In this document: piece after piece, positions 1 to 64,000 of the stretch | Layout: every line of letters starts with the position of its first letter | How positions within the stretch are numbered: position 1 is the first letter of the stretch | IMG/VR virus record: IMGVR_UViG_3300045988_052780 | Length of the DNA: 64,000 nt | DNA from: a virus | Direction: 5' to 3' (one strand) | Notes under the pieces: generated by a model | The model's database searches: none | Told to the model about the DNA's origin: nothing | Seen by the model: the letters and a program-made list of their open reading frames with translations, nothing else | Position numbers and translations under genes: made by a program

Positions 1-495
1 TCTGTAAGTAGGATTGTCATTAACTGGAATTCCTAAGAACTCAGCAGCTTCGATAACTCCATTAACACCTACAGTTAAATACTGTTTCTTCATATGAATG
101 AATCCAGCAGAATAGACAGTTAGTAAACCATCATTTAAATAGTCTTTGAGTAATTCATTATATGCAGTTTGATATTTATGAACTTTCTGAACGTTTTCAC
201 GTAAATACTCAATCATATCGTATCCGTTATTAACTGCATCTTGAACTAATCTATTAATATTTAAAGTCATTACAGATTTGCTACCAGTAGCAATACCACC
301 AGCTCCAAGAGAATAACTAAATTGATTATCAGTTACTTCATTGCGAAGTCTACAACAACTTGACAGACTATCTGCTGAATCAGACATATAAGTAAAGAAT
401 GAGTGTCCCTTACTATACATCTCTGCTGTAAAGTCTGCCCATTCTTTATCTACTACATCCTCTCCATCAGTAAGAAGTGCTACAGTTTCGACCAT
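1..495 (-). CDS. nrdD: anaerobic ribonucleoside-triphosphate reductase NrdD, C-terminal part (start ATG at 495; 5'-truncated by window edge)
   Basis: Minus-strand translation from 495 reads MVETVALLTDGEDVVDKEW...CCRLRNE...SYSLGAGG, typical of the class III RNR C-terminal region. Its ATG lies 4 nt after the stop of the HNH ORF. Confidence 0.55.
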   Translation of the reverse strand, partial: MVETVALLTDGEDVVDKEWADFTAEMYSKGHSFFTYMSDSADSLSSCCRLRNEVTDNQFSYSLGAGGIATGSKSVMTLNINRLVQDAVNNGYDMIEYLRENVQKVHKYQTAYNELLKDYLNDGLLTVYSAGFIHMKKQYLTVGVNGVIEAAEFLGIPVNDNPTYR

Positions 496-499
496 TCTG

Positions 500-1246
500 T
501 TACACCTCACCCTCGGTAGGTGAGTGATTTATTAAGTATTCGTATTTCTTGTTCTCACTACTAACTATCTTGCCATAGATTTCTATTTCGTGTAATAGTC
601 TATTCTTGATAGCCTCTTCTTCCGTGTCATACCATTCGATTAAGGATTCTCCATCCTTCTTTATATAGCATCTCCAGCATTTACCATCTCGTCTATTAGA
701 GTGATAACTAACACCTACTACTTTACCGTAGTGTCTGTTAACTACATTTATTGCTTGAGATACTACTCTAAGATTCTCCATTCTATTGTCTAGTCTAATT
801 CCATTAATATGGTCCACTACAGTCTTAGCATCGTAACCCTCTGTTTCAGTCAGAATCTTATGAATTAGCCGCGTCTTACCATCAGTTTTAGTTACTGCGT
901 AACCTTCACTATTAATATAAATCTTAAACTGTTGTAAGAACTCTTTCTTATCTAAATCGAATATTACTTCACCAGTGATTTCACCATGTACTCCTCTACA
1001 TACACAGACATTATCTCTCCACTCATTAGCATCCTTCTGGGTGAATTGAGATATCTCTCCATGTCTATACATTTGTAAATAGTGCTTTCTACAATAATAC
1101 TGTCCATCTCCCTTAAACTTACTTACTCTACCAGTGCCATTACCGACACTAGCTCCACATATACAGCAAATTCTTTCGTTAGTCTCCATATTTATAAAGT
1201 TGTTACTTGTTTCACTTAATGAGACAAAGATACAACTTATTCCCAA
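500..1246 (-). CDS. HNH homing endonuclease (HNH_3 motif DHINGIRLDNRMENLR plus AP2-like DNA-binding domain) inserted inside nrdD
   Basis: ORF track 248 aa with the DHINGxxxDNRxxNLR HNH motif and a C-terminal AP2-like YHSNRRDGKCWRCYIKKDGE...EEEAIKNR segment. It sits between the two nrdD halves. Confidence 0.8.
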   Translation of the reverse strand: MGISCIFVSLSETSNNFINMETNERICCICGASVGNGTGRVSKFKGDGQYYCRKHYLQMYRHGEISQFTQKDANEWRDNVCVCRGVHGEITGEVIFDLDKKEFLQQFKIYINSEGYAVTKTDGKTRLIHKILTETEGYDAKTVVDHINGIRLDNRMENLRVVSQAINVVNRHYGKVVGVSYHSNRRDGKCWRCYIKKDGESLIEWYDTEEEAIKNRLLHEIEIYGKIVSSENKKYEYLINHSPTEGEV

Positions 1247-1390
1247 TAGAAACTAACTTTAATGGACATACTTAATAAACGGGAGAATACTTCAATTCTC
1301 CTCTATATGTTACCATATAGTTCCGACTATCGCATACCTTAATACATTATATTCACACATAACGTATTAAAGTCCTCTATATTTAGTCTG

Positions 1391-2518
1391 TCAGGCTGCA
1401 CACTTAACGTTGCTTGCCCCCTGTTGTCCTAATATTAGGAGTTCCAAGTCAATTAATAGAGGTTTTAATTCCCCATCGAAATTCCAAGGGAATGTAAGAA
1501 TACACTTAGTGCGTTCATTATTAAACCAAGTCATAAACTTCTTCTGTAACCAGTTCAAAGAATCCCATATGGGCTTAGTTCCATCTGGGAATACAAACTC
1601 ACCAAATAAACCTTCAAAGTAATTCTTATCAAAATAACTGATATTCCAGAATACTGATTGGAAGTTACGAGCAGCTGCTGGTTGATTGATTGAATATACA
1701 ATCTGTTGGAACTTCTGTTCAATAGTCTTATCAATATTTCTATGTTTATCAACCATCTCTTCTGGACGTTTCCAATAATCATCACCCCATTCTTTACGAG
1801 CGAAGTAATCGAAATACATTAGGAACTCACCAGTAGCTACTGCTCCAGCGAATTGTGAGCTGATAGCAAATACCAGATTAACAAACATACCGCAGAAGGA
1901 GTCCAGATTCTTAGGCTTGGCAGACAAACCTCCAATTGGCTGTAGCCCTTCAAGTAGGAACGGATACATAGTGATAGCCACGCAGTAGGGCATAATTGAT
2001 GTTTCATCATGCTTGTAAAGTTCATGAGATTCCAGTTGTCTAATATACTCCTTAGCTAAATCTTCACCATATAACTGCCTAATTTTATCTGTAAGGATTG
2101 CTCTATTAACTTTAATTACATCACCCTTAAACAACTCTCCATTTAAAGTTACTATATTCTTCTCAGTAACATTGGCATTAGCATCATATTTACTACCTGT
2201 AGCAGCATTAGATGCTTTGGCATAATCTTTAATAAACTGCTTCTTCCCAGCTAATGCTCTGAGTTCAGCTTGTTTATGTCGATACAAAATGAATGCTTTA
2301 GCGACATCATAGTAATCACAAGCCATCAAAGCCTTTTCAATTTGATCTTGAAGCTCTTCTACTGATACTATGTTGTTAATATACAATTCATCTTTAATAT
2401 CATCCAAAATATCGGAATCAATTGGTTCGTTAACAGCATTGAACGCCTTAGTAATAGCCGCGTCAATCTTATTAATATCGAAAGGTTCTACTCTCTTATT
2501 TCTTTTAATTACTAACAT
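1391..2518 (-). CDS. nrdD: anaerobic ribonucleoside-triphosphate reductase NrdD, N-terminal part (ATP-cone plus start of catalytic domain)
   Basis: N-terminal ATP-cone (MLVIKRNKRVEPFDINKIDAAITKAF...) followed by class III RNR-like sequence. The ORF ends 144 nt before the HNH start. Confidence 0.7.
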   Translation of the reverse strand: MLVIKRNKRVEPFDINKIDAAITKAFNAVNEPIDSDILDDIKDELYINNIVSVEELQDQIEKALMACDYYDVAKAFILYRHKQAELRALAGKKQFIKDYAKASNAATGSKYDANANVTEKNIVTLNGELFKGDVIKVNRAILTDKIRQLYGEDLAKEYIRQLESHELYKHDETSIMPYCVAITMYPFLLEGLQPIGGLSAKPKNLDSFCGMFVNLVFAISSQFAGAVATGEFLMYFDYFARKEWGDDYWKRPEEMVDKHRNIDKTIEQKFQQIVYSINQPAAARNFQSVFWNISYFDKNYFEGLFGEFVFPDGTKPIWDSLNWLQKKFMTWFNNERTKCILTFPWNFDGELKPLLIDLELLILGQQGASNVKCAA

Positions 2519-2523
2519 TCAAT

Positions 2524-3303
2524 TTAGAAGTTTAATATGTTTCTTAGTAATAGAGTCTTCTCTGCTCTATTCATCAAATCTTTGCCCTTGTCATTACTAA
2601 TTAACTGAGTAAATGCATTATACACAGTAAACATATCCACCTCATTACCCTCTCCTATATAATAGCTAGAATCAGGGTCTTCAAACATAGAACCATAAGC
2701 CTTAACAACAAGGTCTGTTCCTATCTTTACGTCTCCATACCCACCATTATAGGTCATAGATATAGCGTTTCTAACCCATCTACCTAGATTAGAGTCTATA
2801 TTACTTGGAGTTCCTTCCCATGTAGTATTATGTAAGGTGTCCAACATCAATTTAATATCACTGGTTTGTGATAAAAGGTGTTCAACAGCTTTATAATTGA
2901 TGGGCTTCTCAGACTCTAAGTTCTGAACTTGCAAGAACTCTGGGTCAAAGACACATAAGTTTGTACATGCTCTATTAAGAGCGCCTCTATAAATCTTAGC
3001 TACTGGTTTACGGACATCTAATCCATATACCATACCAATAACTTCATCGTGATTATCTATTCTGCAATTCTCTGGCATTACAGCTTGAATAAGTACACGA
3101 TTATAAGTGATATCATCTGCATTAACCTCTCCATCTGCTGTTCTAGTAACTTGCTTAGGAAGTTCTGCTTCCACTATAAAGTTACTAGTAAACTTATACA
3201 TTCTTTCTAGAAAGGGTTCTACATAAGCAGCCGTAGGGAAGTAATTACGCTTCCCTATTCTGGTTGCTTTACCATTTAACAGTTGATCAATCGTCAGTTG
3301 CAT
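2524..3303 (-). CDS. hypothetical protein
   Basis: 259-aa ORF, tightly packed, with phage-like codon usage. Confidence 0.45.
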   Translation of the reverse strand: MQLTIDQLLNGKATRIGKRNYFPTAAYVEPFLERMYKFTSNFIVEAELPKQVTRTADGEVNADDITYNRVLIQAVMPENCRIDNHDEVIGMVYGLDVRKPVAKIYRGALNRACTNLCVFDPEFLQVQNLESEKPINYKAVEHLLSQTSDIKLMLDTLHNTTWEGTPSNIDSNLGRWVRNAISMTYNGGYGDVKIGTDLVVKAYGSMFEDPDSSYYIGEGNEVDMFTVYNAFTQLISNDKGKDLMNRAEKTLLLRNILNF

Positions 3304-3956
3304 TATACACAGTACAATATCGGCTTTGGTAATTCTAGTAATCTAGCAGCATAATATACAGCTCTTAATGGATTCGCATTGTTGCCATCAAAAGGCATAG
3401 TATTATAATTAAAATAACCAACGCCACATTTCTTAGCAATTGTATATAGTCTTACTAACAACTTAGTAGATTGCTTTTCTATTGGCTCGATATCCTTTAA
3501 CAAAAGCTGATTTATCAAATACTTTAGGGCTTCCGTGCAAGTAGCTCTGGTATCACCACCGCTAAATGTATGATTGTCTATCATAATTGCTCGCACAGTA
3601 ACTCCACAAAATGCATCCTCAGCATACTTTACTTCACCACTCATCATTTCAATAGGAGTTCCCACCAATCCCTGTACAGGATGGACAGGTTTCTCTACAT
3701 CTCTGTCATTAATGGTTATCTTACTAGAATCTAGTTGCTTTGAGGCTTTAGAAATCATACTATCTTTAACAATAGTAGGAAAATCATCTATGTTAGTTTG
3801 GCCAGTTACTCTAAATCCAACAGCTGGCAAATTACTCATAAGATTATCCTCGGCTCGTTGAAAGTCTAGTTTACTTTGTTCTAACGCCTTAAAAGCATTT
3901 ACATAGTCATCACAATTAGCTCTAAGAGCTATTACATCATCAATAGTTAAAGTCAT
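3303..3956 (-). CDS. hypothetical protein
   Basis: 217-aa ORF. Its start/stop overlaps the downstream gene by 1 nt. Confidence 0.45.
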   Translation of the reverse strand: MTLTIDDVIALRANCDDYVNAFKALEQSKLDFQRAEDNLMSNLPAVGFRVTGQTNIDDFPTIVKDSMISKASKQLDSSKITINDRDVEKPVHPVQGLVGTPIEMMSGEVKYAEDAFCGVTVRAIMIDNHTFSGGDTRATCTEALKYLINQLLLKDIEPIEKQSTKLLVRLYTIAKKCGVGYFNYNTMPFDGNNANPLRAVYYAARLLELPKPILYCV

Positions 3957-3964
3957 TGTTTACA

Positions 3965-5527
3965 TTATTGTAAGATAATTCGTCCATCTAACGTGTTCTT
4001 ACCATCTACAATACTATAATCACAGGATGCAAGAGTATTACCGAAGTTCTTGTGTATCCACTCAGAACTTCCAAATAATGAGCCTACAGACTTATAAGTA
4101 AATCTTCTACCATAGGTAGTAGCGGACTGATGCAAGTCTCCTTTTACAAAGACTACATTACCGGAGATTCCCCTATTATCTAGATACTCATTAATAAAAT
4201 TCTCAGTCTTTACATCTAAGGTTAGCGGTAAATTCTTGAACATATCCTTGTTATCTTTACCATGACACATTACATAAGTAACGTCACCAAGTTTGAACTC
4301 TCCGATAAATTTATCAAATACTTGACACTTAATATCGAACTGTTCAAGTATAGCAGCCAATGCTATATTAGCAGCATATCCAAAATCACCGTCATGGTTG
4401 GATTCCCCAACGCAGTAATAATATAAATTGGAATGCTTAATCTCTTCCTGTATAGACTTAATAAAACTAGTCATTAGTTTTATATAAGTATGCAGTTGTT
4501 CCTTATTGCTCATATTTTGAGCTAGGTCATGTCCACCTCTAGTAGTCTGGCCATTATATCCATCTAGAGAGTCTCCAAGATTACAGATAACAATATTCTC
4601 AAATCCTCCACCTATATGATAGGCTTCTGTATATACTCTTTTAAGAATCATATCAAATCTTCTCTTCATCTCTTCCTCATTATAAGGATTTTGATAAATA
4701 GATTGTGGAGATACAGCTGCTCCAGTATGAATATCAGATAGCCAAATGATTAAGTCTTTACCATTGGTTATCATAGGTGCTTTGCCCCAATCATACAAAT
4801 TATTAATGTCTAAACCTTCTAGAATATGTTTACCATCTTCAATCTTAGACTTTAATTCTGCATTCTCTAATGCATATTTCTTTAATAAGGATTCATTCTG
4901 TTTTATCCTTTGAGTTTCTATGCCTCTAAGAAAGTCATTCTCCTTCTCTCTTAGTTGCATAACTTGAAGCTGTTCAGGAGTATTCTCCTCTATGATATGA
5001 GGAGCAAATGGAGCTGAAGCCTTAGTAATATTAAACACTCTCAGAATCTTCTTGAAATCTTCCAATGAATATTCTGGGAAGCTACGGCTAACTTCTCTTT
5101 GCGTGATAGAAGAGCCATAATATGAATACAATCTATAAATCATATTCATTTCATCACGTGTAAGTCTTCCGGCTAAAGGAGCTTTATCACGCAAAGGCAC
5201 AGTAAATTCATAGGCAATAATCCTACCTTCTGTGTCTCTTATATACTGAATGGTTCCAGTACTAGTCTTTTCAGAGGTATTCTTGGCTTTGGATTTAGTA
5301 GTTCCAACATAACCTCGTTCTTTAATCTGTTTAAACAAATCCATGACAGTAGAATACTGTTCATTAGATACTTTGTTAGCCTCATAGTCAAACTCCAGTT
5401 GCTTACGCTTATTGCAGAAATAATTCTGAGGAAGACCTGTCTTCTCAGCATAAGCATTCATACTGACGTTATCTTTAATTACGTTATGTAAGTGACTGAT
5501 CAATTTGACTAGAGTTTCGTTTCTCAT
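3965..5527 (-). CDS. calcineurin-like metallophosphoesterase (Mre11/SbcD-like nuclease or phosphatase) with an N-terminal helical, possibly DNA-binding region
   Basis: Metallophosphatase motifs are present: LSDIHTG (motif I), NLGDSLDG (II), GESNHDG (III) and CHGKD (GNH-type). Confidence 0.6.
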   Translation of the reverse strand: MRNETLVKLISHLHNVIKDNVSMNAYAEKTGLPQNYFCNKRKQLEFDYEANKVSNEQYSTVMDLFKQIKERGYVGTTKSKAKNTSEKTSTGTIQYIRDTEGRIIAYEFTVPLRDKAPLAGRLTRDEMNMIYRLYSYYGSSITQREVSRSFPEYSLEDFKKILRVFNITKASAPFAPHIIEENTPEQLQVMQLREKENDFLRGIETQRIKQNESLLKKYALENAELKSKIEDGKHILEGLDINNLYDWGKAPMITNGKDLIIWLSDIHTGAAVSPQSIYQNPYNEEEMKRRFDMILKRVYTEAYHIGGGFENIVICNLGDSLDGYNGQTTRGGHDLAQNMSNKEQLHTYIKLMTSFIKSIQEEIKHSNLYYYCVGESNHDGDFGYAANIALAAILEQFDIKCQVFDKFIGEFKLGDVTYVMCHGKDNKDMFKNLPLTLDVKTENFINEYLDNRGISGNVVFVKGDLHQSATTYGRRFTYKSVGSLFGSSEWIHKNFGNTLASCDYSIVDGKNTLDGRIILQ

Positions 5528-5672
5528 ATTACTGATGTAAATTAGATAGCCTTTCGGCCTTAATATAAAATTTCTAATCTCTTTGTTACTAAGTATCTAT
5601 AAAGAATAAGGGGACTACCTTATTAAACATAAGATAATCCCCTTGATATTTAAGGTCAATAGAAGTTATAAC

Positions 5673-6230
5673 TTATCCTTCAACCCCAAAGCAGATATAT
5701 GTACCCATCTTAGCTGACTTAGACGGAGTGTACTTAACTTCAAAAGCACCATCCTCACCTTCAACTACTGCCTTAATATACTTGCAATATACGTCACCAG
5801 TGTAGTCTTTCTTAGTGTACAGCTCCTTAGCTACTTCTTTAGCCTTAGTCTTAGTCTCGAAATTGATAAACAGTACTTCACCAGTTGCAGGATTAATACC
5901 TTGATAACCAGTCTTATACTTTCTCTTACCCTTCTCATTCTTAATGTCAATCATAGTGTACGGACGCTCGCGAGTGTCAGCAGAACCTGCCTCAAACGTA
6001 ATGGAACATCCAACACCAGCAGCCATCTTAGTATGTTTAGTAAGATATTCAGCGCAGAATTCCTTCAATGCTTTGTCAGTGATGGGCTTACCGGCAGCTT
6101 TCCATGCCTGAGTAGCATCACGAATTACTTGGAATGGGGCTTGTGCAACTGCTTCTTGTTTAGTGTAACCTTTAACTTCTACTTTCTTAAAATTTACTTG
6201 ATTAGTCATAATTAATTGAGTTTTAAACAT
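5673..6230 (-). CDS. hypothetical protein
   Basis: 185-aa ORF. Confidence 0.4.
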   Translation of the reverse strand: MFKTQLIMTNQVNFKKVEVKGYTKQEAVAQAPFQVIRDATQAWKAAGKPITDKALKEFCAEYLTKHTKMAAGVGCSITFEAGSADTRERPYTMIDIKNEKGKRKYKTGYQGINPATGEVLFINFETKTKAKEVAKELYTKKDYTGDVYCKYIKAVVEGEDGAFEVKYTPSKSAKMGTYICFGVEG

Positions 6231-6656
6231 TATTCCATTGAGTGTAATCTCTTTGTTATTGTATTACAAAGGTACTGCTTTAATATTGGATTACCAAGCA
6301 ATACTGATGTAAAATAATCTTAATGTTGTATTCTCAATCTGACCTCTTCTTTCATGGAGGATGCTGCAAAGGTACTACTTTATCTCCAATTGGACAAGTA
6401 ATGACTAATAAATAATACGATAAATTATTTTAACTATTATCATTAGGTGGAAAGCAAAATGTATTATTGCACATTCCACGCCATGTAGCTTCACTCTCTT
6501 CATAGAATTTATCTATTATGCCATTCTCATCATTAGCGATTATCCCAGTAGCCCATAACAGTTGATTAAATCTCATGTCTGGATACTTGTCTATTAAATC
6601 GGATAGCTTACTAAGAATAGCCTTGTTGTTTACATATCTAGTGTTATTCATACACT

Positions 6657-7049
6657 TTAAAATGGTAAATCTGGAGTTGAATCTTCCCAGGGTAATTCTT
6701 TATCAAGAATCTCATTGATTTTATCAACCATTTCCTTAGAAGACTTCATATCGAATGTAAGGAACTCTGTGGTATTTCTCATGAAATCGTCGCAGATAAC
6801 TGCAAGACCTTTAAGAATCCTTTCAGAGTTATGAGACTCTTTGCCCTTACGAACTTTCTGAATTACTTGCCAGGTAGTAGCATTAGGAGTCTTATTTCTG
6901 GCTTGCTTAGTAAGGAAGCATATTAGTGAGATTAAGGCAAACTTAGTTCCTATATCACAAGCTAAACACCCCAAACTGAAGTAATCCTTATAATACTCCC
7001 TTAAGTCATTCAGAGTTGGTTCATAGTATTCCATCAGCATCGTATCCAT
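6657..7049 (-). CDS. hypothetical protein
   Basis: 130-aa ORF overlapping the start of the upstream gene by 29 nt. Confidence 0.35.
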   Translation of the reverse strand: MDTMLMEYYEPTLNDLREYYKDYFSLGCLACDIGTKFALISLICFLTKQARNKTPNATTWQVIQKVRKGKESHNSERILKGLAVICDDFMRNTTEFLTFDMKSSKEMVDKINEILDKELPWEDSTPDLPF

Positions 7050-8058
7050 ACAATTCGTAGTATGCTACCATACGTAACAACTTAGTAAACTCTAAGAATC
7101 CTTCTTTCATATGGCCATTAGTAACTGGGTATACTCCAGACCTGAAATCAGGAACTGTAGATACTACCAGCATATTAGCCTTTAAAGAAGGTTTGACCTT
7201 ATATGTGTTCTCAATATACAGTTTAAGCATCCACATATACATAGCCATTTGTCTAGCATAATGATACTTATCAAAACTCTCGCCAAACTTAGTAAGATAA
7301 TGCCCACTTGTCTTTAAGTCATTGAGTGTTAACTCATCGCTATCAGGACAGTATGTGAAATTATCAAGTTTAGCTTTAAGTTTTAATACTTTATTCTTGC
7401 CACCATGTTCTACTAACACAGACATTAATAAGGCTGCTTCATTAGCTATAACAGGTTCTGCAAATAAACCTTCTGGTTTTAGTAATGACTGTATTTGCTT
7501 ATTGCATTCAACTGATGTGAGACATTCTCGTAGCTTGTCTCTAGACTTGGGATCTAAATAAATAGGAACCTTATCGGCAACATATTTACTTCCCCATTCA
7601 TAGGCTGTACGCTGAGCATAGTAGTCTTCGCATTTAACACGTAGAGCTTCCATCTTATCAGCATCCATTTTACCCTTATAATAGCTAATTTTATTTGATG
7701 CTGCTATAATTTCGTCAGCAGTAACAACATGATTAGCTACAAATGTAAGATATAATTCATCCGCCATGAATCCAGCTTTAGCTGTAGGTCTATTAACTGT
7801 TTCTACAAGAATAAATGATTCTGGTTGCAGTATTAATTCATGCACTGCTGAACCAAAATACAGTGAGTCAGAATACCTAGAGTCCGCTTCTAAACCAGCT
7901 TTATACAAAGCAGGACTTCCACCCTGCTCTGGATTTATTAGCTTCAATCTAGAGTTACTGATGTAATCAGAATAAGCATCCCCGAAGTATTCTTCATCAC
8001 TTATGTCTAAATATTCTATGGTTTCAATTAGTGGTGTTATTTTAATTTCCTCAAGCAT
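7021..8058 (-). CDS. putative PD-(D/E)XK RecB-family nuclease / exonuclease
   Basis: C-terminal QxxxY-like motif (YARQMAMYMW) with upstream acidic residues, consistent with Cas4/RecB-type nucleases. The call is weak. Confidence 0.35.
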   Translation of the reverse strand: MLEEIKITPLIETIEYLDISDEEYFGDAYSDYISNSRLKLINPEQGGSPALYKAGLEADSRYSDSLYFGSAVHELILQPESFILVETVNRPTAKAGFMADELYLTFVANHVVTADEIIAASNKISYYKGKMDADKMEALRVKCEDYYAQRTAYEWGSKYVADKVPIYLDPKSRDKLRECLTSVECNKQIQSLLKPEGLFAEPVIANEAALLMSVLVEHGGKNKVLKLKAKLDNFTYCPDSDELTLNDLKTSGHYLTKFGESFDKYHYARQMAMYMWMLKLYIENTYKVKPSLKANMLVVSTVPDFRSGVYPVTNGHMKEGFLEFTKLLRMVAYYELYGYDADGIL

Positions 8059-8554
8059 ATTGCTTCATAAATAGATAAGCATCGATTATCTCAGTTCTAT
8101 TTAGTGAGAATACCTTGAACATAGGGAAGTCAACAGTTCTGTCTGTATGATACAGTAGTGCTGGCACCCCAGAACGTTGACATTTGATTACATTACTTAA
8201 AGAATCATCAATAAAGACATCCACTTTACCTTTAATCATATCAGCTTTGTTACCATGCTGGTATACCATTTGATAAATTGGTCTGTCAGGAAATCCATTC
8301 CTCCTGAGCCATTCTCTAGTCCATGCCTTATTATTGACTCTCTTAGTACAATACAGCTCTGGAATAAAGTCAGGTCTATTAATAACTGGGAGATTTAACC
8401 AGAAATCTCTCTCCTTACTAAGGATCTGTTGTACATTCCTAGTAATTATATGGTCTTTAAGCATGTGAGGATTATTAGCTGTATCAAAACGCTCACAATA
8501 AGCATCCCAAAACCCAGCCAAACAATCATCTATATCTAATCCTATTCTGAACAT
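8051..8554 (-). CDS. 5'(3')-deoxyribonucleotidase, HAD superfamily (NT5C-like)
   Basis: N-terminal GLDIDDCLAGF matches the NT5C DxDxV/T catalytic motif. The 167-aa size fits the family. Confidence 0.55.
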   Translation of the reverse strand: MFRIGLDIDDCLAGFWDAYCERFDTANNPHMLKDHIITRNVQQILSKERDFWLNLPVINRPDFIPELYCTKRVNNKAWTREWLRRNGFPDRPIYQMVYQHGNKADMIKGKVDVFIDDSLSNVIKCQRSGVPALLYHTDRTVDFPMFKVFSLNRTEIIDAYLFMKQYA

Positions 8555-8907
8555 TCAATAGCATCTTGTTATGATTCTAGAATTCTTCTATATCATAGAT
8601 GTCACCAATAATTATCTCTCTGTCTCTTGACATGATTACCCCTAGTTCTTCATAATCTCCAGGTAGATCAATATCATAATCTTCAACGAACAAGTTTATG
8701 AACTTGTCTTCAGCTTCTGTGAAGCTTCTAGCTCTCACTTTCTCTAACCACAAGTCTCCATTATTAAGACCATAACATGGTAGAATGTAAGTACTCATTT
8801 ATTTAGTTTAAAATTTTAAGGCAATATAGAACTTCATAAGACAAATCAAAGCCGTAGGTAAGTCTTACTTCAGTTAAAGTGTCTTCATAAATTTCAACCA
8901 TCTCTTA

Positions 8908-9297
8908 CTAAGACTTCTTAATAAGTTCGTAAAAGAAATCTTTACTCATCATAACGTATTCTCCATCAGAGCCCATATTCACACCTTTATCAACTTGTTT
9001 ATTCCAGACTATTACTAATGGTCTGTCTTTACGTCCACAAGTTTTGATGATTTCAGCAATAGATGGAGTATTCTTAGTACATTTGCATTGAACATAACAA
9101 GGTAATTTGTCCTCGGTTTCTGCAATATCAATCTTAGCATCATCCAAATTCTTAGATTCACTACGAGACGATTTCAATCCTTTATAACCGAGTTCAATTA
9201 ATTCCTTAATAATTTTAAGTTCATAATTATTACCCTTACGTTTAGCATAAGCACCGTTACGTTTCTTCTTTGGTTTTACTTCTTCAGTACCTTCCAT
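8908..9297 (-). CDS. Holliday junction resolvase-like PD-(D/E)XK endonuclease (Hjc-like)
   Basis: Hjc-like pattern G-x2-YE-x4-KxLxxxGY ... D ... CYVQCK (GNNYELKIIKELIELGY...DIAETEDKLPCYVQCKCT). Confidence 0.45.
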   Translation of the reverse strand: MEGTEEVKPKKKRNGAYAKRKGNNYELKIIKELIELGYKGLKSSRSESKNLDDAKIDIAETEDKLPCYVQCKCTKNTPSIAEIIKTCGRKDRPLVIVWNKQVDKGVNMGSDGEYVMMSKDFFYELIKKS

Positions 9298-10277
9298 GCT
9301 TCGTTAATTAAGTTAAGTGTTGCATCTCTACCATATTTAGCATGAAAGTCGGATATATCCTTAGCTCCATAAGATCTAGGAATCCATAGGCATTCTACTC
9401 CAAATTGCTTCCTTATCCGATTCATATTATGAATTCCAGCTAAGTCATTGTCATAGAACACTACTATCTTCTTAAATCTCTTGCTGAGTTTCTCAAACTG
9501 AGATTCAGTTATGAATAGATTCTCAGAATTAGGAGCTATTGCAGTAATCCCTAAAGAATATAAGCACATTACATCCTTCATACTTTTAGTAATTACTAAC
9601 AAATTACCTTCTGCTGGGAGTTGATGAGCTCCTTGCAACATGATAGCCTTCCAATTAGAAAGGAATCTTGTAGTTCCTTTGTCCCTAAATGGAAAGTATA
9701 TACGCCATAACTCAATGCCTTTATCGTTTTTACCTCGATAATAGCCGAATATGGGGTTCTGAGAACCAGTAGTAGCATAATAATTCCCATTCAGGAATAC
9801 AGTTTTACATGAGTACACTCTAAATTTCTTTAGAATATCCTTAGTAATTCCATATCTATGCCACCATTCCAGCTCTTTATCAGTGAATTCCTGTATTTCA
9901 GCCCGTATAACAGCAGGTCCCTTGTCTTTAAACTCAGTACTACTAATTACTGGCTTACTACCTTTAGGCAACGTCTTGTGTTTGATATAACCAAAATCAT
10001 TAGCAATGATTTGTAAAGCCTTATAATAAGAGCAGCTATACTTATACATTACTACACTGATAAAATTGCCATAAAATTGTCCACTGAAATCATTGAAGAT
10101 GATATCCCCAGACGCATTCCTATAAAAGGAACACGTAGGAGAGTTATCATTTCTCAACGGAGATTTAAACAGTCCCTTCTTTACTGGGATACCAAGATAA
10201 TACTCAAGATATGTCTCCTGAGATTGCCTTTCAAGTAAATACTTCTTAGTAATTTTAGGTTCATACTCTAATACCAT
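9276..10277 (-). CDS. DNA primase, DnaG-like (zinc-binding N-terminus plus Toprim domain)
   Basis: Toprim motifs are present: LLVITKSMKDV...E and VVFYDNDLAG (DxD). The N-terminal cysteine region resembles the primase zinc finger. Confidence 0.7.
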   Translation of the reverse strand: MVLEYEPKITKKYLLERQSQETYLEYYLGIPVKKGLFKSPLRNDNSPTCSFYRNASGDIIFNDFSGQFYGNFISVVMYKYSCSYYKALQIIANDFGYIKHKTLPKGSKPVISSTEFKDKGPAVIRAEIQEFTDKELEWWHRYGITKDILKKFRVYSCKTVFLNGNYYATTGSQNPIFGYYRGKNDKGIELWRIYFPFRDKGTTRFLSNWKAIMLQGAHQLPAEGNLLVITKSMKDVMCLYSLGITAIAPNSENLFITESQFEKLSKRFKKIVVFYDNDLAGIHNMNRIRKQFGVECLWIPRSYGAKDISDFHAKYGRDATLNLINEAWKVLKK

Positions 10278-10324
10278 ATTGATTCGATACTTAATGTTAG
10301 AACCTTAAAGTTACTAATTATTTC

Positions 10325-11008
10325 TTATACATCAAAGTCAAGGTCTGAATTAGCTGATGCAGCGTCTCCTGCTACCCCAAAATCATCAGAACTTGTTCCC
10401 GGCATATCTGTAGGACCGTTACTCTTCTGTTTATTCATCTGATTAGTTTCGTAATCAGAGAAGAAGACCTTATCACCCAACCAGTTATTAGAGATATAAG
10501 CATCACCTGCTTTACTAATATTAACGAAGTATGGCAAACAAGGTTCACCCTTCTTATTAGCAATCAGTTTCAGTTTAGTCTGCTTATTAACAGCGTCCTT
10601 GGTAATCTCAATAAAAGTCTTAGCTAGCTTCTCAAATTCATCGGGAAGCGCAAAGGTCATAGATTTAAACTTCTCATATTTCTTAGGAGATAGTTGTTCT
10701 CCAACATGAGCTAACATAAACTTAAACTTCTCCAAATTAGACGGATTCTCACGTTCTACCCCACCATTAGAGGTTACTGGTCTCACATCATCACCTTCTT
10801 TAGGACAGAATATAGTCTCTTCATATACTCCATTCTCATTCTCAAACGAAATCTTCATGGTCTTCCAAGTAGTACTTGGGTCTTTCTTACCAGCGAATTC
10901 GCTATAAGTTACACCCTTAAAGAGTACAGTATGGATTTCCCAAGGTTTCAGTCTAGGTTTGATTGATGATGTACCGTTAGTGTTGGATAAGTTGAAATTC
11001 ATTGACAT
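10325..11008 (-). CDS. putative ssDNA-binding protein (acidic C-terminal tail)
   Basis: Acidic C-terminus ...SDLDFDV and a position between primase and helicase. The call is weak. Confidence 0.3.
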   Translation of the reverse strand: MSMNFNLSNTNGTSSIKPRLKPWEIHTVLFKGVTYSEFAGKKDPSTTWKTMKISFENENGVYEETIFCPKEGDDVRPVTSNGGVERENPSNLEKFKFMLAHVGEQLSPKKYEKFKSMTFALPDEFEKLAKTFIEITKDAVNKQTKLKLIANKKGEPCLPYFVNISKAGDAYISNNWLGDKVFFSDYETNQMNKQKSNGPTDMPGTSSDDFGVAGDAASANSDLDFDV

Positions 11009-11023
11009 AGTTCTAATAGAATA

Positions 11024-11578
11024 TTAAAGTTCGAAAGTTAATGGGTCAATCTCTTTAGCTGACTCATCTTCAATCTCTGTGTCTAGTGGCAAATCTACAT
11101 TGTCAAAATCTTCCTTAACTTCTATGTTATCTACTTCAGGTTCTATAGGTCTGTCAGCATTACCAACTAATACAAACAAATCATCATAGCCCTTCATTTT
11201 AGTTACTGTAAATGTATCTCCATACTGTCTTAATAACTCATTGGATTTACCTCTACAGCTTACAGATAGACCTTTAGTAAGCTTATTACCACCTTTGGTA
11301 CCAAAAGCTTCATCAGTACCAATAATTGGGAATGTTACTCCTTCAATCTTCTGGTAATTAATACTAATTCTATCTCCCCAGGCAGCACCTATCATAGCAG
11401 CAGCTGCCTTATTAAGTATATACTTATTGGAATCTAATGTTACTTGAGGTTCCGCTGTATCTTCAACCTCTACCGCAACCTTCTTGGTAGGTTCCTCCTT
11501 GACTATCTCCTGCTTCAGAGATTTATATTCTCCAGTAGCAGGATCAAAGTCTAGGGTTAATAGCATTTTAACTATCAT
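11024..11578 (-). CDS. hypothetical acidic protein
   Basis: 184 aa with an acidic C-terminal half. Confidence 0.4.
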   Translation of the reverse strand: MIVKMLLTLDFDPATGEYKSLKQEIVKEEPTKKVAVEVEDTAEPQVTLDSNKYILNKAAAAMIGAAWGDRISINYQKIEGVTFPIIGTDEAFGTKGGNKLTKGLSVSCRGKSNELLRQYGDTFTVTKMKGYDDLFVLVGNADRPIEPEVDNIEVKEDFDNVDLPLDTEIEDESAKEIDPLTFEL

Positions 11579-12267
11579 TCTCCTAATTCAAACTTATTAA
11601 TTGTATCAATAACCATCTTCATATTAGGTTCGATATATAAGTCAGAGAAACATCCAGCAGTACTTCTACAAGTATCAGGACCTAAGGATTTAGTTCTGAA
11701 TTTATACGTAACTTCCTCATCATTAACTATCTTCTCCGCATAGAGCAAATAATTAAACAGTCCATCAATATTAACACTTCTGTCCAACATCTTACCGGTG
11801 GTGAAGAGTTTGTATTTAGGATCATAATCGTTACCATCATTCACAATATGTGATATGAAGATTACGATTAAATCGTCTCGAAGAGTCATTGCCTTAAGAA
11901 TTAAGTCATAATAATGCTTTGCAAAGTCAATATGCTTATCATATCCTTTCTCGGCACTTCTAGACATTACTTCTTGAGAGAGAAGATAATTACTATCATC
12001 AATAGCTAAGACTTTAATCTCCGGCAGTTTAACATTAACTACGTTCATAATATTCATTACCTTAGCAAATTCATTACTAAAATACCAGTTACCAACGTAA
12101 TTCTTGTCCTTATCCTGAGTTAACTTCTTATAATTCTTTCTAAATCCTGGAATAGATAATTGTTTTGGAGTACAACTAATAATAAACGTTTCTTTAGGAT
12201 TCAGATATTGCAGCGAACTAGACTTACCACTACCTGAAAATCCTCCAAGTCCTATAATTTGGCTCAT
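11575..12267 (-). CDS. P-loop NTPase (Walker A GSGKSS), phage replication or recombination ATPase
   Basis: Walker A GLGGFSGSGKSS near the N-terminus and a Walker B-like LAIDDSNY. Confidence 0.5.
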   Translation of the reverse strand: MSQIIGLGGFSGSGKSSSLQYLNPKETFIISCTPKQLSIPGFRKNYKKLTQDKDKNYVGNWYFSNEFAKVMNIMNVVNVKLPEIKVLAIDDSNYLLSQEVMSRSAEKGYDKHIDFAKHYYDLILKAMTLRDDLIVIFISHIVNDGNDYDPKYKLFTTGKMLDRSVNIDGLFNYLLYAEKIVNDEEVTYKFRTKSLGPDTCRSTAGCFSDLYIEPNMKMVIDTINKFELGE

Positions 12268-12271
12268 TAAG

Positions 12272-13354
12272 TTATAATGTTATGGTTACGCGTAAATCAT
12301 CTCGTTTAGCTTTAGCTTCATCTTCTGGAAAGTCGATGATAGTCCAATCTGGATGTTTATACCTCTCATAGTCATTGATTTCAGATGGAATAGGTAATTC
12401 TTTAAAGATACCACATCTACCATAAAATCCTGTACCAATAGCTATGTCAGACGAACCAAATCTATTCTTAAGAACCAGTAATGACCTGAATCCATCCTTT
12501 AGTTCCTTTATGTCATATCCTCTATAAGAAGACAATTTGTTCCTAAATGGATTATACAATACTAATACAACATTAGCATCCTCGCTAGGAGAACCACTTT
12601 CCTTCAAATCGGACAAATCTGGCTCCTGTAACCCTTGCTTTAGTCTTTCAGAATTATTAGAATTTCTATTAAACTGCATAATATTAATTGGAGATACTTT
12701 ACATTTATTTCTAAATGATACCCCATATGCAGAAATAGTATCAATCTCTTCTTTCTTACTACGACCTGGCAACGGTCTTACTAAGCCCAAATGGTCAGTA
12801 ATTATAGCTATGATCTGATTAGGATTATTAAGTACATAAGTGTCTTCATCAACAAAGGTTCCAAACTTCTTCAAGTCTGCTATAACCATTTCTTTATACT
12901 TCTCTGAATTTAAAGTTCCATCATGTATTATAAGTCTGTCTTCTATTGATTCCAGCCATGGAATACATTCCTGAACTAAATCATAATCCTCATCAGATAA
13001 TGTCACCCCCTTACCTCTAGAAAGCAATTCTTTAAAAGATATCTGTTTACCATAAGTCTCATAAATGTGAATAGAAAGCAGTTTAGCTAATAATTGCTCT
13101 GCACTCATTTCTAATGAGAATATAATAAACTGTAAATCTCTATCTTGACTTGTATCAAGAAGTGCTTTATAAATAAAAGAGTGAAGTACTAAACTGGTTT
13201 TACCATTACCAGTTCCTGCTGCTACTAAGTAATATGTTTCTTGAGTTAATCCATCAATAATCTGTTCTAATTTGGGCAGACCTAGTGATAATCCTTGATT
13301 GTCACCTCTTCTACCTCTTTCGATTAGATTTAACAAGCTACTAGTATGTGTCAT
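12272..13354 (-). CDS. replicative DNA helicase, DnaB family (RecA-like C-terminal domain)
   Basis: GLSLGLPKLEQIIDGLTQETYYLVAAGTGNGKTSLVLH ... IFSLEMSAEQL matches the DnaB H1/Walker A and H2 motifs. Confidence 0.75.
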   Translation of the reverse strand: MTHTSSLLNLIERGRRGDNQGLSLGLPKLEQIIDGLTQETYYLVAAGTGNGKTSLVLHSFIYKALLDTSQDRDLQFIIFSLEMSAEQLLAKLLSIHIYETYGKQISFKELLSRGKGVTLSDEDYDLVQECIPWLESIEDRLIIHDGTLNSEKYKEMVIADLKKFGTFVDEDTYVLNNPNQIIAIITDHLGLVRPLPGRSKKEEIDTISAYGVSFRNKCKVSPINIMQFNRNSNNSERLKQGLQEPDLSDLKESGSPSEDANVVLVLYNPFRNKLSSYRGYDIKELKDGFRSLLVLKNRFGSSDIAIGTGFYGRCGIFKELPIPSEINDYERYKHPDWTIIDFPEDEAKAKRDDLRVTITL

Positions 13355-13974
13355 AATTCTGTTATAGTATCAAATACCATTTCATCAAAGTGACCTTCCT
13401 TAAATGCTTTAATGGATTCCCAAGATTTGGATATAATGAAATCAGCTATATTCTTATTAAGCAGATTACATTTATTCTTTTTAGCCCAGTCGATTAACTC
13501 TAGTACTTCTTTATGCTTATCTTTACTCCATCCGATATTCTTACCATATCGAAAGAACATTTCATCTTCAGTAAAGAATCGTTTGGCGAAATTCCGCATA
13601 TCATATTCTTTACCGTTAATAATACCTATTGGAGGATAAGCATCCCATAATTCTTGACCCAGTTCTCCTGAGTACTTTCTGTAATTTCTCATGAAATTCT
13701 CATTAAAGATTACAGTTTCGGGGTCAAACTTCTGACCCGCTTCAGGGACTTTATACTTCTTAGTAATAATTCCCTTAGTTTGAAGACTCAGTAAGATAGT
13801 CCTCAATCCAGTTTTAGTAATAGGCAATCCAAGATATTTAGTAAGGAATTCTCCATGACCTTCTTCTGGTTGCGCTATAAATAATAACTCAATCATTAAC
13901 AACTCCTCAGCAGTAAGTCTATACTGCTCCATCATTAACAATTGATTGTCCAAAGACGTCTTTAATTTATCCAA
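13351..13974 (-). CDS. hypothetical protein (possible helicase loader by position)
   Basis: 207-aa ORF overlapping the dnaB-like start by 4 nt. Confidence 0.35.
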   Translation of the reverse strand: MDKLKTSLDNQLLMMEQYRLTAEELLMIELLFIAQPEEGHGEFLTKYLGLPITKTGLRTILLSLQTKGIITKKYKVPEAGQKFDPETVIFNENFMRNYRKYSGELGQELWDAYPPIGIINGKEYDMRNFAKRFFTEDEMFFRYGKNIGWSKDKHKEVLELIDWAKKNKCNLLNKNIADFIISKSWESIKAFKEGHFDEMVFDTITEL

Positions 13975-14506
13975 GCTAATGATTAATAAGTTAGTAACTT
14001 ACCAATCTATTATGCTGCAATAGTGTTATTCTGATTTCTCAGTGTCCTCAATTACATAAGCATCCTCAGCTACTTCAAATGGAGATAAGAAATCCTCAAT
14101 GAGTTCTTCCTGTCTTTTAGCCATAGCCTTAGAATCATATACTTTACCATTAAAGGTAAATTCTCCCTTCCTATTTATGCCATTAGTAGCAACAGCATCA
14201 AATACAGAAGTAAGAGTAAATAGTTCAACTATACGTTCAACTGTCATTTCAAATTCTCGATATGAGTTACAAAGATAATCAAATCTATTTATACTACCAA
14301 CTGAATCTACCTAAATTTGAGGCTTCTCATAAGGCTTGGTACATCTAACATCTTATTCCCTATAGAAGCAGAGACAATGCAAATGCTAGCCTTAGAATGT
14401 CTTTCTAATAGGTGTAACAGACCAAATATGTCTACATTCGCAGTAGTATCTGGCAAAGGTAACACAACTTCTTGGTCTATTACGTCATAATAGTTTACGG
14501 TATACA

Positions 14507-15781
14507 TCAGAATCTAAATATCATTTTAGTTTCTTTGTTCTTCTTAGGAGTAAATTCTCTTCCTTCTAAGACATCTAGCAGATTAGAGCTGTCTATGGTT
14601 ATGAAATCTTTACCACTAGTACTTTTACGAAACCATTCTTCTTCAACAGTTCCTTTAATTACAAAGGTAAATACTTCTGCCACTTTGTTCTCCGCCTTCC
14701 TAATAACTCTGCCAATTCTTTGTGTCTTAGTAGTAGGACTAGAATCAAATCCAAGAATAACAGCTACAGACAATCCCGGAATGTCAGCACCTTCGTCCAA
14801 CATTTTAGAGGTATTAAGTACTCCCACTTTAGCTTCCTTGAATTCCTCCAAGGTCATACGCCCTTTCTTCTTAGTTTCCTTACTAGATAACACTTTACCA
14901 TATCCAATCTTCTCCGCGACCTTAATTGTCTTACTAAACGTAATACATTTCTTGTCTTGACGGTGCTTCAATATTAAATCAGTAAGTTCTATCTTCTTAG
15001 GATGGTTATATATAAACTGCTTCCTTCCTTGCAGGGCTCTGTTAAACCCCATTGCATGTATTAGAATCTGTTTATTAATAGCCTTAAATTCGTCAGGCTT
15101 ATTAGCATAATCAGGACACATTCTCTTAGCTAATTCAATGCGTTTCTGCCATTTAGAAGCACATGCCATAGCTAAGGTAAAATCATGGTTAAAGAAAGAG
15201 AAATGATCGTAAAACTCTCTATTTAATTCTAGATACTTGCTTAGATCATCTACTTCTATTAAGACTTTGTACTCCCTATAAGGAGACAACCAGCCTCTGG
15301 CAGTAGCTTCACTAACATCTACTCTATCAACTACAGGACAATACTTCTTGATGTAACTGTCTTTACCATCAAGCCTTTCCATAGTTGCTGTTAAGCCTAG
15401 AATTATTTTATACTTAACTACTTCGAACACCTTTCCAAATAAATCGGAGGCATATTTATGACACTCATCAAGTATTAATAGATCACAATTCCATTCCTTT
15501 CTTACTACAGTATTAATGATAAGCACCTGATAAACTTTAGGTACTTTTTGCTCAGCTAAATCTGCTAACCATTGTCTTTGCAAAGCATCTGTAGGTACTA
15601 CTATTATAACACTCTTTCCAGGATTCTTAGCCAAGAATCTCTTCATACACATAATGGCAGTTCTAGTCTTACCGAAACCAGTACAATAGACTAGACTTCC
15701 ACATAATCTGTTATTAACCCATCGTTGAACACCTAAAGCTTGACGTTCACTTCTGGTAATATTTCCAAATAAGTCTGCCAT
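14507..15781 (-). CDS. SF2 DEAD/DEAH-box helicase (UvsW/RecG-like)
   Basis: Walker A CTGFGKT, DExH ILDECH, and C-terminal helicase motifs (TATMERLDG, QRIGRVIR). Confidence 0.7.
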   Translation of the reverse strand: MADLFGNITRSERQALGVQRWVNNRLCGSLVYCTGFGKTRTAIMCMKRFLAKNPGKSVIIVVPTDALQRQWLADLAEQKVPKVYQVLIINTVVRKEWNCDLLILDECHKYASDLFGKVFEVVKYKIILGLTATMERLDGKDSYIKKYCPVVDRVDVSEATARGWLSPYREYKVLIEVDDLSKYLELNREFYDHFSFFNHDFTLAMACASKWQKRIELAKRMCPDYANKPDEFKAINKQILIHAMGFNRALQGRKQFIYNHPKKIELTDLILKHRQDKKCITFSKTIKVAEKIGYGKVLSSKETKKKGRMTLEEFKEAKVGVLNTSKMLDEGADIPGLSVAVILGFDSSPTTKTQRIGRVIRKAENKVAEVFTFVIKGTVEEEWFRKSTSGKDFITIDSSNLLDVLEGREFTPKKNKETKMIFRF

Positions 15782-15932
15782 TTGTTATGTAAAGAGCTAT
15801 TACACCTTAAATTAAATCATCTATCCCTTAAGTCTTGTGATATGACTATAATGAAATTAAATTAAGTAATGCATAGCTATTACATAATAATCTGGATTAA
15901 TAACTGTCAACCAATTACAATTCAGATATAAT

Positions 15933-16760
15933 TTACAGAGTAAATCCTTTAGCATCACATACCATTTTAATTTGTTCCTTACGAGTTTCCCATTGAGAGA
16001 TGTGGAACTTAACTTCTTCAGCCAAAGAATAGAGTATTCTATTTCTGAGAACCTTAAGTTGGTCTGTAGTTAACTCTGTATATTTCTTACTCTTCAGATT
16101 AACCATAGCTCTTAATTGAGTATAATTCAATCCTTTGGGAGTAATATAGATGGGAGCGGTAGGTTTAAGACCTAATCTCTCTCTAGCCACTACAAGCTTG
16201 TCTCTCAGCTGACCATCAGAGTCTTTCTCTACCAAGTCCTTGCTCTCTTGAGCAGTAAACCAGAGACCTTGCTTGAGAATGAATGTGAGTGTAATATGTT
16301 GCTTGTTGAACTTTCCCAGTCTGTCCAAACAACCTTCACGAACAAGTTCAGTAGGAATATCTTTGAATTCCTCCGGACAATTATTCATGGTTCCGTCAAT
16401 CGGATAATCCTTAGGGTCTATAGCATCCTTATTAATGTCTAGGAAAGATACTAGGGCCTCTAAGAATTTAAATCTAGGCAGATGTTGCTCTTGCTCTAGC
16501 CATCTTAAGAATAGCTCAGCATTACAACGCTGCTTCTGGTCATTAATAATGTCCAATAAAACATAACGACCAGGATACTCCTTGCTAGTATTGTGAAGCA
16601 TAGATTCACAATGGGCGTAGAAACTACGAAGTTCTTCCTCAGTACAATCAACCAAACGCTTCTCCTCTTGTACTAATTCTCCATTAACTTCTTGTTTACG
16701 ACCCTTCCATACGAAGGAGTTAATATTATTCATAGCAGCTGCCAATTTCTCTTTAAACAT
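15933..16760 (-). CDS. hypothetical protein
   Basis: 275-aa ORF. Confidence 0.4.
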   Translation of the reverse strand: MFKEKLAAAMNNINSFVWKGRKQEVNGELVQEEKRLVDCTEEELRSFYAHCESMLHNTSKEYPGRYVLLDIINDQKQRCNAELFLRWLEQEQHLPRFKFLEALVSFLDINKDAIDPKDYPIDGTMNNCPEEFKDIPTELVREGCLDRLGKFNKQHITLTFILKQGLWFTAQESKDLVEKDSDGQLRDKLVVARERLGLKPTAPIYITPKGLNYTQLRAMVNLKSKKYTELTTDQLKVLRNRILYSLAEEVKFHISQWETRKEQIKMVCDAKGFTL

Positions 16761-17335
16761 ACAGATATATCATATTAATTTGATGTAATGGTCTAATCTC
16801 TTTAATTTAGATAATCTTTTACAGTATAATCTCACCTTCTGGTGGCTTCTCGTAAATAAAAGTCTCAAAATAAAAGTCAGTATTCTTATAAGGAACTTGA
16901 ATATTATTCTCAGAATCGTACCAAGTATCCTTACCAGCTACTACTTCCCTATATTTTAAGAATCCGATGTCCCCAACTACTAGGAATGGACTATCCCAAT
17001 TGGGACATCGCGTACACGCTTTATATGCACCAGTTTTTAAGTCTTCAAACACATATTGAATATAGCCACCTACGTTCTCTTGTGCAGCTACAAGCCGCAC
17101 ACGTAAGGTCTCTATTATCATAGATATCTTGAGCCTACACGCATATCTTCAGGAATGTTATCTTCTTCAAATGGAACTGCTTTCCATTCTAGATCGTCTG
17201 GATTCCATCCAAATGCTTCTGCATCTGCGTGGGCAATATCTCTACCTCTATCTAGAGCTTCTTGTTGTGTTTCGAATTCTTCTGTTTCTTGATAGGTAAT
17301 ATTACCCTTCAACCCTGCATAAATGTTGTACTCAG

Positions 17336-17530
17336 TCATTCTTCTGATTCGTTAGTGTTAATTTTACCATCTTTATAAGTTACACAACCGTATTTAGCGA
17401 AGTCACATACACTCTTCTCAATACCTCTGAAACAGGGATATTTAGCACATTCTTTACAGGTGCGCTCAGGATACTTGTATTTAACTCCATCTCTGTCTTT
17501 GTCACAGTCTTCGGATTGCTTCTTAGCCAT
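17336..17530 (-). CDS. small cysteine-rich protein
   Basis: 64 aa with 7 Cys (CDKDRDG...CKECAKYPC...CDFAKYGC). Confidence 0.35.
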   Translation of the reverse strand: MAKKQSEDCDKDRDGVKYKYPERTCKECAKYPCFRGIEKSVCDFAKYGCVTYKDGKINTNESEE

Positions 17531-17560
17531 GCGCCTCTGAGTTAGTTGTGTCTTAGTAAA

Positions 17561-17974
17561 TTACTTGAATAATAAGGCCATTATTACTCCTACAGTAACT
17601 ACTCCTAGACTTGTTGATAAAGTGGTTAATCTTTTATTCTTCTTAGTTATTTTACGTAACTGCTCTTGCTGTGTTTGAATAGCTGTATCTTGCAACTTAA
17701 TGTGCATGTTAGCTCTTTCCAGTTGAAGTTTACGTAGACTATCAGCTTTAGCCAAGTTTGCAGTTAGTAAGGCATAAGAATCTACTTGCTTTATAAGTTC
17801 TACCTTCTCAAGTTTTAACTTCTTATGCTCCAGGAATATAAGATTAGTCGACTTTAGCTGTTTAGGAGTTATAACTATTAATGAGTCATTTACCAACTTC
17901 GGATAGATATTCTGTGAAGAACACCACATCGTTGGCAATAGGCTGATTAGTAATATTAATAAACTCCTTCTCAT
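17561..17974 (-). CDS. secreted or membrane coiled-coil protein (signal peptide or lipobox-like N-terminus, C-terminal TM)
   Basis: MRRSLLILLISLLPTMWCSSQ at the N-terminus, central coiled coil, and a C-terminal hydrophobic segment. Confidence 0.4.
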   Translation of the reverse strand: MRRSLLILLISLLPTMWCSSQNIYPKLVNDSLIVITPKQLKSTNLIFLEHKKLKLEKVELIKQVDSYALLTANLAKADSLRKLQLERANMHIKLQDTAIQTQQEQLRKITKKNKRLTTLSTSLGVVTVGVIMALLFK

Positions 17975-18194
17975 ATGTATACTTTATAGTATCTATTTTA
18001 CCGTTACTAGTAGCGATAACACTAAGAATACTATCATTAGTATTTGCTAAATCTCTTATTTCCTTATTAAGCGAATCAATAGTCATTTCATATTTGTTGG
18101 TATCTGGCATTACTACAGGATCTTCCTTTAGTAATAAACCAACTACAACTATTATAATGGCTATAGTAGCTCCTATTATAAATGGTTTACTCAT
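17886..18194 (-). CDS. small membrane protein (N-terminal TM)
   Basis: MSKPFIIGATIAIIIVVVGLLL transmembrane segment. It overlaps the downstream gene by 89 nt. Confidence 0.4.
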   Translation of the reverse strand: MSKPFIIGATIAIIIVVVGLLLKEDPVVMPDTNKYEMTIDSLNKEIRDLANTNDSILSVIATSNGKIDTIKYTYEKEFINITNQPIANDVVFFTEYLSEVGK

Positions 18195-18712
18195 TGCAGA
18201 TAGTAATGATTATACAAATCTACAATATCATTCACTTTCTCTGGTGAGGCTGTGAGCAATGTGTCTAAACATTCTCTTTCCTTGTCATTCAGATTAAGTT
18301 CAACTTCTACCATTCGGGAATCTAATTCATATACCTCTTTTGCTGTATTATAACCAGCAATATACTTCCCTGGGCATTGTTTAAAGAATGCAACTTCTTG
18401 ATCTAAGAGTGCATTTACCACACCACGATTGATTAAACCTGGATCTGTACTGTAGAAAGCATGTTTGTTTCCTTTGCGAGCTTTACCTAAGGCAATTGTT
18501 TTACCTACTTCCTCGTTAAACTCATCTTCCGGGTTACATATCGCAACCCCTATTGATAGTTTCTTTACACCATCACAATGAACTGCATCAGAATCACTAT
18601 AATCAGTAATAACAGCATCTACTTCTTGTGATACTGCTGCCATAATGAATTTACGTTCAATGTTTGCGTAATCAGTAAAGGAATCAATTCTATATTCTAC
18701 TCTCTCTTTCAT
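18191..18712 (-). CDS. hypothetical protein
   Basis: 173-aa ORF. Confidence 0.4.
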   Translation of the reverse strand: MKERVEYRIDSFTDYANIERKFIMAAVSQEVDAVITDYSDSDAVHCDGVKKLSIGVAICNPEDEFNEEVGKTIALGKARKGNKHAFYSTDPGLINRGVVNALLDQEVAFFKQCPGKYIAGYNTAKEVYELDSRMVEVELNLNDKERECLDTLLTASPEKVNDIVDLYNHYYLQ

Positions 18713-18775
18713 AAGATTAACTTTATAAGATAATAAGTCTTATCTCTTTAGATGGTCTAATCTTCTATTTAGATA

Positions 18776-19417
18776 TTATTTCCTACCTAAACCATTATAG
18801 AAGTCAAGTATGGCGTTCTCTTTACGAAGCCATGTGGCTTGTTCTCTAGCCATATCAAGAATAGTTCTACTAATGGACTCTTCTTCTACCTGTTCTTTAA
18901 CTAGCATACCAGTATCTTCATCATCTCCGTTTAGCCACTGGAATGTAGCCCAATCTCCTTCTTTCTGAGCCTGGTCTACAATCTTGTTGATACTCATAGT
19001 AGTCTCAATTTCCCTGTCTACCGTAGCAGCAAAAGGCATGATTCTATCTACGATATCTACTTTAATAGGAGGAACTGGGGGATACTGGAACAAGGCATCA
19101 TTCTCGGTTAGATATTCAAATATCCACGAATGATGTAGGTACTCTTCTTTAGCTCTACCTCTCCAGTAGATGCCAAGTTTAGGAAGTCCTTCTACTTCAA
19201 AGTAATTAGCGAATGTCATATACAAAGCATGATTAGCTAGTTCAGCAGACATCTGCTTTACTAACATTTCAATCATTACCGACGATAAAGGACATTTACG
19301 TCTTGTAGTATCAATAACTCTCTCAGTATATTTCATAGTAGGTTCTGCACCCACTGTTTGAACTCCATCACTTGTTACTTCTTGTATTGGATTTCCGTCT
19401 TTGTCTAGCTTTCTCAC
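18776..19417 (-). CDS. ferritin-like diiron-carboxylate protein
   Basis: ExxH-type motifs (ELANHA, AKEEYLHH) arranged like the ferritin/Dps/rubrerythrin helices. Confidence 0.35.
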   Translation of the reverse strand: MRKLDKDGNPIQEVTSDGVQTVGAEPTMKYTERVIDTTRRKCPLSSVMIEMLVKQMSAELANHALYMTFANYFEVEGLPKLGIYWRGRAKEEYLHHSWIFEYLTENDALFQYPPVPPIKVDIVDRIMPFAATVDREIETTMSINKIVDQAQKEGDWATFQWLNGDDEDTGMLVKEQVEEESISRTILDMAREQATWLRKENAILDFYNGLGRK

Positions 19418-19641
19418 TGTTAAATACTTTAAAGTTATTATTTCGCAAATAATCTAATGGTGCTCCTATCCAAGTAATGTACTTAGCACAGGTAATCTCT
19501 TTATCCATCTTGATGAACTGCGACTCCTTAACTTTTAAAGGTTTATCAGAAGAGAAGAATTTGGTACCTACACATTCTGCCCCATCCTTTCTAATAAGAT
19601 ATAATTGCACTTCATATAGAAAGGTGGGATATTCTGTTAGT

Positions 19642-20106
19642 TTAACGTCCCCAGAATGGTAGATTGTCTGGGCTGTACGTTTTACCATTCCAGGAATACT
19701 TTAGTACTTCCGATTTGGGCGTCTTATACTTCCCTAAAATATAAGGAATGTCAGACTGGATACACTTATGACTAAACGTAGTCTTAGGTATAGGTTTCTT
19801 GGTCTTCGGGTTAAGCTTACCTGTAGTAAAATTACCACCCTTTACATAGACTACCAAAGTTCCAGGTATGTCTATGATTTTAACCGGCTCAGACCAATTG
19901 TAATTAGGAGCAGGAACTCTTCTAAATTTCTTCCACAGCTTACGCTCCTTTGGAGTTTTAGTCCAAACATTAGGGTCGCGAGGTTTAACACTAGGCTGTC
20001 TCAGATGCTCAGCTACTAGGAAAGCATCATCATTCCAGTCTCTAATTCTAAGTCTCTTAACTCTGTCCTCTGGACTTTCTTTCTCCTTAAAAGTCTTCTT
20101 CTCCAT
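19642..20106 (-). CDS. hypothetical basic protein
   Basis: 154 aa, Lys/Arg-rich. Confidence 0.35.
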   Translation of the reverse strand: MEKKTFKEKESPEDRVKRLRIRDWNDDAFLVAEHLRQPSVKPRDPNVWTKTPKERKLWKKFRRVPAPNYNWSEPVKIIDIPGTLVVYVKGGNFTTGKLNPKTKKPIPKTTFSHKCIQSDIPYILGKYKTPKSEVLKYSWNGKTYSPDNLPFWGR

Positions 20107-20810
20107 TTTACTGATAAGATTAAATGTTAATTACTTCGTATGAATAGTACCACAAGTATTACACTTATAGATACCTTTCTCATAATCATACAGCGTGTGA
20201 TTAGTAAGTCTACCACACCTAGTACAATTCATAACTTTTACAGATTCATATACTCTCCTTGACCTTTTCTTGGGAGTCACCCCTACAGTTGAAGTCATAG
20301 TTAAATACCTTTAGTCAGTTCTTCTAATCTCCGTATTGCTTCTCTATAATCTGCAATATAAGTTGCCAAAGACATGGATTCTGGATGTTTCATTTCAACA
20401 CGATAATTGGCAATAATCTTAAGACATGTAAGCAACGGCACCCCATACGCTGCTATCTTTAATTCTTGCCGTTCTCCTTCCTTGGATTTGACAGTTCTTA
20501 GCACTGACAAATCCCAGAAGTGTGAACTATCACCTACAGATTCCATTCTGAAATCAGCTTCTTCTATTACCATCAACTTTGTAATGTTAATTTATAAATT
20601 AGTTAATCTCCATTTCCTTGAGTATCTTGTGAATTAGCCAAATAAATACAAACGGTGATATGAATGGACACAGAGACATAGTATAAAACTCATCACTTAG
20701 AGATTCATAAAAGGTATCTGGGTCTTCACAGTGACTATTTATTAAATAATCAGCCAATGTAGACAATAGGAAAGATACTCCATACGTTACCAATGCTATA
20801 ATTACGACTG

Positions 20811-21278
20811 TCATTTCTCTCTGTTTAATATATTACAGAGTCTCTGTAAGTCTGCTATAATGGGGACTAACGTACCAGCGCCTTTAACAAGGGCTGCTCT
20901 CTGGTCGGCTATTCTACTAGCGTATTCTAATTTAACCGCATTAACAGAATCATCATAACCCTTCTTCATAGAAGCTCTATTAGCTAGAAAGGTCGGAATG
21001 GTAATATATAAATGTAATAATGCATCCAGAGTTTTAGTGAGTTCCTTATAAGTCATAGCTTTAGTAACTCTGTCATATACAAATATATATGTGTCAACTC
21101 CATCTGGTATTATATTTACATATTTATCAGTCTCCGTACCCTTTCTCCCTACATGGTCAGAGATTCTTATTACAGGCGGAAATCCTTCAATAGTAAAATA
21201 TTCTGAGGTTCCTACATAATCAGTAGAAGTAAATCCCTTCCTCCTCAGCCATGCTCTTAGCTTGCTCACCCCTCTCAT
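20811..21278 (-). CDS. hypothetical protein
   Basis: 155-aa ORF. Confidence 0.4.
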   Translation of the reverse strand: MRGVSKLRAWLRRKGFTSTDYVGTSEYFTIEGFPPVIRISDHVGRKGTETDKYVNIIPDGVDTYIFVYDRVTKAMTYKELTKTLDALLHLYITIPTFLANRASMKKGYDDSVNAVKLEYASRIADQRAALVKGAGTLVPIIADLQRLCNILNREK

Positions 21279-21528
21279 CTTGTTTATTATTCTTCAATGT
21301 CTTCAGAAATACCTGAGCACCAGTTAATGGACAGTAATTTGCCCTACATTCGTTATGCTCATCTCTAAAGTAGCAATACTTGCATGAGCCACTAGAATTA
21401 ACTGGTTCAGCTATTTCAAAGTAACTACCATCCACCTCGATGATGTCTCCTGTACTTAAAACAGGTGATATATAACCATCAACAAATTCAAATGTAATCA
21501 TAATTAGATTCAAAAAAATAAGGGTCAA
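21220..21528 (-). CDS. small Cys-rich protein
   Basis: 102 aa with CKYCYF...CRANYC. Confidence 0.35.
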   Translation of the reverse strand: MTLIFLNLIMITFEFVDGYISPVLSTGDIIEVDGSYFEIAEPVNSSGSCKYCYFRDEHNECRANYCPLTGAQVFLKTLKNNKQDERGEQAKSMAEEEGIYFY

Positions 21529-21786
21529 ACCCAGACAGCTATATAGGTTAGACCTTACCTCTGTTAAAGATAAAGCATAATCTAAATAAACTAATCTAAA
21601 TTTGACCCAATACGGCAGTACAAGTATGCACTACTCGATAAATGCCGCTAATCGGCTAGGTTTCATCGCACATAATTGCGATAATAGCAATATTTATTAC
21701 TAGGTGTACTACATATTAGTAGTGGGAAGGAGACTAAACCCCCCCCCCTCATAGCAATTGGCTGGTAAATACCATGACCTGCTATG

Positions 21787-22140
21787 TTATTCGAAATAAT
21801 CAGGAAATTTGTTTCGGAAGGAATCATCAATTTTAAGTCCATCCAAATCCTCACAAACCGCCAGTTCCTCCAGAAGTGCGTCCTCTGAATCGTCCACTGC
21901 ACCATTATCGGAGTTAATCAATTCAATAAGAAGGTTTGCTTTCTGGGAAGTTAAATCAGTACCAATCCAGCTGACTATAACTTCTACAAAGAAATCATCG
22001 AACTCAAGAGAAGTACCTACATCAGAGGCAGCAATCTCATTCTTCTTATCGAATAACTCTTTGATAACATCATCACTGATAGGTTCTTTAAATTTATCCC
22101 TAAGTACAGTGACCAATTGTGATTGTTCTTTAAAGTTCAT
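21787..22140 (-). CDS. hypothetical acidic protein
   Basis: 117 aa, Asp/Glu-rich. Confidence 0.4.
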   Translation of the reverse strand: MNFKEQSQLVTVLRDKFKEPISDDVIKELFDKKNEIAASDVGTSLEFDDFFVEVIVSWIGTDLTSQKANLLIELINSDNGAVDDSEDALLEELAVCEDLDGLKIDDSFRNKFPDYFE

Positions 22141-22311
22141 ATGTGTATATGATAATTACAAATGCTAGCAACAGCTAACACGCACTTCGTAAGAAGTTAT
22201 TACTAATACGTAATGATATAATTCAATAGTATTGAATTTCACGGCATTCGTAATGCCTAAAGTAGACATATCCTCTCATATACATCCACTAGCTATATTA
22301 GAATAAAGAAT

Positions 22312-22635
22312 TTACCTTTTCCAAGATATAAACAAGTAACTACCTACCAATCCGGGATAACCTTCCTTATTAATTACTTTTACGAAGAATTGCTTCTCCT
22401 CGTAATATTTAAGAATGTCATCAATAGATTTTAGTTCGTCATCGTTTAAATCCATTACTAGACTAAAGTAATTATTCTCACTTTTAGCCTTAATAAAGCT
22501 GTCAGTAGTACTAATGAACCTCTTAAGTATAATTTCTTGAGTTACTACTTCATTGTACGTTGCAACCGAATATGCTTCCTCCGCATTCATTGAACTTCCT
22601 TCTAACAGTTTGCTGAAATCAAATAACTTTCTCAT
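22312..22635 (-). CDS. hypothetical protein
   Basis: 107-aa ORF. Confidence 0.4.
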   Translation of the reverse strand: MRKLFDFSKLLEGSSMNAEEAYSVATYNEVVTQEIILKRFISTTDSFIKAKSENNYFSLVMDLNDDELKSIDDILKYYEEKQFFVKVINKEGYPGLVGSYLFISWKR

Positions 22636-22663
22636 AATCTAATTAATTTAAGCCTCCTTTTAG

Positions 22664-22737
22664 TGACTTGAGTGGGACTCTAACCCACAACCTGCTCCTT
22701 AGGACGGAGATGCTCTATACTATTGAGCTATCAAGCC
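22664..22737 (-). tRNA. tRNA-Arg(CCT)
   Basis: Manual cloverleaf: acceptor GGCTTGA/TCAAGTC, D-arm GCTC..GAGC, anticodon loop GTCCTAA, T-stem GTGGG/CCCAC. Confidence 0.65.
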
Positions 22738-22744
22738 TTGACGG

Positions 22745-23212
22745 TTACATACTAATAGATCCGGTATGTTTACCTCTTACTTTAACAGAGTTAGCAGTAA
22801 TATCTCCCTCTACATCACCACCTACTTCGATGCTGTTAGCTTCTATACTACCTCCTACATTACCTTTAACTTTGACACTATTACCATGTACAGTAAGAGC
22901 GTTTCCATCAATGTCACATGTATTACAGTTAAGCTCCTTTACATTACCAGTAAAACTGATATGTACACTATCATTATTGACTTCAGATATTAATTTACCA
23001 TTCACATAAATTCTATTCTTTATTTGTGACAGGGTAATATCATCTTCATCAATATCAAACGATTCATTGTCAATAAACAGTTTATTCATGATTCTTCTTA
23101 TCCAGTTCATAGTACTTAATAAGTTTATCAAATGCTTTAACTCTAGCATTATGTCCTTCCTCACTATCAGGGGTCCACCAATAAGCTTTACCATACCTGT
23201 CTTTAGGAGCAT
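22745..23212 (-). CDS. beta-helix repeat protein (bactofilin-like or hexapeptide-like repeats)
   Basis: The C-terminal half carries repeated G(N/D)V.G.I/V units (GNVKELNCNTCDIDGNALTVHGNSVKVKGNVGGSIEANSIEVGGDVEGDITANSVKVRG). Confidence 0.35.
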   Translation of the reverse strand: MLLKTGMVKLIGGPLIVRKDIMLELKHLINLLSTMNWIRRIMNKLFIDNESFDIDEDDITLSQIKNRIYVNGKLISEVNNDSVHISFTGNVKELNCNTCDIDGNALTVHGNSVKVKGNVGGSIEANSIEVGGDVEGDITANSVKVRGKHTGSISM

Positions 23213-23390
23213 CTAGAAACTTCCTGTTAAATTCTGGAATCATGGTAATTATATCACGTTGGCTATAAATAGTGATTCCACGTTCGGTTCCTGCCATAGC
23301 GTGTTCTATACAGAAACACATTCCCCAGTATTCAGGGTGGGTTACAAATAATTCTTTAGCTTTTTTAAGAACACTTACAACATCTGTCAT
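23082..23390 (-). CDS. hypothetical protein
   Basis: 102-aa ORF. Confidence 0.35.
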   Translation of the reverse strand: MTDVVSVLKKAKELFVTHPEYWGMCFCIEHAMAGTERGITIYSQRDIITMIPEFNRKFLDAPKDRYGKAYWWTPDSEEGHNARVKAFDKLIKYYELDKKNHE

Positions 23391-23564
23391 TTCACTTTAG
23401 ATTTAGTTAGTTGGCCAATCATTTGATTTCTAAAGCCCTCAACTTGATGGGGACATATATTAGTAATCCATTCTTTAAAATATCTATGATATTTAGTGTG
23501 ATTACTTTTATAGAACTCTCTTTCCAACCAGTTATACAATTCTCTTTCCATATTTATTAAATTA

Positions 23565-23637
23565 GTAGTCTTATTCAGAATCGAACTGAAACCTCCATAT
23601 CCGTAGTATGGTATTCTATCCGTTAAACTATAAGACT
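23565..23637 (-). tRNA. tRNA-Arg(ACG)
   Basis: Acceptor AGTCTTA/TAAGACT, anticodon stem CCATA/TATGG with loop CTACGGA, T-loop TTCGATT. The D-arm is irregular. Confidence 0.6.
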
Positions 23638-24133
23638 AAAGAATAGAGGGTGTGCTGTTACGCCAAATGCTCTGACTGAGTTTCACTCTTATCTCGTTTA
23701 CCTTCCTCCGTCTATATAGGCAGTTTCAACATGAGTATTCTAAACGACATTATTACATTCTTGATTCGAGGCTATCAGTAAGGATGCTGCCTAATTATAC
23801 TTCAATAGAAACCTACTCGCAACTCTTTAAATGATGGCCGCTTTTAAGCCTACATCCCCTCTATTATAATTATTCTATACCATAGTACATTAAGTACAAT
23901 ACTTGCTGCCTTAAACCGTATCTACGTGTAACAACATTGGCATTAAACCTTCCAGTTATGGCTACATTAATGCTTCTCTTCAATTTGTCGGCAGTAAATG
24001 ATTTACCAGTAGTACCAATTAATCCATTAGGTTCATCAGCGCAAATAAAATCTACAGCTTCAAATAACTGTTCTTTGGTCTCTGCACTATTTACCTTTTG
24101 CCACTTCTCTAATTCTCTCTCAGAATTCATAAC

Positions 24134-24508
24134 TTAAGACAATGCTTCAAGCTCTTTAGCCAATTCTTCATAAGATTTACTCTCAAGCTCTGCATCCTGT
24201 TTCTTAGCCATGAGATCAAGAATCTTTTGACGCTTAGCTTTCTTCTCAGCAGCTACAATGCGTTCTTCCTGTTCCTGTAACTTAACGTCAATAATGTGTT
24301 TTACAATATTGAATTTCAGTTCAAGTTCAGTGGCGTCTTTAGTACGAGTCTTAATGAAACTTTCGGTTTGTGATTCCTTTAGCCTCTTATTAAGATTAAT
24401 AGCAATAGGATCAAGTTGTTCCAGAGATAAATCCCACAAATCTTCAACAGATAATACTCCACGATTAGTGGAATAACGTAATTTTACCCTTGATGCTTTC
24501 TCAAACAT
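24134..24508 (-). CDS. hypothetical coiled-coil protein
   Basis: 124 aa, heptad-rich. Confidence 0.4.
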   Translation of the reverse strand: MFEKASRVKLRYSTNRGVLSVEDLWDLSLEQLDPIAINLNKRLKESQTESFIKTRTKDATELELKFNIVKHIIDVKLQEQEERIVAAEKKAKRQKILDLMAKKQDAELESKSYEELAKELEALS

Positions 24509-24519
24509 AACATTTTCAT

Positions 24520-26532
24520 TTAAAAGTTAACTTTAATGGTTCTTGTAAAGCTGCCAGTAACTTTACAGATAACACTATTGCGGATGGTAGATGAGAATCC
24601 TAAACCACTCAACTGATTATCAGAATAAGGAGCCTTCATCTTATTAGCTAACATCTCAAATGTCTTACGATCCTGAGATAGTTCACTCCTAAGATATTCG
24701 TTAAAGAATCCTCTTACTGGAGATGGATTCTTGCACCCATCTAAGATAAAGAAATAGTGTTTATTGCCTACTTCTGCACCGTTCCAATAATTTGGAGACA
24801 GAGTGAGTAACGATACCTTATGGAATTTGTTAGTAGACAAGTGCCACGTCTCTTTATCACTTGAATTACTCGGAAGGACATCATGTATGACAATTCCCTT
24901 GGCCTTAGAATACTCAAATCTGGCTACTGTCACTTTATCACGACCTCGAAGATCTGTTGTGTAGGTATACTCACGTACTTCTCCGTTACATTCAATTTCA
25001 ACAGTAAATCCAACATCGTGATAATCTCTTTTGCAGAAATTGTGTACATATACGGTATACATACCTTCCATACGTGGTTCATCCTCCCAGATAACGTTCT
25101 CTACTGGTTTACGAGAATGTATACCACCAGCATTCATGTCAACATCTAGCACCCCACCAGAAGCTCCAGTTCTATGTGAATAATAGATTTCATTATCACG
25201 TGGTTGTATGATATGGATGTCTAAATCATCACCATTATACCATGCAAGAGAACACCTTAGATATCCATTCACCTTACCTCCAGCAGCCTGCACCTTATCC
25301 TTAATAGAAGAATCTGCAAGGTCTCCATTGTATGTCCAAGCGAAATTGTTTGGCCATTTAAATAGATTCTTTGCATCTTTATTAGATGGAGCTGTTAGAG
25401 TCATAAGGTTGTTTATATGTCTACTTTCTAATAGAACTTCTATACTGGTAGCATTGGGAACAACATCCTTAATAAAGTCCTCAATTGATATTTCAGCAAC
25501 AGTACCTAATTTCTTAGGATTAACTGGAATATCTTCCGCTAAATCTTGGAATACACTATTCCCAAGCATTGACTTCTTAGCATTTCTATCAGCAAAGATT
25601 ACATCATTAACTGTAATGTCAGTAATTTCTGCATGTCGCCTTGGAAGTGCATCCATTAGCCCTAGTTCAATAACCCTAGCTTCAGCAGCTTGAATCATCT
25701 TCTTAGTAGCTATTGTCTTAGGTCTTTGATAATTAGCAGGAGCTACTATTCTCTCGTAAGCTCTTACACTTTCATCAAGTTCACGTCCATTGGAGATGTC
25801 TACAAGCAAAGTGCCTATAGCAGTATTCCTAATACGTCCTACATATCCAACTTTAGCAGATTCAACCCAGCAGAAATTATCACGTTCCTCGCGGGGTACT
25901 ACTTCATATTTCTTCTTAAGTGCAACAAATGCCTCTAGATCGGATTTGTACTGGTCTCCACGATACAAAGAACCTTGTGAAATCAAATCCAGAACAATGT
26001 CAAAAGCATCCATGGATAACTCATCCAAAGCCCGCTTCAATACTGTTTTATTGGTACGAAGTGCTCCTCTTACTGCTTCTTCAGAATCAGATACTGCACA
26101 AAGTAAATGATTAGGAAGCTTGTAAAATAAATGATTCCATGTATGTACGTGTCTCGTAGGAGTTTCTATCCACACATTGTTCTTATCTGTACCCAGTTTA
26201 ACCACCTTACTAACAAATACGTCACATACTGGTTTAGATTTAACAAGTTGGGCTAAGTTTCTGGCTACTGTAGCATAAGGTTCATCTAACACTAAGGAAT
26301 CCCAAATACTTACTAACTTGTTATTAACTATTGCAACTACATTGCCATAAGGTTTGATAAATTGACGACAGCAATTACATGTATGTGATTGTCTCTCGTC
26401 TTCTGGATAAGAATCTATGTAACAATCCCACAGCTCATCCTTATTAACATTAGTTAAATACAATCTATCAGCATTATTAGCTAAGGCATCAAATTGCTTA
26501 TAAACTGCTCGTTTAAAATCAATAAATTCCAC
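24520..26532 (-). CDS. large hypothetical protein (670 aa)
   Basis: Long uninterrupted ORF with no motif I can assign. Confidence 0.5.
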   Translation of the reverse strand: MEFIDFKRAVYKQFDALANNADRLYLTNVNKDELWDCYIDSYPEDERQSHTCNCCRQFIKPYGNVVAIVNNKLVSIWDSLVLDEPYATVARNLAQLVKSKPVCDVFVSKVVKLGTDKNNVWIETPTRHVHTWNHLFYKLPNHLLCAVSDSEEAVRGALRTNKTVLKRALDELSMDAFDIVLDLISQGSLYRGDQYKSDLEAFVALKKKYEVVPREERDNFCWVESAKVGYVGRIRNTAIGTLLVDISNGRELDESVRAYERIVAPANYQRPKTIATKKMIQAAEARVIELGLMDALPRRHAEITDITVNDVIFADRNAKKSMLGNSVFQDLAEDIPVNPKKLGTVAEISIEDFIKDVVPNATSIEVLLESRHINNLMTLTAPSNKDAKNLFKWPNNFAWTYNGDLADSSIKDKVQAAGGKVNGYLRCSLAWYNGDDLDIHIIQPRDNEIYYSHRTGASGGVLDVDMNAGGIHSRKPVENVIWEDEPRMEGMYTVYVHNFCKRDYHDVGFTVEIECNGEVREYTYTTDLRGRDKVTVARFEYSKAKGIVIHDVLPSNSSDKETWHLSTNKFHKVSLLTLSPNYWNGAEVGNKHYFFILDGCKNPSPVRGFFNEYLRSELSQDRKTFEMLANKMKAPYSDNQLSGLGFSSTIRNSVICKVTGSFTRTIKVNF

Positions 26533-26544
26533 GATAATTAAATT

Positions 26545-27366
26545 TTATAAAGGTTTTACATTATCAAAGATAGCATCACTGGCTTCTTCTCCCCATTTAG
26601 AATAGATAACAACACCTATTGGGGTCACTTGGAATACAAATGGATCAATACTTCGCGGCATTACTCTTATCTCAGTTTCAGTAAAAGATACCAGTTGTTG
26701 CATATCGTCTACTGGTGCAGCTATAAATAAGTCTGTAGATTTACAGGCAGTATGAGACATAGTTACTCCCTCAGTTCTTCCATTCCAATACTTGGCAAAT
26801 GGATACGCTAGAAGTTCTTTCTTGTGGTATTGTAAGAATATTAGACCTTCGGGAACAGGCTCTTCACGATAAAAGTTATAGTGAGAGTATGGATTTGAAG
26901 TACTACTCCTTCTGACATTGACTTTTACGTTAGTAATAAGAGCATTATCACGATTAGAGTATTTATTATCCGTTAACGAGTCTAGTGTAGTCTTAGTAGC
27001 CAAGATTTCATTTAGATTATCTTCTGGTATATCACCTTTATAATACGATAGTGGCCCGGATACCAATCCATACTTAACATTCAGATTAATAAAATCTTCC
27101 TCTTTGAGTATAATGCATCCAGGGAAGTTCTGCGAGAAGAAGTTATAGCATTTAAAAGTCTCTAAGTTATTCATATACTTCTCAGCATCTGTAATAACTG
27201 AAGAGTGATCAAATCCTAGTAACTTAGCTTTCTCAGCTTTCTCAATTGCAACATGATTCATCTCTAAGCTTCTGGTTTGTTGCAACCAGTTTAAGCTAGC
27301 TAATATATAAGCTTGATGAATCTCTAGAGCTCCTATTTGGGGTCTAGTACCAATTTGTGTGTCCAT
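26545..27366 (-). CDS. hypothetical protein, paralog of 31694..32497
   Basis: Shares blocks with the 31694..32497 protein (KYGLVSGPLSYYKGDIPEDNLNEI vs KYNLACGPISTYKGVIPEENIEAI, C-terminal W..EA.D.IFD). Confidence 0.5.
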   Translation of the reverse strand: MDTQIGTRPQIGALEIHQAYILASLNWLQQTRSLEMNHVAIEKAEKAKLLGFDHSSVITDAEKYMNNLETFKCYNFFSQNFPGCIILKEEDFINLNVKYGLVSGPLSYYKGDIPEDNLNEILATKTTLDSLTDNKYSNRDNALITNVKVNVRRSSTSNPYSHYNFYREEPVPEGLIFLQYHKKELLAYPFAKYWNGRTEGVTMSHTACKSTDLFIAAPVDDMQQLVSFTETEIRVMPRSIDPFVFQVTPIGVVIYSKWGEEASDAIFDNVKPL

Positions 27367-27456
27367 AATCTTTATGCTTTCTTTTTAATAGAACCTGGTC
27401 TTGTAGTAGCCCTTTTGAATGTATCAGACTGCTTATCCCACCATGCTTGACGGTCT

Positions 27457-27918
27457 CTAAGACGTTGTTGTTTCTTCTTGTATTTCATACATATTTAAGT
27501 TTAATTCATTGCTAGCATTATAAGCAAGCTTATCAGCTTTCTCATTATACTCAGAACCATTATGTCCTTTGACCCATCTCACGTCTATAAGCTTATGACG
27601 TTCAATAGCCCTATCAAGTCTAGCCCATAAGTCAGTATTAGCTTTCCTTTTCCAGTTCTTAGTAAGAGTACCTACTATATACATGGAATCAGTAACTATA
27701 ATGACTTCTGAGCTAGTTTTAATGGATTCTAATGCGACTATAACTGCCATTAGTTCCATTCTTTGATTAGTACTATTTACATACATTTTACTGTAGGAGA
27801 ATACTTCCTTTCCATCTTCCACGATAACGAATCCTATTCCACCTTGATTTCTAGCAGGAGAGTATGCTCCATCAGTAAATATTGTATACTTATGCATCAG
27901 CTGTAGGATCTTCAACAA
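27457..27918 (-). CDS. rnhA: ribonuclease HI
   Basis: Canonical RNase H motifs are present: TDGA, GGIGFVI, NQRMELMAVIVALE, TDSMYIV, KGHNG...NEKADKLA. Confidence 0.85.
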   Translation of the reverse strand: MLKILQLMHKYTIFTDGAYSPARNQGGIGFVIVEDGKEVFSYSKMYVNSTNQRMELMAVIVALESIKTSSEVIIVTDSMYIVGTLTKNWKRKANTDLWARLDRAIERHKLIDVRWVKGHNGSEYNEKADKLAYNASNELNLNMYEIQEETTTS

Positions 27919-28468
27919 AATCTTCGTCGGAATCTGTTTCAGCTTCTGTTGCTTTGTGAAGTAAATGTAATGTCCACATTCCTAATACGAATGCAACATA
28001 CAGTTCATCCTCAGGCTCTTCATATGTAAGCTGATCTAATACAGCATTACATACTTCCATCAATGAGAAATCATCCTTAGACATTTCTTCATCAGATATC
28101 TTAGTCATATCATTTACATAAGGTCTAACTTTCTGTATAGCCATATCAAATGACTTAGATAGTCGCAAACCCTTATCACCAGCATCTATAGCTGCATGAA
28201 GAGGTTCTTGTAACTCATCTCTAAGATATCCTAATGCAAAGGCTCTAGTTATGTCTCCTTTAGCTAAATCTAAGAAAGACTCAGCATTAAGAAACTCGTC
28301 TAATTCAAATTCGATGTCTTTAATGTCTATTAATTTACCCATTTGATTATTGAAGTAAACTTCCAATCTTATCGGCCATGGAAGTTGCTTTATTAGAGAC
28401 TTCGCTAAGATTAGCTGTCTCAGTTTGTAATAAAATAATCTCTTGTTCCTTAGCTGCTTTCTCATCAT
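27890..28468 (-). CDS. hypothetical protein
   Basis: 192-aa ORF. Confidence 0.4.
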   Translation of the reverse strand: MMRKQLRNKRLFYYKLRQLILAKSLIKQLPWPIRLEVYFNNQMGKLIDIKDIEFELDEFLNAESFLDLAKGDITRAFALGYLRDELQEPLHAAIDAGDKGLRLSKSFDMAIQKVRPYVNDMTKISDEEMSKDDFSLMEVCNAVLDQLTYEEPEDELYVAFVLGMWTLHLLHKATEAETDSDEDFVEDPTADA

Positions 28469-28621
28469 CTGCTCTTTTAGCTACATCACGTAACTTATTA
28501 ACAGTAGACTGAAATGCATCAATAATCTTGGAAGATTCTTCTGCCAGAGAAGAACTAGTAATCTTATTTACTTTCTTACCTATTATCATAAGAGTTATTT
28601 AGTTACAAGACTTAAGGGATG

Positions 28622-28692
28622 TCGCCATCAGAGGATTCGAACCCCTGCCACTACGCGTACTGTGGACCCGATCAAAACGATTGTTAATGGCG
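28622..28692 (-). ncRNA. tRNA-like element (perfect acceptor stem and T-arm, non-cloverleaf body); possible pseudo-tRNA or Y-RNA-like tRNA mimic
   Basis: Minus strand reads CGCCATT...AGGGG-TTCGAAT-CCTCT-GATGGCG-A. The 7-bp acceptor and canonical T-arm fold, but the 39 nt between them do not form D and anticodon arms; they contain an ACGCGT palindrome. Confidence 0.4.
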
Positions 28693-29165
28693 TTGGAGCA
28701 GTGATTAAGACTTATGTCCCTAAAGAGGTATGCTGCAACCACCCCACTCCTTGTACTTCGGAGCACATCTTATTCCATATGCTAGACTCTGCTTTAGTCT
28801 TCATCGCCAGAGTTAATTATAATCCAGTCTCTAGCCTGGTTTCATTTTCACTTGCTTAAACTTACCACACTTAGTGCATACCAAAAGGTATACATGGGAA
28901 TAAGGAATTTCTTCATCATTCATGTATACATTCATGTGCTTTAATTCCTTCCAATTATGCCGACACGTTAGTTTCAGTATCCAATTCTTTAATAGCTCTT
29001 TCATATTACAATATTTTAGTCACTTTGCCAAACACGGATTTAGTCCATCCATTAATCTTACCATGATTGTTGCCTATAAGGACTCCTCTATCTCCCTTAG
29101 CTTTGACTAAGTGAGTATAGTATCTACCTTTGACTTTACAAAAGACAATATCTCCCACTTCTACT

Positions 29166-29663
29166 TTATCTAGGGTTACTGGACTTAAGACATGCTTTTG
29201 TCCCGATTTGATTAGAGGAGTCATGGAATTTCCCTTCTCTGAAGTTACGAAGGAGTTTCCTTCTGCCAACATCTTTACCTTGTATAGCATTAGCCATTAA
29301 TTGCATTTCGTAAATAAAGTTTAATCTCTGTTCCATTCTAGAACCGTTAGTTATTCTCTCAAACATAGATAAATGTCCTCCATTGCCACATAAACAATAT
29401 TCCATTAAAGTGTCATATCGTTGTTTCTTAGCCTCTAGCTCGGCTTCTGGAATGGGATATCTCTTAAGTTCAAGACCTCTATATAAATCAACAAGTTCGC
29501 CCAATGTAGATGACAGTTTTAATAATGCCATTACATTGGGCGCACGATGCCTTTCACATTTATTGACGTATTCCTCTAAAGCTAAATCCCAGTCACCGAA
29601 TACATATTTGACTTGTGACAATTCAATTTCAGTAACCTTTCTTAGAAATTCATAAATCTTCAT
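29166..29663 (-). CDS. hypothetical protein
   Basis: 165-aa ORF. Confidence 0.4.
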   Translation of the reverse strand: MKIYEFLRKVTEIELSQVKYVFGDWDLALEEYVNKCERHRAPNVMALLKLSSTLGELVDLYRGLELKRYPIPEAELEAKKQRYDTLMEYCLCGNGGHLSMFERITNGSRMEQRLNFIYEMQLMANAIQGKDVGRRKLLRNFREGKFHDSSNQIGTKACLKSSNPR

Positions 29664-29826
29664 TATTAACTGCTTTAGACGTTACTACCTTATTTTCAGT
29701 CCTTTCTTTAGTCTTGATAGCAGACTTACAAGCCTTCTTTCTCATTACTAACGGACAATCACAATACCCTGCTGGATTATACCAACAACAATAATCACAC
29801 TGATGCATACAACATAATTTTAATTG

Positions 29827-29912
29827 TAGCCAGAACGGGAGTCGAACCCGCACGAGCACTTCTGCCCACCAGATTTTAAGTCTGACGCGTCTACCAGTTC
29901 CGCCATCTGGCC
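29827..29912 (-). tRNA. tRNA-Leu(TAA), type II
   Basis: GGCCAGA TG GCGG AACTGGTAGA CGCG..., anticodon stem TCAGA/TCTGG with loop CTTAAAA, long variable arm, T-loop TTCGACT. Confidence 0.8.
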
Positions 29913-30404
29913 ATCCTTGTTACACAATACATGCAAGAAGAAGTAACATTATTGTAGTTACCATTGATATGGAGAACATTACTTTAATGAATTTATCATT
30001 GGCATTCCATATCATTGCTAGAACTGCACTTCCTAGGGACATTGCAGCTAAAGTTACCAATACACATCTTAAAACCATCATATTTCACACTGCTCTTCAT
30101 TTAATCTATCAATCCAGTTGATTAATAGACGATACAACCATTTCATTTCCTTAATACTTTCTTTGCATATTCACCATAGGAACCATGTCTCTTCATAAAC
30201 GGAGTTAGAAACCTATAATCGAATTTATAATCACATACATCATAATCGTTCACAATCTCCCTACTAGAAGAAATCTCATAGTCTAGGATATCTTTAAGTG
30301 TTAGAATATCTCTAGTCTGTTGCCTTTGGTGTCTCTTAACCCTTCGGTTATACCAATTGCGTTTAACTTTAGGTCCTTTAACAATAGGAATTTTACGTCT
30401 ACTT

Positions 30405-30806
30405 CTAGTCATTTAATACATAATCACAATAAGTATCAACAAAATCTTTGGCTTCTTTCAAACCACATTTGGTAGACTCCTTTACATGCTTAACTGCTTG
30501 TAGTTTGGTACCCCTCTGCACAAGCTGCTTCATCTTAAAAAAGTCTTCACATGACAAATCAATTGTATTATTCCAACGCTTCTCGTATGCAAGCATTGCA
30601 TCATTATACTCTTGAGGATGTTCTGTCCAAGTGATTTGCTGGTCCAGGATAACTGTACAAGTTCCATCAAGTATATCATACTCTCTGGAATCTACAGTAA
30701 ATTTGCCAGCTTCTAGCACCACTGTGTCTGTAGGGAATGGAATCATCTCTGATGAGATTGATACTTCCTCTATTGTCTTATCGTCTTTTACAAACTTTAC
30801 GTACAT
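30405..30806 (-). CDS. hypothetical protein
   Basis: 133-aa ORF. Confidence 0.4.
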   Translation of the reverse strand: MYVKFVKDDKTIEEVSISSEMIPFPTDTVVLEAGKFTVDSREYDILDGTCTVILDQQITWTEHPQEYNDAMLAYEKRWNNTIDLSCEDFFKMKQLVQRGTKLQAVKHVKESTKCGLKEAKDFVDTYCDYVLND

Positions 30807-30831
30807 AATCTTTAAGTATTAATTAGTAATG

Positions 30832-31573
30832 TGGCGAGAAGGTGACTCGAACACCCAACCTTGCGATTATTTCTTTGGACGTGTGCTCTTAGCATTTAAT
30901 CGTCCGTAATTCTCAGTTAAGCTGTGACAATTTGGACACAGTAACTGTAGATTGTCTTCTGAGTTGTTGGTAGCATCACCATCTATGTGGTGAACATGAA
31001 GTGGAGGTTCTCCTGTAATCGGGTGAATCTTATCCCACCCACAAACTTGGCACTTACGTTCATGCTTATCCATGAGATAGTCCCTAATGTGTTTAGAAAT
31101 GGAACGAGTTCCACACATGCCAGTTTCTTCACCTTCCTTCCATCTTCTAATGTACTCTTTATGTTTGTACTCGGCTTGACATACGTTGTTACAGTACTTA
31201 GTAGTACTGTTATGATTGCTTAATTCTTTACCGCAATTTAAACAGACTCTAGTTACTAACTTCTTGCCCTTGTTAAAGGTTTCGTTAGCATTTATACTTC
31301 TTCGTTTAACTATGCTGATGTTAAGTCTCTTAGCAACCCTTCGTATGTTTGAGCCTGTACAGCCGTACATTCTACCAATCTCCTCATAAGACACTTTGTC
31401 TGTTAATATTAACCTTTCTAAGTTCTCTTTCTCTAAATTCCAGTCCATTTGTATAACTCTTAATTGAATTACAAATGTAATGATTTTAGATAAAGAAACC
31501 TAGGAATTCGATTCTTATTAAGAATTATTAACAGTATGAGTCGCACGCTCTAACCAGTTGAGCTATCTCGCCA
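30832..31573 (-). tRNA. tRNA-Met(CAT) split in the anticodon loop by a 667-nt intervening sequence carrying an HNH endonuclease gene (exon 1 31536..31573, exon 2 30832..30868)
   Basis: 5' half GGCGAGA TA GCTC AACTGGTTA GAGC G TGCGA CTCAT... and 3' half ...AA TCGCA AGGTT GGGTG TTCGAGT CACCT TCTCGCC A. Acceptor (7/7), anticodon stem (5/5) and T-stem pair perfectly once the halves are joined. Confidence 0.6.
30867..31448 (-). CDS. HNH homing endonuclease with N-terminal sigma-70 region-4-like HTH, inside the tRNA-Met intervening sequence
   Basis: HNH motifs CQVCGW...HVHHIDGD...NLQLLCPNCH. Paralog of 44439..45047. Its stop codon TAA abuts the exon-2 anticodon stem. Confidence 0.8.
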   Translation of the reverse strand: MDWNLEKENLERLILTDKVSYEEIGRMYGCTGSNIRRVAKRLNISIVKRRSINANETFNKGKKLVTRVCLNCGKELSNHNSTTKYCNNVCQAEYKHKEYIRRWKEGEETGMCGTRSISKHIRDYLMDKHERKCQVCGWDKIHPITGEPPLHVHHIDGDATNNSEDNLQLLCPNCHSLTENYGRLNAKSTRPKK

Positions 31574-31693
31574 TTAATAAGAACATAAAGCTCGTCGTGT
31601 TTACATCGTCACCAATGTAACCTTAATACCTCCCGTTTGCTTCACTGCCGGCTAGTCTGGCTTTGTCTCCTTATGTTCTTATGGATTTATAAG

Positions 31694-32497
31694 TTAACGA
31701 TATTTATCGAATATGCTATCTGTAGCTTCAGTATCCCACATAGTAGCAATAATTGCTCCTATTTCATTTGCCTTAAAGACAATTGGATCCTCAAGCTGAC
31801 GTTTTCTAGCCTCTTCTTTACCTGAATACATTCTGATAGTTATATTATCTGTCATAGTATCATAGGGAGCTGCTATACACCAGTCACTGTCATTTAAGGT
31901 AAGTGGACTGAAGCTTACACTGTCCTCAACTTCTGGGTGTCCTATAGCACGCATATATTGCCATCCAGAAGAGATATCGTCCACTACAAACGGGAATCTT
32001 GAGAAGTATTCAACGATTTCATTTACTATACTCTTTGGCATATCGGAATCTATATCTATTCTAGGAACCCATTGCATGTTATTAATATTCCTTATTTTAC
32101 GCAATTCCTCTCCGGCCTTTACAATAGCTTCAATGTTCTCTTCAGGGATAACTCCCTTATAAGTTGAAATGGGACCACAAGCTAAGTTGTACTTCTTCAA
32201 TACTTTAAAGAAATCATCATAAGGAACTATCATACAAGAGGGACTAACTTTCTTGATTCTGTCAATAAGAGAGGCAATTTCATCTCTAGATTTACTAGAA
32301 CCTTTAGCAGTTAATAGAGTACGAAGTACTTCAGCATTCTTAGTTCTACCTAATCCATTAGCTTCCAGCTTAGCAATCTGAGCTTTAATATCTTCTGTCT
32401 TATCGACATTCTGCCCTTCCAAGTATTTCTTACAATACTCCATAGAAGCAACTACTAGGGCATTACGTAGAGCTTCTGCATTCAAATTATTTACCAT
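31694..32497 (-). CDS. hypothetical protein, paralog of 26545..27366
   Basis: See 26545..27366. Confidence 0.5.
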   Translation of the reverse strand: MVNNLNAEALRNALVVASMEYCKKYLEGQNVDKTEDIKAQIAKLEANGLGRTKNAEVLRTLLTAKGSSKSRDEIASLIDRIKKVSPSCMIVPYDDFFKVLKKYNLACGPISTYKGVIPEENIEAIVKAGEELRKIRNINNMQWVPRIDIDSDMPKSIVNEIVEYFSRFPFVVDDISSGWQYMRAIGHPEVEDSVSFSPLTLNDSDWCIAAPYDTMTDNITIRMYSGKEEARKRQLEDPIVFKANEIGAIIATMWDTEATDSIFDKYR

Positions 32498-32960
32498 TGT
32501 TATGACTTATTATACTAGTTATATAACGCACACTATACACTATGAACGAACAGCCACTACTTCCAGTTACTAAGAGTAAGAGTACACATATAAGCTGATT
32601 GTGCCAAGGTCCGTACTCGGTTCTAGATATATTAAAATAGAATGTATTCTTAACACCATTAATAATAGCCCTATTCCAGGTTGGAGTGTCTACGGCTAGC
32701 TTAAATGTGTTATTAAACCCTTCAGCTTGTAATACAAGTTTATTTACCTTCTTAGTAGTAGAATTACCATCTTGTGTAATAGTTTCATCCTCTACTATTC
32801 TGTCTATGACTTTGCATTTAACTCTGTGGTCAACATTCATATCATGCCAGAACTGAGTAGTATATACTTTAATACATAAACATAGTATTAACAAAGCTAC
32901 TATTGCAATCCTTCCTGAAACCTTTTCAATTTCAGGTCTTAAGTCAATTATTGTTGGCAT
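32487..32960 (-). CDS. membrane protein
   Basis: N-terminal TM (IAIVALLILCLCI) and C-terminal hydrophobic stretch. Confidence 0.4.
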   Translation of the reverse strand: MPTIIDLRPEIEKVSGRIAIVALLILCLCIKVYTTQFWHDMNVDHRVKCKVIDRIVEDETITQDGNSTTKKVNKLVLQAEGFNNTFKLAVDTPTWNRAIINGVKNTFYFNISRTEYGPWHNQLICVLLLLVTGSSGCSFIVYSVRYITSIISHNNGK

Positions 32961-33142
32961 CTTTTACACTTAATAATTGCGTTGCTGTATTCAGTCCTAA
33001 TTCATATGCTTCAGCAATCAATACCACTGCATCGGCTAATGTAAGCTTGTTATTATTTGCTTCAGCAAACTCACCTGCTTCTTCAAAGATTTCTTTCAAA
33101 TTATCTGCCATAATTAAATAAGTTTTAAAGTTACTACTCTAG

Positions 33143-33223
33143 TAGGGTAGGAGAGACTCGAACTCTCACACCCGAAGGCATCAGTGCCTAAAACTGACGT
33201 GTCTACCATTCCACCACTACCCC
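33143..33223 (-). tRNA. tRNA-Leu(TAG), type II
   Basis: GGGGTAG TG GTGGAATGGTAGACAC, anticodon stem TCAGT/ACTGA with loop TTTAGGC, long variable arm, T-stem GAGAG/CTCTC. Confidence 0.75.
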
Positions 33224-33440
33224 ATTACCGTTTTAATAATTTAATGAACTCATCTTCATTCCCCTTGTAGTATTGCTGAAGATATGCTATATATACAGCT
33301 TCATTCTTAACTATTTGAGGGAATTTATTCTCAAACTCAATTACTCTCTCTTCTCCAACTACGCTAACATGAAAGCCTCTAGCATCATTACTAGGACTGC
33401 ATAGCAACATAAATAAAATAACTATTAGATACTTCATTAT

Positions 33441-33471
33441 AAATAAAAGAAAGAGGAGTGTTGCCACTCCC
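33441..33471 (-). terminator. rho-independent terminator (minus strand) downstream of the AAA+ ATPase gene
   Basis: Minus strand has GGGAGTG-GCAA-CACTCC followed by TCTTTCTTTTATTTAT. Confidence 0.5.
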
Positions 33472-33497
33472 TTTCTAGTTTTAACCCAAAGTCAGTG

Positions 33498-34937
33498 TTA
33501 ATCTTTAAAGTCGTTACGACTATATTCGAAATAAGTTTCACACATCTTTAAAGTCGTTTCAATCTTATCGGCTCCAAGCAATCCTATTAACCCAGCGGCT
33601 AATTTATCAGCAGGAGTTTCGATAACAGCTTTCTTAGAAGCAAGACCAACTTGACGTTGATAGGATTCAACACTGGTTTTAATATGGAACGACGTTACAT
33701 GGGTCTCTTCAGTAAAGATAAGCTTAGACTTAGTAGATTCTACAATTTCAGCCATAAATGCCGGAGCAATCTGTGCTTTAGCAATGTAGTTACATACATC
33801 TGACAAGTCGTCGTCTACGCTATAACCTTCAGCTTCGGAGAATGTTTCACGAATAAACCTTTCAGCTGTTTCAGCATCAAGACAATCCATAGTAATCACA
33901 GAACCAATTCTTTTACCTCTTAAGAAGGTAGGTTCAATCAGCTCAATATGATTAGTAGTAAATAAAGTGATTACGTTCATATCTTTGGTATCGCCACCAT
34001 CCAAAGTATTCAGAATATCCTGCATTGCAGAATCTCTGTTACCTCTAGTTACCTGGTCAATATCCTCTACAAAGACAATAACACCATGACCTGAACGGTC
34101 TACCACTTTACACATACGGAGAGTTTCAGCTAACAGAGAAGGGTCTTTTAGATATACGAATGACCATCCGTTGTTTACCGCATCTTTGGCCAGTTTAAAT
34201 GCCAGTAGGGTCTTACCAGTACCATATTTACCTTCCAGTAAGCAGCCATACTTCAAAGGAATACCCTTTGCAATACATTTCTCTGGGTACAAGATTCTTG
34301 AACGAAGCGGTTGCAGCTCAAATTCTGTCTTCTTTGACAGAACCATAAACTGCTTATCGATACCGGCTAGAGTCATAATCTTCGGTTCACTCAGATTGGT
34401 AATTTCAAGTGCCTGGTTCTTATAGATAGATTCAGTTGCGAGCAATTCTTTAGTTCTTTCAACAATATCATCAATAAGAGATTGGTACTTGAATTGGCAC
34501 TGACCTTTAACCAATAGTAAATGACGGTCGTTGTCATAGTTAATATTGATTTCAGAATCCTCACCAAGTTCTTCCAAAGAGATTTTACCAAAAGGTACTT
34601 TAGTACGAGAGCCATCAGCTAAGATAACATCTACGGTGTCAATATTACTGTTGCCGGAAGGACTCTTATCCTCCTTACTAACAGCAGAACCAAACACTTC
34701 ATTGATAGCTCTATTCAGCTGATACACGCCATCTGGTTTCCAACATAGGAGTGTGTACTTGAATGATGCCATCTTCTTAGACTGCTTGATTTCGCCTTCA
34801 ATGAAGCCCAGAACGTCTGCATACTTCATATTACTTTGGCACACTTCGATGATTCTCTGTTTCTGAGATTCCTCGTACTTGTTAACTCTAGCTGCTATAG
34901 CAGCGGTGGTTCCTTGCGGAATAATGTTCTTCGCCAT
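33498..34937 (-). CDS. AAA+ ATPase (classic clade)
   Basis: Walker A GKYGTGKTLLA, Walker B VIVFVEDID, sensor-1 TTNH, and an arginine-finger region EPTFLRGKRIGS. Confidence 0.7.
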   Translation of the reverse strand: MAKNIIPQGTTAAIAARVNKYEESQKQRIIEVCQSNMKYADVLGFIEGEIKQSKKMASFKYTLLCWKPDGVYQLNRAINEVFGSAVSKEDKSPSGNSNIDTVDVILADGSRTKVPFGKISLEELGEDSEININYDNDRHLLLVKGQCQFKYQSLIDDIVERTKELLATESIYKNQALEITNLSEPKIMTLAGIDKQFMVLSKKTEFELQPLRSRILYPEKCIAKGIPLKYGCLLEGKYGTGKTLLAFKLAKDAVNNGWSFVYLKDPSLLAETLRMCKVVDRSGHGVIVFVEDIDQVTRGNRDSAMQDILNTLDGGDTKDMNVITLFTTNHIELIEPTFLRGKRIGSVITMDCLDAETAERFIRETFSEAEGYSVDDDLSDVCNYIAKAQIAPAFMAEIVESTKSKLIFTEETHVTSFHIKTSVESYQRQVGLASKKAVIETPADKLAAGLIGLLGADKIETTLKMCETYFEYSRNDFKD

Positions 34938-35227
34938 TACTTGTTAGGTTTATTAATCTTATTTACTTCCTTAATAATTGCCTCGCAATTCTCTCTGGTT
35001 GTAGTTAAACAACCTAATTGAATAATTGAACCATCTTGAGTGATGGTAAGATTCTTATCATCAATTGTGGTTCTACATTCACTTCCCCTAATAATACTTT
35101 TAATCAATGGGTAGGGTAATGCAGTATTCTTACAGAATATTACATTCTTGCCTTCCACATAAATGACATCGTAGCCGTCAATGCTACCTACTACCTTCCT
35201 CATAAAAGATTCTTATCATCAATTGTG

Positions 35228-35301
35228 TGGGCCCAGCCAGACTTGAACTGACAACCTCAACATTACGAGTGTTTTGCTCTAACCAATTGAGCTATGAGCC
35301 C
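35228..35301 (-). tRNA. tRNA-Thr(CGT)
   Basis: GGGCTCA TA GCTC AATTGGTTA GAGC, anticodon loop CTCGTAA (one A:G mismatch at 27:43), T-loop TTCAAGT. Confidence 0.7.
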
Positions 35302-35383
35302 TTAATTCTTTAAGACTAACACAATTAATAGTAAGGTCTTATTAATAACAAACTCATTAACATATTAAAATCATAATTAGTAG

Positions 35384-35454
35384 TTGGACCACCAGGATTC
35401 GAACCTGGACAAACAGAACCAAAACCTGTTGTGCTGCCGTTACACCATAGTCCA
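35384..35454 (-). tRNA. tRNA-Gln(TTG)
   Basis: U1:A72 acceptor TGGACTA/TGGTCCA, anticodon stem ACAGG/TCTGT with loop TTTTGGT, T-arm CCAGG TTCGAAT CCTGG. Confidence 0.7.
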
Positions 35455-35469
35455 ATTACTAAGGGAATA

Positions 35470-36516
35470 CTATGACTCCCTTACATACTCTTCATAAATA
35501 TACAGTTCAAAGTTAGGTCTTATAAACATATCTTTGTCTGTAGCTTCGTCCCAATGAGTAACTATAACCTTCTTGCGAACGTTATGGCTAAACATAGAAT
35601 CAATATTGAGACTATGCCTAAACAAAACTGGATCAAACTCTATAGCCCGGAAAGATTTCTGAAAGTCGTTAAATTGGTTGTTGGGGTCTACAACAGGTCT
35701 AACTGGCTTATCAGAAGGAAACGGACCGTTACCATGACGCGTTATGTATGGTCTAGTAACGTAATTAACCGTAACGGTGTCATTACATCCAATTTGTTTT
35801 AGTATTCGATGAGCATTCTGTGATGTTGTATTAGATGGAGTGCAATGGGGCATTATTCCGAATCTTTGGTCTAATAATATACCTTGAGAACCTTCAAAGA
35901 TAAGATTGTCGTAATCTTCCCATATAGCTTCTAAGGTACTTACTTGGACAGTGTTGAAATATGCATTCACAGTTCTGCACCAATTATCCAAGTCAATTGA
36001 TGGATATACACTATTCATGTGATAATAGTTGTCTGCTATTGCATTAACTTTCTCCCTAAGAATATGTATATTCAAGCAATCTATAACCATAAGATTATAC
36101 CCCGACTTCACTCGGTCTAAACACGTTTTAAAACCAGTCCCTACAGTACCATGACGTAGATTTACTACGTCACTTACTTGGGAATAGACGTCGAATGGTA
36201 CTATGACTTGACATAATGGATTATAAATAATTTTAGGAGTAATACCTAATTTCTTTAAATCCATTGCTTCAAGTGTAGAGGTTACTGGGTCTACAGTACA
36301 GTATTCAGACCAATATGTAGGCACTCCTAGCAAGGTTCCACTTCCAAAGTTACTAAATGTGTGCATAAGGTCTCCGTATTTAACAGTATGGCCAACTTGA
36401 TGTCCACCACTAAACCTTATTACAAGTGAGTTCTCTGGATTCTTAGCACATATATTATGTACCGTCTGTCCCTTACCTTCATCGCCCATAAATGAGCCTA
36501 ACACTATACTAATCAT
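35470..36516 (-). CDS. purA: adenylosuccinate synthetase (PurA)-like, shortened. The ORF-track start at 36624 is probably too far upstream; the likely start is the internal Met before GSFMGDEGKG.
   Basis: GDEGKGQ P-loop and RFSGGHQVGHTV motif match PurA (GDEGKGK / GGHNAGHTV). Confidence 0.7.
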   Translation of the reverse strand: MISIVLGSFMGDEGKGQTVHNICAKNPENSLVIRFSGGHQVGHTVKYGDLMHTFSNFGSGTLLGVPTYWSEYCTVDPVTSTLEAMDLKKLGITPKIIYNPLCQVIVPFDVYSQVSDVVNLRHGTVGTGFKTCLDRVKSGYNLMVIDCLNIHILREKVNAIADNYYHMNSVYPSIDLDNWCRTVNAYFNTVQVSTLEAIWEDYDNLIFEGSQGILLDQRFGIMPHCTPSNTTSQNAHRILKQIGCNDTVTVNYVTRPYITRHGNGPFPSDKPVRPVVDPNNQFNDFQKSFRAIEFDPVLFRHSLNIDSMFSHNVRKKVIVTHWDEATDKDMFIRPNFELYIYEEYVRES

Positions 36517-36520
36517 GATT

Positions 36521-37441
36521 TTAATAGAAATTTTGTTTGTCTTCGGTAGTTGTACTACTAGAAGCATCACTAGGAGTTTCTGCATACACAGGCTCCTCGT
36601 AATTGTCTTTAATTGCTTTAGCAATTACTTTATCCACTTCATCAGATTTGCACATTAGTACATTCTGTCCAAGTAGATTCTTCCAAGATTCAGCCACCCT
36701 TGTGCCATAACTGGCATTAGTAATGTGAATGTGGAATACATGGTACTGCTCTTGTGCTTTCAGAATTGCTTCATTAGCACTAATAGAACCAGCACCTTTT
36801 TGATACCCTAGAATTTCAGTCAAACTGTTACCTGGGATTCCTTGTAGATTAGGTTCATCACCAATAGTAAACAAGAATCCTTTAGTGTGTCTTTTGAACC
36901 AAGAATCGGTTTCAGTGTGATATCCTGCAACTATGTGAGCTAATAAATAGCTCTCACCTGCATTACCACCACCTCCACCTTCTATTACTAAGGACTCTAA
37001 TGAATTTAGAATCTTCTCAGTATCAGATTCAAACTGTCCAACCTGAATAGGATATCTATCGAATTCGTGGTCTCCAACTGCCATAAACAACAATTGAGGA
37101 TCACGTACTCCCATTTGCATGACAGAATCCATAATCTTAGGTAAATGGTTCTTAATCATTTCATAAGGAGTATTCATCATTGAACCAGTAACATCTAGTG
37201 CAATGATTATCGGAGTAGAGTATGGATGTTCTTGAGAGTCACGACACTCACGAACTCCAACATTGACCATTTCAGCTTTAACTTGAGTATTAAAGCTACG
37301 TGCATTTACATTAAATGACGCTGCTGTATTACTAGCATTTACTGAAATGTTCTTAAAGAGCTGGTCACGCGATGCTTTAGCATATCCTCTATCATCGGAT
37401 AAAGTTCTATAAGCAATACTACTGTAAACACCACTTCCCAT
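36521..37441 (-). CDS. von Willebrand factor A (vWA) domain protein
   Basis: MIDAS motif IIIALDVTGSM (DxSxS) at the start of an alpha/beta domain. Confidence 0.65.
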   Translation of the reverse strand: MGSGVYSSIAYRTLSDDRGYAKASRDQLFKNISVNASNTAASFNVNARSFNTQVKAEMVNVGVRECRDSQEHPYSTPIIIALDVTGSMMNTPYEMIKNHLPKIMDSVMQMGVRDPQLLFMAVGDHEFDRYPIQVGQFESDTEKILNSLESLVIEGGGGGNAGESYLLAHIVAGYHTETDSWFKRHTKGFLFTIGDEPNLQGIPGNSLTEILGYQKGAGSISANEAILKAQEQYHVFHIHITNASYGTRVAESWKNLLGQNVLMCKSDEVDKVIAKAIKDNYEEPVYAETPSDASSSTTTEDKQNFY

Positions 37442-37443
37442 GA

Positions 37444-37824
37444 TTAATTATCTAATGGGTTAGTAATGTCTCCTTTTACATCATCCAAATTAATGGATTC
37501 TGTTGCATCAGCAGGAAATTCTTCTTCGTCTACCTGCATGGCTAGAGCAAGTTCAATCTTTGCAACACGCAGTTTACGTGCCAATTCATGTCTTGTTTTT
37601 ACCCATTCAGCCGGATTCAGATTCTCTCCCGGATTCAAAGAGTCTCTTGATTTAACGGCAAGATCATTATGCTTATTGATTTCTCCCTGAATACGGAGTA
37701 CTTTCAACTTGCAGTCCTGAACGAATCTGTCTTCTTCAATTTTAGTCAATTCATACAGATTCTGTGCTCTTGCATCAAGTACACTCTGACCACTCTTACT
37801 CAATTTCTCTTTAAAACTGCTCAT
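37444..37824 (-). CDS. hypothetical coiled-coil protein
   Basis: 126-aa ORF. Confidence 0.4.
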   Translation of the reverse strand: MSSFKEKLSKSGQSVLDARAQNLYELTKIEEDRFVQDCKLKVLRIQGEINKHNDLAVKSRDSLNPGENLNPAEWVKTRHELARKLRVAKIELALAMQVDEEEFPADATESINLDDVKGDITNPLDN

Positions 37825-37906
37825 TTACATTTCACTTTAACATGTTAACTTCATAAGCATCTCTGTGTGTTAAAAATAATCTAACAATAGCCTAAGACTA
37901 TCATCG

Positions 37907-37979
37907 AGCCTCCTACCGGAATCGAACCGATAACCTATCGCTTACAAGACGATTGCTCTGCCAGTTGAGCTAAGGAGGC
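37907..37979 (-). tRNA. tRNA-Thr(TGT)
   Basis: GCCTCCT TA GCTC AACTGGCA GAGC A ATCGT CTTGTAA GCGAT, T-arm ATCGG TTCGATT CCGGT. Confidence 0.8.
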
Positions 37980-38042
37980 AATTTCAGAAGACTTTGATAT
38001 AAAACTATACTGCTGTAGTCTTCTTATGCAAATCAAAGATTG

Positions 38043-38114
38043 CGGTGCATACGGGAATCGAACCCGTACCCCAAGATAGACAGTCTAGTATCCTAACCTT
38101 TAGACCAATGCACC
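38043..38114 (-). tRNA. tRNA-Asp(GTC)
   Basis: GGTGCAT TG GTCT AAAGGTTA GGAT, anticodon loop CTGTCTA (one T:T mismatch in the stem), T-arm ACGGG TTCGATT CCCGT. Confidence 0.65.
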
Positions 38115-38137
38115 ATAGAGCTAGCTTACCTACACTT

Positions 38138-38176
38138 AACTTCCGTTCCCGGACACAGGATTCAACTTCCGTTCCC
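38138..38176. repeat. tandem direct repeat aacttccgttccc (2 copies, 38138..38150 and 38164..38176) in a 320-nt ORF-free spacer between tRNA-Asp and tRNA-Glu
   Basis: Read directly from the sequence. Confidence 0.6.
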
Positions 38177-38441
38177 AAGTGTATTGTCTCTTCCCGCCAG
38201 CTGAGGTATTCCCAATGTTATTGATAGGTGTCCATCTCTTCAAATAACTTGGTATGCTAATGAGACTGGGCATATTTTAACTTAATTAAGTCTACAGAGG
38301 GTGGGTGTTAGCCGTTTCTATCCCACCATTGCGTACTACAGTGCTAACTACCGTCTAAGCTTCCATCCCTTACGTCGCCTTAGAGTGTACATGATTATTA
38401 TTGCCTAATCAGTTACTTGATTGGAAGGATTATGTACAAGG

Positions 38442-38514
38442 TATTCCCAACGGGGCTCGAACCCGTATTTCCACCGTGAAAGGGTGATTACCTAACCAGT
38501 TAGTAGATGGGAAT
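38442..38514 (-). tRNA. tRNA-Glu(TTC)
   Basis: ATTCCCA/TGGGAAT acceptor, anticodon stem TCACC/GGTGG with loop CTTTCAC, T-arm ACGGG TTCGAGC CCCGT. Confidence 0.75.
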
Positions 38515-38754
38515 ATAAGAGTCATGAATAGGAGGTATAAGCATAGTCTAAAACTAACTCAAAGGCTAAGACCAGCTGCATGAGCAAAGACAAAGATAAC
38601 GACCTTTAAGGGATTCGTTTTTATATGCAGCTGTCAGTACATTTTATAAGTTAATATGCCAAGATCTGTGGAACAGATCTTAAAATTGCTATAAACTTTT
38701 ATACCTTTCCTATTCATGTAAAGAGAGATTAGAATCTAAAGCAATTCAGGTTCT

Positions 38755-39642
38755 CTACACCTCAGTAGTGAGAGCTTTCAGCTTCTCATATGTCTTAGTA
38801 AGAGCTTCTGGAATAACAATCTTAAGAGCAGCAATCTTACTACGCTCTTCAATTTGCCAAGTTCTGAACTCAGTTCCTTTAGTTTGCATTGTCATACTAT
38901 AGACTTCACTTGCATCCCTATACTTACGTTCAAGTTCCAGATTGTGTTCCTCAACAAGCTTCTTGATTCTGTATTTGTACTTATTTAATGCTCCTTCAAC
39001 ATTTCTATGTTTCTGTTGTAGTTGCATATAACAATCCTCTACTAAATCAGAGCTAATTGATGGGACGAAATGATACATCATTGCATTGACACCTTCTCCT
39101 ACTAGCTTATTAGGCTGCACCATACGTTTCATCATATCAGTACGTGCCATAGAGAATGGTTTGTCTGGATGGATAAACTTACCTAGAGTGGCTGCTTCAG
39201 CTTCTAAGTTATAATATTCCATTCTTTCTGCAATAGAGAATGTAGCAATGGCATCCTTCTCATTCCACATAATACCTCTTTCAGGAACTTCGGGCATTTC
39301 GGAAAGATTCTCAAGGTAATCACATAGATCAGCATTATCAATGAGGCTTAGTTCCTCATCCTTAGCCTTAATAGCTTCACGCATCCAAGCGCAGAAAGTA
39401 TTCATTTCAGCGATTTCTTCAAGAAGTTCTGGTATAGAAGATAGATATTGTTCGTTTCTACCTTCAGTTAAAATGGAAGCTTGACCTCCACTTAACAATC
39501 TTACAGTACTCGTAATAAATCCCACACCCTCTAAGGCTCTGCGATTAGATTCCATACATTCTTTAGCCAAATTAGCTAAATGATTAGCGGAAGTAGAAGT
39601 AATTCCCTTCTCGCCAAAGAACACACGATTAATTTCCTTCAT
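38755..39642 (-). CDS. hypothetical protein
   Basis: 295-aa ORF. Confidence 0.45.
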   Translation of the reverse strand: MKEINRVFFGEKGITSTSANHLANLAKECMESNRRALEGVGFITSTVRLLSGGQASILTEGRNEQYLSSIPELLEEIAEMNTFCAWMREAIKAKDEELSLIDNADLCDYLENLSEMPEVPERGIMWNEKDAIATFSIAERMEYYNLEAEAATLGKFIHPDKPFSMARTDMMKRMVQPNKLVGEGVNAMMYHFVPSISSDLVEDCYMQLQQKHRNVEGALNKYKYRIKKLVEEHNLELERKYRDASEVYSMTMQTKGTEFRTWQIEERSKIAALKIVIPEALTKTYEKLKALTTEV

Positions 39643-39666
39643 ATAAATCCTTATTAATTAAGTTAG

Positions 39667-39739
39667 TACCGGGTACGGGATTTGAACCCGTGTTACATGT
39701 GTGAGAGACATGTGTCCTATCCAATTAGACGAACCCGAC
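39667..39739 (-). tRNA. tRNA-Glu(CTC) (tentative; acceptor has two G:U pairs)
   Basis: Perfect anticodon stem CATGT/ACATG with loop CTCTCAC, D-stem GTC/GAC, T-arm ACGGG TTCAAAT CCCGT. Confidence 0.55.
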
Positions 39740-39744
39740 ATCCG

Positions 39745-40032
39745 TTATGCCTTCCAGAAAGTGAATTCTGCATCACTTCCTCTTCCTACGTACTTTACTC
39801 CGAATCCATTGGCTCTATAAATAGGTTCTACGTCCAGCCAATGATTCTTAATAGCTTCTTCCTCTGTTATATTATCAGATGCTATATAGGCGATCACATC
39901 TGATTGTTTAAACGCGGAAACCAGACCATTCCAATTCTTAACTATTAAAGTATTAAAAGCTAAGATAACCGCATCGGGTATAGACTTAAAGTCTCTACTC
40001 ATCAATTCCCTTGAATTTAACACTTTCACCAT
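39745..40032 (-). CDS. hypothetical protein
   Basis: 95-aa ORF. Confidence 0.35.
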   Translation of the reverse strand: MVKVLNSRELMSRDFKSIPDAVILAFNTLIVKNWNGLVSAFKQSDVIAYIASDNITEEEAIKNHWLDVEPIYRANGFGVKYVGRGSDAEFTFWKA

Positions 40033-40082
40033 AATTTTAGTAATTAGGTTAATAATAATTTCACAACTCTTATTAATCAGCG

Positions 40083-40171
40083 CGGAGGCAGCTGGATTCG
40101 AACCAGCGGAACCCTTTTAGAGGTTCGGAGTCTTAGCAGGACTCTGGTATAGACCACTCACCCATACCTCC
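40083..40171 (-). tRNA. tRNA-Ser(GCT), type II
   Basis: GGAGGTA TG GGTGAGTGGTCTATACC, anticodon stem GAGTC/GACTC with loop CTGCTAA, 20-nt variable arm, T-arm GCTGG TTCGAAT CCAGC, discriminator G. Confidence 0.8.
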
Positions 40172-40235
40172 AATTACAGAAGACCTTGCTGTATCATTAC
40201 TAATGCTGTTCGTCTTCTTAAGCTGTAAAAGATTG

Positions 40236-42224
40236 TTACTTCACAGCTTCAAAATTGTCTTCGGTTGGATTATCCTTCTTATCCTCGACAAACATTTCTT
40301 TAAATGTCTTCTTAAAAGGAATACTCTTGAGAAGTTCAAATGCTGGATTAAGATTCTCAGCTGTTTTAGCCATGAAACTACCAGCAGTATTCTCATTACC
40401 ATAAACAGTAACTTGTCCAAGATGGATATGTTCATACATCTCTGCGGATGCTTCAGCAATGCCTTTAAGCTGATCCACCGTCTTATATTGAACAATCGTT
40501 TGTGGAGTCATACCACATTCAATCATCTTCTCTACTGCCTTTGCAGGAGCCATTTCAACAGCAGTAATCTTGTCTGCCTCTGCCATCAAGGATGCTCTCT
40601 TACCTTCAGCCTCTGCAAGCAACTTTCTCTTAGTACCTTCAGCTTCAGCTTCAAGTTGCATCTGAGTTGCATTTGCCTTAGCTTCTGCCTCCTTAAGAAT
40701 TTCAGCAGCTTTGGCTTCCGCCTTAAGAATAGCTTCTTGCTTTACAGCTTCAGCATCAATAATGGCTTTCTCCTTAGCCTTATTAGCGGGTACAATTACT
40801 GTTGCATTCAACTCAGCTTCTTTAGCTTTGGCTTCAGCTTCTTTAATTTCTGCAATCTTCTCTTGCTCGGTTCTAGCAATAGTAGTTTCTGCATCCACTT
40901 TAGAAATACCTGCAACCTTATCGGCATCAGCAGCAGCCTTTGCAGCTTCTCCTTTAGCCTTAGACACTTCAATTGTAGCCATATGCTCGGCTACTCCAGC
41001 CTGCTTATTAGCTTCAGCTGTCTTCTTACGAGCTTCAGACTCATATTCAGCAGTCCTAGCCTCCTTCTCTTGAACAGCTTTAATTGTCTCAGCCTCCTGA
41101 TTCTGTTGAGCAGCAGCAATACGAATTTGCTTAGCTGATTCAGCTTCTTGTTCTTTAGCAGCTGCTTCCGCTTTAGATTTAGCCATATTAGCTTTAGCTT
41201 GTGCATCCCATTCAGTCTGTTGAGAAATTGCAATAGACTCCTGCTCTGCTACCTTAGAAAGCCTCTCAGTGTTAGCTTTAGCTACTCCTACTTCCTGCTC
41301 TTTTTGTTGATCTGCAATAGCAATACGTTGTTCCTTCTGCTGCTCTGACAGTTTAACTTCCTGCTCCTTAGTAGTTTCGGCTAATCTAATTGCTTTATCC
41401 TTATTAGTTTCAGCAATAGTAGTCTCTTGATCCTTGAGAGTAATAGCAATGGCTACTTTCTGGTCTCTAGTAGTTTCAGCTACTTTAGTCTCCCTTTCCT
41501 TAGTAGTAAGGGCAATTTGAATTGCTCCTTTCTTCTCTTCTTCAGCAATAGCAGCTTCTGCCTGTGCTCTAGCCTTAGTAGTTTCTTTCTGACCCAAATT
41601 CTCAATATAATTAGCAGCATCTCTGATGTCACTAATATTGATATTAATCAGATACAAACCCAATTTGTTTAATTCAGTATTAATATTGTCTCTGGCTTGA
41701 GTTAAGAACTTATCTCTATTAGAATTAAGTTCCTCAATTTCCATAGAAGCCACAATAAGCCTCATTTGGCCATATACAATGTCTGAAATTAAACTCTCTT
41801 TATCTGTATCATCAACGCCAAGCAATCTATTAGCAGCATTCTGCATAATTAATGGATCTTGGCTGATTGCTACAGTGACTGTAGTAGGAACAGTAACACG
41901 AATATTCTGGGCTGATAATGCATCCTTGAGAGTTAAATTCAACTGAATAGGACGCATTGACATTACTTCATATCCCTGAATGATAGGCCATACAAATGCA
42001 GCTCCACCGTGATATACTCTAGCAGTTTTAATTTCTACTTCCCTGCTAACTTGGTTCCCTTTGGCATCAAGTTCATTTACCTTCTCTTTGTGAGAACCAG
42101 TTTTACCATAAACTACTAATAGTTCATCAGATTTACATTTACGATAACGAGATAAAATCCCAATGATAGTAATAATTGCTATTAATACAATTACTCCTAC
42201 GATAATTAATGTTGTCATTTCCAT
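40236..42224 (-). CDS. flotillin-like SPFH/Band-7 protein with long Ala/Glu/Lys-rich coiled-coil (FloT/YqiK-like)
   Basis: N-terminal TM, an SPFH domain (residues ~30-230), then ~350 aa of EA/KA repeats as in bacterial flotillins. Confidence 0.7.
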   Translation of the reverse strand: MEMTTLIIVGVIVLIAIITIIGILSRYRKCKSDELLVVYGKTGSHKEKVNELDAKGNQVSREVEIKTARVYHGGAAFVWPIIQGYEVMSMRPIQLNLTLKDALSAQNIRVTVPTTVTVAISQDPLIMQNAANRLLGVDDTDKESLISDIVYGQMRLIVASMEIEELNSNRDKFLTQARDNINTELNKLGLYLININISDIRDAANYIENLGQKETTKARAQAEAAIAEEEKKGAIQIALTTKERETKVAETTRDQKVAIAITLKDQETTIAETNKDKAIRLAETTKEQEVKLSEQQKEQRIAIADQQKEQEVGVAKANTERLSKVAEQESIAISQQTEWDAQAKANMAKSKAEAAAKEQEAESAKQIRIAAAQQNQEAETIKAVQEKEARTAEYESEARKKTAEANKQAGVAEHMATIEVSKAKGEAAKAAADADKVAGISKVDAETTIARTEQEKIAEIKEAEAKAKEAELNATVIVPANKAKEKAIIDAEAVKQEAILKAEAKAAEILKEAEAKANATQMQLEAEAEGTKRKLLAEAEGKRASLMAEADKITAVEMAPAKAVEKMIECGMTPQTIVQYKTVDQLKGIAEASAEMYEHIHLGQVTVYGNENTAGSFMAKTAENLNPAFELLKSIPFKKTFKEMFVEDKKDNPTEDNFEAVK

Positions 42225-42235
42225 CTTATGAGTCT

Positions 42236-42754
42236 TTAATCTATGTACAATGTGTTATCCATAACCTCACGAATTGTAACTACTTGATTAACCGCATATG
42301 AAGTACCTGAAATAGAAACGAGTTCTACTTCTCTAGATGCTCCACTTATATTTATAAAAGCTAAATAGCGTTTATCATCTAAGCGAACATATATTCTAGC
42401 TGGTCTTCCTGCTAAGTATACAAGAGGTTCGTCGGTTGGAAAGTTCTGTAATTTCATACAGAATTTATATAAATGATACAGCATAAACACAAATACAAGA
42501 CCTATAAAGAATCCTATTAACCAATCAATCCAGGTTATCTCATAACCTAGTAGTTGTTTAATAGAAGTCCATCCTCCAAATCCCATCAGGAAGTGAATAA
42601 GACCTTTAAATGAAACAACATCACCAATGTCGAAATCGGCATCTCCGTCGAAGTCCACATCAACATCAAGTTCACCTGCAACCCATGATATTATGAATTG
42701 CAAGATAAAGATACCATAGGCAACACCACCTATGATATAATACACATCACTCAT
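42236..42754 (-). CDS. NfeD-like membrane protein (YuaF-type partner of flotillin)
   Basis: Two or three TM helices followed by a C-terminal beta-barrel-like soluble domain. It sits immediately upstream of the flotillin gene, as in the yuaF-floT operon. Confidence 0.55.
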   Translation of the reverse strand: MSDVYYIIGGVAYGIFILQFIISWVAGELDVDVDFDGDADFDIGDVVSFKGLIHFLMGFGGWTSIKQLLGYEITWIDWLIGFFIGLVFVFMLYHLYKFCMKLQNFPTDEPLVYLAGRPARIYVRLDDKRYLAFINISGASREVELVSISGTSYAVNQVVTIREVMDNTLYID

Positions 42755-42785
42755 CTTGTTAATAATTTAATCTGTTAATAAATAG

Positions 42786-42860
42786 TGGGACAGGATGGAG
42801 TCGAACCATCATCTCTGGATTTTCAGTCCAGCGCGAACTGACCACCTGCGCTACTGCCCC
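42786..42860 (-). tRNA. tRNA-Phe(GAA)
   Basis: GGGGCAG/CTGTCCC acceptor, anticodon stem CTGGA/TCCAG with loop CTGAAAA, T-arm GATGG TTCGACT CCATC. The D-loop is long. Confidence 0.7.
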
Positions 42861-43136
42861 ATATTGCCTACACATACGTCTTCACTGGATTTTATGCTTT
42901 ATTACGCCAGTTGCTTTGGACAACCTAAATCCTTCAGTGCTGTACAATCCTAAAGGCGCCATACAGACTGCCATCGCACCTACTCCCATTACCGTGTCAC
43001 GCAACGTATCCACATCCACCTCTAGGACTTTCACCTAGACCACATCCTCGGCATCATAGTATCTTAGTGAATAATAAACAATGAAACAAACTGGAAATTA
43101 ATTTTAAAGTTAATATTATGTCTATAAGATACTAAG

Positions 43137-43211
43137 GGTGTTATGTCAGAATCGAACTGACGACCTCTTGAACCACAATCAAGTGCTCTAACCAACTGAG
43201 CTAATAACACC
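43137..43211 (-). tRNA. tRNA-His(GTG) with encoded G-1
   Basis: G-1 opposite C73, acceptor GTGTTAT/ATAACAC, D-arm GCTC AGTTGGTTA GAGC, anticodon loop TTGTGGT. Confidence 0.85.
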
Positions 43212-43219
43212 ATATATAG

Positions 43220-43726
43220 TTACTCATTCTCGTAACCTTCGCGCACTGCATTTGCAAATACTTGTTTACACATCTCGTATTCTAGAATGGCTAGTGCTAA
43301 GTCTTCTCCTACGTCTTCTACAAACTTGTCTCGGTTATCAGTCTCGTCAAGTTCGTTTAATACCGCTATCAAGTATTCTAGTAGTTCAAGACATCTATTG
43401 TAGCTTTCCCCAACTTTATTAATAATGGCTATCCTATCATTGCTTCTCTTATAGTACTTATGGATTGAATAATTACAGTATAACACTACTAATGCACATA
43501 TAAGTGTAGTAGTAGTGAATGCTTCATTTATATAACATAAGATACTGTGAGTTACAGTAGCAATTAATACAACTGTATTAGCATAAAACATCCAATTTAA
43601 AGACTTGAGAGCTTTACGGTGTGATAATAAATTATCAACCTCTTCTTTTACCTCGTTAAGCGATTCTAATTCTTTTTCATACTGTTCACATGATACTTCA
43701 AGTAGTTCTTCACTCATATTATTCAA
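43220..43726 (-). CDS. membrane protein
   Basis: 168 aa with an internal hydrophobic segment. Confidence 0.4.
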   Translation of the reverse strand: MNNMSEELLEVSCEQYEKELESLNEVKEEVDNLLSHRKALKSLNWMFYANTVVLIATVTHSILCYINEAFTTTTLICALVVLYCNYSIHKYYKRSNDRIAIINKVGESYNRCLELLEYLIAVLNELDETDNRDKFVEDVGEDLALAILEYEMCKQVFANAVREGYENE

Positions 43727-43739
43727 TTTAGTTTAATAG

Positions 43740-43812
43740 TGGACCGTGTGAGATTTGAACTCCTCCTTCATCTTGCAAGGATGATGTGCTCCCGGATTAC
43801 ACTACACAGCCC
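43740..43812 (-). tRNA. tRNA-Ala(TGC) (tentative; weak T-stem)
   Basis: Perfect anticodon stem TCATC/GATGA with loop CTTGCAA; acceptor GGGCTGT/ACGGTCC has 2 G:U pairs; T-loop TTCAAAT with only 3 clean stem pairs. Confidence 0.45.
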
Positions 43813-44144
43813 AGATTTAGTCTCACTATCGTAGGACTATAAGCTTCCAACGTCCGACTGGCTACGGAAGGTTATTTACCGGTCTAATAACCTATTATTC
43901 ATTTTATATGCTTTGTTACTTCTTAGTTAAGTACCTGTACACATCTTCGCTACTACTAGATACTACGATCATTACACCTATCCAGGAGCTAATTACAAAC
44001 AGTGTCAGAACTAGTAACATTCCATAGTCGAACTCGTAACGTTCTTTATTTCTTTGCCTTACTTTGTACTCAATAATTAATCCGATTATGGTACGTAATA
44101 AAGTAGCAATGCATCCAGCCGAATAAATCTATAAGAACAACATA

Positions 44145-44354
44145 CTACTTCTTTCTAAACATCACTATACCTGGAGATACAAATACTATAACTGCAACAA
44201 CACCAATCCATGAAGTTATTACAAGAGTTAATTCCATTAATAAGTCACACAAGTTGTAAGTGTAATTAGAATTTCTCTTATAGTCACGATATTCATAGAA
44301 ACACACAGCCATCAAAGCAACTACACATCCGATAATATAAATAATCAGTATCAT
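44145..44354 (-). CDS. small membrane protein
   Basis: 69 aa with two hydrophobic helices. Confidence 0.4.
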   Translation of the reverse strand: MILIIYIIGCVVALMAVCFYEYRDYKRNSNYTYNLCDLLMELTLVITSWIGVVAVIVFVSPGIVMFRKK

Positions 44355-44379
44355 ACATTTTTAATTATTAGTTAATAAG

Positions 44380-45197
44380 TACCCCGACTGCGATTCGAAC
44401 GCAGATATGTGGCTTAGTATAAGAACTAGGAGTCGAACCTAATTCTTATTGTTATTAATTTCATTTTTATGGTAACGGTAATAGGAACGTTCTCCACACT
44501 TGTTCTTAGACTTATAAGTATCAAGCTGTGAATCACAGTTAGGACATATGCATCGTAAATTATCTCTACGATTGTTAGATGCATGTCCGTCTATATGGTC
44601 AATGATAAAGACCAGCTCTTTACCATTCCAGATAGGCTTCATACCACATATAGCACATACTCCACCTTGCTCTTTTAGAATATCTTTCTTGAAGGCCTTA
44701 GGAGAGTAGTTAGCTCTCATTATACTTTCATCACCGTCCAAAAGCTTCTTGTAAGCAAGCATATGAGCATGTTCAAATTGACATTTAGGACCACAGTACT
44801 TGCCATAACTTCCGTTATAACTAATAAGTTCTGCACCACAGTTTAAACAGTATTTGTACTTCCTATTGAATGTTTCTTTAGGATTAATTTTACGTTTAAT
44901 TGGTAACTCTATGCCAAGTCTACGCGCTACATTCTTAATATTAGCACCTGAACAACCATATCTTCTTCCTATTTCCTCATAACTGAGCTTATCTATCAAA
45001 ATTAAATGCTCAAGTTGAGCTTTCTCGTTAATCCATTTACTTGTCATATTCGTCTAAATTAGAAATTCGTACCTCAAAGATACGAATCTTTTACGAATTA
45101 AACAAGTAAATGGATGTTTTGTTGAAATTAATAACAGTGAGTTACGGACTCACCAGCCGTATGAAGGCCACTGTTCTATCCCTTGAACTATCGAGGC
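44380..45197 (-). tRNA. tRNA split in the anticodon loop by a ~746-nt intervening sequence carrying an HNH endonuclease gene. The anticodon is TCT (Arg) or TCA (UGA-reading) depending on the exact junction (exon 1 45162..45197, exon 2 44380..44415).
   Basis: 5' half GCCTCGA TA GTTC AAGGGATA GAAC A GTGGC CTTCA... and 3' half ...AA GCCAC ATAT CTGCG TTCGAAT CGCAG TCGGGGT A. The anticodon stem GTGGC/GCCAC is perfect and the acceptor pairs 7/7 with two G:U. Confidence 0.55.
44439..45047 (-). CDS. HNH homing endonuclease with N-terminal HTH, paralog of 30867..31448, inside a tRNA intervening sequence
   Basis: CAICGM...IDHIDGH...NLRCICPNCD HNH motifs. The N-terminal 60 aa are about 60% identical to the other HNH. 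Confidence 0.8.
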   Translation of the reverse strand: MTSKWINEKAQLEHLILIDKLSYEEIGRRYGCSGANIKNVARRLGIELPIKRKINPKETFNRKYKYCLNCGAELISYNGSYGKYCGPKCQFEHAHMLAYKKLLDGDESIMRANYSPKAFKKDILKEQGGVCAICGMKPIWNGKELVFIIDHIDGHASNNRRDNLRCICPNCDSQLDTYKSKNKCGERSYYRYHKNEINNNKN

Positions 45198-45265
45198 ATT
45201 AACAGAAGACATTGTAATCATATGTAACATGACACCTGCTGTATGTCTTCTTAGGCAATACTATT

Positions 45266-45613
45266 TTATGAACATAAAGCTATCAGTTCTTTAGTAGTCC
45301 TTTTATATTGCAATCTGTTATATCTTTCTCCCTTACATATTGCACAACTACAGGGAGTACTCATGGTTTTAAACCTAAAGGTATTCTTAGCATTATAAAG
45401 TTCAGTCCAGCTTATTGCTTTACGCCACTTATTACTGCTACAGATATACCAATGCGGAAATGACCGTTTAATCCTAGTAATATACTTCTGGTCTTTCTTT
45501 AGGTTCCTCCACAATTTGTTTCTGTGAATTCTTGATTCTTTCATGTTTAGTTCTTCCATCGTCTCGTCCATTGATATTAACAATGTCCTGACCTGGATTG
45601 TAACCAGTACCAA
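45266..45613 (-). CDS. hypothetical basic Cys-containing protein
   Basis: 115-aa ORF. Confidence 0.35.
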   Translation of the reverse strand: MVLVTIQVRTLLISMDETMEELNMKESRIHRNKLWRNLKKDQKYITRIKRSFPHWYICSSNKWRKAISWTELYNAKNTFRFKTMSTPCSCAICKGERYNRLQYKRTTKELIALCS

Positions 45614-45670
45614 TGAATTTCTTCATATCTAGTCCCGATAAATTGATTGTCTTCATACGATAATTAAATT

Positions 45671-45958
45671 TTAATAGTTAAATACACTGTGATACTTTAG
45701 CCAATCTCTATAAGCTTTAGCATCCATGTTATAGGAATAATTCCAGTGAAACCTTCTCAGCTCCTTAATAAGTTCTGTTCGTATTTCATACGTGAGACGC
45801 ACACCAGGTGCTGTATTAGATATGTAGAATTGTTCTTTAACAAATGAGAAATACCCGTATAATATAGGTGTGCGCTTTCCCTTAAACTTATTAAGTAGAA
45901 TAGCATGCAAACGGCTGTTATCCTTGCTGTACTTCGTCGGATATAGTGTCACGTTCAT
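45671..45958 (-). CDS. hypothetical protein
   Basis: 95-aa ORF. Confidence 0.35.
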   Translation of the reverse strand: MNVTLYPTKYSKDNSRLHAILLNKFKGKRTPILYGYFSFVKEQFYISNTAPGVRLTYEIRTELIKELRRFHWNYSYNMDAKAYRDWLKYHSVFNY

Positions 45959-46244
45959 TGTCTAATATAGCAACAGCTAGACTATAACCATTATATAATG
46001 TCCCAATAAGACGTTTAAGTTTCTTCTTTATCTTCCTAGGAAGTTTTGGAAGATTAACATTCATAAGCTCTTCAGCTTCTTTATGTCTGGCTCTAACAGC
46101 AAGTTCTAAGTTCTCAGGGACATCTTCGGAATCAAAGAATGCGTTCAATACCGGCTCCTCTGGTAACAATCTTATGACTCTGTAAGCTACTCTTGCTTTC
46201 TTATTGTTACTGAGCTGATCAACGTGTTTAAATTTCAATTTCAT
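45918..46244 (-). CDS. hypothetical protein
   Basis: 108-aa ORF. Confidence 0.35.
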   Translation of the reverse strand: MKLKFKHVDQLSNNKKARVAYRVIRLLPEEPVLNAFFDSEDVPENLELAVRARHKEAEELMNVNLPKLPRKIKKKLKRLIGTLYNGYSLAVAILDNERDTISDEVQQG

Positions 46245-46269
46245 AATCTTTCATTAATAAATTAATAAG

Positions 46270-46359
46270 AGGAAGGACAGGGATTCGAACCCTGGGATCG
46301 CTGTTACACGACCAACAGTTTTCAAGACTGCCGCATTAAGCCAACTCTGCCACCCTTCC
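46270..46359 (-). tRNA. tRNA-Ser(TGA), type II
   Basis: GGAAGGG TG GCAGAGTTGGCTTAATGC, anticodon stem GCAGT/ACTGT with loop CTTGAAA, long variable arm, T-arm CAGGG TTCGAAT CCCTG. Confidence 0.75.
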
Positions 46360-46483
46360 ATTAATAAGAGAGCATCTATCTTTCGATTACATACTCAATG
46401 ACACTCTCCGAATTACTCCGGTCCTCGACAGTAGACCTTTACTGTTTAGCTAAAGCTGTCGACACTTTAGGTTATCAGTTTCG

Positions 46484-46558
46484 CACGCCCTGCACGACTC
46501 GAACATGCAACACACCCAGTTTTGGAGACAGGGGCTCTACCGATTGAGCTAAGGACGC
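46484..46558 (-). tRNA. tRNA-Trp(CCA)
   Basis: Closely parallels E. coli tRNA-Trp: GAGC C CCTGT CTCCAAA ACTGG GTGT..., T-loop TTCGAGT, discriminator G. Confidence 0.75.
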
Positions 46559-46820
46559 ATTTTAGTTACCAATCCTGAATGATTGTAAGGAACATTACTA
46601 TAAAACCCGCTGTACCTACAGCAACTCTGCCATCTTCATTTAGTGGAGAATACACTGCTATTAGAATTAATACAAATCCTAATAATAGTTGTAATATAAA
46701 CTTAACATTTCTCATAATCACGCATCTCCAGAATTAGCAATCCACATGATGTATATGATCATAATCACACCTACGACAAATTCTGTTAACATAATCAAAT
46801 ACGTTTAAAATTAAACATTG

Positions 46821-46892
46821 CGGCGAGTGCAGGATTCGAACCTGCGACCAATTGGTTAACGGCCAACTGCTCTACCACTGAGCTAACTCGCC
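46821..46892 (-). tRNA. tRNA-Asn(GTT) (C at position 33)
   Basis: Perfect acceptor GGCGAGT/ACTCGCC, D-arm GCTC AGTGGTA GAGC, anticodon stem GTTGG/CCAAT with loop CCGTTAA, T-arm GCAGG TTCGAAT CCTGC, discriminator G. Confidence 0.65.
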
Positions 46893-46901
46893 ATTTAAAT
46901 A

Positions 46902-47099
46902 CTAAACACCATCTAGCATTATTAAGAAACCTATAATGGCTATCATAGAACCAATTATGATTGGAACTCCTATAATATCTCCTAAGTTTACTAGTATTGG
47001 CAACAATAGAATCATGCATCCAATTAGAAACATGATAAGTCCTTTAATAAATCTGTGTGTCATAAAATCTATATATTTCCTACTGACAGGCGGCAGCAT
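46902..47099 (-). CDS. small membrane protein
   Basis: 65 aa, very hydrophobic. Confidence 0.35.
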   Translation of the reverse strand: MLPPVSRKYIDFMTHRFIKGLIMFLIGCMILLLPILVNLGDIIGVPIIIGSMIAIIGFLIMLDGV

Positions 47100-47357
47100 G
47101 ATTATCCATGCGGAATTATCATGCCCGTGGGAGTCATTACATAAGTCTTAGAGACTTGAATGAAATACCACTTAACTGCTTTCTTAATTAACTTAAATAG
47201 TTTCATAATAACTCAGTTTTAGTCAGTAAATTAATAATCTAAAGAAACCACTCTATCTTCACAGACCGAGTGGTCGAATACAATTATTTGTACTTCAAGT
47301 TGCTTAATTAAAACATTTCCAGTGACTCCAGAGGGACTTGAACCCTCGACCCACGGA

Positions 47358-47795
47358 TTAACAGAATATTTTAGATATTCTATCTTCAGAGATAACATAA
47401 TCTTTGGTGAAATTTATTCCTTTAACTTGTCCATTCTTGGATGTTTCAGTCCTAAGAGTAATTGTACGTCTATCAACCAACTCAGACATAGGGAATAAAT
47501 AAATTGTATCTAAATCACAACATATAACTACATCCACTTCATCAATGGTGTATTTATGAGTTTCTTTGTTACTCCAGTTATTTGTCACTAAACTAAAACA
47601 AAGAGAGTTATTCTCTGTCTTAGTATCAGTGGTTTTAACTTGACACTTAAAGAATTTGTTGTTGTGGAAGACAACGAAATCAAAAGGGAGATTGTCAGAC
47701 ATAGGTAATAATACATCAATACCATACTTAGCTAACTCTCCGATTGCTACACGCTCTCCCATTTCACCTAATTGTTTGTTATTTCTAACTTCCAT
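47358..47795 (-). CDS. YraN/I-Ssp6803I-like PD-(D/E)XK homing endonuclease
   Basis: GE.GERVAIGELAKYGIDVLLP...DFVVFHNNKFFKCQVKTT matches the UPF0102/I-Ssp6803I core. The start ATG is 1 nt after tRNA-Lys, and the last codons TGT TAA lie inside the CTGTTAA anticodon loop of the split tRNA. Confidence 0.6.
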   Translation of the reverse strand: MEVRNNKQLGEMGERVAIGELAKYGIDVLLPMSDNLPFDFVVFHNNKFFKCQVKTTDTKTENNSLCFSLVTNNWSNKETHKYTIDEVDVVICCDLDTIYLFPMSELVDRRTITLRTETSKNGQVKGINFTKDYVISEDRISKIFC

Positions 47796-47796
47796 G

Positions 47797-47868
47797 TCAC
47801 TCCGCAGGGACTTGAACCCTGTTCTATAGATTAAAAGTCTATAGCATATCCATACATGCTCCGGAGTG
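47797..47868 (-). tRNA. tRNA-Lys(TTT)
   Basis: Fully canonical: CACTCCG GA GCAT GTATGGAT ATGC T ATAGA CTTTTAA TCTAT AGAA CAGGG TTCAAGT CCCTG CGGAGTG A. Confidence 0.85.
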
Positions 47869-48007
47869 AGACATCCGTTAATCCGTTGCTCTAAGCCAGC
47901 TGAGCTATGGAGTCATCCTACAGAAGACAGAATTAAATCACACGAATAAATTGGCGGTTGCCAAGTCATGAAGTGCTGACGTCTTCTTATATTTCACTAA
48001 ATCGAAG

Positions 48008-48081
48008 AGTGGGCGCTCGGATTCGAACCGAGGAATACAGATTTTGCAGACCTGCCTATTAAGCCACTCTAGCACGCCCAC
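48008..48081 (-). tRNA. tRNA-Cys(GCA)
   Basis: Perfect acceptor GTGGGCG/CGCCCAC, anticodon stem CAGGT/ATCTG with loop CTGCAAA, T-arm CTCGG TTCGAAT CCGAG, discriminator U as in bacterial tRNA-Cys. Confidence 0.75.
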
Positions 48082-48179
48082 ATGTCAATGGACTAATGTG
48101 AGGCGAAAGTGAAACGGTTTAATCATTAAGGTTTTAATGATTGGATCTAGTGAAACTAAACAAACATACAAATAAATCG

Positions 48180-49040
48180 TCTGGGTAGTGTGGCTCGAAC
48201 ACACGACATCTAGGTCTAGGAACTAATGCTTTAGAGATTTATCCAATCATTAGAGTTAATAGATTTAATATCTGACGTTTTGGTTGGAAGGTTGTAGCTC
48301 TTACACCACTTTCTAACAGCGTTATCTGAGACTCCAAAGTCCTTTCCAATTTGAGTAAATGGTTTAAATCTAATTAATTCTTTTAGTTGCTCTCTTGTAG
48401 GTCTCTCGACCTTCTGTGCATTCTTAGTAGCACACTCTACACATATACCATTAGCCTTAGAGACTTTGTTAGTGTTACACTGAGAACAGATATAAACTTT
48501 AGGTAAAGGCTCAGATTCCTCTGAACTCCTAACAAAAGAATTAGATACTTTATGTCCTAGCATGTTCTCTAACAGGTAATCCTCTGCTTTGTTATAAGCA
48601 CCACTGTTGTTAGCAGGTGGTTTGAGTCTTAATGTCTTGTCAGTTGAACACTCACTTACTGGAACAAGGTAAACCTTGTTATCGTAACAGGTTGCAAAGT
48701 AATCTATCTGCTCATCATCGTATCTCCTACGAATTGTCTCTTTGGTGTTGGTAGTCTGTGTGACTGTACTAAAATGAAATGCATCTAAATCTCGTACACC
48801 ATTCCTAATAGGATTACTAGACGACTTGCACTGAACTTTAAGGAGTTCATCGCCAGTATCTACTATCATGTCATATCTGGCACAATCACCATAAGGAATT
48901 GAGCAATCAAATCCCATTGACATGAATCCCATAAGGCAGGTTAGTTCTGTAATGTTACCTTTAGATTTTGTATAATCCATATGTTATACTCTAAAGTTTA
49001 GTTCCCAAACCTAGCATTCTACCTACTGAATTATACCCAG
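48180..49040 (-). tRNA. tRNA-Pro(TGG) split at the 3' side of the anticodon loop by a ~790-nt intervening sequence carrying a YraN-like endonuclease gene (exon 1 ~49003..49040, exon 2 48180..48216)
   Basis: 5' half CTGGGTA TA ATTC AGTAGGTA GAAT G CTAGG TTTGGGA and 3' half (GA) CCTAG ATGTC GTGTG TTCGAGC CACAC TACCCAG A. All stems are perfect. The intervening sequence ends with CCTAGA, duplicating the start of exon 2. Confidence 0.6.
48231..48980 (-). CDS. YraN/I-Ssp6803I-like PD-(D/E)XK homing endonuclease with C-terminal zinc-ribbon and HTH DNA-binding extension
   Basis: The N-terminus ITELTCLMGFMSMGFDCSIP...DMIVDTGDELLKVQCKSS is paralogous to 47358..47795. C-terminal CSQCN...CVEC and a DFGVSDNAVRKW HTH. 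Confidence 0.6.
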   Translation of the reverse strand: MDYTKSKGNITELTCLMGFMSMGFDCSIPYGDCARYDMIVDTGDELLKVQCKSSSNPIRNGVRDLDAFHFSTVTQTTNTKETIRRRYDDEQIDYFATCYDNKVYLVPVSECSTDKTLRLKPPANNSGAYNKAEDYLLENMLGHKVSNSFVRSSEESEPLPKVYICSQCNTNKVSKANGICVECATKNAQKVERPTREQLKELIRFKPFTQIGKDFGVSDNAVRKWCKSYNLPTKTSDIKSINSNDWINL

Positions 49041-49110
49041 AGTGCGGAAGTCTAAATATGCTTGACATGGGTTATGCTGTAAGACTTCCTATCAATTCGA
49101 AATCAAGACG

Positions 49111-49184
49111 TGGGCAAGATAGGACTTGAACCTATGACCCCTACCTTATCAGAGTAGTGCTCTAACCAACTGAGCTACTTGCCC
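49111..49184 (-). tRNA. tRNA-Ile(GAT)
   Basis: GGGCAAG TA GCTC AGTTGGTTA GAGC A CTACT CTGATAA GGTAG, T-arm ATAGG TTCAAGT CCTAT. Confidence 0.85.
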
Positions 49185-49272
49185 ATCCACAGAAGACGCT
49201 ACCAATACTAATCATGTAAGAGGCGTGTGCTGTACGTCTTCTTAAATAAAATAATCATTTATGGATTATATG

Positions 49273-49289
49273 GTTGCGGAGATGGGAGT
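49273..49289. repeat. 17-bp direct repeat ttgcggagatgggagtt. It duplicates the 3' end of tRNA-Met (50000..50016) and flanks the GIY-YIG gene on its far side.
   Basis: 16/17 identity with 50000..50016. It is followed by the hairpin GATGGGA(N14)TCCCATC. Confidence 0.7.
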
Positions 49290-49936
49290 TATTGTGCATA
49301 TTCCCATCTATATCCGTATGCTGTCTTAGTCTTGTGCTTAGCTGCATTAGAGATATGGCTTCTAACACCTCCGTTATATGTCTTAGCATAACCGTTATCA
49401 ACACACCAATGTGCTGCATCAGCTACGCTATCAAACACTTGCACAAGCATATCTTCGTTGTACTGTTCTATCTTTACTGGAGGTTTACAGGAGCCACAAC
49501 GTGACTTGCTATTATTGTGAGACCTCTTAATGTCCTTCACTACTTTAGACACTGTGTCTGGATGACATCCTACTATTTTAGCAGTATCTTTCATCGAATG
49601 TCCAGCAGCGTAAAGCTCACGAATTTCATCATAGTTCCAAATAATAGAACCATCTCCACCGGTAGTGGCATTATAACCATTACCATAGGTTTTAAATTCA
49701 TTTATCCAGTAAGTTTCTCTTCCGCTAGATTCCTTTGACGAGCACTCTTCTAGCATTTCTATGCTAAATGAATCAATTCCATATTTATTCATGGCTCTAT
49801 ACAAAGGTCTATCTTTGCATCTCTCCTTCTTATAATCTCTACAGTGTTCTTTCCATCTCTTACTAACGGACGAAGTAGTTTTACCTATATACTTCTTTCC
49901 ATTTACATGGTTAGTTATGCAGTAAATATAAGACAT
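49289..49936 (-). CDS. GIY-YIG homing endonuclease (I-TevI/Seg-like) with C-terminal DNA-binding region
   Basis: N-terminal YIYCITNHVNGKKYIGKT...RWKEH is the GIY-YIG signature. The C-terminal half has NUMOD/HTH-like segments. Confidence 0.8.
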   Translation of the reverse strand: MSYIYCITNHVNGKKYIGKTTSSVSKRWKEHCRDYKKERCKDRPLYRAMNKYGIDSFSIEMLEECSSKESSGRETYWINEFKTYGNGYNATTGGDGSIIWNYDEIRELYAAGHSMKDTAKIVGCHPDTVSKVVKDIKRSHNNSKSRCGSCKPPVKIEQYNEDMLVQVFDSVADAAHWCVDNGYAKTYNGGVRSHISNAAKHKTKTAYGYRWEYAQ

Positions 49937-49999
49937 TAAGCTTTAGTCGAATTAGCGTTACCCGAATCTCACCACGTGGAGGTTTCGACTATGAGATTC

Positions 50000-50078
50000 T
50001 TGCGGAGATGGGAGTCGAACCCAATATAACTAGCTTATGAGACTAGTATGATTTATATATCCGTTTCATTCCTCCGCA
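50000..50078 (-). tRNA. tRNA-Met/Ile2(CAT) with enlarged D-loop
   Basis: Acceptor TGCGGAG/CTCCGCA, anticodon stem CTAGT/GCTAG with loop CTCATAA, T-arm TTGGG TTCGACT CCCAT. The D region is 6 nt longer than standard. Confidence 0.5.
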
Positions 50079-50081
50079 AAG

Positions 50082-50153
50082 TGCTCCATACAGGATTCAA
50101 ACCTGTGACACGTAGGTTTAGGGTCTACTGTTCTATCGCTGAACTAATGGAGC
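50082..50153 (-). tRNA. tRNA with CUA anticodon (candidate amber-suppressor / TAG-decoding tRNA); loop is atypical (C33)
   Basis: Perfect acceptor GCTCCAT/ATGGAGC, D-arm GTTC AGCGATA GAAC, anticodon stem GTAG(A)/(C)CTAC with loop CCCTAAA, T-arm ACAGG TTTGAAT CCTGT. Confidence 0.5.
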
Positions 50154-50274
50154 GTGTGGCAATGCTTTTAAGGTGCACCGCCAATTCATCCTACTACTTA
50201 CTTCTCCACCCCGTAAGATTAACTATTCGGTGGTAAGACCAGTCACAACATGCTAACTGCTGTGGAGCCTTGTT

Positions 50275-50580
50275 TCAGTAATTTCCTACTAACTTAAGTT
50301 TCTTGAACATACGACCGTCATCTTGTAATGCGATTGCTGTTAATTGGTTATTAAGGTCTGGTTCACGGAACATAGAGTAATCCTTATTAGTAAGGTCTAA
50401 TCTAACTCTCCATTTATCCAAGTCAGCATATAAGTAGATTAAGTAGTTATTGTTCCAATTCTGATTAGGATGTTCCAATAACCACTGTGCTACTGCATGA
50501 CCACCTTGTACACAACCATAAACTACATCAAGCTTCTGGTCTATCAGCACATACAGTCTCTTCATCAGAATATGCATCAA
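50275..50580 (-). CDS. peptidyl-tRNA hydrolase, PTH2 family-like
   Basis: YVLIDQKLDVVYGCVQGGHAVAQW aligns by eye to the PTH2 block VVRTDLKMGKGKIAAQCSHAA. Size (101 aa) and the C-terminal KLKLVG fit the family. Confidence 0.45.
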   Translation of the reverse strand: MMHILMKRLYVLIDQKLDVVYGCVQGGHAVAQWLLEHPNQNWNNNYLIYLYADLDKWRVRLDLTNKDYSMFREPDLNNQLTAIALQDDGRMFKKLKLVGNY

Positions 50581-50875
50581 TTAGTGAATCAACTCTACTC
50601 ACAAAGTATTTCCATGTTTCCTTTGAGTAATCTCCACCGGAGCAACCGTACCAGCCGTTGAATTTTAATTTCTTCCAAGAATCTAATACTTGCTTGTAGT
50701 AAGCTTCTTGTGCATCCCCAACCAGTTTATGTTTTAGAATGTAATAAGCTACATACATTGCATGTAATAAACCTCTGTTACGATATACTTCTGATTGATG
50801 ATTAATTCTTTTAGCGACCTTCTGTGCTTTTACTAATTCGCTAATTTCTCTTTTAAAATCGTTAATTGTTGCCAT
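50528..50875 (-). CDS. hypothetical protein
   Basis: 115-aa ORF. Confidence 0.4.
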   Translation of the reverse strand: MATINDFKREISELVKAQKVAKRINHQSEVYRNRGLLHAMYVAYYILKHKLVGDAQEAYYKQVLDSWKKLKFNGWYGCSGGDYSKETWKYFVSRVDSLIDAYSDEETVCADRPEA

Positions 50876-50964
50876 AATAATTAGTTGTTAATAAGTTAAT
50901 AAAATTGTAATTTCTAAATAACAGACTAACTGTTATGGTGGTTTGTAAGAAATCTACCGCATAA

Positions 50965-51249
50965 TCATTTCCTTTTAAATTGTTTGCACATGTTAATAAA
51001 CTCATCTTCCGATTCGCATATAATCGGATTTATTTCCTTAATAAAATCCTCCTGATAAGCTTCTTTGGACAAATCATTTATATCATCAGGATAAACACCA
51101 TGCACATCATAAGCCATATTGGATTCCCAACAACAGAGCCAATCAGCTTCTTTAAACGATGAACATATACATACACTTATTCCAGCTTGCTCTAACCTTT
51201 GTCTAAGCTCTGGAGTATTATTCTTAATAATACAGCATTTACTCATCAC
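50965..51249 (-). CDS. hypothetical protein
   Basis: 94-aa ORF. Confidence 0.35.
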   Translation of the reverse strand: MMSKCCIIKNNTPELRQRLEQAGISVCICSSFKEADWLCCWESNMAYDVHGVYPDDINDLSKEAYQEDFIKEINPIICESEDEFINMCKQFKRK

Positions 51250-51617
51250 TCACTTTCACTGACGAATGGAGTCCAACTAAGACTAAGTGACTCTACTGTG
51301 TTATCGTCACTAACGGCATTGGCAGTAAAACCTCCATGACTGACATTATATTCAAGTACATTAGAAGTGTCATCTACATGTTTGTAAAATTCCGGATTAA
51401 GTAATGTGTCAATGACACTCTCTGCTGTTTCTCTCAATAATTTAGCAGTCAAGAATTTACCATTCCATGATACCGAGGCTGCTATAGGCGAGGAGGCCAA
51501 CTTATGGAAATCACAAGGCTGATTGACATCTATGTATAGATTATATATTTCCAATATCCTCTCGAAATCCATACCGTCTAAACATTCATTTTTAATCTTT
51601 TCACTTACACTGTTCAT
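51246..51617 (-). CDS. hypothetical protein
   Basis: 123-aa ORF. Confidence 0.4.
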   Translation of the reverse strand: MNSVSEKIKNECLDGMDFERILEIYNLYIDVNQPCDFHKLASSPIAASVSWNGKFLTAKLLRETAESVIDTLLNPEFYKHVDDTSNVLEYNVSHGGFTANAVSDDNTVESLSLSWTPFVSESE

Positions 51618-51639
51618 AATACTTCAAATTTAAAACGAG

Positions 51640-51711
51640 AGCGGGATAACAGAATCGAACTGTCATCTTCAGCTTGGAAGGCTGTTATAATAACCATTAT
51701 ACGAATCCCGC
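51640..51711 (-). tRNA. tRNA-Gly(TCC)
   Basis: GCGGGAT/ATCCCGC acceptor, anticodon stem (A)CAGC/GCTG(A) with loop CTTCCAA, T-arm GACAG TTCGATT CTGTT, discriminator U. Confidence 0.75.
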
Positions 51712-51799
51712 AGTTTACTTCTACTATTCTCACGAACCATAGAAGGGTTTGCTGAGCGAATGCTCAACAGATGTTGTATTTAATTATCGCAGTGTGGGG

Positions 51800-51883
51800 T
51801 GGGCCCGGGAGGACTCGAACCTCCAGTCCAATTAAGGAGTAGATTTACAGTCTACGCGGCTACCAATTACCGGTTACGTGCCC
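51800..51883 (-). tRNA. tRNA-Tyr(GTA), type II
   Basis: Anticodon arm GTAGA CTGTAAA TCTAC, long variable arm, T-arm GGAGG TTCGAGT CCTCC. The acceptor has one A:G mismatch. Confidence 0.65.
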
Positions 51884-52130
51884 AAATCACACAATCCATA
51901 TTAACTGATGAATTGTGAGTGCAAAGATAAGTAATCCTTCTCACATATAAAAGTTAATATGTATTAAATACAACATGGGGAAATTTAATTGGATATAGAC
52001 TTACTATCTTCACAGACTGTAAGCCTTTATGACCATTTCCAATAGTTGCTGTTTTAAGTAGTAATGGCAATGACACAGATGCAACTATCGGAAATTCTTT
52101 ATGAGTAATTTAAAACTACAGTAATAATAG

Positions 52131-52200
52131 TCAGCTAGGTGGGATTCGAACCCACACCACTTACATAATTTGTAAGTCTTCTAACTTAAATTACTAGCCT
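52131..52200 (-). ncRNA. tRNA-like element (canonical T-arm GTGGG TTCGAAT CCCAC plus 6-bp acceptor) with a non-cloverleaf body; candidate Y-RNA-like tRNA mimic or degenerate tRNA
   Basis: Minus strand is AGGCTAG TAATTTAAGTTAGAAGACTTACAAATTATGTAAGTGGTGT GGG-TTCGAAT-CCCAC CTAGCTG A. The body forms a 7-bp hairpin ACTTACA/TGTAAGT with a 5-nt loop instead of D and anticodon arms. It lies about 105 nt downstream of the vWA/Ro-like gene on the same strand. Confidence 0.4.
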
Positions 52201-52308
52201 TACCGCTCACAGGCATCATTCAAATAAATCCCATCTAATAGATTAGATATGTAATTAGACTGTCTTTGATTTGTAATGCACTTCTAATTACATAAGGAAT
52301 TTAATCTT

Positions 52309-54027
52309 CTAGCCTTGTTGAGTGGACACAGTGCGCTTATTATAAATTGGCTTCTCAGCCTTTGCAGGCTTACTCTGCACGCTTGCATTCTTTCTCGGTG
52401 TGTCCTTCTCTAACACCATCATATTCAAGAGTTCTTGATTCATCATGTAATCGAACAACTCTTTAGGCGTACTAGGATTCTGGAATCTCTTCTCTCCGGT
52501 TATAAATCCAGCAGTGGACTGACTTAATCCGTTAACAAAGAAACAGTTAGAAACATTGCGAATCAATTCAACTTTAGGCTTAGTCTGTTTAGAGGCTAAA
52601 TGCCAAATAATTAATTTAAACTGTTTAACAAACTCTTTGCTAAATCCAGCTTTTAAGAGTTTAGATTTAAATTCAATGAATTGTTCACTGGTGTTTCTTA
52701 AATGTCCCAATGCTCCGCTAATTACCAAACAGCCATTTGGAAATTCACCTTCCCGAATTCCTCCAGATTTAATAGATATAAGCATATCTGCAATCATAGA
52801 CAGAGTTGGACTAGTTACTAAGGCTTCCTCAGTATCTGAAATCCACTTACTAGTAGGAGTTGTACCTTCCCACTTACGTAAATCACATCTATTGTTGGCA
52901 AATACACCATACATGCCAGAGAACGCTACAGGCATTAATTCGGAATGATACATAGCATAAGCCTTACCAACACTATAAGCAGAAGTTTCAGTAGCTTCTA
53001 TCTCAGAATAAGCAGAATTACTAATGTCTCTAATTACTAATAGTGGTGATACTTTCTTTAGCTTAGCATTCTTCACGAATGTATTAAAACTAACATCTAT
53101 AGAAGAACCCATGAATTCTGGTACGAACTCTGCAATTTTATCAAGTCCAAATGGCTTAAATAAATTATGCACAAATCCGTCATTACAGGGCTTTCTACGA
53201 GTCTTCAGCCATTTCTGATACTTCTCTGCAAGACCTTGTTGTTTGAGGAATTTAGAGCCTACTAGCAGTGCTAGAGCCTTTCCTGGAACTGTATCAAAGT
53301 CAATGTCGAGTAATTTCTTATGGCTTATTAATTGCTGCCATTTCATAACTGTACCGCTGTTCTTCATCTTTCTATACTTACGATAAGATGAATAGTCTCC
53401 TTCCTCTTTCGGTTTACCATAAAGGCCTTCAGCTAGATATTTAGCAACTATGTTACGGGCTTTCGCCTCGTCTGTCTTACATATAGTATTAGCTCGAACT
53501 CTAGGAAGATACTTCTTTACTAAGTCACATGTTTGCCCTTCTACTAAACCAGCATAAATAGTCTTTCTAAAGAAATCCCAATCTAGTCTATGCTTGTATC
53601 CATGTAATTGAGCATCCATTACTAACATATTAATAAAGTCCTTCCAGCATCCTGCTGCCGCAAAGTAAGGCATATTGGCATGGAATGTAGATTTATGATA
53701 TGTTGCCAACCACATCATTCTTAATAAACCTTCATTCTTTAGACCACCTCCTCGCTGTGTGTCTAAGTAAATAACTCCATTAGGAGTAACTACTCTACAT
53801 TTACGTGTAATAAGTCTTACACAGGCAGTAAATTTGACACACAGCTTTGGATTGGCCTTCCACAGTTCATACATATCTTGACTAACGTCTTCATAAGAAC
53901 GTGGTTCAAGATAGTGCGCAAGGTTTACGAATTGGTCCACAAATACTTTAGTAGGATTTGTATACCTTCGTCCCCCACCTTGAGAGGGCTTAGAGCAAGC
54001 CTTTTTAGGCCTTTCATTCATTTCCAT
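52309..54027 (-). CDS. large vWA-domain protein. Tentatively Ro60/TROVE-like (Rsr), but not verified and could be another vWA-containing RNA or DNA processing protein.
   Basis: 572 aa with a MIDAS DxSxS motif (VIRDISNSAYS) about two-thirds along, as in Ro60 domain order (TROVE then vWA). A tRNA-like RNA lies immediately downstream. Confidence 0.35.
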   Translation of the reverse strand: MEMNERPKKACSKPSQGGGRRYTNPTKVFVDQFVNLAHYLEPRSYEDVSQDMYELWKANPKLCVKFTACVRLITRKCRVVTPNGVIYLDTQRGGGLKNEGLLRMMWLATYHKSTFHANMPYFAAAGCWKDFINMLVMDAQLHGYKHRLDWDFFRKTIYAGLVEGQTCDLVKKYLPRVRANTICKTDEAKARNIVAKYLAEGLYGKPKEEGDYSSYRKYRKMKNSGTVMKWQQLISHKKLLDIDFDTVPGKALALLVGSKFLKQQGLAEKYQKWLKTRRKPCNDGFVHNLFKPFGLDKIAEFVPEFMGSSIDVSFNTFVKNAKLKKVSPLLVIRDISNSAYSEIEATETSAYSVGKAYAMYHSELMPVAFSGMYGVFANNRCDLRKWEGTTPTSKWISDTEEALVTSPTLSMIADMLISIKSGGIREGEFPNGCLVISGALGHLRNTSEQFIEFKSKLLKAGFSKEFVKQFKLIIWHLASKQTKPKVELIRNVSNCFFVNGLSQSTAGFITGEKRFQNPSTPKELFDYMMNQELLNMMVLEKDTPRKNASVQSKPAKAEKPIYNKRTVSTQQG

Positions 54028-54388
54028 CTTGTAAAATTAAATTGGCAGGTTAATCTGAGAGTTCTTTATTCTAATTGATAAAATGGGACACATAGACATC
54101 GAGCCAGCTTAATACAACTCGCTACTTACACACTACATGCCCCATATCAAATGAGGAAAGAGGTTCACTTGATGACCTATCTACGTGCTGATTATAACGT
54201 AGACCGTGCAGATTCTCTCTTACACAATACTATGATGGACTCAAACCATCTCCACCCCTAGGTGAACTTTCCGTTATTCGAATAGTACAGGTTTCAACTC
54301 TTTATAACGCCTTTAAGTCAAAGTATACTCCGGAATATACTCTTAGTTCATCAGACCAAGTTTGCGCTTAGAATTATCTAAGATTAAG

Positions 54389-55087
54389 TTACCCTATTAA
54401 ATATGCAATTTGTAAATCTACGGATGTCCCGTTGTCTTCTAGAGTAACCGTTGTGGATATTGTTTCCAGTTGACCATTATTAACGATAGCACTTCTAATC
54501 TCATGTGGAGACTCAATGTGCAAATAGCCTTTACCGTCCCAAGCAGGTATATAACCTCCTCTCAAGATATTCTTGGAGGGAATGCTCTTATAGTAGAAGT
54601 CAGCTGTTCTATAATGTGCGAATGATACAGTGATTGGAACATCAGAAAGGTTGCCTATAGTAAAACCTCCCAATACAGTTGCCAATTTAGTAACCTTCTC
54701 AACATAAGAAGTTCTGCCAACTACTTGCAAAGAAATCTTCAAGCCTGGAGCGTAAAACTGCTTAACTCTGGAATTAATATCCTTTAGTGTTTGAAGTGAT
54801 TGCAGTTCTGAGATGTCAATATAATCCTTCTCAGATTCTTCATCGCCAAATACACAAGCTACCGAGATTGGCAGGCTTTCATTTATAAAGTCTGTAATCC
54901 TAGCAATTGCTTTGGTTGTGATTGGCTCATTTCCCATTCTAATTCTATTCGTAGCATATAAGATATGCGCTACAATATCTTGTAAGGGAAGTGATTGATT
55001 CTCTTTAGCGAAATTGCTGTCCATATCATATAGATACTGACAGATGTGCACCCCAAATTGGGATTGACTACTAATTGTTAATTTCAT
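54389..55087 (-). CDS. hypothetical protein (translationally coupled to the ParB-like gene)
   Basis: 232 aa. Its start overlaps the upstream stop by 4 nt. Confidence 0.45.
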   Translation of the reverse strand: MKLTISSQSQFGVHICQYLYDMDSNFAKENQSLPLQDIVAHILYATNRIRMGNEPITTKAIARITDFINESLPISVACVFGDEESEKDYIDISELQSLQTLKDINSRVKQFYAPGLKISLQVVGRTSYVEKVTKLATVLGGFTIGNLSDVPITVSFAHYRTADFYYKSIPSKNILRGGYIPAWDGKGYLHIESPHEIRSAIVNNGQLETISTTVTLEDNGTSVDLQIAYLIG

Positions 55088-55884
55088 AAACTTGCTATCT
55101 TCATATACATATTAAACCATGCTTCAGTAGTGTCCTTGGGCTCTTCCCAAGTTGCAGCTCTTCTTCTAAGTCTTACTATGAACTTAGTAAAAGGAATACC
55201 AAGTCTTGTACGTGCTTTCATCCAACCAGTACTGTGGTCTCTAGCGTATACAGATTGAGTTCCTAATACTTCTGAGATTAATGACAATTCATCCATCATA
55301 GTCTCTCCTAATTCTAACTGAGTTTCGTTAATTAATAACTTACCGTTGGAGAATGCAGTATTTAAAGATGCTCTTGTCCTACCTCCAGAAAGAAGACTTA
55401 AGCCAGCTTGTACCATATACTCACCATTACGAATAAATATAGATGGATATTTATCCATAAACTGTTTTAGTATCATATACGGTTCTTTCTTCTCATATAC
55501 ATAAGACATAAGTTTGTCATGTGCCTTCCATCTATTCTGAGTATTATTAATGAGACGGGCAGTTTCTAATGCAGATTCGTCGGCATAGAAGTATACTCTT
55601 AACGTAAATGGAATATTCCTTTTAAGACATTCCAAAGCAGCTGCAAGTCTGTGATTACCTTCAGTTACAAATCTGAAAGGAGTTGATACTAGAATAGGAG
55701 GAATATAATCCTTGTTTTGATAAGCTTTTACTAAGTCCTCAACCTTCTTAGGTTTGATTTCTCTGTTTCCGGGTAAGAACCTCAAAGCCTCGATAACCTT
55801 TCGGTTATCATTAGTAAGAACATAAACGTTCTCTGTGGTAACTCCATTTAGAAGTTTACCAAAATCAATGTTACCTCTTTCCAT
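55084..55884 (-). CDS. ParB-like nuclease domain protein (ParB/Srx fold)
   Basis: PPILVSTPFRFVTEGNHRLAAALE matches the ParB N-terminal domain box (xxxI(V)xGxHRxxAA). Confidence 0.5.
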   Translation of the reverse strand: MERGNIDFGKLLNGVTTENVYVLTNDNRKVIEALRFLPGNREIKPKKVEDLVKAYQNKDYIPPILVSTPFRFVTEGNHRLAAALECLKRNIPFTLRVYFYADESALETARLINNTQNRWKAHDKLMSYVYEKKEPYMILKQFMDKYPSIFIRNGEYMVQAGLSLLSGGRTRASLNTAFSNGKLLINETQLELGETMMDELSLISEVLGTQSVYARDHSTGWMKARTRLGIPFTKFIVRLRRRAATWEEPKDTTEAWFNMYMKIASL

Positions 55885-55911
55885 GTCAAAGTGATTTAAT
55901 TAGTTAATAAG

Positions 55912-55950
55912 TGGACCATCGCGGACTCGAACCGCGGTCTTCACAACTCT
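55912..55950 (-). ncRNA. tRNA 3'-half-like element (T-arm CGCGG TTCGAGT CCGCG plus acceptor 3' strand ATGGTCC A) with no matching 5' half nearby
   Basis: Canonical T-loop and 7-nt acceptor strand. I found no complementary GGACCAT plus D-arm within 700 nt upstream. Confidence 0.35.
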
Positions 55951-56876
55951 AAATAATAAGATTACGTGTGTCTCTATTTTATTACATCAGCTGTTGAGTT
56001 CAGCATGTAGACAGTTTTATTAGTCTTATCCTGGAACCAGGTAATTAGGCTGTAATAGCCAAACCAGTACGCCAAAAGCTAATTTACAAACTACCAAACT
56101 TAAAGGTTCAGAAGCTGACGCTTCCAAACCTGGACTGACCGAAGTCGTCCCTCCACCACTCCATTTACGTTGGAGAACGTCTATTTGTAGCCCATAGATA
56201 GGCAGTGGAGATTTCAGCTCTACTAGCCTTTGGCTTTCAAGTTAATGCATCTAAGCTTCACTGTAACCTGTAGGTACTATGATTCTTCCCCGAAGGTCTC
56301 GTTATAACACTTAGATACAAACCTCTTCTGTTTCTAGGTCTCCCCATTAACCCGACTTAATCAATATGATATCGATAAGCCACAGCTTACGCTGCCATTC
56401 TTACTTCAGTGTTGTCACTTGAAATTTGTGTATCATTTTATAAGAGTTGGTACGAACTCTACACGTCTTACTACCCAGTTATCATGAATCAATTCCATGT
56501 ATGGCCCATAGTAGCATGATTATACTCTCATGCCAGGAGTGGGAAACAACCCAAAGCTTTCAGTATCCTCCTGTGCTACTGGCGTACCCATTTCAGACTT
56601 AAAAGCTTATCAATGAATGAAAAAATGAATAGCACGCAGAATGTTAACGGAAGAACTCTTTAAGCAACTCACATTGCTCATTCATGAACTTCCGTCTAAC
56701 ACTAGCACTATTAAAAGAAATAAAATGATAATCGAATCGAGATGTTATTGGAATTATATTGTTACCACATCTAGTGACGCAGTATTTATAAGTTCCATCC
56801 TCCCAGTCAGGTTTCCAACCTTCGTTGTACATATCAAGAGCAGTCATTACTGCATTGAATATTTCGGCATGTGACA

Positions 56877-57218
56877 TCAAAACGGGTATTGTACGTTAGA
56901 TTGTTTACGCATCCAGCTATATACTATAATCTCTGGTTGTATATCCTTAATAAGTTCAATGCAGGATTCATAAGACATCGAAGTGGTTATTACAGAAGGA
57001 TACTTAGAAGTATATACCCACTCCTCAATAACTTGTTTCATGTCTATATGCTCATCATAAGGCCATTTAAGCTCTGCTTCAATATTGTCTCTAATACGTT
57101 CTAGAGACACATAGAGCCTAATACCATACACATTAGTAATAAGGAACTTAAGCAGCTCCTTGTTAAATTTGTCTACATCACATATAAGGATGTGAGAACC
57201 TTCTATAACTTTATGCAT
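56877..57218 (-). CDS. hypothetical protein
   Basis: 113-aa ORF. Confidence 0.4.
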   Translation of the reverse strand: MHKVIEGSHILICDVDKFNKELLKFLITNVYGIRLYVSLERIRDNIEAELKWPYDEHIDMKQVIEEWVYTSKYPSVITTSMSYESCIELIKDIQPEIIVYSWMRKQSNVQYPF

Positions 57219-57294
57219 AGTTAATAAATAAGAGAGGCAGAGTGTTTCACAACATGTCTGCCTTAGATTTGTAACATATTATTCAGTCATTAGA

Positions 57295-57900
57295 TTAGAG
57301 TCCATGTTTAGCCTTGAATAAAGTATCAAATACTTCCCTTAGTTCGGATACCGCTTCTGGAGCTTCAATACCGAGTTCTTTCATCTTATTCTTAATGACG
57401 TCCTCACGGAAGTTCTTGGTCTCATCCATTGCCTTCTCCAAAGCTTTGTCAAATGTATCCGGATCCAATTTCTTTAAGAGTTTAAGTATATCAATGCCTG
57501 ATTTCTCAGTAATATCATTCATTCCAAAGTGTTCCTTATAGGCATCTATACTTGCATCCAGTCTGTCAAATGCCTTTACTAACATGGCAGCGTCTTCTTC
57601 AGTAATATCAAAACCGCCATTCTTGTCAGTAAGTTCAGGGCTTTGGATACAAGGAGGCTCACTCATTTCCAGACAGAATACAGGCTCGTTATCCTCTCTA
57701 AGGATATATACCGTATGTTTGGTATCTTTTGTGATACCTTCTCCTACTCCCCATGAAATACCTTCCTTGAATGATTCTACTTCATCAAGAGCTCTAGCCA
57801 TATGAGATTTAATTTCTCCTATAACTTCCTCATAGTTGCGTTTAGGAGTTTCATCCACTTGAGGTCTTTCTGACGCTAAAATTTCTTCTAATGTTCTCAT
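57295..57900 (-). CDS. hypothetical acidic protein
   Basis: 201-aa ORF. Confidence 0.45.
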   Translation of the reverse strand: MRTLEEILASERPQVDETPKRNYEEVIGEIKSHMARALDEVESFKEGISWGVGEGITKDTKHTVYILREDNEPVFCLEMSEPPCIQSPELTDKNGGFDITEEDAAMLVKAFDRLDASIDAYKEHFGMNDITEKSGIDILKLLKKLDPDTFDKALEKAMDETKNFREDVIKNKMKELGIEAPEAVSELREVFDTLFKAKHGL

Positions 57901-58390
57901 TTCTTGTTAAATTTATTAATTGATTTACTATCTGGCATATACCAGATACCTACGGCTGTCACAATCATAATGGTTGCTGTGATTAATGTAAAATCATCAG
58001 AAGCCATACATAACATAAATATAACACCTAATGCTAGTATTATATCTATAATAATATTATCCACCTTCATAATTATTAGTATTGATTAAGAGTGACACTC
58101 CACCGCCTGCCCTCGGTGAAGTGTTTCGTCGCAATTTCCAGCGACTCATCAGACTCTCTTTAGATGGAAAGAATGCTGATCAGATAGTTGTAATTAGAGA
58201 TATCTTGTCACAGGCTATCTCTACAGCTATCATAGGTTTATGATGTACCTTGTGAGTAACATCAATTAAAGCATTCTCTACGTGTTTTAACTGGTCTCTA
58301 TTACTACCAAGACCTAATAGAACTGCATCATCCTTGAATGAAATGGATTGGTGATTTACATTAACCACCTGTCCATCATTAAATTGTATT

Positions 58391-58732
58391 CTAGATAACA
58401 TCGCCAATCAGTTTAAACAGTCCTTTCCAGAAATATCTAGGAAAGTCACCAGTAAATTTTACATACGTAGCCTTATCATCAGACTTATAGCAGATTCTGA
58501 CTCTATGGTGATCAATGAATGCGTAGTGAGCAGAACCGTCAGCTAATTCAAACATAGCTTTGCCGAATTGGGCCATATTGACAGGTCTCCACTCACTGCT
58601 GGTCTCCCTATTATAAGAATTGAGAACTGCGTCAGCTGTAGCATCAGTAGGAATACCAGTTCGCATATCAATGATAACACCGTTATGTTTAGCTACTATG
58701 TAATTACCTTTAAAGTTAAAGTATAATTTCAT
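58391..58732 (-). CDS. hypothetical protein
   Basis: 113-aa ORF. Confidence 0.4.
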   Translation of the reverse strand: MKLYFNFKGNYIVAKHNGVIIDMRTGIPTDATADAVLNSYNRETSSEWRPVNMAQFGKAMFELADGSAHYAFIDHHRVRICYKSDDKATYVKFTGDFPRYFWKGLFKLIGDVI

Positions 58733-58736
58733 ATTT

Positions 58737-59390
58737 TTATTTGGTTACATGAACATCACATGAAGGATATCCGTGAGATTCTAAGACTTCAATAATATCA
58801 CCAGATGTAAGTTCCTCATCATACAGATTTGGAACATATTCAAACAGTCTAGCATGTATATCATCCTCGTCTCTGATGTTGTCTATAATAGCCTCACGAA
58901 TGTTCTTAGTAAGTATTTCCTTAAATTCTTGCATCAGTTGCCCTTTAGTACCGTAACGAGTAGTACCTATAAAAGTGTTGCAAGTATAAGAGAATACATT
59001 AAAATTATCAATAAGTTCTCTGAGAGCGTGACGCATCTTATTTGTTGCCTTAGTCCTTAATGAGGCTACTAATTCAGATTCCTCTGGAGACAAGTCAACC
59101 TCGATACGTCTATTACCTACATAAGCTTTAGTGTAATCCAAACTGAACTCCACTATAAGCCTTCTGCCATTCCTTGCAACTCCTACTAAGCTGAGACAGT
59201 CGGTTATTCTATTACAGCCAATTTCAACCTTATCAAAATGAGCGTTCTCTGGCACCTTTGCATCTGTAAGGTTCATAACAGCTAACTCTACCATTTCCTC
59301 CAATATCTTTCTGGCTGCACCAAATTCAGAAGATTTCTCAGCTTGTTCATTCTGCTGCAATAAAGCTTTGTATTTATCTACATCTATCAT
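58737..59390 (-). CDS. hypothetical protein
   Basis: 217-aa ORF. Confidence 0.45.
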   Translation of the reverse strand: MIDVDKYKALLQQNEQAEKSSEFGAARKILEEMVELAVMNLTDAKVPENAHFDKVEIGCNRITDCLSLVGVARNGRRLIVEFSLDYTKAYVGNRRIEVDLSPEESELVASLRTKATNKMRHALRELIDNFNVFSYTCNTFIGTTRYGTKGQLMQEFKEILTKNIREAIIDNIRDEDDIHARLFEYVPNLYDEELTSGDIIEVLESHGYPSCDVHVTK

Positions 59391-59397
59391 AATTATT

Positions 59398-60246
59398 TTA
59401 CTTATATGTTATAGTATACGAAGTAACAGACATGTTACAAGTATTTAATTTGTCCACCTGAGTTCCAGTTCTTTTAATATAAACCTTATATGGACCAGTT
59501 AGTAATATTTGACCTAAACACTTGGCTTTGAATGTATCTAATGGCATTGACTTATTATCAAACCATACAGTAGCATCCTTCATAAGTGAACCAGTCTCTA
59601 GGGACATGAGTTTATTCATATAATAATCCTCTTTAGCCTTCTTTATTTCCCATAGGTCTTCATTGGGATCAGTAATAAAGGTATTTAGATTACCGATTTC
59701 AGAGATTGGTATTTCTTTGACTACTACAATTCTTCTAGGGCTGTTAGGATTAACTACTTCGAAGCGGATAGTACTGCCAAACGCCGTGGATAAGTCTACT
59801 AATGCCTTCTTAGTAAAGCCACTAAGTCCAGCTACTCTAAAGAGTTGATACCGTAAGTCGAGGACATCTGTCTTCCATATGCCAGGTTTGTAGTCCTTAC
59901 TAGCTGCTACTTCAATCATACCTAGCCACAGTAATCCTTTAGCTGCGAGGATTGCATTAGCTTGGGTTACATTAATAACAGCATAAAGCTTGTCATTAAT
60001 AAATAATGCTCTCTGATTAGGTTGTAAGGGCTTTGAAGATCTCACTTCTATGCCATAATTATACTTTAAGAACAACTTACTTGCTATCCAAGAATCCATT
60101 CTTGTTCTATCAGCTATTTCACAAAGAGCCTCTTTATATGCATCACAAAGGTCTTGCCATAAATCTTTGCGTTTTAATACAGTCTTAAGACATTCTAAGT
60201 TCTCATTGAAACTATTCATAAATAAATTGGCAGTTAACCTACTCAC
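59398..60246 (-). CDS. hypothetical protein
   Basis: 282-aa ORF. Confidence 0.45.
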   Translation of the reverse strand: MSRLTANLFMNSFNENLECLKTVLKRKDLWQDLCDAYKEALCEIADRTRMDSWIASKLFLKYNYGIEVRSSKPLQPNQRALFINDKLYAVINVTQANAILAAKGLLWLGMIEVAASKDYKPGIWKTDVLDLRYQLFRVAGLSGFTKKALVDLSTAFGSTIRFEVVNPNSPRRIVVVKEIPISEIGNLNTFITDPNEDLWEIKKAKEDYYMNKLMSLETGSLMKDATVWFDNKSMPLDTFKAKCLGQILLTGPYKVYIKRTGTQVDKLNTCNMSVTSYTITYK

Positions 60247-60263
60247 TGCCAGGTTTTAAATAT

Positions 60264-60752
60264 TTATTCTTCTTCGTCCAAATCAGACATGTCATACTCT
60301 TCCCAGTTCTGCTGTTCTAAGAACGGCATTGACATATCCATTCCAAATGATGTGTTAATTCCACCGAAAGAAGCAGGCATTCCACTAATACGCTCTTCAA
60401 AGAACCAGAACGTATCATCCACTTTAGCGGCATACATATATTTGCCAGTTTCATCATAATCATGAAATGACTTCTCTACGTGCTTTGGATAATAAACTTT
60501 GATAGTGGGCTTAGTGTGCATTGCTTGTGCAACTGAAGATGATGGATATTGCAGTATAACTGCAACCTTACCATTTACTCTAGTAAGGTCTACAATCATG
60601 CTTTTGAAGGGAGCAGTGTTAACTACAATACTATAGTTTGACTCTCCAACTTCATGCTTATCTGGGTCGAAATCCGTCTCAATGGAATAGAACCATTCCA
60701 TAACCTTCATTGCATAATTCTTGTGTTCGATGTTATATTTTTGCTTAGACAT
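60264..60752 (-). CDS. hypothetical protein
   Basis: 162-aa ORF preceded by the conserved promoter-like motif. Confidence 0.45.
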   Translation of the reverse strand: MSKQKYNIEHKNYAMKVMEWFYSIETDFDPDKHEVGESNYSIVVNTAPFKSMIVDLTRVNGKVAVILQYPSSSVAQAMHTKPTIKVYYPKHVEKSFHDYDETGKYMYAAKVDDTFWFFEERISGMPASFGGINTSFGMDMSMPFLEQQNWEEYDMSDLDEEE

Positions 60753-60767
60753 ACTTTATTTAATGAG

Positions 60768-60794
60768 TTTACCTATACACTCACGAGGTTTTAG
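60768..60794 (-). promoter_or_regulatory. conserved promoter-like motif, copy 1 (minus strand TAAAACCTCGTGAGTGTATAGGTAAA), 16 nt upstream of the start codon at 60752
   Basis: The same ~27-nt motif recurs at 62414..62439 and 62748..62774, each 14-16 nt upstream of a minus-strand ATG. Confidence 0.45.
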
Positions 60795-60817
60795 TGAAAT
60801 ATTTAATAATAGCTACC

Positions 60818-61225
60818 TCAGCCGTTAATTTTGATTAACATGTCATTGTCAGAAAGGATATCAAGTTGCACTTGTTCCTCAGCCGTCATGATAGATTCTG
60901 ATTCCTTTGAGCTCCATGGTTCCAGATGACAAATCCAAGTAACCTTACCACTGTTGGAGATTGGTTGCTTGTAAAGCGATATCAAAGAATCAGGATGTTT
61001 CTTTGCATACGTCCTGCCAAATTTAATAGCATTGTAAGACTGAAGAGTAATTTTAAGTGGTGTTAATTTACCATTTACTAATTCAGTTACTAAGAAGAAA
61101 TACTGTTTCATAATCTTGTACAACTTACCTATACGTTGTGAGGTTCTAATTGCTAATAATTGGTGACTAATTAGTTTCAGCTTGTTTAGCTTACTTATAG
61201 CATCGCCACGTAAAGGCTTAGTCAT
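60818..61225 (-). CDS. hypothetical protein
   Basis: 135-aa ORF. Confidence 0.4.
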   Translation of the reverse strand: MTKPLRGDAISKLNKLKLISHQLLAIRTSQRIGKLYKIMKQYFFLVTELVNGKLTPLKITLQSYNAIKFGRTYAKKHPDSLISLYKQPISNSGKVTWICHLEPWSSKESESIMTAEEQVQLDILSDNDMLIKING

Positions 61226-62236
61226 GATGCCGCTCCCATCACGGGAGAATGAATAATTTTAACTTACTGTATTTATTAATTTAAATTCAAACAATTTCAT
61301 CTTCCTGTGCCACTATACTTTGAGTTGTTCCCTACAGAACTTTATCCACTTCTTATCCTTTCTATAATTATATGCATGAGTGTCCTTCTCTCCAAGAGTA
61401 ACTATCTTAATCTCTAAAATAGTTACTTCCTCTTTATCAATATGAATTATCATTTTGTGGGATTGTAGATGAAACTTTCCTGTTCTTCAAATGTGATTTT
61501 AATGTGTTGCACACGCCAGTTTGCTGTTGAATGCATTACATCTTGTTGATATTTCACATGAGAGATTGCCTCTTCTCTAGTGTTATAACAACGCACAAAT
61601 CTTTCATCTGTAGATACCCACCAACCCGATTGAATATTTAATGGATTCATAATCTTTACACTTACCTAATCAGTGTGAGGTTGAAAGTTAGTAAAATGCC
61701 TGTCTTTCCAGGCTGTCACACAAACTCTACGCACAACTCATGTTTGTGAAACACAAGCTATGGAACGTTCCTTTAGCCGATTACCCACACACCCCTACGT
61801 ACAATGGTGGAACGCAGCTTTCGCTACGATTAACAACTCTAGCTTTCTTCCCCTTCTTGGTTCTCCGTCATTACGGTTTGTATTATTGAAAGCGTGGAGG
61901 AATGGTCCCCACATTACTACTTAAAGCAATGTGGTTTTACCATTATTTACTCGCAAATACATTTTCTTTGTGAGTCTATCATAGCTCTTGTACGCATTAC
62001 TCGGCAGAGGAGCCTTACCGAAACCTACAATGTAGGACGCTGTTTAAAACTTAAAAATTAATATAATTAAAACAATCATGTGGACTCCTGCTTTAACGCA
62101 TGAAGCAGGAACGTTTAACTTTTGGCACTACATACATTATGTCCGTTTTGTGATGTAGGGATTCTAAGTATTTGCAACTACTCAGAAGAGCTAAACCAGG
62201 TTGCCTATCCTTTACAGCGATAGGCGTTCTGTTTAT

Positions 62237-62398
62237 TTATAACTGCATCCAACAATTACCATGCCAAGCAAATTCTGCATCACCGATTCTCATTCTCCAC
62301 TCAGAACCATCATCAGTATAGAATTCATATTGTCTTCTGAAAGCTTCTTCACTTGAAATTGTTGTTGTATGTCCGTCTGACCAAATTATCTTATCCAT
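62237..62398 (-). CDS. small hypothetical protein (53 aa, MDKIIWSDGHTTTISSEEAFRRQYEFYTDDGSEWRMRIGDAEFAWHGNCWMQL), not in the ORF track
   Basis: Open frame on the minus strand directly downstream of promoter-like motif copy 2. Confidence 0.35.
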   Translation of the reverse strand: MDKIIWSDGHTTTISSEEAFRRQYEFYTDDGSEWRMRIGDAEFAWHGNCWMQL

Positions 62399-62413
62399 AA
62401 TTGTATATGTAAT

Positions 62414-62439
62414 TGACCTTTACATTACGAGGTTTTAAA
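62414..62439 (-). promoter_or_regulatory. conserved promoter-like motif, copy 2 (minus strand TTAAAACCTCGTAATGTAAAGGTCAA)
   Basis: See 60768..60794. Confidence 0.4.
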
Positions 62440-62519
62440 TTATTAATCAGACTCCTGCATATAGCAGAAGTTTCGTCCAGTCTCATCAGTGATTATTTTA
62501 TAGACTCCTGGTTGTCTTA

Positions 62520-62735
62520 TTAACGCTTCTTCTTTAATTCTTGGAAACGCTTGCGAGCTTGTTCACCTTTAGAGAATTTCTGACATGTTGTGATTGTCAT
62601 ATTACCTGTAGATTCTTCTACATAGATAGTCCAATCAAATGCATGTGTGCCCATTAATGTAATGGTTCTTCCCCACTTATCTGTGATTTGTGCTCTTACT
62701 GAAGATGTGCAATTCTGTTTGTTGAAACGTTTCAT
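62520..62735 (-). CDS. small hypothetical protein
   Basis: 71-aa ORF preceded by motif copy 3. Confidence 0.4.
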   Translation of the reverse strand: MKRFNKQNCTSSVRAQITDKWGRTITLMGTHAFDWTIYVEESTGNMTITTCQKFSKGEQARKRFQELKKKR

Positions 62736-62747
62736 AACTTTATACTA

Positions 62748-62774
62748 TTTACCTATACATAGCGAGGTTTTAAG
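62748..62774 (-). promoter_or_regulatory. conserved promoter-like motif, copy 3 (minus strand CTTAAAACCTCGCTATGTATAGGTAAA)
   Basis: See 60768..60794. Confidence 0.45.
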
Positions 62775-62785
62775 TTAATATCTTG

Positions 62786-62989
62786 TTATTTATTTGTCAT
62801 CTCAGTTGTAGGAACTAACATATACTTTATTAGCTTATAAATGCCATATCCTACTTTCTGAATGGTAAAGTATCCAGTAGCGTTGTCAATGATAACTGGA
62901 TTAAGATTATATCTTATTCCATTATGACTATATAGTTTATTGCTACGTACTATACCATACACAGTTTTTAATGTGAATTTATTGTTCAT
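62786..62989 (-). CDS. small hypothetical protein
   Basis: 67-aa ORF. Confidence 0.35.
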   Translation of the reverse strand: MNNKFTLKTVYGIVRSNKLYSHNGIRYNLNPVIIDNATGYFTIQKVGYGIYKLIKYMLVPTTEMTNK

Positions 62990-63095
62990 TTATGTAAATT
63001 TCTACATACTACTATTATGAAAGTAGAACATCAAAGCGTAATAAAAAGTAAGACACACAATACTGATATTGTATGTGTGCCTTACTTATAAAGCA

Positions 63096-63587
63096 TTATC
63101 TTTCGATAATTGCCGTTACGTTAACATTCATGGGTGCACCGTCACGAGTTACGGACTCAAACGTTTCGATACGCTTAACTTCCAACTCTTTTCCTTTGAG
63201 TTGTTGCAAACCATCGTCTACCGTTCCGCCCTCAAAGTGTTTAAACACGGCTTTTGCTTTGTCGGCTTCATCTAACAAATCAACGGGCGTTGTTCTTGCG
63301 CGTGTTTCTCTATCCACAAACACACGGTTTAAAGTAGATACAGCAAGGTTGCGGGCTTCACCGTTAACTGTAACAACAACTTGTAAGAATGGGTTACCGT
63401 TAACCATGTTTGCGGACAAAGAGCCATCTGCCAACGAAATGTTATCGGGCATTTTGATAATGTCACCGACTTTTAAAGCCTCTGGATTTACACCCATACG
63501 GTTAAGAAGTTGGTTTACTGTTTGGGCTTTGATACCCAAATTTGCAGCCGCTTTGCGATTGATTTCTTTAACTTTACTTTCGTTCAT
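63096..63587 (-). CDS. hypothetical protein in a locally GC-enriched segment
   Basis: 163-aa ORF. Local GC is about 45% against about 33% elsewhere. The overlapping plus-strand ORF 63073..63603 looks like an antisense artefact. Confidence 0.45.
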   Translation of the reverse strand: MNESKVKEINRKAAANLGIKAQTVNQLLNRMGVNPEALKVGDIIKMPDNISLADGSLSANMVNGNPFLQVVVTVNGEARNLAVSTLNRVFVDRETRARTTPVDLLDEADKAKAVFKHFEGGTVDDGLQQLKGKELEVKRIETFESVTRDGAPMNVNVTAIIER

Positions 63588-63947
63588 AGTTGTAATAATT
63601 TAGTGAAACAAATAATAAATGAAGCGAAACAACAAAGATATAATCTTTTGTTTTCCTCCAAAGATAGGTGAGGGGTGTTAGGGGTAACACGACTGTCGTA
63701 TTCGAGATATATACCAAACTGTCGTGTTAGCAATATATAATATGATAACCCACCCCGGGGAGTGGGAGGGGTATAAATATAGCACCCCGTACTACAGAGT
63801 GCGACATATACAAGATTTGCAATTTATGTACTAATAATTTACTATCTTTTATCTTGCACTTAGCTCAGTCCTAAGCGAATGCCGATTTCGGCAGCCGCGC
63901 CTATTATATGTACTTATGTGATGGTATTATAGTAATTATATATAGAT

Positions 63948-64000
63948 TGCCAAATTTCAAGTTGGAATATATAATTATATTAAATTGCCAAATTTCAAGT
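63948..64000. repeat. direct repeat attgccaaatttcaagt (63948..63964 and 63984..64000) at the window end
   Basis: Two exact 17-nt copies 19 nt apart in an AT-rich ORF-free region. Confidence 0.6.

Follow-up and report, generated by a model that had tools for sequence, protein, structure and literature searches.

To our knowledge, bacterial and phage tRNA introns have so far been regarded as group I introns that splice themselves, and tRNA splicing that depends on proteins as a trait of Archaea and Eukarya. Group I introns with homing-endonuclease ORFs occupy tRNA anticodon loops, with hosts among the cyanobacterial tRNA-Leu/fMet, the Azoarcus tRNA-Ile and the tRNAs of Patescibacteria (PMC3984707, PMC13011429). 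Free-standing homing endonucleases are known from phage tRNA clusters as well, T4 SegB being an example (PMC2330249). Lak megaphages of Prevotella contain “enigmatic” tRNA introns that could not be classed with Rfam, one of them predicted to encode a tRNA (Devoto et al., 10.1101/356790). Furthermore, tRNA-rich gut phages show a 140-fold enrichment of DRB0094 ligases and carry theta ribozymes next to tRNAs (PMC10879173).

Here, we describe a split tRNA-Arg gene in a stretch of 64,000 nucleotides of viral DNA (IMG/VR record IMGVR_UViG_3300045988_052780), which is called the window throughout. The host phage is a Bacteroidota-infecting gut phage, distantly crAss-like, and no close relative of the window was found among GenBank phages. 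With group I tRNA introns the insert shares the location in the anticodon loop, an ORF looped out by a closing helix, presence/absence polymorphism, an ORF-less derivative and even the insertion site of two true group I introns in relatives (L156 and L211). It differs from them in lacking a group I core, a terminal G and an Rfam match; its own core of 100 nt has another architecture and ends in a tRNA-like minihelix. There is a descriptive likeness to the Lak megaphages (Bacteroidota gut phages, large tRNA sets, recoding), and the Lak introns differ in being only described, with no anatomy or mechanism and, as far as reported, no HNH ORF. As with T4 SegB and T5-like HNH proteins, most members of the present HNH family are free-standing beside tRNA-Arg(TCT), but the HNH gene of the window lies inside the tRNA and within structured RNA. 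The features, in the order in which they are read on the minus strand, are the following:

45197-45164(45163), minus: tRNA-Arg 5' half GCCTCGATAGTTCAAGGGATAGAACAGTGGCCTT(C), by sequence reading
45164..45197, minus: 5' exon, nt 1-34, with acceptor 5' strand, D arm, GTGGC and loop CUU (ARAGORN, group I alleles)
45163, minus: C, either C35 of tRNA-Arg or first intron base
45136..45162, minus: 5' junction element of two overlapping helices, an H-type pseudoknot or alternative hairpins
45157-45162 with 45142-45147, minus: helix S1, ATACGG with CCGTAA
45149-45154 with 45136-45141, minus: helix S2, GGTGAG with CTCACT
45123..45135, minus: helix H, 5' strand GTTATTAATTTCA, 0 nt after S2
45064..45099, minus: palindrome AATTCGTA..TACGAATT around the TAnnTTTG box TATCTTTG (45075-45082)
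45047-44439, minus: HNH ORF of 202 aa, stop TAG (Pfam HNH_3, PF13392, E 1e-5)
44451..44463, minus: helix H, 3' strand TGAAATTAATAAC, within the HNH C-terminal coding region
44419..44449, minus: tRNA-like minihelix, ATAAGAA/TTCTTAT (7 bp) on T stem TTAGG/CCTAG (5 bp)
44418, minus: A, unpaired, at the discriminator position of the minihelix
44417, minus: C, either C35 of tRNA-Arg or the C74-like base of the minihelix
44417-44380, minus: tRNA-Arg 3' half (C)TAAGCCACATATCTGCGTTCGAATCGCAGTCGGGGTA, by sequence reading
44380..44416, minus: 3' exon from U36, with UAA, GCCAC, variable loop ATAT, T arm, TCGGGGT and A73

The preliminary description of this DNA had proposed that a paralogous HNH gene splits a tRNA in its anticodon loop, and this is borne out. 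The two halves form an acceptor stem with 7/7 pairs (two of them G:U) and an anticodon stem with 5/5 pairs, exactly as it had stated, and removal of the insert leaves a cloverleaf with canonical tertiary positions, D-loop GGAUA with A20 and T loop TTCGAAT, as read from the sequence. The discriminator A73 is position 44380 and C74 is 44379, and the 3' junction of the intron falls before or after the C at 44417. With introns allowed, ARAGORN reports tRNA-Arg(tct) at c[44379,45197] with an intron of 746 nt; default ARAGORN and Rfam both missed the gene. The same setting gives two further split genes, Met(cat) at 30831-31572 and Pro(tgg) at 48179-49040, the latter being a third split tRNA gene absent from the preliminary description. 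The window's array of 26 tRNA genes includes no other TCT, Met or Pro gene, so the earlier remark that a second tRNA-Arg(TCT) is missing from the window was correct. Every one of the tRNA genes (26/26) ends in N73-C74 without CA. A tRNA-Arg split by a homologous HNH gene (69–97% amino acid identity) recurs in 14 distinct sequence variants on other phage contigs, and in all of them the exon halves are complementary despite five different acceptor stem and six different anticodon stem sequences. This recurrence means that the split gene is not a product of chance.

Comparative evidence gives UCU (Arg) as the joined anticodon and places the intron either directly after U34 or one base further on. 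The preliminary description had left the anticodon open between TCT and TCA, depending on the junction. This ambiguity is real for the window sequence by itself, and the intron position assigned by ARAGORN also varies among relatives (34, 35 or 36). The TCT part of that statement holds, on the strength of the variants, the group I alleles and the intron-less alleles, and the TCA part does not. Five variants (T class) have CTTCT on the 5' side, which makes TCA impossible in them. The A/T difference at this side tracks the HNH/intron lineage and not the tRNA body: L021 and L022 have a common tRNA body and different A/T class, and L021 and L102 have a common intron and different tRNA bodies. The exon end CTT is fixed by the two Rfam-verified group I alleles, L211 (57.1 bits), a group I intron in the same tRNA, and L156 (57.8 bits), a group I intron around a homologous HNH gene, both with the site CTT|...G|CTAA. 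At the same locus, sister phages whose flanks are identical carry the tRNA-Arg(TCT) without interruption. The anticodon arm of this intron-less allele differs from that of the window, and looking for the window's own arm (GTGGCCTTCTAAGCCAC) in an intron-less allele yielded unrelated tRNAs only. The loop of intron-less alleles reads CTTCTAA in the L205 type and TTTCTAA in the L207 type, the latter being a possible resistant allele.

The insert has, judged from covariation, its own RNA core of about 100 nt that consists of the pseudoknot-type element, helix H and the minihelix. In hand-fitted alignments of 11 variants, S2 is 100% paired with both sides changed in 5/7 pairs, and the inner 3 bp of S1 always pair (GC<->AU 7:4); MFE folds recover S2 or S1. 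Helix H has 8–14 bp in every variant with entirely different sequences, yet it is 100% paired with both sides changed in 8/8 pairs, and it loops out the promoter and the ORF. The minihelix is 98.7% paired in 13 variants, with both sides changed in 9/12 pairs, and all 12/12 pairs form in the window; its invariant parts are the T loop TTCGAnT (TTCGACT at 44431-44437) and the two GC pairs closing it. No second hairpin of this kind was found in the window. The last codons of the HNH gene overlap helix H and the minihelix. The S2-to-H spacing is fixed at 0 nt, 1 nt (A/T/C) and CTAA come after the minihelix in 15/15 variants, and the linker from H to the minihelix varies from 1 to 6 nt. All wobble pairs in the core are G:U on the tRNA strand, which indicates that selection acts on the core RNA. 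Unconstrained MFE folds give the outer cloverleaf together with H and the T-arm hairpin in 10/11 variants and the full 12-bp minihelix in 8/11. In an ORF-less mini-intron of 101 nt (L215, L218), what remains is precisely this core of pseudoknot element, H and minihelix; the L218 precursor measures 177 nt. Wherever no tRNA-Arg(TCT) other than the split gene exists, both the pseudoknot element and the minihelix are present, and both are absent, as judged by eye, from the scar loci L116/L124 and L033, in which an intact tRNA-Arg lies beside the HNH gene. The two perfect hairpins that had been noticed before the HNH start do exist, GTGAGT/ACTCAC being helix S2 and the other one the palindrome at 45064-45099. 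A reading of them as group I ribozyme elements is not supported, since S2 belongs to a different conserved RNA element and the other hairpin brackets an apparent promoter.

That region, 45064..45099, is probably the HNH gene's own promoter, a putative one of Bacteroidota type, and the palindrome possibly includes an operator. TAnnTTTG is what we take to be the -7 box of the published Bacteroides promoter consensus, and most intron-type variants, as well as several free-standing copies, have the arrangement TTCGTA..TAnnTTTG..TACGAA upstream of the HNH gene. The motif DHIDG...N...CPNCD is invariant in the HNH family alignment. The HNH protein has 43% identity to the ORF inside the split Met gene and about 35% identity, over its HNH half, to proteins of T5-like phages; a PDB search returned generic HNH matches only. 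Its cluster, P0001, comprises 269 sequences, and the HNH of IMG/VR UViG_3300045988_023864 is 97% identical to it. For the relatives of the Met-intron HNH and the Pro-intron nuclease the viral collection has too few diverse loci for a comparison of junction structures. The intron-less alleles L207, L208, L214 and L217 have flanks near-identical to those of the window and L001, and intron-less and intron-bearing alleles differ in the tRNA at nt 26-47 only. Presence or absence at one locus and co-conversion of the flanking exon thus mark the HNH element as mobile. The HNH gene itself is absent from the mini-intron alleles L215 and L218. The family sits in a rearrangement hot spot full of intact-looking tRNA fragments (L116, L033, L023, L040, L123).

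Relatives of the window (78–88% nucleotide identity) encode a full-length phrog_968 RNA ligase (E 8e-41; N-terminus TIGR02306 DRB0094, E 4e-6; 17688-19073 in L220) and an adjoining CCA-adding enzyme, no more than 10 kb from the end of the window. They thereby resemble the gut phages with DRB0094/Rnl5 ligases, the substrate being predicted here. A Pfam search of all 85 ORFs of the window found no RNA ligase, RtcB, PNK or EndA, and no splicing endonuclease (EndA/Sen) is among these ORFs. The ligase of 402 aa in L220 is a DNA ligase (phrog_114) and not the RNA ligase.

The conserved scaffold and the tRNA-like hairpin suggest removal of the insert by the cell's tRNA-trimming enzymes and an RNA ligase. 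Our preferred reading, to which we assign a probability of about 0.45, is a mobile intron that the enzymes maturing tRNA ends excise, an RNA ligase then rejoining the exons. Both exons would be kept together by the folded core and by the stems of the tRNA. The minihelix with its N73-C74 would act as tRNA-end mimic at the 3' boundary and the pseudoknot as the element of the 5' boundary. The tRNA 3'-maturation machinery (RNase Z type) would read the minihelix as a tRNA end and cut the 3' junction, leaving a 5'-phosphate on the 3' exon, and an endonuclease would cut the 5' junction beside the pseudoknot element, RNase P having been considered for this role. A 3'-OH/5'-phosphate RNA ligase of DRB0094 type would then reseal the loop to CUUCUAA, the predicted joined sequence being GUGGCCUUCUAAGCCAC and the predicted joined loop GAACAGUGGCCUUCUAAGCCACAUAU. 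Anatomy, covariation, insertion site, anticodon, mobility, the ORF-less derivative and the ligase and CCA-adding enzyme of relatives are shown; that splicing happens, and which enzymes cut and join, we infer. The minihelix has the features of a substrate (7+5 bp, T loop, GC pairs, discriminator) and its cleavage is predicted from them; that tRNA enzymes would recognize it is suggested by the canonical T loop and the terminal N73-C74. With slightly more reserve we see here a possible new class of tRNA introns in Bacteria and phages, which would have no ribozyme and would use tRNA-end mimics, a ligase resealing the anticodon loop.

RNase P and RNase Z process tRNA-like elements, among them MALAT1 mascRNA, mitochondrial tRNA punctuation and minihelix substrates. 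In all of these an acceptor/T-arm mimic stands where an end is needed, as in the insert, but they make transcript ends and involve no splicing, whereas the predicted cut of the insert precedes ligation. The proposal resembles archaeal bulge-helix-bulge (BHB) introns and the Nanoarchaeum split tRNAs in protein-dependent excision and ligation and in an outside helix (here H) that joins the halves; the two halves could come from separate transcripts, since the HNH gene apparently has a promoter of its own. It differs from them in that no bulge-helix-bulge can be drawn at the insert junctions and no EndA-like protein was found in the window, and we know of no EndA-like protein in Bacteria. In the repair by T4 Pnkp and Rnl1, too, a phage RNA ligase acts on a broken tRNA anticodon loop, but that system repairs host-nuclease damage, and the break in the insert would belong to normal maturation.

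Several observations speak against splicing by tRNA end-processing enzymes. No enzyme or structure accounts for the 5' cut, and the invariant part of S1 amounts to 3 bp only. With only these inner pairs invariant, and loop 3 too short for 6 bp, the S1 helix does not reliably start at the junction. The 5' junction is unlike an RNase P site, its +1 base being C or A/U instead of G, and RNase P acting on S1+S2 as a 12-bp acceptor/T mimic is kept only as a possibility. The ligase was found in relatives and not in the 64 kb of the window, and ligases of the DRB0094 type are known to seal nicks in duplexes, not in anticodon loops. No splint complementary to the joined exons, as a nick-sealing ligase would need, was found within the intron. 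The mechanism would not explain the split Met and Pro genes of the window, which have no minihelix. Some intron copies are decaying, as is evident from a 1-nt deletion in the exon T loop of the L215 mini-intron and from the truncated 3' exon of L019/L100.

The strongest rival, which we nevertheless consider unlikely, holds that the HNH gene has disrupted the tRNA-Arg and that nothing is spliced. The helices would then serve the selfish element itself (mRNA stability, HNH translation or message processing), and the halves would look intact through recent invasion or through exon refreshing by homing into new alleles. In its favor are the hot spot in which the family resides and where tRNA fragments can look intact, the decay in L215 and L019/L100, and the presence of three split tRNA genes in one phage, two of them with essentially no non-coding RNA, all three being possible homing-endonuclease casualties; we also know of no bacterial mechanism that removes an insert of this kind. 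The mini-intron is weak evidence, because a random deletion of 645 nt spares the core with p ~0.18. A disrupted gene does not account, however, for structured elements placed exactly at both junctions with invariant spacing, nor for their occurrence, at the loci examined by eye, only where no intact tRNA-Arg accompanies the HNH gene. Helix H joins both intron ends, which a message-stability element does not need, and the HNH promoter lies downstream of the pseudoknot element, which hence is outside the HNH gene's own transcript. Further arguments in the same direction are the T loop of canonical form, the final N73-C74 and the complementarity of the exon stems in the 14 variants (5 acceptor, 6 anticodon stems).

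Clearly less probable is a new small ribozyme, in which the 100-nt core self-splices or self-cleaves and the ends are joined by RtcB or a similar enzyme. The fold is compact and strongly covarying, its ORF sits in a terminal loop as in mobile ribozymes, it occupies a group I site with a homologous HNH gene, and its ORF-less version persists. In addition there is an HDV-like match in L215, the S1/S2 pair has a P1/P2-like topology that resembles HDV-like folds, and theta ribozymes beside tRNAs are a feature of gut phages (PMC10879173). Against these points stand the near absence of conserved unpaired nucleotides beyond the exon bases, one A and the T loop, and the differing length of the junction linkers (1–6 nt between H and the minihelix). 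Only a P1/P2-like helix pair is found, with 0–2 nt where P3 and P4 would be, and with no P3/L3 and no strand with the catalytic C the core does not qualify as HDV-like. At E<=10, Rfam gives no ribozyme match, nor one to the HDV family in 44200-45400. The most conserved part, moreover, is a canonical tRNA T arm, a target of proteins and RNase P. Among the candidates rejected are HDV-like/theta, hammerhead, twister, pistol and hatchet ribozymes (no Rfam match, topology incomplete) and a BHB intron, which was drawn by hand for 34/35, 35/36 and 37/38 in the Arg and Pro introns without any fit. RNase III acting on helical rods was set aside as well, the junction stagger not fitting 2-nt overhangs, and so was an intrinsic terminator after S2, the U-richness of which is not conserved.

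A mature tRNA with anticodon UCA (junction 36/37) that reads UGA as part of stop-codon recoding has very little left in its favor. The window sequence by itself permits CTTCA+AA, a CUA suppressor tRNA lies 5 kb away, and an uninterrupted tRNA(TCA) is found beside a distant HNH relative (L097). The CTTCT variants, though, cannot form UCA, the choice of A or T follows the intron lineage (L021/L022, L021/L102), the invariant CT of CTAA would need to be intronic, and both group I and intron-less alleles give UCU. Recoding, which the preliminary description had raised, is likewise not supported, as TGA is a normal stop codon that ends 22/85 window ORFs; reading TGA or TAG as sense lengthened no ORF beyond noise in the window (late genes lie outside). 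AGA, which had rightly been called the dominant Arg codon, makes up 54% of the Arg codons in the window and needs a decoder.

Least probable of all is a conventional group I intron that splices itself and carries an HNH ORF, as originally suggested, even with the insertion site and the homologous HNH gene shared with true group I introns in relatives and with U34 as a potential 5' splice-site U. A group I catalytic core (P3-P9) comprises at least about 150–200 nt of structured RNA. The insert offers about 115 nt of non-coding RNA upstream of the ORF and about 22 nt downstream (~140 nt), and the mini-intron of 101 nt reaches only half the length of the smallest group I cores, so there is no room for one. 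The covariance model RF00028 gave no match in the insert, neither at the gathering threshold nor at E<=10, and none in L021, L008, L028 and L073, whereas the positive controls L156 and L211 scored 57–58 bits, above the gathering threshold. In none of the 15 variants does the intron end in G: its final base is A, T or C (C for a 35/36 junction), in contrast with the terminal G of the L211, L156 and L125 introns. U34 is present, and inspection revealed no guide complementary to the exon end in any variant. The ATAGTC motif (J8/7-P7-like) of L115, L118, L125 and L156 was not noticed on reading the intron.

The locus thus presents an HNH element at a classic group I site where the ribozyme is replaced by a 100-nt scaffold with a tRNA-end mimic. 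A false lead is also removed, as there is no UGA-reading tRNA at the tRNA-Arg locus. Default finders miss the Arg-UCU, Met and Pro genes, and phage tRNA repertoires and the codon-usage arguments built on them are therefore incomplete. If the insert is spliced, it would represent a new way for a selfish element to stay harmless to its host gene and would provide a role for the RNA ligases and CCA-adding enzymes of tRNA-rich gut phages. Protein-dependent tRNA splicing would then exist outside Archaea and Eukarya, and this could explain the “enigmatic” introns of Lak phages and the enrichment of DRB0094 ligases in tRNA-rich gut phages.

The interruption of a tRNA gene by an HNH ORF at 44380-45197, as proposed in the preliminary description, was confirmed: both halves of the tRNA are present and enclose an ORF for an HNH nuclease (PF13392), so the split tRNA is real and its identity is tRNA-Arg(UCU). 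No tRNA is called at this locus by default ARAGORN or by Rfam; with introns allowed ARAGORN calls tRNA-Arg(tct) with a 746-nt intron, as well as two further split genes in the window, Met(cat) at 30831-31572 and Pro(tgg) at 48179-49040. The paralogy suggested for the ORFs of the Arg and Met genes also holds (43% identity).

45197 to 45164 (45163), minus strand: tRNA 5' half, GCCTCGA-TA-GTTC-AAGGGATA-GAAC-A-GTGGC-CTT(C)
45047-44439, minus strand: HNH ORF, 202 aa, stop codon TAG, 115 nt after the 5' half
44417 to 44380, minus strand: tRNA 3' half, (C)TAA-GCCAC-ATAT-CTGCG-TTCGAAT-CGCAG-TCGGGGT-A

At E<1e-5 the HNH family has 1722 members, and many of these proteins are encoded on contigs of 130-190 kb; the comparison loci were taken from collections of viral and metagenome sequences and through exact-protein look-ups. 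The split tRNA-Arg occurs in the fetched loci in 14 distinct variants, with HNH genes that are 69-97% identical. Three intron elements (a 5' element, a long-range helix H and a minihelix at the 3' end) keep their structure while their sequence varies. The 5' element is formed by two overlapping helices directly after CTTC, in the window S1 (ATACGG/CCGTAA) and S2 (GGTGAG/CTCACT), the latter being the GTGAGT/ACTCAC hairpin already noticed in the preliminary description. The outer layers of S1 are optional and leave an A-rich loop 3, which makes an H-type pseudoknot sterically possible. A second hairpin noticed there (45064-45099) flanks TATCTTTG, which fits the Bacteroides -7 promoter box TAnnTTTG and thus a putative HNH promoter; most intron-type variants and several free-standing copies have the same box upstream of the HNH gene. 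Promoter and ORF are looped out by helix H (8-14 bp), whose 5' strand begins 0 nt after S2 and whose 3' strand lies within the last HNH codons, with 1-6 nt between it and the minihelix. Its sequence is wholly different in each lineage, e.g., GTTATTAATTT/AAATTAATAAC in the window, ATTAAGCATC/GATGCTTAAT in the relative L004 and TCAACGTC/GACGTTGA in the relative L073. The minihelix, of which this is the sole example in the window, has a 7-bp acceptor-like stem stacked on a 5-bp T stem, a T loop TTCGAnT and two closing GC pairs, and in 15/15 variants a single base (A, T or C) separates it from CTAA.

In core alignments that were fitted by hand, which is a bias towards the structure, S2 is 100% paired across 11 variants (both sides changed in 5/7 pairs), the inner CRG/CYG of S1 is paired in every one of 11 variants (GC<->AU 7:4), helix H is 100% paired with both sides changed in 8/8 pairs, and the minihelix is 98.7% paired with both sides changed in 9/12 pairs. 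Every wobble pair is G:U on the tRNA strand, so it is this RNA that is under selection. Unconstrained MFE folds of each ORF-trimmed sequence (11 variants) nevertheless agreed with the alignments and gave an outer cloverleaf with its anticodon stem closing a multiloop; in 10 of the 11 this multiloop holds helix H and the T-arm hairpin, usually next to an S1 or S2 hairpin, and 8 of those form the minihelix in full (12 bp). The core is a strongly covarying and previously undescribed RNA, and it is the mimic of a tRNA end.

Three states of the same locus are found among sister phages: an uninterrupted tRNA, the HNH intron and a 101-nt mini-intron (loci L215 and L218) that is made up of the 5' element, the minihelix and helix H, the latter closed by a loop of 18 nt. 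These states match the expected life cycle of a mobile intron losing its endonuclease gene, and the insert is a mobile HNH intron. That the core was spared by the ORF deletion is weak evidence alone (chance about 0.18). At other loci the HNH gene almost invariably accompanies a tRNA-Arg(TCT): it is free-standing just before or after this gene (e.g., in crAss-like phage cr116_1), nested together with a whole tRNA-Arg inside another tRNA, or located beside left-over tRNA halves. Wherever the split gene is the only copy, both 5' element and minihelix are present; neither was seen by eye in L116/L124 and L033, where the function is supplied by an intact tRNA-Arg.

Several arrangements in relatives may be recorded here. 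L002 contains a tRNA half, a complete tRNA-Arg(TCT), HNH and the other half in that order (2585-3440), and a tRNA(CAT) interrupted by an insert of ~630 nt (1711-2416) that lacks an ORF and whose 3' end is group-I-like by eye, with no Rfam match. A long variable arm is in bacteria normally limited to Leu, Ser and Tyr tRNAs; the intact tRNA-Arg(TCT) beside free-standing HNH genes often has one and is 85-88 nt long (L023, L026, L027, L031, L041-L044, L048-L060, L063, L074). In L097 an uninterrupted tRNA with anticodon TCA (1095-1168, loop CTTCAAA) lies directly upstream of a 51%-identical HNH, so in at least one phage the family also accompanies a tRNA that reads UGA.

All 26 tRNA genes of the window (22663-51884, minus strand) end with the discriminator and C without CA, i.e., C74 is encoded and C75 and A76 are not, and the same ending is found in relatives. 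This implies a particular 3'-end maturation route and a CCA-adding enzyme. The minihelix ends as the tRNA genes do, its C being the C of CTAA, and the C after CTT is invariant. In the simplest reading the tRNA 3'-end maturation machinery would take the minihelix for a tRNA end and cut after N73 or after C, the 3' exon then starting with CUAA... or UAA...; the 5' exon would end with ...CUU or ...CUUC, matching these two possible starts. For the 5' cut RNase P acting on the S1/S2 stack was considered and is not well supported. Since RNase Z-type cleavage produces a 5'-phosphate, the joining of the exons would require a 3'-OH/5'-P RNA ligase. The window encodes no ligase; two relatives, with 78-88% identity over the 10 kb they share with it, carry a DNA ligase, an RNA ligase and a CCA-adding enzyme <=10 kb beyond window coordinate 1. 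Their RNA ligase has 462 aa and matches phrog_968 over its full length (E 8e-41) and, with its N-terminus, the DRB0094 model TIGR02306 (E 4e-6). In tRNA-rich Bacteroidota gut phages DRB0094-family ligases are reported to be 140-fold and CCA-adding enzymes 250-fold enriched, and the tRNAs of such phages rarely encode CCA (PMC10879173). We infer that the tRNA-Arg intron is spliced, and we tentatively suggest that it represents a new enzyme-dependent class of bacterial or phage tRNA intron (probability roughly 0.4).

Alternatively, the gene could be disrupted and unspliced, with RNA helices that serve the HNH element. This would account for the rearrangement-prone neighbourhood, and some copies are indeed decaying, as is evident from a 1-nt deletion in the exon T loop of one mini-intron copy and a truncated 3' exon in one lineage. 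We nevertheless regard it as rather unlikely, since it leaves unaccounted for the fixed-spacing structures at both junctions, the joining of the intron ends by H and the position of the 5' element upstream of the HNH promoter. A new small ribozyme within these covarying helices is quite improbable, as conserved unpaired bases are nearly absent, the junction linkers vary in length and conservation is strongest in a canonical tRNA T arm.

Concerning the anticodon, TCT or the UGA-reading TCA had been left as alternatives in the preliminary description, and only TCT (Arg) stands. On the 3' side every variant has the order minihelix, single base, CTAA and stem; on the 5' side those closest to the window have CTTCA and the remaining ones CTTCT, with which TCA is impossible at any junction. 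This difference tracks the HNH/intron lineage and not the tRNA: L021 (A) and L022 (T) have acceptor and T arms in common, L020 (A) and L022 the anticodon stem, and L021 and L102 share a nearly identical intron in different tRNA bodies. At the same tRNA site L156 has a homologous HNH followed by an RF00028 group I intron (Rfam, 57.8 bits), and L211, with the same tRNA body as the window, also has an RF00028 intron (57.1 bits); both read CTT|...G|CTAA. An uninterrupted tRNA-Arg(TCT) occupies the same locus in 4 contigs with near-identical flanks upstream and downstream, and its differences from the window exons are confined to nt 26-47 (anticodon arm and variable loop), a typical co-conversion tract. 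The junction is at 34/35 or 35/36, and UCU results from either. Moreover, TGA is the stop of 22/85 window ORFs and AGA is, as had been expected, the main Arg codon (408/757). A UGA-reading tRNA is thus very improbable, and the suspected link to stop-codon recoding was not sustained, minus-strand ORFs of the window not being lengthened beyond noise when TGA or TAG is read as sense.

The group I reading of the insert, including the idea that its hairpins are ribozyme elements, is wrong and a canonical group I intron has practically no chance, because Rfam gave no such match at the split-Arg region even at E<=10 (L156 and L211 serving as positive controls) or in four other variants of the gene, and the intron ends in A, T or C but in no variant in G. 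The non-coding intron RNA comprises 115 nt before and about 22 nt after the ORF. No bulge-helix-bulge motif could be drawn, and the P3/L3 and catalytic strand required for an HDV-like or theta ribozyme are absent. In L215, a close relative of the window's phage, an HDV-like match (RF02682, 37 bits, below gathering) at 8296-8359 (minus strand), ~80 nt or less from a tRNA gene (8442-8513), would fit the theta-ribozyme pattern.

Further elements of the window are as follows.

30831-31572, minus strand: tRNA-Met(CAT) split by the paralogous HNH ORF (193 aa, stop TAA abutting the 3' exon)
48179-49040, minus strand: tRNA-Pro(TGG), a third split tRNA absent from the preliminary description, 788-nt insert, almost all PD-(D/E)XK ORF (PF11645)
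50081-50153, minus strand: suppressor tRNA with anticodon CUA, called tRNA-Pyl by ARAGORN
52131-52200, minus strand: tRNA called by Rfam only (40.6 bits), not by ARAGORN
54284-54381, minus strand: RAGATH-34 RNA (Rfam 86.9 bits, above gathering score)
62445-62518, minus strand: RAGATH-1 hammerhead ribozyme (Rfam 82.6 bits, above gathering score)

The Met insert has 87 nt of 5' non-coding RNA and shows no group I match, minihelix or clear closing helix; in the relative L178 an intact tRNA-Met, a gene missing from the window, lies between the CUA suppressor and tRNA-Ile. PF11645, unlike the HNH ORFs of the Arg and Met genes, is the PD-(D/E)XK family that includes I-Ssp6803I. Only about 25 + 17 nt of the Pro insert are non-coding, with no minihelix and no space for a ribozyme; the anticodon loop TTTGGG pairs with the intron 3' end (..GTTCCTAGA) in a 12-bp helix, with 8 bp more in CTTTAGAG/CTCTAAAG. 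TAG is the stop of only 9/85 window ORFs, and in-frame TAG codons in the HNH ORF of L156 indicate that TAG is read as sense in some phages of the group. The window is unusually rich in homing-endonuclease-type genes. The gene for NrdD (anaerobic ribonucleotide reductase) is split (500-2518, minus strand; L220 8672-11732) into an N-terminal part (1391-2518), followed by an HNH_3 ORF (500-1189), and a C-terminal part that lies beyond the window in relatives; the insert is probably a further intron or intein that carries a homing endonuclease. A scan of the 63 smaller ORFs showed, in addition, a second PDDEXK_5, a GIY-YIG/SegE-like and another HNH_3 gene.

The phage probably infects a member of the Bacteroidota, judging from a replicative helicase ~30% identical to those of crAss-like phages, the nearest annotated HNH in a Crassvirales genome and the only close match in bacterial assemblies, a 163-kb contig binned with Bacteroides. 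Among known elements, group I introns that sit in a tRNA anticodon loop and carry a homing-endonuclease ORF come closest; they are alike in site, nuclease family and population behaviour but different in their RNA. Our literature searches found no account of a tRNA-like minihelix at the boundary of a tRNA intron. For the Lak megaphages of Prevotella, "enigmatic" tRNA introns were described without anatomy or mechanism; they could not be assigned to a class with Rfam, and for one of them a tRNA is predicted within the intron itself (10.1101/356790). These introns may be of the same design.

Follow-up and report, generated by a model that had tools for sequence, protein, structure and literature searches.

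Results

The window, the whole 64,000-nt stretch of viral DNA that we analysed, carries on its minus strand a 517-nt insert between two tRNA-like halves. The insert is made up of 13 nt, a complete tRNA-Lys(UUU) gene and the gene for a 145-aa endonuclease; the tRNA-Lys takes up 72 nt and the ORF 431 nt, and 14 nt belong to neither. The internal tRNA-Lys (47797..47868, minus strand), hereafter A-prime, was called by ARAGORN, scores 50.5 bits with the Rfam tRNA model and folds as a complete cloverleaf, as the earlier note had described it. It has the anticodon stem ATAGA/TCTAT and a C1-G72 pair. A single nt separates the tRNA-Lys from the start of the endonuclease ORF (47358..47795, minus strand), which ends with its stop codon inside the old anticodon loop. 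A GGAG within the 3′ acceptor strand of A-prime stands 4 nt before the endonuclease AUG.

The encoded protein belongs to the family of I-Ssp6803I, as had been proposed: it matches the PD-(D/E)XK homing endonuclease profile PF11645 (PDDEXK_5) with E = 3.2e-24, at 86 bits against a cut-off of 26.1 and over profile positions 2-135 of 138, and it is similar to the PDB entry 2OST (E = 3.4e-4). The 2OST_A alignment covers residues 6-120, with PFDFVV opposite SYDLVF and CQVKTT opposite VQVKSS, and retains the D ... QVK signature of I-Ssp6803I, whose aligned residues we take to be catalytic in that enzyme. 2OST is listed as the structure of the ssp6803i family, PF11645 (PMC3424549). The identical protein was found in 82 blocks of the metagenome collection, together with 94 homologues of 45-99% identity, 93 of which carry PF11645. 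Even down to 45% identity, most homologues keep nearly the full length (about 116-158 aa), which argues for purifying selection on the protein. Among IMG/VR proteins the endonuclease has only relatives of 24-26% identity, with no tRNAs nearby, and scans for promoters and terminators did no better than on shuffled sequence.

The halves on either side of the insert are remnants of a tRNA-Lys(UUU) allele, here called allele B, that is intact in related contigs. The 5′ remnant (nt 1-31 of the tRNA; 47882..47914, minus strand) reaches through the 5′ strand of the anticodon stem and is identical at 33/33 positions to intact allele B in the loci used for this comparison (L017, L027, L029, L032 and L033). 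In the 3′ remnant (47323..47364, minus strand), the 39 nt of 47361..47323 are identical to allele B, and the first 3 nt of the stretch (CTG) are insert and ORF end, not allele B. Because 33/33 and 39/39 nt match an intact tRNA at the same site in relatives, the tRNA-like complementarity of the halves is real and not a chance match.

Their identification as tRNA-Asn in the earlier note does not stand. Joined in silico, 47914..47882 (33 nt) and 47364..47323 (42 nt) give a perfect cloverleaf of 75 nt that ARAGORN calls tRNA-Asn(GTT), with a junction that would read ACGGA-CUGUUAAUCCGU. Relatives without the insert have a tRNA-Lys(UUU) with the same 33 + 39 nt, and allele B differs from the joined halves only in the loop, CCTTTAA vs CTGTTAA. 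The last codon and stop of the ORF, TGT-TAA, do lie inside CTGTTAA, as had been noticed, and it is from them that the GTT triplet arises; the Asn anticodon is an accident of the ORF's end. The window's real tRNA-Asn(GTT), at 46892..46821, is confirmed with 73.7 bits (Rfam tRNA model) and is unrelated in sequence to the split halves. The resemblance between the 3′ end of the internal tRNA-Lys and that of the 3′ half also holds, at 20/23 identical nt. The anticodon stems differ (ATAGA/TCTAT in A-prime, ACGGA/TCCGT in allele B), as do the D arms. Only two substitutions were seen in the halves (L003/L012), both in loops; a loop-only pattern is also expected under selection on tRNA structure, and two changes are too few for a test.

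An imperfect tandem repeat with an 8-nt unit, AACGGATT/AACGGATG, has its second copy within the sequence TTAACGGATGTCT at the left junction of the cassette (47869..47881, minus strand). Three of the 14 insert-bearing copies (L004, L010 and L026) are without 8 nt (AACGGATT) and read ACGGA directly followed by TGTCT. The TTAA reported at both junctions is thus present in the window but is not fixed, its 5′ copy being polymorphic through this 8-nt indel. TTAA was considered as a target-site duplication and rejected, as the left copy comes without the expected CCT and is absent from the 8-nt-shorter variants. With the loop CCT missing and TTAA or the 8-nt repeat present, the left junction is not clean, and the founding insertion event was therefore not simple. 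A 5′ junction of stem plus TTAA is also found in L035, whose cassette has in common with that of the window a TCTC leader before C1.

Close relatives from human-gut metagenomes have no endonuclease and carry an intact tRNA-Lys(UUU) at exactly the same site. The uninterrupted allele that the earlier note had envisaged in relatives does exist, but it is a tRNA-Lys and not a tRNA-Asn. A neighbouring 34-aa gene occurs in 3823 blocks of the collection, against 82 for the endonuclease, and at all 10 loci fetched via this gene the endonuclease is absent and the site is occupied by an intact tRNA-Lys(TTT). Across the insert-free loci there are two intact alleles: B, which equals the split halves (five loci; 67.2 bits with the Rfam tRNA model; loop CCTTTAA), and A, which resembles the cargo tRNA. 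A-prime equals the insert-free allele A but for pair 1-72, G-C in A and C-G in A-prime, with both sides changed. In a sample taken by an upstream 22-mer, A, B and split sites stood at 5:4:2. The insert was in allele B in 14/14 insert-bearing copies (13 loci and the window), and the divergent allele A was never seen invaded.

A 512-nt segment of the cassette is identical in 12/12 full-length copies, including one (L031) that had been chosen without selection on protein identity, and the identical cassette stands on at least three different downstream flank haplotypes. Identity across samples could in part reflect recent common descent and not repeated homing. Searched by megablast with the region, 50,697 phage records returned a single 61-nt tRNA match, and tblastn matches to a 670-aa neighbouring protein, in Klebsiella myoviruses, did not exceed 47% identity; these searches thus gave no annotated close relative of the region. 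No exact copy of the 5′ half turned up in IMG/VR.

Homologues of the endonuclease (54-85% identity) lie directly downstream of a whole tRNA-Lys(UUU) in L034, L035-37, L038/40 and L077, and in L079 the endonuclease directly follows a tRNA-Lys 3′ remnant. The second tRNA-Lys is reduced to its 3′ half in L034 and to its 5′ half in L035, and is a whole copy in L038. Such an endonuclease clade beside tRNA-Lys in several phage lineages, with differing remnant patterns, points to repeated events. A tRNA-Ser(UGA) in L015 has the same layout, with a 5′ remnant, an endonuclease, a complete variant tRNA-Ser and a 3′ remnant; 10 nt of the target tRNA-Ser are deleted there, which makes rejoining impossible. 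Modules of an endonuclease plus a variant tRNA also stand in place of tRNA-Asn (L013) and of tRNA-Tyr (L006).

Our reading, to which we give a probability of about 0.8, is that allele B of tRNA-Lys(UUU) has been broken in its anticodon-loop DNA by a mobile, homing, intron-less cassette of 517 nt that consists of A-prime and the endonuclease. A nested mobile cassette or insertional inactivation was among the alternatives in the earlier note, and the empty-site, allele and remnant evidence favours it. What is new about the cassette is probably the strategy of a selfish gene and not a type of tRNA intron.

It is unlikely that the locus is instead the fossil of a single old insertion, with an endonuclease now immobile or domesticated and spread by descent and ordinary recombination in a mosaic population. 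The identity of all full-length copies is consistent with one recent origin, and flanks are generally mosaic in this phage population; yet the ORF is intact and identical in all 82 blocks, its homologues bear the mark of purifying selection, the cassette occurs on several flank haplotypes, and the differing remnants beside tRNA-Lys in several lineages speak for more than one event.

Another proposal, compatible with the homing cassette but distinctly unlikely, is that the halves have been co-opted as processing or stability elements of the endonuclease mRNA, a tRNA-like end cap kept by selection on the selfish element. Such a role would fall above all to the 3′ half with its T arm and acceptor strand, which follows the stop codon. 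In L034 and L079, too, TGT-TAA is immediately followed by a 3′ half, in the same layout with a different sequence, and the halves are perfect in the window lineage; on the other side, the 3′ half behind the endonuclease is missing from L035-37, L038 and L077, and the 5′ half from L034.

A further element lies 300 nt from the Lys cassette, where a tRNA-Pro(UGG) is split between nt 38 and 39 by the gene for a 249-aa PF11645 endonuclease (48180..49040, minus strand). The 5′ part of the tRNA (49040..49003), the ORF (48980..48231) and the 3′ part (48214..48180) are all on the minus strand, and there is no spare tRNA-Pro. The insert is ribozyme-less and made only of the ORF, closed by a helix: its ends are predicted to form a conserved helix with the anticodon loop, the whole of which would pair with the 3′ end of the insert. 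The rejoined junction would read GGUUUGGGA-CCUAGAUG. Across 9 diverged loci both tRNA-Pro halves are intact and the insertion point is kept, and the helix is strongly covarying with invariant G-U pairs. The insert in tRNA-Ser(GCU) of L007 shows no extended anticodon helix, so the tRNA-Pro architecture is not general to inserts lacking a spare tRNA.

That the Lys insert is itself a true tRNA intron is highly improbable. A ribozyme or an enzyme pathway would have to splice it out of the precursor, which would give a tRNA with a GUU anticodon, a released tRNA-Lys and an endonuclease mRNA. The joined halves do fold as a perfect cloverleaf, both substitutions in them fall in loops, and in the common form the anticodon helix is predicted to reach 13 bp through pairing of the insert's 5′ start with loop and stem nucleotides of the 3′ half; the neighbouring tRNA-Pro element indicates that conserved precursor structure is possible in this system. 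Against this, the uninterrupted allele is a tRNA-Lys with the loop CCUUUAA and not an Asn, and removal of the insert does not restore it, since 2/7 loop positions differ and the anticodon is changed. The 5′ junction is polymorphic, the extended 13-bp helix is lost in the 8-nt-shorter variant, one half is lost in more distant relatives, and the cassette's own tRNA-Lys would be superfluous if the host tRNA were restored.

A group I core needs about 200 nt, and the 14 spare nt of the 517 leave no room for a ribozyme. Rfam models for Intron_gpI and other introns did not match anywhere in 46000..49500, even with hits of E ≤ 10 admitted, nor anywhere in the window at the gathering threshold, and neither the Lys nor the Pro insert gave a ribozyme hit in these searches; ARAGORN in intron mode recovered only the internal tRNA-Lys from the region. 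A Pfam scan of 29 window ORFs gave no domain of an RNA ligase, RtcB or a polynucleotide kinase. A bulge-helix-bulge intron, whose splice sites lie in two 3-nt bulges with a 4-bp helix between them, was likewise considered and rejected, as the common form of the precursor is modelled as an unbroken, bulge-free 13-bp helix and the 8-nt-shorter form as the 5-bp stem only.

Discussion

Homing of the Lys cassette would begin when its carrier co-infects with an allele-B relative, whose anticodon stem-loop DNA the endonuclease would then cleave. This part of a tRNA gene is the known target of I-Ssp6803I, and from the insertion site and the enzyme family we take allele B as the putative target here. 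Repair of the break by recombination from the cassette-bearing genome would copy the cassette in, and the insertion would remove the recognition site and so protect the carrier genome. A-prime, which differs from B in its anticodon stem and D arm, is presumably left uncut and would take over the tRNA-Lys function that the insertion destroys. As the target is destroyed but its function resupplied, such an element would need no self-splicing intron. The cargo tRNA would probably be freed from a polycistronic tRNA-array transcript by normal tRNA end-processing, and the endonuclease may be translated from unprocessed or leaderless RNA, the GGAG ahead of its AUG lying within the tRNA. The allele-B halves would persist as leftover flanks that are never rejoined.

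Homing endonucleases usually spare the host gene through a self-splicing intron, an intein or an intergenic position. The Lys cassette would be a third solution, in which the target tRNA is broken and a differently sequenced, presumably functional copy of the same tRNA is carried. I-Ssp6803I, encoded in a group I intron of cyanobacterial tRNA-fMet, is of the same family, and its gene too lies within a tRNA anticodon loop. There a self-splicing intron restores the tRNA in RNA, whereas here the ribozyme is absent and the insert holds a second tRNA gene instead. The I-Ssp6803I intron has 655 nt for a 150-aa ORF (PMC1995217), and PF11645 endonucleases have been reported in tRNA-fMet introns at position 33/34 (PMC13011429).

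T4 SegB, a free-standing GIY-YIG endonuclease in a tRNA cluster, spreads itself and neighbouring tRNA genes (PMC2330249). It resembles the Lys endonuclease in being an intron-less enzyme of a phage tRNA array that recognises tRNA-gene sequence (PMC2330249), and the Lys ORF likewise stands outside any intron or intein, within a tRNA cluster, and is absent from related phages. SegB differs in its enzyme family and in recognising a T-stem-loop motif; it sits between genes and not between the halves of its target, and a spare copy of the same isoacceptor is not described for it (PMC2330249).

The earlier note knew of no tRNA intron that holds a tRNA gene, but a precedent has been published: Lak megaphages have a tRNA-Thr(TGT) with a predicted intron that may encode a tRNA, a case called enigmatic (PMC6784885). 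There, too, a gut-phage tRNA is interrupted by tRNA-like sequence, the inserts do not differ between cohorts, and interrupted and uninterrupted alleles both occur; no endonuclease gene was reported in the insert, however, and no mechanism was proposed (PMC6784885). For such cases of a "tRNA inside a tRNA" in gut megaphages, the cassette model would give a concrete account.

Integrative elements that use tRNA genes as insertion sites come with a copy of the tRNA segment that they displace, and are thus also tRNA-targeting mobile elements that bring tRNA sequence to offset the damage. They use an integrase, duplicate the 3′ part only and restore the same gene, whereas the Lys cassette would be nuclease-driven, carries a whole divergent tRNA gene and leaves its target broken. 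Archaeal bulge-helix-bulge introns can carry homing-endonuclease ORFs, and so share with the elements described here an endonuclease ORF in a ribozyme-less insert of an RNA gene, a likeness mainly relevant to the tRNA-Pro element; the motif itself is absent from the modelled Lys and Pro precursors, and we know of no splicing endonuclease in bacteria.

The tRNA-Pro element is more interesting than the Lys cassette that had been flagged. As a tentative idea, to which we give rather low odds, PD-(D/E)XK genes may colonise phage anticodon loops by two routes, one bringing a spare tRNA (Lys) and the other using a ribozyme-less, helix-closed insert (Pro); the latter may be a tRNA intron of a new class, bacterial or phage, that is excised by proteins, for example by an endonuclease acting with an RNA ligase. 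The Lys cassette would then be a sister solution to the same problem. The two elements form a natural experiment, in which halves accompanied by a spare tRNA decay and halves without one are conserved together with the precursor helix; the contrast points to a possible novel RNA-processing route in phages of gut bacteria.

The homing-cassette reading would also account for sharply different isoacceptor alleles in phage tRNA arrays, as target, invaded and divergent never-invaded forms, and it carries a warning for annotation, as tRNA remnants can mimic a split tRNA of the wrong identity. Allele A may have come from loss of the cassette, since recombination between ACTCC and GTTCAAGTCCCT..GGAGT would give G1, the body of A-prime and C72.

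Organization of the split tRNA-Lys locus

All features of the split locus lie on the minus strand of the window, within a phage tRNA array in which ARAGORN detects 23 tRNAs and in which two PF11645 endonuclease genes and a GIY-YIG gene lie within 3 kb of one another. A tRNA-Cys gene (48081..48008) is followed after 93 nt by a 33-nt 5′ half, GACTCCATAGCTCAGCTGGCTTAGAGCAACGGA (47914..47882), which is tRNA-like from the acceptor stem to the 5′ side of the anticodon stem. A 13-nt left junction, TTAACGGATGTCT, leads to a complete tRNA-Lys(TTT) with a cloverleaf fold (47868..47797; Rfam tRNA model, 50.5 bits), and a single C separates this gene from a 145-codon ORF (47795..47358), whose last codons are overlapped by the 42-nt 3′ half, CTGTTAATCCGTGGGTCGAGGGTTCAAGTCCCTCTGGAGTCA (47364..47323). 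The 517 nt between the halves thus comprise 72 nt of tRNA, 431 nt of ORF and a remainder of 14 nt.

The ORF matches PF11645 (PDDEXK_5; E = 3.2e-24) and PDB 2OST (E = 3.4e-4), which PMC3424549 gives as the ssp6803i-family (PF11645) structure, and its product is a member of the I-Ssp6803I family. The reading frame is unbroken and conserved (94 homologues, the most distant at 45% identity), and the identical protein occurs in 82 metagenome-collection blocks, mostly human-gut contigs of ~60-186 kb. No closely related annotated phage was found. Every factual statement about the sequence in the earlier note was correct. What it observed is thus confirmed; the interpretation it gave is supported in part.

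The halves match an intact tRNA-Lys allele

Joined in silico, the halves give a perfect cloverleaf that ARAGORN labels tRNA-Asn(GTT), the identity originally proposed for them. Insert-free relatives revise this assignment. A 34-aa gene directly downstream (47206..47102) occurs in 3823 collection blocks, ~45 times the endonuclease listing; in 10/10 loci fetched through it the endonuclease is absent and an intact tRNA-Lys(TTT) occupies the exact position of the split gene. One version, allele B (GACTCCATAGCTCAGCTGGCTTAGAGCAACGGA-CCTTTAA-TCCGTGGGTCGAGGGTTCAAGTCCCTCTGGAGTCA; 67.2 bits), is carried by L017 and also by L027, L029, L032 and L033, and is identical to the window halves over 33/33 and 39/39 positions. 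Since this intact gene stands at the same site and all split copies have allele-B halves, the halves are a tRNA-Lys(UUU) gene in which the insert has taken the place of the loop CCT. The apparent GTT anticodon comes from the last ORF codon, TGT, together with a TAA supplied by the TTAA of the original loop. The uninterrupted gene sought among relatives therefore exists, but it is tRNA-Lys, not tRNA-Asn.

The second intact allele, A, equals the window's internal tRNA-Lys apart from pair 1-72 (G-C in allele A, C-G in the window). Sampling with a 22-mer of the shared upstream flank returned five A, four B and two split copies. Position 33 of allele B is C (loop CCUUUAA; L017 3810..3884; window 47882..47914 / 47323..47361); U33 is near-universal in tRNAs.

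A proposed homing cassette with a replacement tRNA

We propose, with a probability of about 0.8, that the feature is an intron-less homing endonuclease carrying a replacement tRNA as cargo inside its broken target. Its presence/absence polymorphism is precise and occurs in allele B, 12/12 full-length copies, which represent at least three flank haplotypes, are identical over a 512-nt cassette segment, and pair 1-72 of the cargo tRNA shows a compensatory change. The enzyme would cut allele B DNA at the anticodon stem-loop, and repair of the break would copy the cassette in; the cargo tRNA, which differs in the anticodon stem and D arm, would be immune to cutting and would provide tRNA-Lys function. 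The endonuclease could be translated from RNA in which the tRNA is still unprocessed, or from leaderless RNA; GGAG in the acceptor strand lies 4 nt upstream of its AUG. Allele A, the commonest allele, may have arisen when a split locus lost its cassette. Recombination between the flanking repeats of such a locus (ACTCC on the 5′ side, GTTCAAGTCCCT..GGAGT on the 3′ side) would produce exactly G1, the body of the cargo tRNA and C72. The empty site left behind would presumably be resistant, as is predicted for homing genes that cycle through invasion and loss.

Relatives of the endonuclease show target decay. A whole tRNA-Lys directly upstream of the endonuclease gene is constant (in L079, 59% identity, a 3′ half), and the wreck of a second tRNA-Lys is variable. 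In L034 (85%), a whole tRNA-Lys is flush with the normal upstream flank and is followed by C-ATG and an endonuclease ending in TGT-TAA, after which a further tRNA-Lys allele is represented by its 3′ half alone. L035-37 (70%) have only a 5′ half, then a spacer, a whole tRNA-Lys (again C1-G72) and the endonuclease. The endonuclease follows a tandem pair of intact tRNA-Lys genes in L038/L040 (65%) and a single one in L077 (54%). The anticodon stem plus TTAA forms the 5′ junction in both the window cassette and the distant L035 cassette, so the TTAA may be ancestral.

In the way it works the cassette resembles free-standing homing endonucleases; unlike them, it lies within the gene it targets and brings a replacement of the same isoacceptor. 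T4 SegB is the precedent for an endonuclease that spreads along with tRNA genes beside it (PMC2330249), and the literature searched contained no account of the spare-tRNA strategy. The closest published observation comes from Lak megaphages, in which an intron predicted in an "enigmatic" tRNA-Thr may itself encode a tRNA (PMC6784885), so the earlier statement that no tRNA intron containing a tRNA had been described was not quite right. The cassette reading also offers an explanation for tRNA-in-tRNA arrangements in gut phages.

The alternative that the insert is a tRNA intron was rejected on models, space, junction, empty-allele sequence and decayed relatives. Group I and other intron models had no match around the locus even at E ≤ 10, nor in the whole window at gathering threshold. 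The remainder of 14 nt compares with an I-Ssp6803I intron of 655 nt for a 150-aa ORF (PMC1995217). Excision of the insert does not yield the empty allele, since 2/7 positions of the loop are different. Insert-bearing copies vary at the left junction: an imperfect 8-nt tandem repeat, AACGGATT/AACGGATG (window 47872..47887, minus strand), is present in 11/14 (13 loci and the window) and absent in 3/14 (L004, L010 and L026), which lack one AACGGAT(T/G) unit. A 13-bp extended helix is possible in the common form and is lost in these 8-nt-shorter copies. Because three defining features were tested and all failed, the element is not a group I tRNA intron.

The same design at other tRNAs

Endonuclease and spare-tRNA modules are a recurrent design in this phage group, as cases at tRNA-Ser, tRNA-Asn and tRNA-Tyr show. 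In L015 (4848..5420), the standard tRNA-Ser(UGA) survives as 5′ and 3′ remnants with 10 nt gone; the space between them holds a PF11645 gene (130 aa) that is followed after 1 nt by a complete variant tRNA-Ser(UGA). The standard tRNA-Asn of L013 (4300..4815) is replaced by a variant tRNA-Asn, 2 nt and a PF11645 gene, and the standard tRNA-Tyr of L006 (7050..7555) by a PF11645 gene, 3 nt and a variant tRNA-Tyr.

A neighbouring tRNA-Pro element without a spare copy

In a tRNA-Pro(UGG) (48180..49040, minus strand), a PF11645 endonuclease gene coding for 249 aa (48980..48231, minus strand) separates nt 38 from nt 39, and no second tRNA-Pro is present elsewhere in the window. The untranslated insert ends (22 nt and 16 nt) pair mutually and with the entire anticodon loop. 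The mini-precursor adopts a cloverleaf fold in which the anticodon arm continues for another 12 bp, an A/CA internal loop and 8 bp more (-49.9 kcal/mol, z = -7.6). Eight more loci (L041, L045, L059, L061, L062, L064, L065 and L066) share this layout, with endonucleases 46-76% identical and very different tRNA-Pro sequences; cutting at the same relative positions gave an ARAGORN tRNA-Pro(TGG) in 9/9. Across the nine-sequence alignment 97.2% of cells are paired, and in 15/24 pairs both partners have changed. The alignment's covariation score, 0.664, exceeds the 0.207 obtained for shuffles, none of which (0/500) attains it, and the ≤ 0.11 obtained with slid partners. Covariation links nucleotide 37 to insert position -6 (G-C, A-U, U-A). 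The wobble pairs at loop positions 33-35 show little or no variation, which favours pairing in RNA over a DNA palindrome.

The two situations contrast notably: target halves decay at tRNAs whose insert brings a spare copy (Lys, Ser-UGA), and halves and precursor helix are conserved at tRNA-Pro, whose insert brings none. The insert may be removed at the RNA level by a protein-dependent route, or the tRNA body may act as a scaffold that helps the endonuclease mRNA to fold and stabilizes it. No bulge-helix-bulge motif or ribozyme was found in the element, and no RNA ligase in the visible part of the genome. A third insert without a spare copy, in the tRNA-Ser(GCU) of L007 (16900..17400; split at 35/36), has no extended helix; its end is a T-arm-like hairpin.

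Counts for the window's own population show tRNA-Pro allele 1 intact at 12 loci and invaded at 5; allele 2, which is very different, is intact at 13 loci and invaded at none. The Lys and Pro sites each have two coexisting alleles that differ sharply in D arm, anticodon stem and T arm, and at both the endonuclease is confined to one allele. This divergence may reflect escape from the endonucleases, or from host anticodon nucleases.

Other features of the window

A GIY-YIG plus helix-turn-helix gene (49289..49936, minus strand), variably present among relatives, lies between tRNA-Ile and a tRNA with the amber-suppressor-type anticodon CTA (50081..50153, minus strand; ARAGORN label "Pyl"). Some distant phages (L060, L063, L067) have in-frame TAG codons in their tRNA-Pro-associated endonuclease ORFs, which together with the tRNA(CTA) suggests stop-codon recoding in parts of this group. 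On the minus strand, a tRNA at 52131..52200 (Rfam, 40.6 bits) is missing from the ARAGORN list, and an ARAGORN tRNA-Tyr at 51797..51884 from the Rfam gathering list. A RAGATH-34 RNA (54284..54381, minus strand; 86.9 bits) and a RAGATH-1 hammerhead ribozyme (62445..62518, minus strand; 82.6 bits) exceed their Rfam gathering scores.

Two HNH_3 genes were found (500..1246 and 44439..45047, both minus strand). A 375-aa ORF (1391..2518, minus strand) covers only the ATP-cone and first ~165/562 positions of the profile of NrdD, the anaerobic ribonucleotide reductase; with this partial coverage and an adjoining HNH gene, nrdD appears fragmented. Fragmented nrdD genes have been reported in jumbo gut ("Jug") phages, whose published genomes are 360-402 kb. 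The locus studied here occurs on contigs of ~177-186 kb and of ~360-390 kb (L014, 362,505 bp; L015, 381,860 bp; most 176-186 kb).

Follow-up and report, generated by a model that had tools for sequence, protein, structure and literature searches.

A tRNA-Pro gene in the 64-kb viral stretch analysed here (the window, taken as a whole) is divided by a 788-nt sequence within its anticodon loop, which raises the question of what kind of element this is and whether it is removed from the tRNA transcript. With intron detection on, ARAGORN called tRNA-Pro(tgg) at c[48179,49040] with a 788-nt intron; neither default ARAGORN nor Rfam reported the split gene in the same region. The two minus-strand exons join into a canonical 73-nt tRNA-Pro(UGG), which default ARAGORN calls as tRNA-Pro(tgg) once they are joined in silico. 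The parts of the gene are as follows.

49005..49040, minus strand: tRNA-Pro(UGG) exon 1, nt 1-36 (ARAGORN -i, sequence check); acceptor 5' strand, D arm, anticodon stem 5' strand and loop U32-G36, including the anticodon UGG

48217..49004, minus strand: intervening sequence, 788 nt, drawn at 36/37 (presence/absence against L001-L004)

48180..48216, minus strand: tRNA-Pro exon 2, nt 37-73 (ARAGORN -i, sequence check); G37, A38, anticodon stem 3' strand, variable loop, T arm, acceptor 3' strand and discriminator A

An earlier note had described the halves as a flawless 73-nt tRNA-Pro, and the sequence, the intron-aware call and an intact allele all agree with that description. The joined exons are identical at 72/73 positions to the uninterrupted tRNA-Pro(TGG) of viral contigs L002 and L004, which holds the same position in a syntenic tRNA array; given this identity, the match is not due to chance. 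Exon 1 is identical to the intron-less L002 allele, and the downstream flank matches these related contigs at 292/302 positions. Because a GA is shared by both ends, the junction can be drawn at 36/37, 37/38 or 38/39. The placement first proposed, at the 3' edge of the loop (38/39), is thus one of three equivalents, and the family comparison decides against it: relatives with a pyrimidine after position 36 admit 36/37 only, and the insertion is therefore placed there.

No further tRNA-Pro was found in the 64-kb window by default ARAGORN, intron-aware ARAGORN or Rfam, as the earlier note had supposed. Two candidates for a second one were rejected: a tRNA-like element at ~54215-54285 has no anticodon arm (its L002 homolog is an ARAGORN Pro(agg) call), and the loop of 52131-52200, a tRNA by Rfam only, reads AAATTAT. 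The argument that a sole Pro tRNA implies functional removal of the insert is weak, given the accessory nature of phage tRNAs and the lack of any splicing-related structure in two HNH inserts of this array.

Almost the entire insert is occupied by one open reading frame.

48231..48980, minus strand: homing endonuclease ORF, 249 aa (Pfam, PHROG and PDB matches)

Its N-terminus is a PD-(D/E)XK nuclease of the I-Ssp6803I family (PF11645, E 6e-20, 72 bits against a cut-off of 26.1), followed at the C-terminus by a four-cysteine zinc ribbon and then a helix-turn-helix. The only PDB match was 2OST (E 8e-7; 2e-11 with a profile). The ORF also matches PHROG 5018, and its C-terminal module occurs in HNH endonucleases as well. 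The search found 419 homologs; the four cysteines are invariant, as are D36, Q49 and K51 in 26 homologs. By its sequence, the ORF belongs to the I-Ssp6803I-type PD-(D/E)XK homing endonucleases, as had been proposed. The accompanying label "YraN-like" holds at the superfamily level and no further: no YraN/UPF0102 Pfam match was obtained at E<=1, and only PF11645 was significant. Only 38 bases of the insert are non-coding (24 + 14 nt), and the 5' leader, given earlier as 35 nt, measures 22-24 nt. No promoter-like site was found within the 788 nt, and the ORF therefore depends on the tRNA transcript. Synonymous-site variation is even along the nuclease ORF, with a third-position entropy of 0.83-1.03 bits. 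Related introns with a short endonuclease total 450-520 nt, of which the ORF takes ~400-440 nt.

Comparison of related contigs indicates how the insert reached this site. It is missing from L001-L004 but present, always at the same site, in the window, L005 and L006. The empty sites reveal a clean 788-nt insertion with the 2-nt GA as the sole ambiguity and no flanking target-site duplication. A transposon with inverted repeats and target duplication was rejected on this last point. The copy in L005 is 99.7% identical (786/788) and lies inside a diverged tRNA-Pro, whose exon 2 agrees with that of the window at only 28/37 positions and whose flanks are ~50-55% identical. A near-identical insert amid a diverged exon and unrelated flanks must therefore be mobile. 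On these patterns, the insert is spreading by homing into uninterrupted tRNA-Pro alleles, and the L002-type uninterrupted site, CTAGGTTTGGGACCTAG, is the predicted cleavage target of its endonuclease. Intact exons are accordingly weak evidence of function, because active homing keeps reaching fresh genes. A search for close DNA relatives among deposited phages gave tRNA-Ile matches only.

The ends of the insert are predicted to fold together with the anticodon loop. In the minimum free energy (MFE) structure of the full 862-nt precursor, they form a continuous 17-bp helix that prolongs the anticodon stem, with base-pair probabilities of ~1; the minimal stem has z = -8.5 against shuffles.

48998..49014, minus strand: 17-bp helix, 5' strand (CUAGG UUUGG GAACUAA), made up of anticodon stem 27-31, loop 32-36 and intron +1 to +7 (MFE, pair probabilities, covariation)

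48210..48226, minus strand: 17-bp helix, 3' strand, made up of intron -10 to -1 (UUAGUUC CUA), G37, A38 and anticodon stem 39-43 (MFE, pair probabilities, z-score, covariation)

48997, minus strand: unpaired A of an internal loop, 5' side, after a conserved (C)AA (column A18, invariant in 25 aligned stems)

48227..48228, minus strand: unpaired CA of the internal loop, 3' side, then a conserved UU(G) (columns 39-42, 25 stems)

48989..48996, minus strand: helix 2, 5' strand, CUUUAGAG, 8 nt upstream of the start codon (MFE, pair probabilities, covariation)

48229..48236, minus strand: helix 2, 3' strand, CUCUAAAG, including the ORF stop UAA (48231-48233)

Read outward from the tRNA, the 17-bp helix has 7 bp in which 27-33 pair with 37-43, then 3 bp joining the anticodon to the intron tail and finally 7 bp of intron stem, so that the last three intron bases, CUA, pair with the anticodon UGG. 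With the insertion at 36/37, the two junctions lie on opposite strands, 3 bp apart, in a two-fold symmetric setting. Beyond the A/CA internal loop, helix 2 closes off the endonuclease ORF. The predicted fold has no bulges round the junctions, and a bulge-helix-bulge motif (two 3-nt bulges, 4-bp helix) was rejected because the helix is continuous. The idea that the RNA helix mimics a full DNA homing site was also discarded as a general rule, as similarity between the intron 5' end and exon 2 was seen in the window and L017 and not in L020 or the others.

The helix was examined further in 25 distinct aligned introns from phage tRNAs for Pro, Thr, Arg, Val, Ser and Ala. Paired cells amount to 93.3% in these introns, compared with 64.3% after shuffling and 31-45% when the strands are slid, and two-sided (compensatory) changes occur in 22 of the 25 helix pairs. 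G.U pairs occur often, as would be expected if it is the sense-strand transcript that pairs. Many relatives have single mismatches at 32:38 and +2:-5, and conservation in columns 39-42 (C, A, T, T) is complete or at least 90%. The intron tail follows the host anticodon, with AGA/UCU, GUA/UAC, GCA/UGC, AGC/GCU and CUA or CUG/UGG as the tail/anticodon combinations. The partner of G35 is U, not C, in 20/21 cases, which argues against selection for mere helix stability.

The structure also bears on a repeat that had drawn attention before. CCTAGA, noted as an exact copy of the first 6 nt of exon 2, is indeed present at both sites, in tandem at 48215-48220 and 48209-48214. It had been suggested as a possible mimic of the 3' anticodon stem that might pair with CTAGG, but CTAGG pairs with exon 2 (P ~1.0). 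Pairing of the intronic CCUAG with the 5' anticodon stem was rejected: it costs 16.7 kcal/mol when forced, has a probability of ~0 and is unconserved in L017 and L020. In the predicted ensemble, the intronic CCUAG and A38 pair instead with loop bases 32-37. Nor is the repeat a general feature, as CCTAG/CCTGG in homologous introns adjoins the stems TGCAG (L017) and CCAAG (L020). The same pentamer stands beside unrelated exon-2 stems; in this lineage it happens to match the anticodon stem, which makes the exact repeat coincidental.

The closest characterised element is a group I intron in the tRNA-fMet gene of Synechocystis PCC 6803, which splices itself, measures 655 nt and holds a 150-aa ORF (PMC1995217). 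The two share the PF11645 family, to which the sole PDB match, 2OST, also points, and both home and lie beside the anticodon in a tRNA anticodon loop. This shared family and target would favour a conventional group I intron at tRNA-Pro, with its core overlapping the endonuclease ORF as in that characterised case. Many members of the family add a zinc ribbon and a helix-turn-helix domain, and the present element is found in phage tRNA arrays, whereas the Synechocystis intron is in a cyanobacterial chromosome. ORFs overlap group I cores in some phage introns. At this locus, Rfam gave no Intron_gpI (RF00028) match at E<=10 over 47900-49300, whereas the positive control, nrdD in the same window, was found at 45.2 bits and E 7e-10. 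The ribozyme model scan proposed in the earlier note thus turned up no ribozyme; E-value-based Rfam searches of the inserts in Pro, Arg and Met were likewise negative, and 20 related loci and 9 more gave tRNA-type matches only. All placements break the U...G rule of a 5' exon U and an intron G: G/A at 36/37, G/G at 37/38 and A/A at 38/39. The ~200 nt or more of structured RNA that a group I intron requires, outside or overlapping its ORF, has no room in 38 non-coding nt, and no region has suppressed synonymous change. In the predicted fold and covariation, the 5' exon end pairs with the intron 3' end, not with a 5' guide sequence, and this exon-intron helix replaces P1/P10. On this evidence, the 788-nt insert is not a group I intron, and we regard a hidden core as scarcely credible.

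A ribozyme of another type was also considered, namely a new small self-processing RNA in which the terminal structure (the CAA-A ... CA-UUG loop with its helices) would cleave both junctions, leaving 2',3'-cyclic phosphate and 5'-OH ends to be ligated by reversal or by RtcB. The internal-loop bases are (nearly) invariant among otherwise diverged introns, and the cultured Enterococcus phage EFP01, which has an insert in its tRNA-Asn, encodes RtcB, a joiner of exactly such ends. tRNA arrays have also been linked with rtcB in the literature (PMC8421152), which counts for the same possibility. The motif itself is a 1x2 internal loop in a regular helix, 7-10 nt from the junctions; it resembles no Rfam ribozyme and has no tertiary partner. 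The junction sequences are unconserved, and some members (L044, L053, L060 and EFP01) keep the helix without the A/CA motif. Self-processing of this type is quite unlikely.

The inverted repeat could instead act in DNA, as a strand-specific hairpin of single-stranded DNA serving mobility, excision or endonuclease binding. The terminal inverted repeats are ~15 nt long, and the 3-nt stagger reportedly made by I-Ssp6803I equals that of the helix junctions. On the opposite strand, the many G.T pairs would turn into A.C mismatches; a double-stranded cruciform is therefore disfavoured, and a constraint at the RNA level is indicated. The lack of a target-site duplication counts against this reading too, and the presence/absence pattern with exon co-conversion fits ordinary double-strand-break homing. 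We consider a DNA-level role very improbable.

Homologous endonucleases were identified in dozens of other split tRNAs, including the EFP01 tRNA-Asn (NC_047796, 105242-105777). In 24/25 cases, joining at 36/37 gives a tRNA that default ARAGORN accepts, and a purine at 37 with a canonical 7-nt loop is recoverable in 24/25 cases. The window and ~40 related phage tRNA loci carry a recurrent, structurally conserved and ribozyme-less intervening sequence. One tRNA array, in L087, holds three inserts of this kind. A search of bacterial genomes for an essential tRNA interrupted by the same family gave nine matches, all in tRNA-array contigs of metagenome bins, which are probably phage. Free-standing relatives were observed beside tRNA-Pro in L031, L033, L034 and L039 and between the tRNA genes of Pectobacterium phage My1. 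Where the family stands free beside an intact tRNA-Pro, the helix motif is missing, and the helix therefore looks like an adaptation to living within a tRNA. T4 SegB (PMC2330249), a free-standing enzyme, is likewise a homing endonuclease in, and targeting, a phage tRNA cluster; SegB-type genes lie between genes without interrupting them, whereas the tRNA-Pro copy sits inside the anticodon loop and is complementary to it.

RNA-level removal of the insert, perhaps by helix-guided cutting and a ligase, is plausible in view of these folds and alignments. The explanation that we tentatively favour, at a little under an even chance, is a mobile ribozyme-less insert whose precursor helix is cut by a protein endonuclease and whose exons are resealed by an RNA ligase. 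The precursor would fold as a normal tRNA with an extended anticodon arm; some protein endonuclease would recognise the helix and cut at both junctions, and a phage or host RNA ligase of the RtcB or Rnl type would reseal the anticodon loop. The products would be a functional tRNA-Pro and a free endonuclease mRNA, by a protein-dependent route of cutting and rejoining analogous to that of archaeal introns with endonuclease genes.

The likeness to archaeal and eukaryal pre-tRNA introns extends to several features. In both, the anticodon pairs with intron bases, the junctions are set with a 3' stagger on the opposing strands of a motif of two-fold symmetry, the insertion lies beside the anticodon and a ribozyme is absent. 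Archaeal bulge-helix-bulge introns with homing endonuclease genes share both the ORF and a terminal helix uniting the junctions. In contrast to these introns, the tRNA-Pro insert has no 3-nt bulges (its relatives have single mismatches at most), its site is 36/37 and not 37/38, and its endonuclease is PD-(D/E)XK where the archaeal ones are LAGLIDADG. The hosts also differ, being bacteria; no EndA-type splicing endonuclease homolog is known in bacteria, nor any tRNA splicing endonuclease in bacteria or phages. The conserved design of the helix suggests a kind of tRNA splicing that would be new to bacteria and their viruses.

A serious rival, which we rate as a substantial possibility, is a selfish insertion: the homed cassette inactivates tRNA-Pro, and the loss is tolerated since phage tRNAs are accessory. 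The helix would then serve the endonuclease gene, with the insert sitting in a correctly folded tRNA scaffold from which RNase P and 3' processing free a stabilised or translationally controlled transcript out of the polycistronic tRNA precursor; alternatively, it could be a double-strand processing stem. The dependence of the ORF on the tRNA transcript agrees with this, as does helix 2, with the start codon next to it and the stop codon within it. Neither a ribozyme nor a known bacterial splicing enzyme is at hand for removal. Among the ~40 window ORFs scanned, no RNA ligase was found and RtcB was likewise absent. A Klebsiella phage match labelled "RNA ligase" was set aside, as its annotation looks misaligned with the sequence.

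The neighbourhood and the relatives supply further points for inactivation. Neither of the two HNH inserts in this array, one in tRNA-Met and one in tRNA-Arg, has an anticodon-pairing helix or a ribozyme, and the phage may therefore simply tolerate broken tRNA genes. A cassette of the same endonuclease family at 47322-47914 of the window carries a complete replacement tRNA, as do same-family cassettes at the tRNA-Met loci L064 and L068-70; such cassettes are what would be expected were insertion inactivating, and partial tRNA duplications exist as well. Some interrupted genes have degenerate exons: L023-26 are without a T arm, and L055 has a C-to-T change in the T loop relative to L057. The free-standing relatives show that the endonuclease needs no intron, and the insert is rare in cultured Schiekvirus phages (1/30 genomes). 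Against this reading, a role in scaffolding or stability would favour strong pairs, yet G35 pairs with U almost throughout. Inactivation also leaves unexplained why the intron tail tracks the anticodon base for base without a spacer, and why a purine-37 and a 7-nt loop can be recovered so regularly. Three or four dead tRNAs per array (the window; L087) would be a sizeable cost.

If a protein-dependent route operates, the insert's own enzyme is one candidate for it. The PD-(D/E)XK homing endonuclease itself could be the splicing nuclease, so that phage tRNA introns would be protein-spliced and a phage or host RNA ligase would reseal them; we think this unlikely. In the precursor helix, RNA would reproduce the enzyme's pseudo-symmetric DNA target, with 7 bp on each side of the 3-bp anticodon, and the junctions, 3 bp apart with 3' overhangs, would resemble the reported cuts of I-Ssp6803I on DNA. 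Bonocora and Shub are reported to have found in 2001 that DNA cleavage by I-Ssp6803I falls on either side of the anticodon and produces 3' overhangs of 3 nt. Were the endonuclease itself to splice, protein-only tRNA splicing would for the first time be known beyond archaea and eukaryotes, and the common PD-(D/E)XK fold would make the enzyme a living link from homing to tRNA splicing endonucleases.

The wider consequences depend on which reading holds. If the insert is spliced by any protein, bacteria or their viruses would own a protein-dependent tRNA route thought to be archaeal and eukaryotic only, and RtcB-type ligases in phages and in tRNA arrays would have a natural substrate. If it is unspliced, such inserts would measure how far homing endonucleases erode phage tRNA arrays, and the anticodon-matched helix would still want an explanation. 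A 2014 review placed every phage intron then known in a protein-coding gene, notwithstanding the abundance of tRNA genes in phages (PMC3984707), and our literature searches found no published description of phage tRNA introns of this kind. These elements are invisible to standard tRNA annotation, and phage tRNA repertoires, together with inferences from "missing" tRNAs, are therefore mis-scored. As a separate observation, a GIY-YIG endonuclease gene is located 250 nt from the split tRNA-Pro in the window.

The minus-strand array contains 23 phage-type tRNA genes according to default ARAGORN and one more according to Rfam, and neither of these scans reported a tRNA-Pro in the window. With intron detection switched on, ARAGORN called a tRNA-Pro(tgg) with a 788-nt intron at c[48179,49040]. 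The sequence that an earlier note had read at this locus matched on re-inspection, and its proposal of a split tRNA-Pro was borne out by this call and by an uninterrupted allele at the equivalent place in L001-L004, four viral contigs retrieved with the joined anticodon arm as an exact query. The arrays of these contigs share synteny with that of the window (suppressor(CUA), Ile, Pro, Cys, Lys, Asn, Trp, Ser, Arg, Ala, His, Phe), and since their tRNA-Pro(TGG) stands uninterrupted in the corresponding place of the array, the insert represents a clean 788-nt addition. The tRNA-Pro of L002 is identical to the joined exons of the window at 72/73 positions, and its downstream flank at 292/302. Judging from these alignments, the split gene is no accidental pairing of half-like sequences. 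Both borders of the insert carry the bases GA, so that placements at tRNA positions 36/37, 37/38 and 38/39 are all possible.

The insert is largely occupied by one reading frame:
48231-48980, minus strand: endonuclease ORF, 249 aa.
Pfam PF11645 (PDDEXK_5) was matched over residues 4-135 with an E value of 6e-20, and the only solved relative is 2OST, the homing endonuclease I-Ssp6803I. The Pfam search gave no match to the YraN family, to which the ORF had been likened before. The C-terminal 90 residues contain four invariant cysteines and a helix-turn-helix, a module that also ends phage HNH endonucleases. The 5' leader, put at 35 nt in the earlier note, measured 22-24 nt, and the 3' trailer 14 nt.

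The same insert was found in the viral contigs L005 and L006, where 786/788 and 777/788 positions are identical, respectively. Their host tRNA-Pro differs from that of the window in the acceptor stem, the T arm and the variable loop, with 28/37 identical positions in exon 2, and identity in the DNA around it falls to about 50-55%. A near-identical element in diverged genes, combined with empty sites in close relatives, is by sequence comparison the classical signature of homing. Remoter protein homologs (76%, 58% and 46-50% identity) likewise occupy this site in tRNA-Pro(TGG) genes, and in other genomes homologous endonuclease genes are free-standing, directly before or after an intact tRNA-Pro(TGG).

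The window contains further interrupted genes:
1-2518, minus strand: interrupted nrdD, with the N-terminal part at 1391-2518 and the C-terminal part running past the window end.
30831-31572, minus strand: tRNA-Met(CAT), interrupted by a 667-nt insert after the anticodon.
44379-45197, minus strand: tRNA-Arg(TCT) split at 35/36 by a 746-nt insert.
47322-47914, minus strand: L002-type tRNA-Lys interrupted in the anticodon loop by a cassette.

An Rfam scan of the Pro insert region (E<=10) returned the neighbouring tRNAs only; likewise, no ribozyme was detected in the HNH-containing inserts of tRNA-Arg and tRNA-Met, and no group I core in 29 related loci. The positive control was the group I core of nrdD (1303-1517; 45.2 bits, E 7e-10), directly upstream of the HNH ORF (500-1246) by which this gene is interrupted; this core is missed by a default Rfam scan because its score lies slightly below the gathering score. 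Non-coding sequence makes up just 38 nt of the Pro insert, and family members with a short endonuclease (about 135-150 aa) measure 450-520 nt in total. Third-codon-position variation was flat along the nuclease coding region of 33 homologs, from which we infer that no conserved RNA is hidden within the ORF. No junction placement gives the U...G splice-site base pair. On the grounds of the missing core despite a working control, the 38 non-coding nucleotides, the flat third positions and the missing U...G junction, a group I intron was rejected, and even a cryptic one is hardly credible.

The whole 862-nt precursor was folded, and a minimal version was compared with shuffled sequences (z = -8.5 for the minimal stem). 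In the predicted fold, the acceptor, D and T arms are retained, and the anticodon stem is lengthened to 17 continuous bp, within which the loop bases U32-G37 pair with A38 and the intronic CCUAG. An internal loop (A opposite CA) follows, and then an 8-bp helix, which contains the ORF stop codon and sits 8 nt before the start codon. The alternative suggested earlier, in which CCUAG pairs with the 5' stem CUAGG, would cost 16.7 kcal/mol, with a probability of about 0 in this fold. The exact copy of the start of exon 2 in CCTAGA also lost its significance: the same pentamer adjoins unrelated exon-2 stems in two homologous introns (TGCAG in L017, CCAAG in L020), so the copy is a coincidence of the window lineage.

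Among 48 viral loci fetched by the endonuclease profile, ARAGORN placed the gene within a tRNA in 31, and inspection added further cases. Eight additional cases, up to three per array, were observed in tRNA-array contigs of metagenome bins, and the cultured Enterococcus phage EFP01 carries one in tRNA-Asn(GUU), at a site that is empty in 29 sister genomes. Covariation was assessed in a gap-free alignment of 25 distinct stems. Paired cells amounted to 93.3%, against 64.3% with shuffled partners and 31-45% when slid; both sides change in 22/25 pairs, and the covariation score was 0.81 vs 0.25, with an independent count also made. G.U pairs are numerous, which fits pairing in a sense-strand transcript rather than in duplex DNA. 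Little or no variation is seen in the unpaired A and CA or in the AA/UU next to them, and the motif is missing from free-standing copies of the endonuclease gene.

The base following position 36 is often a pyrimidine in relatives, which cannot be tRNA position 37; the insertion site is therefore 36/37, a placement compatible with the GA ambiguity of the window. After in-silico joining at 36/37, default ARAGORN accepts 24/25 tRNAs (Pro, Thr UGU, Thr AGU, Arg UCU, Val UAC, Ser GCU). Under this placement, the final three intron bases pair with the host anticodon (AGA-UCU, GUA-UAC, GCA-UGC, AGC-GCU, CUA or CUG-UGG), with U, not C, opposite G35 in 20/21 cases. The two junctions are then found on opposite strands with 3 bp between them, in the middle of a two-fold symmetric 7 + 3 + 7 bp helix limited by the tRNA body at one end and the internal loop at the other.

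The Pro insert is a mobile, endonuclease-encoding, anticodon-adjacent element without a known ribozyme, and its predicted exon-intron RNA helix is maintained and re-tuned to each host anticodon. By analogy with archaeal introns that contain endonuclease genes, the element could be a protein-spliced intron, a reading that we rate slightly below even: the helix would offer both exon-intron junctions to a nuclease, and a ligase would then reseal the anticodon loop. The nuclease might, speculatively, be the intron's own endonuclease, RNase P or some other factor. I-Ssp6803I reportedly cleaves DNA on either side of the anticodon with 3-nt 3' overhangs, a geometry that would equal that of the junctions in the helix; for RNase P, each junction would mark the 5' start of a 7-bp stem that carries a 3' tail. 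RtcB is encoded by EFP01, and rtcB has been linked to tRNA arrays (PMC8421152); scans of roughly 40 ORFs of the window found no ligase.

The main alternative, less likely but possible, is that the insertion inactivates tRNA-Pro, that the phage tolerates the loss, and that the helix serves endonuclease expression. Intact exons prove little against it, because homing keeps refreshing them; exons have decayed in a few interrupted genes, some PD-(D/E)XK family cassettes carry an entire replacement tRNA (window 47322-47914), and no comparable structure is present in the HNH inserts of tRNA-Met and tRNA-Arg in the same array. However, the match of the intron tail to each host anticodon, the systematic placement of U rather than C opposite G35, and the confinement of the motif to gene copies inside tRNAs speak against it. 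Among the minor alternatives, a new small ribozyme seems improbable, and a structure of single-stranded DNA very improbable.

The literature searched contained no description of such elements, and according to a 2014 review every phage intron known by that time was in a protein-coding gene, although phages have many tRNA genes (PMC3984707). The group I intron of cyanobacterial tRNA-fMet that encodes I-Ssp6803I is alike in enzyme family and target region, but it is a ribozyme, whereas none is detectable in the Pro insert. Archaeal protein-spliced introns with endonuclease ORFs follow the logic proposed here; unlike the Pro insert, they depend on bulge-helix-bulge motifs together with EndA. Endonuclease genes that stand free in phage tRNA clusters, such as T4 segB, are also among the closest known systems. 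Should protein-dependent splicing be demonstrated, the finding would become categorically new.

The tRNA-Met insert encodes a 193-aa HNH endonuclease (30867-31448), whose stop TAA spans the 3' junction, and shows no anticodon-pairing helix. The tRNA-Arg insert encodes a 202-aa HNH endonuclease (44439-45047) and displays a 14-bp leader/trailer pairing, followed by a T-arm-like hairpin at its 3' end; this tRNA-Arg differs from the intron-less L002 allele in the anticodon stem and is otherwise identical, which suggests co-conversion. The tRNA-Lys cassette comprises a complete L003-type tRNA-Lys(UUU) (47796-47868) and a 145-aa PF11645 endonuclease (47358-47795), its flanks form a 13-bp helix, and it appears to bring its own replacement tRNA.

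Additional features of the window were as follows:
49289-49936, minus strand: free-standing GIY-YIG endonuclease that carries an HTH domain; it is flanked by tRNA-Ile and the suppressor tRNA, with the split tRNA-Pro some 250 nt away.
50081-50153, minus strand: tRNA with anticodon CUA (amber-suppressor type; ARAGORN: Pyl), kept in related arrays.
52131-52200, minus strand: tRNA-like sequence (Rfam only, 40.6 bits) whose anticodon loop, AAATTAT, is unusual and has no U33.
54284-54381, minus strand: RAGATH-34 RNA, at the start of an arrangement spanning 52309-54381.
62445-62518, minus strand: RAGATH-1 hammerhead ribozyme, 82.6 bits.

Conservation of the CUA tRNA suggests that TAG is recoded in part of the genome of this phage. 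After the RAGATH-34 RNA, a tRNA-like element that lacks an anticodon arm (about 54215-54285, minus strand; its L002 homolog was called tRNA-Pro(agg)) is followed by a 572-aa protein with a match to PHROG 850 'RNA-binding protein', and the layout resembles a Ro/Y-RNA (YrlA-like) module. Wobble-A tRNAs, unusual for bacteria, were called by ARAGORN in the related loci L041, L043, L076, L081 and L087 (Thr AGU, Ser AGA, Ser ACU, Cys ACA), the Thr AGU calls being interrupted genes after in-silico joining. ROOL, RAGATH-33 and drum RNAs lie inside split-tRNA arrays (L083 2175-2764, L085 652-1240, L086 3953-4083, L087 1149-1269), and L087 holds three split tRNAs within 3.7 kb. In L033, L034 and L039, an 11-14-bp direct repeat (CAGTAGATAGTTCT-like) borders cassettes of the free-standing endonuclease gene, with or without an adjacent tRNA-Pro, which suggests that the PF11645 endonuclease family has a second insertion site, between genes.
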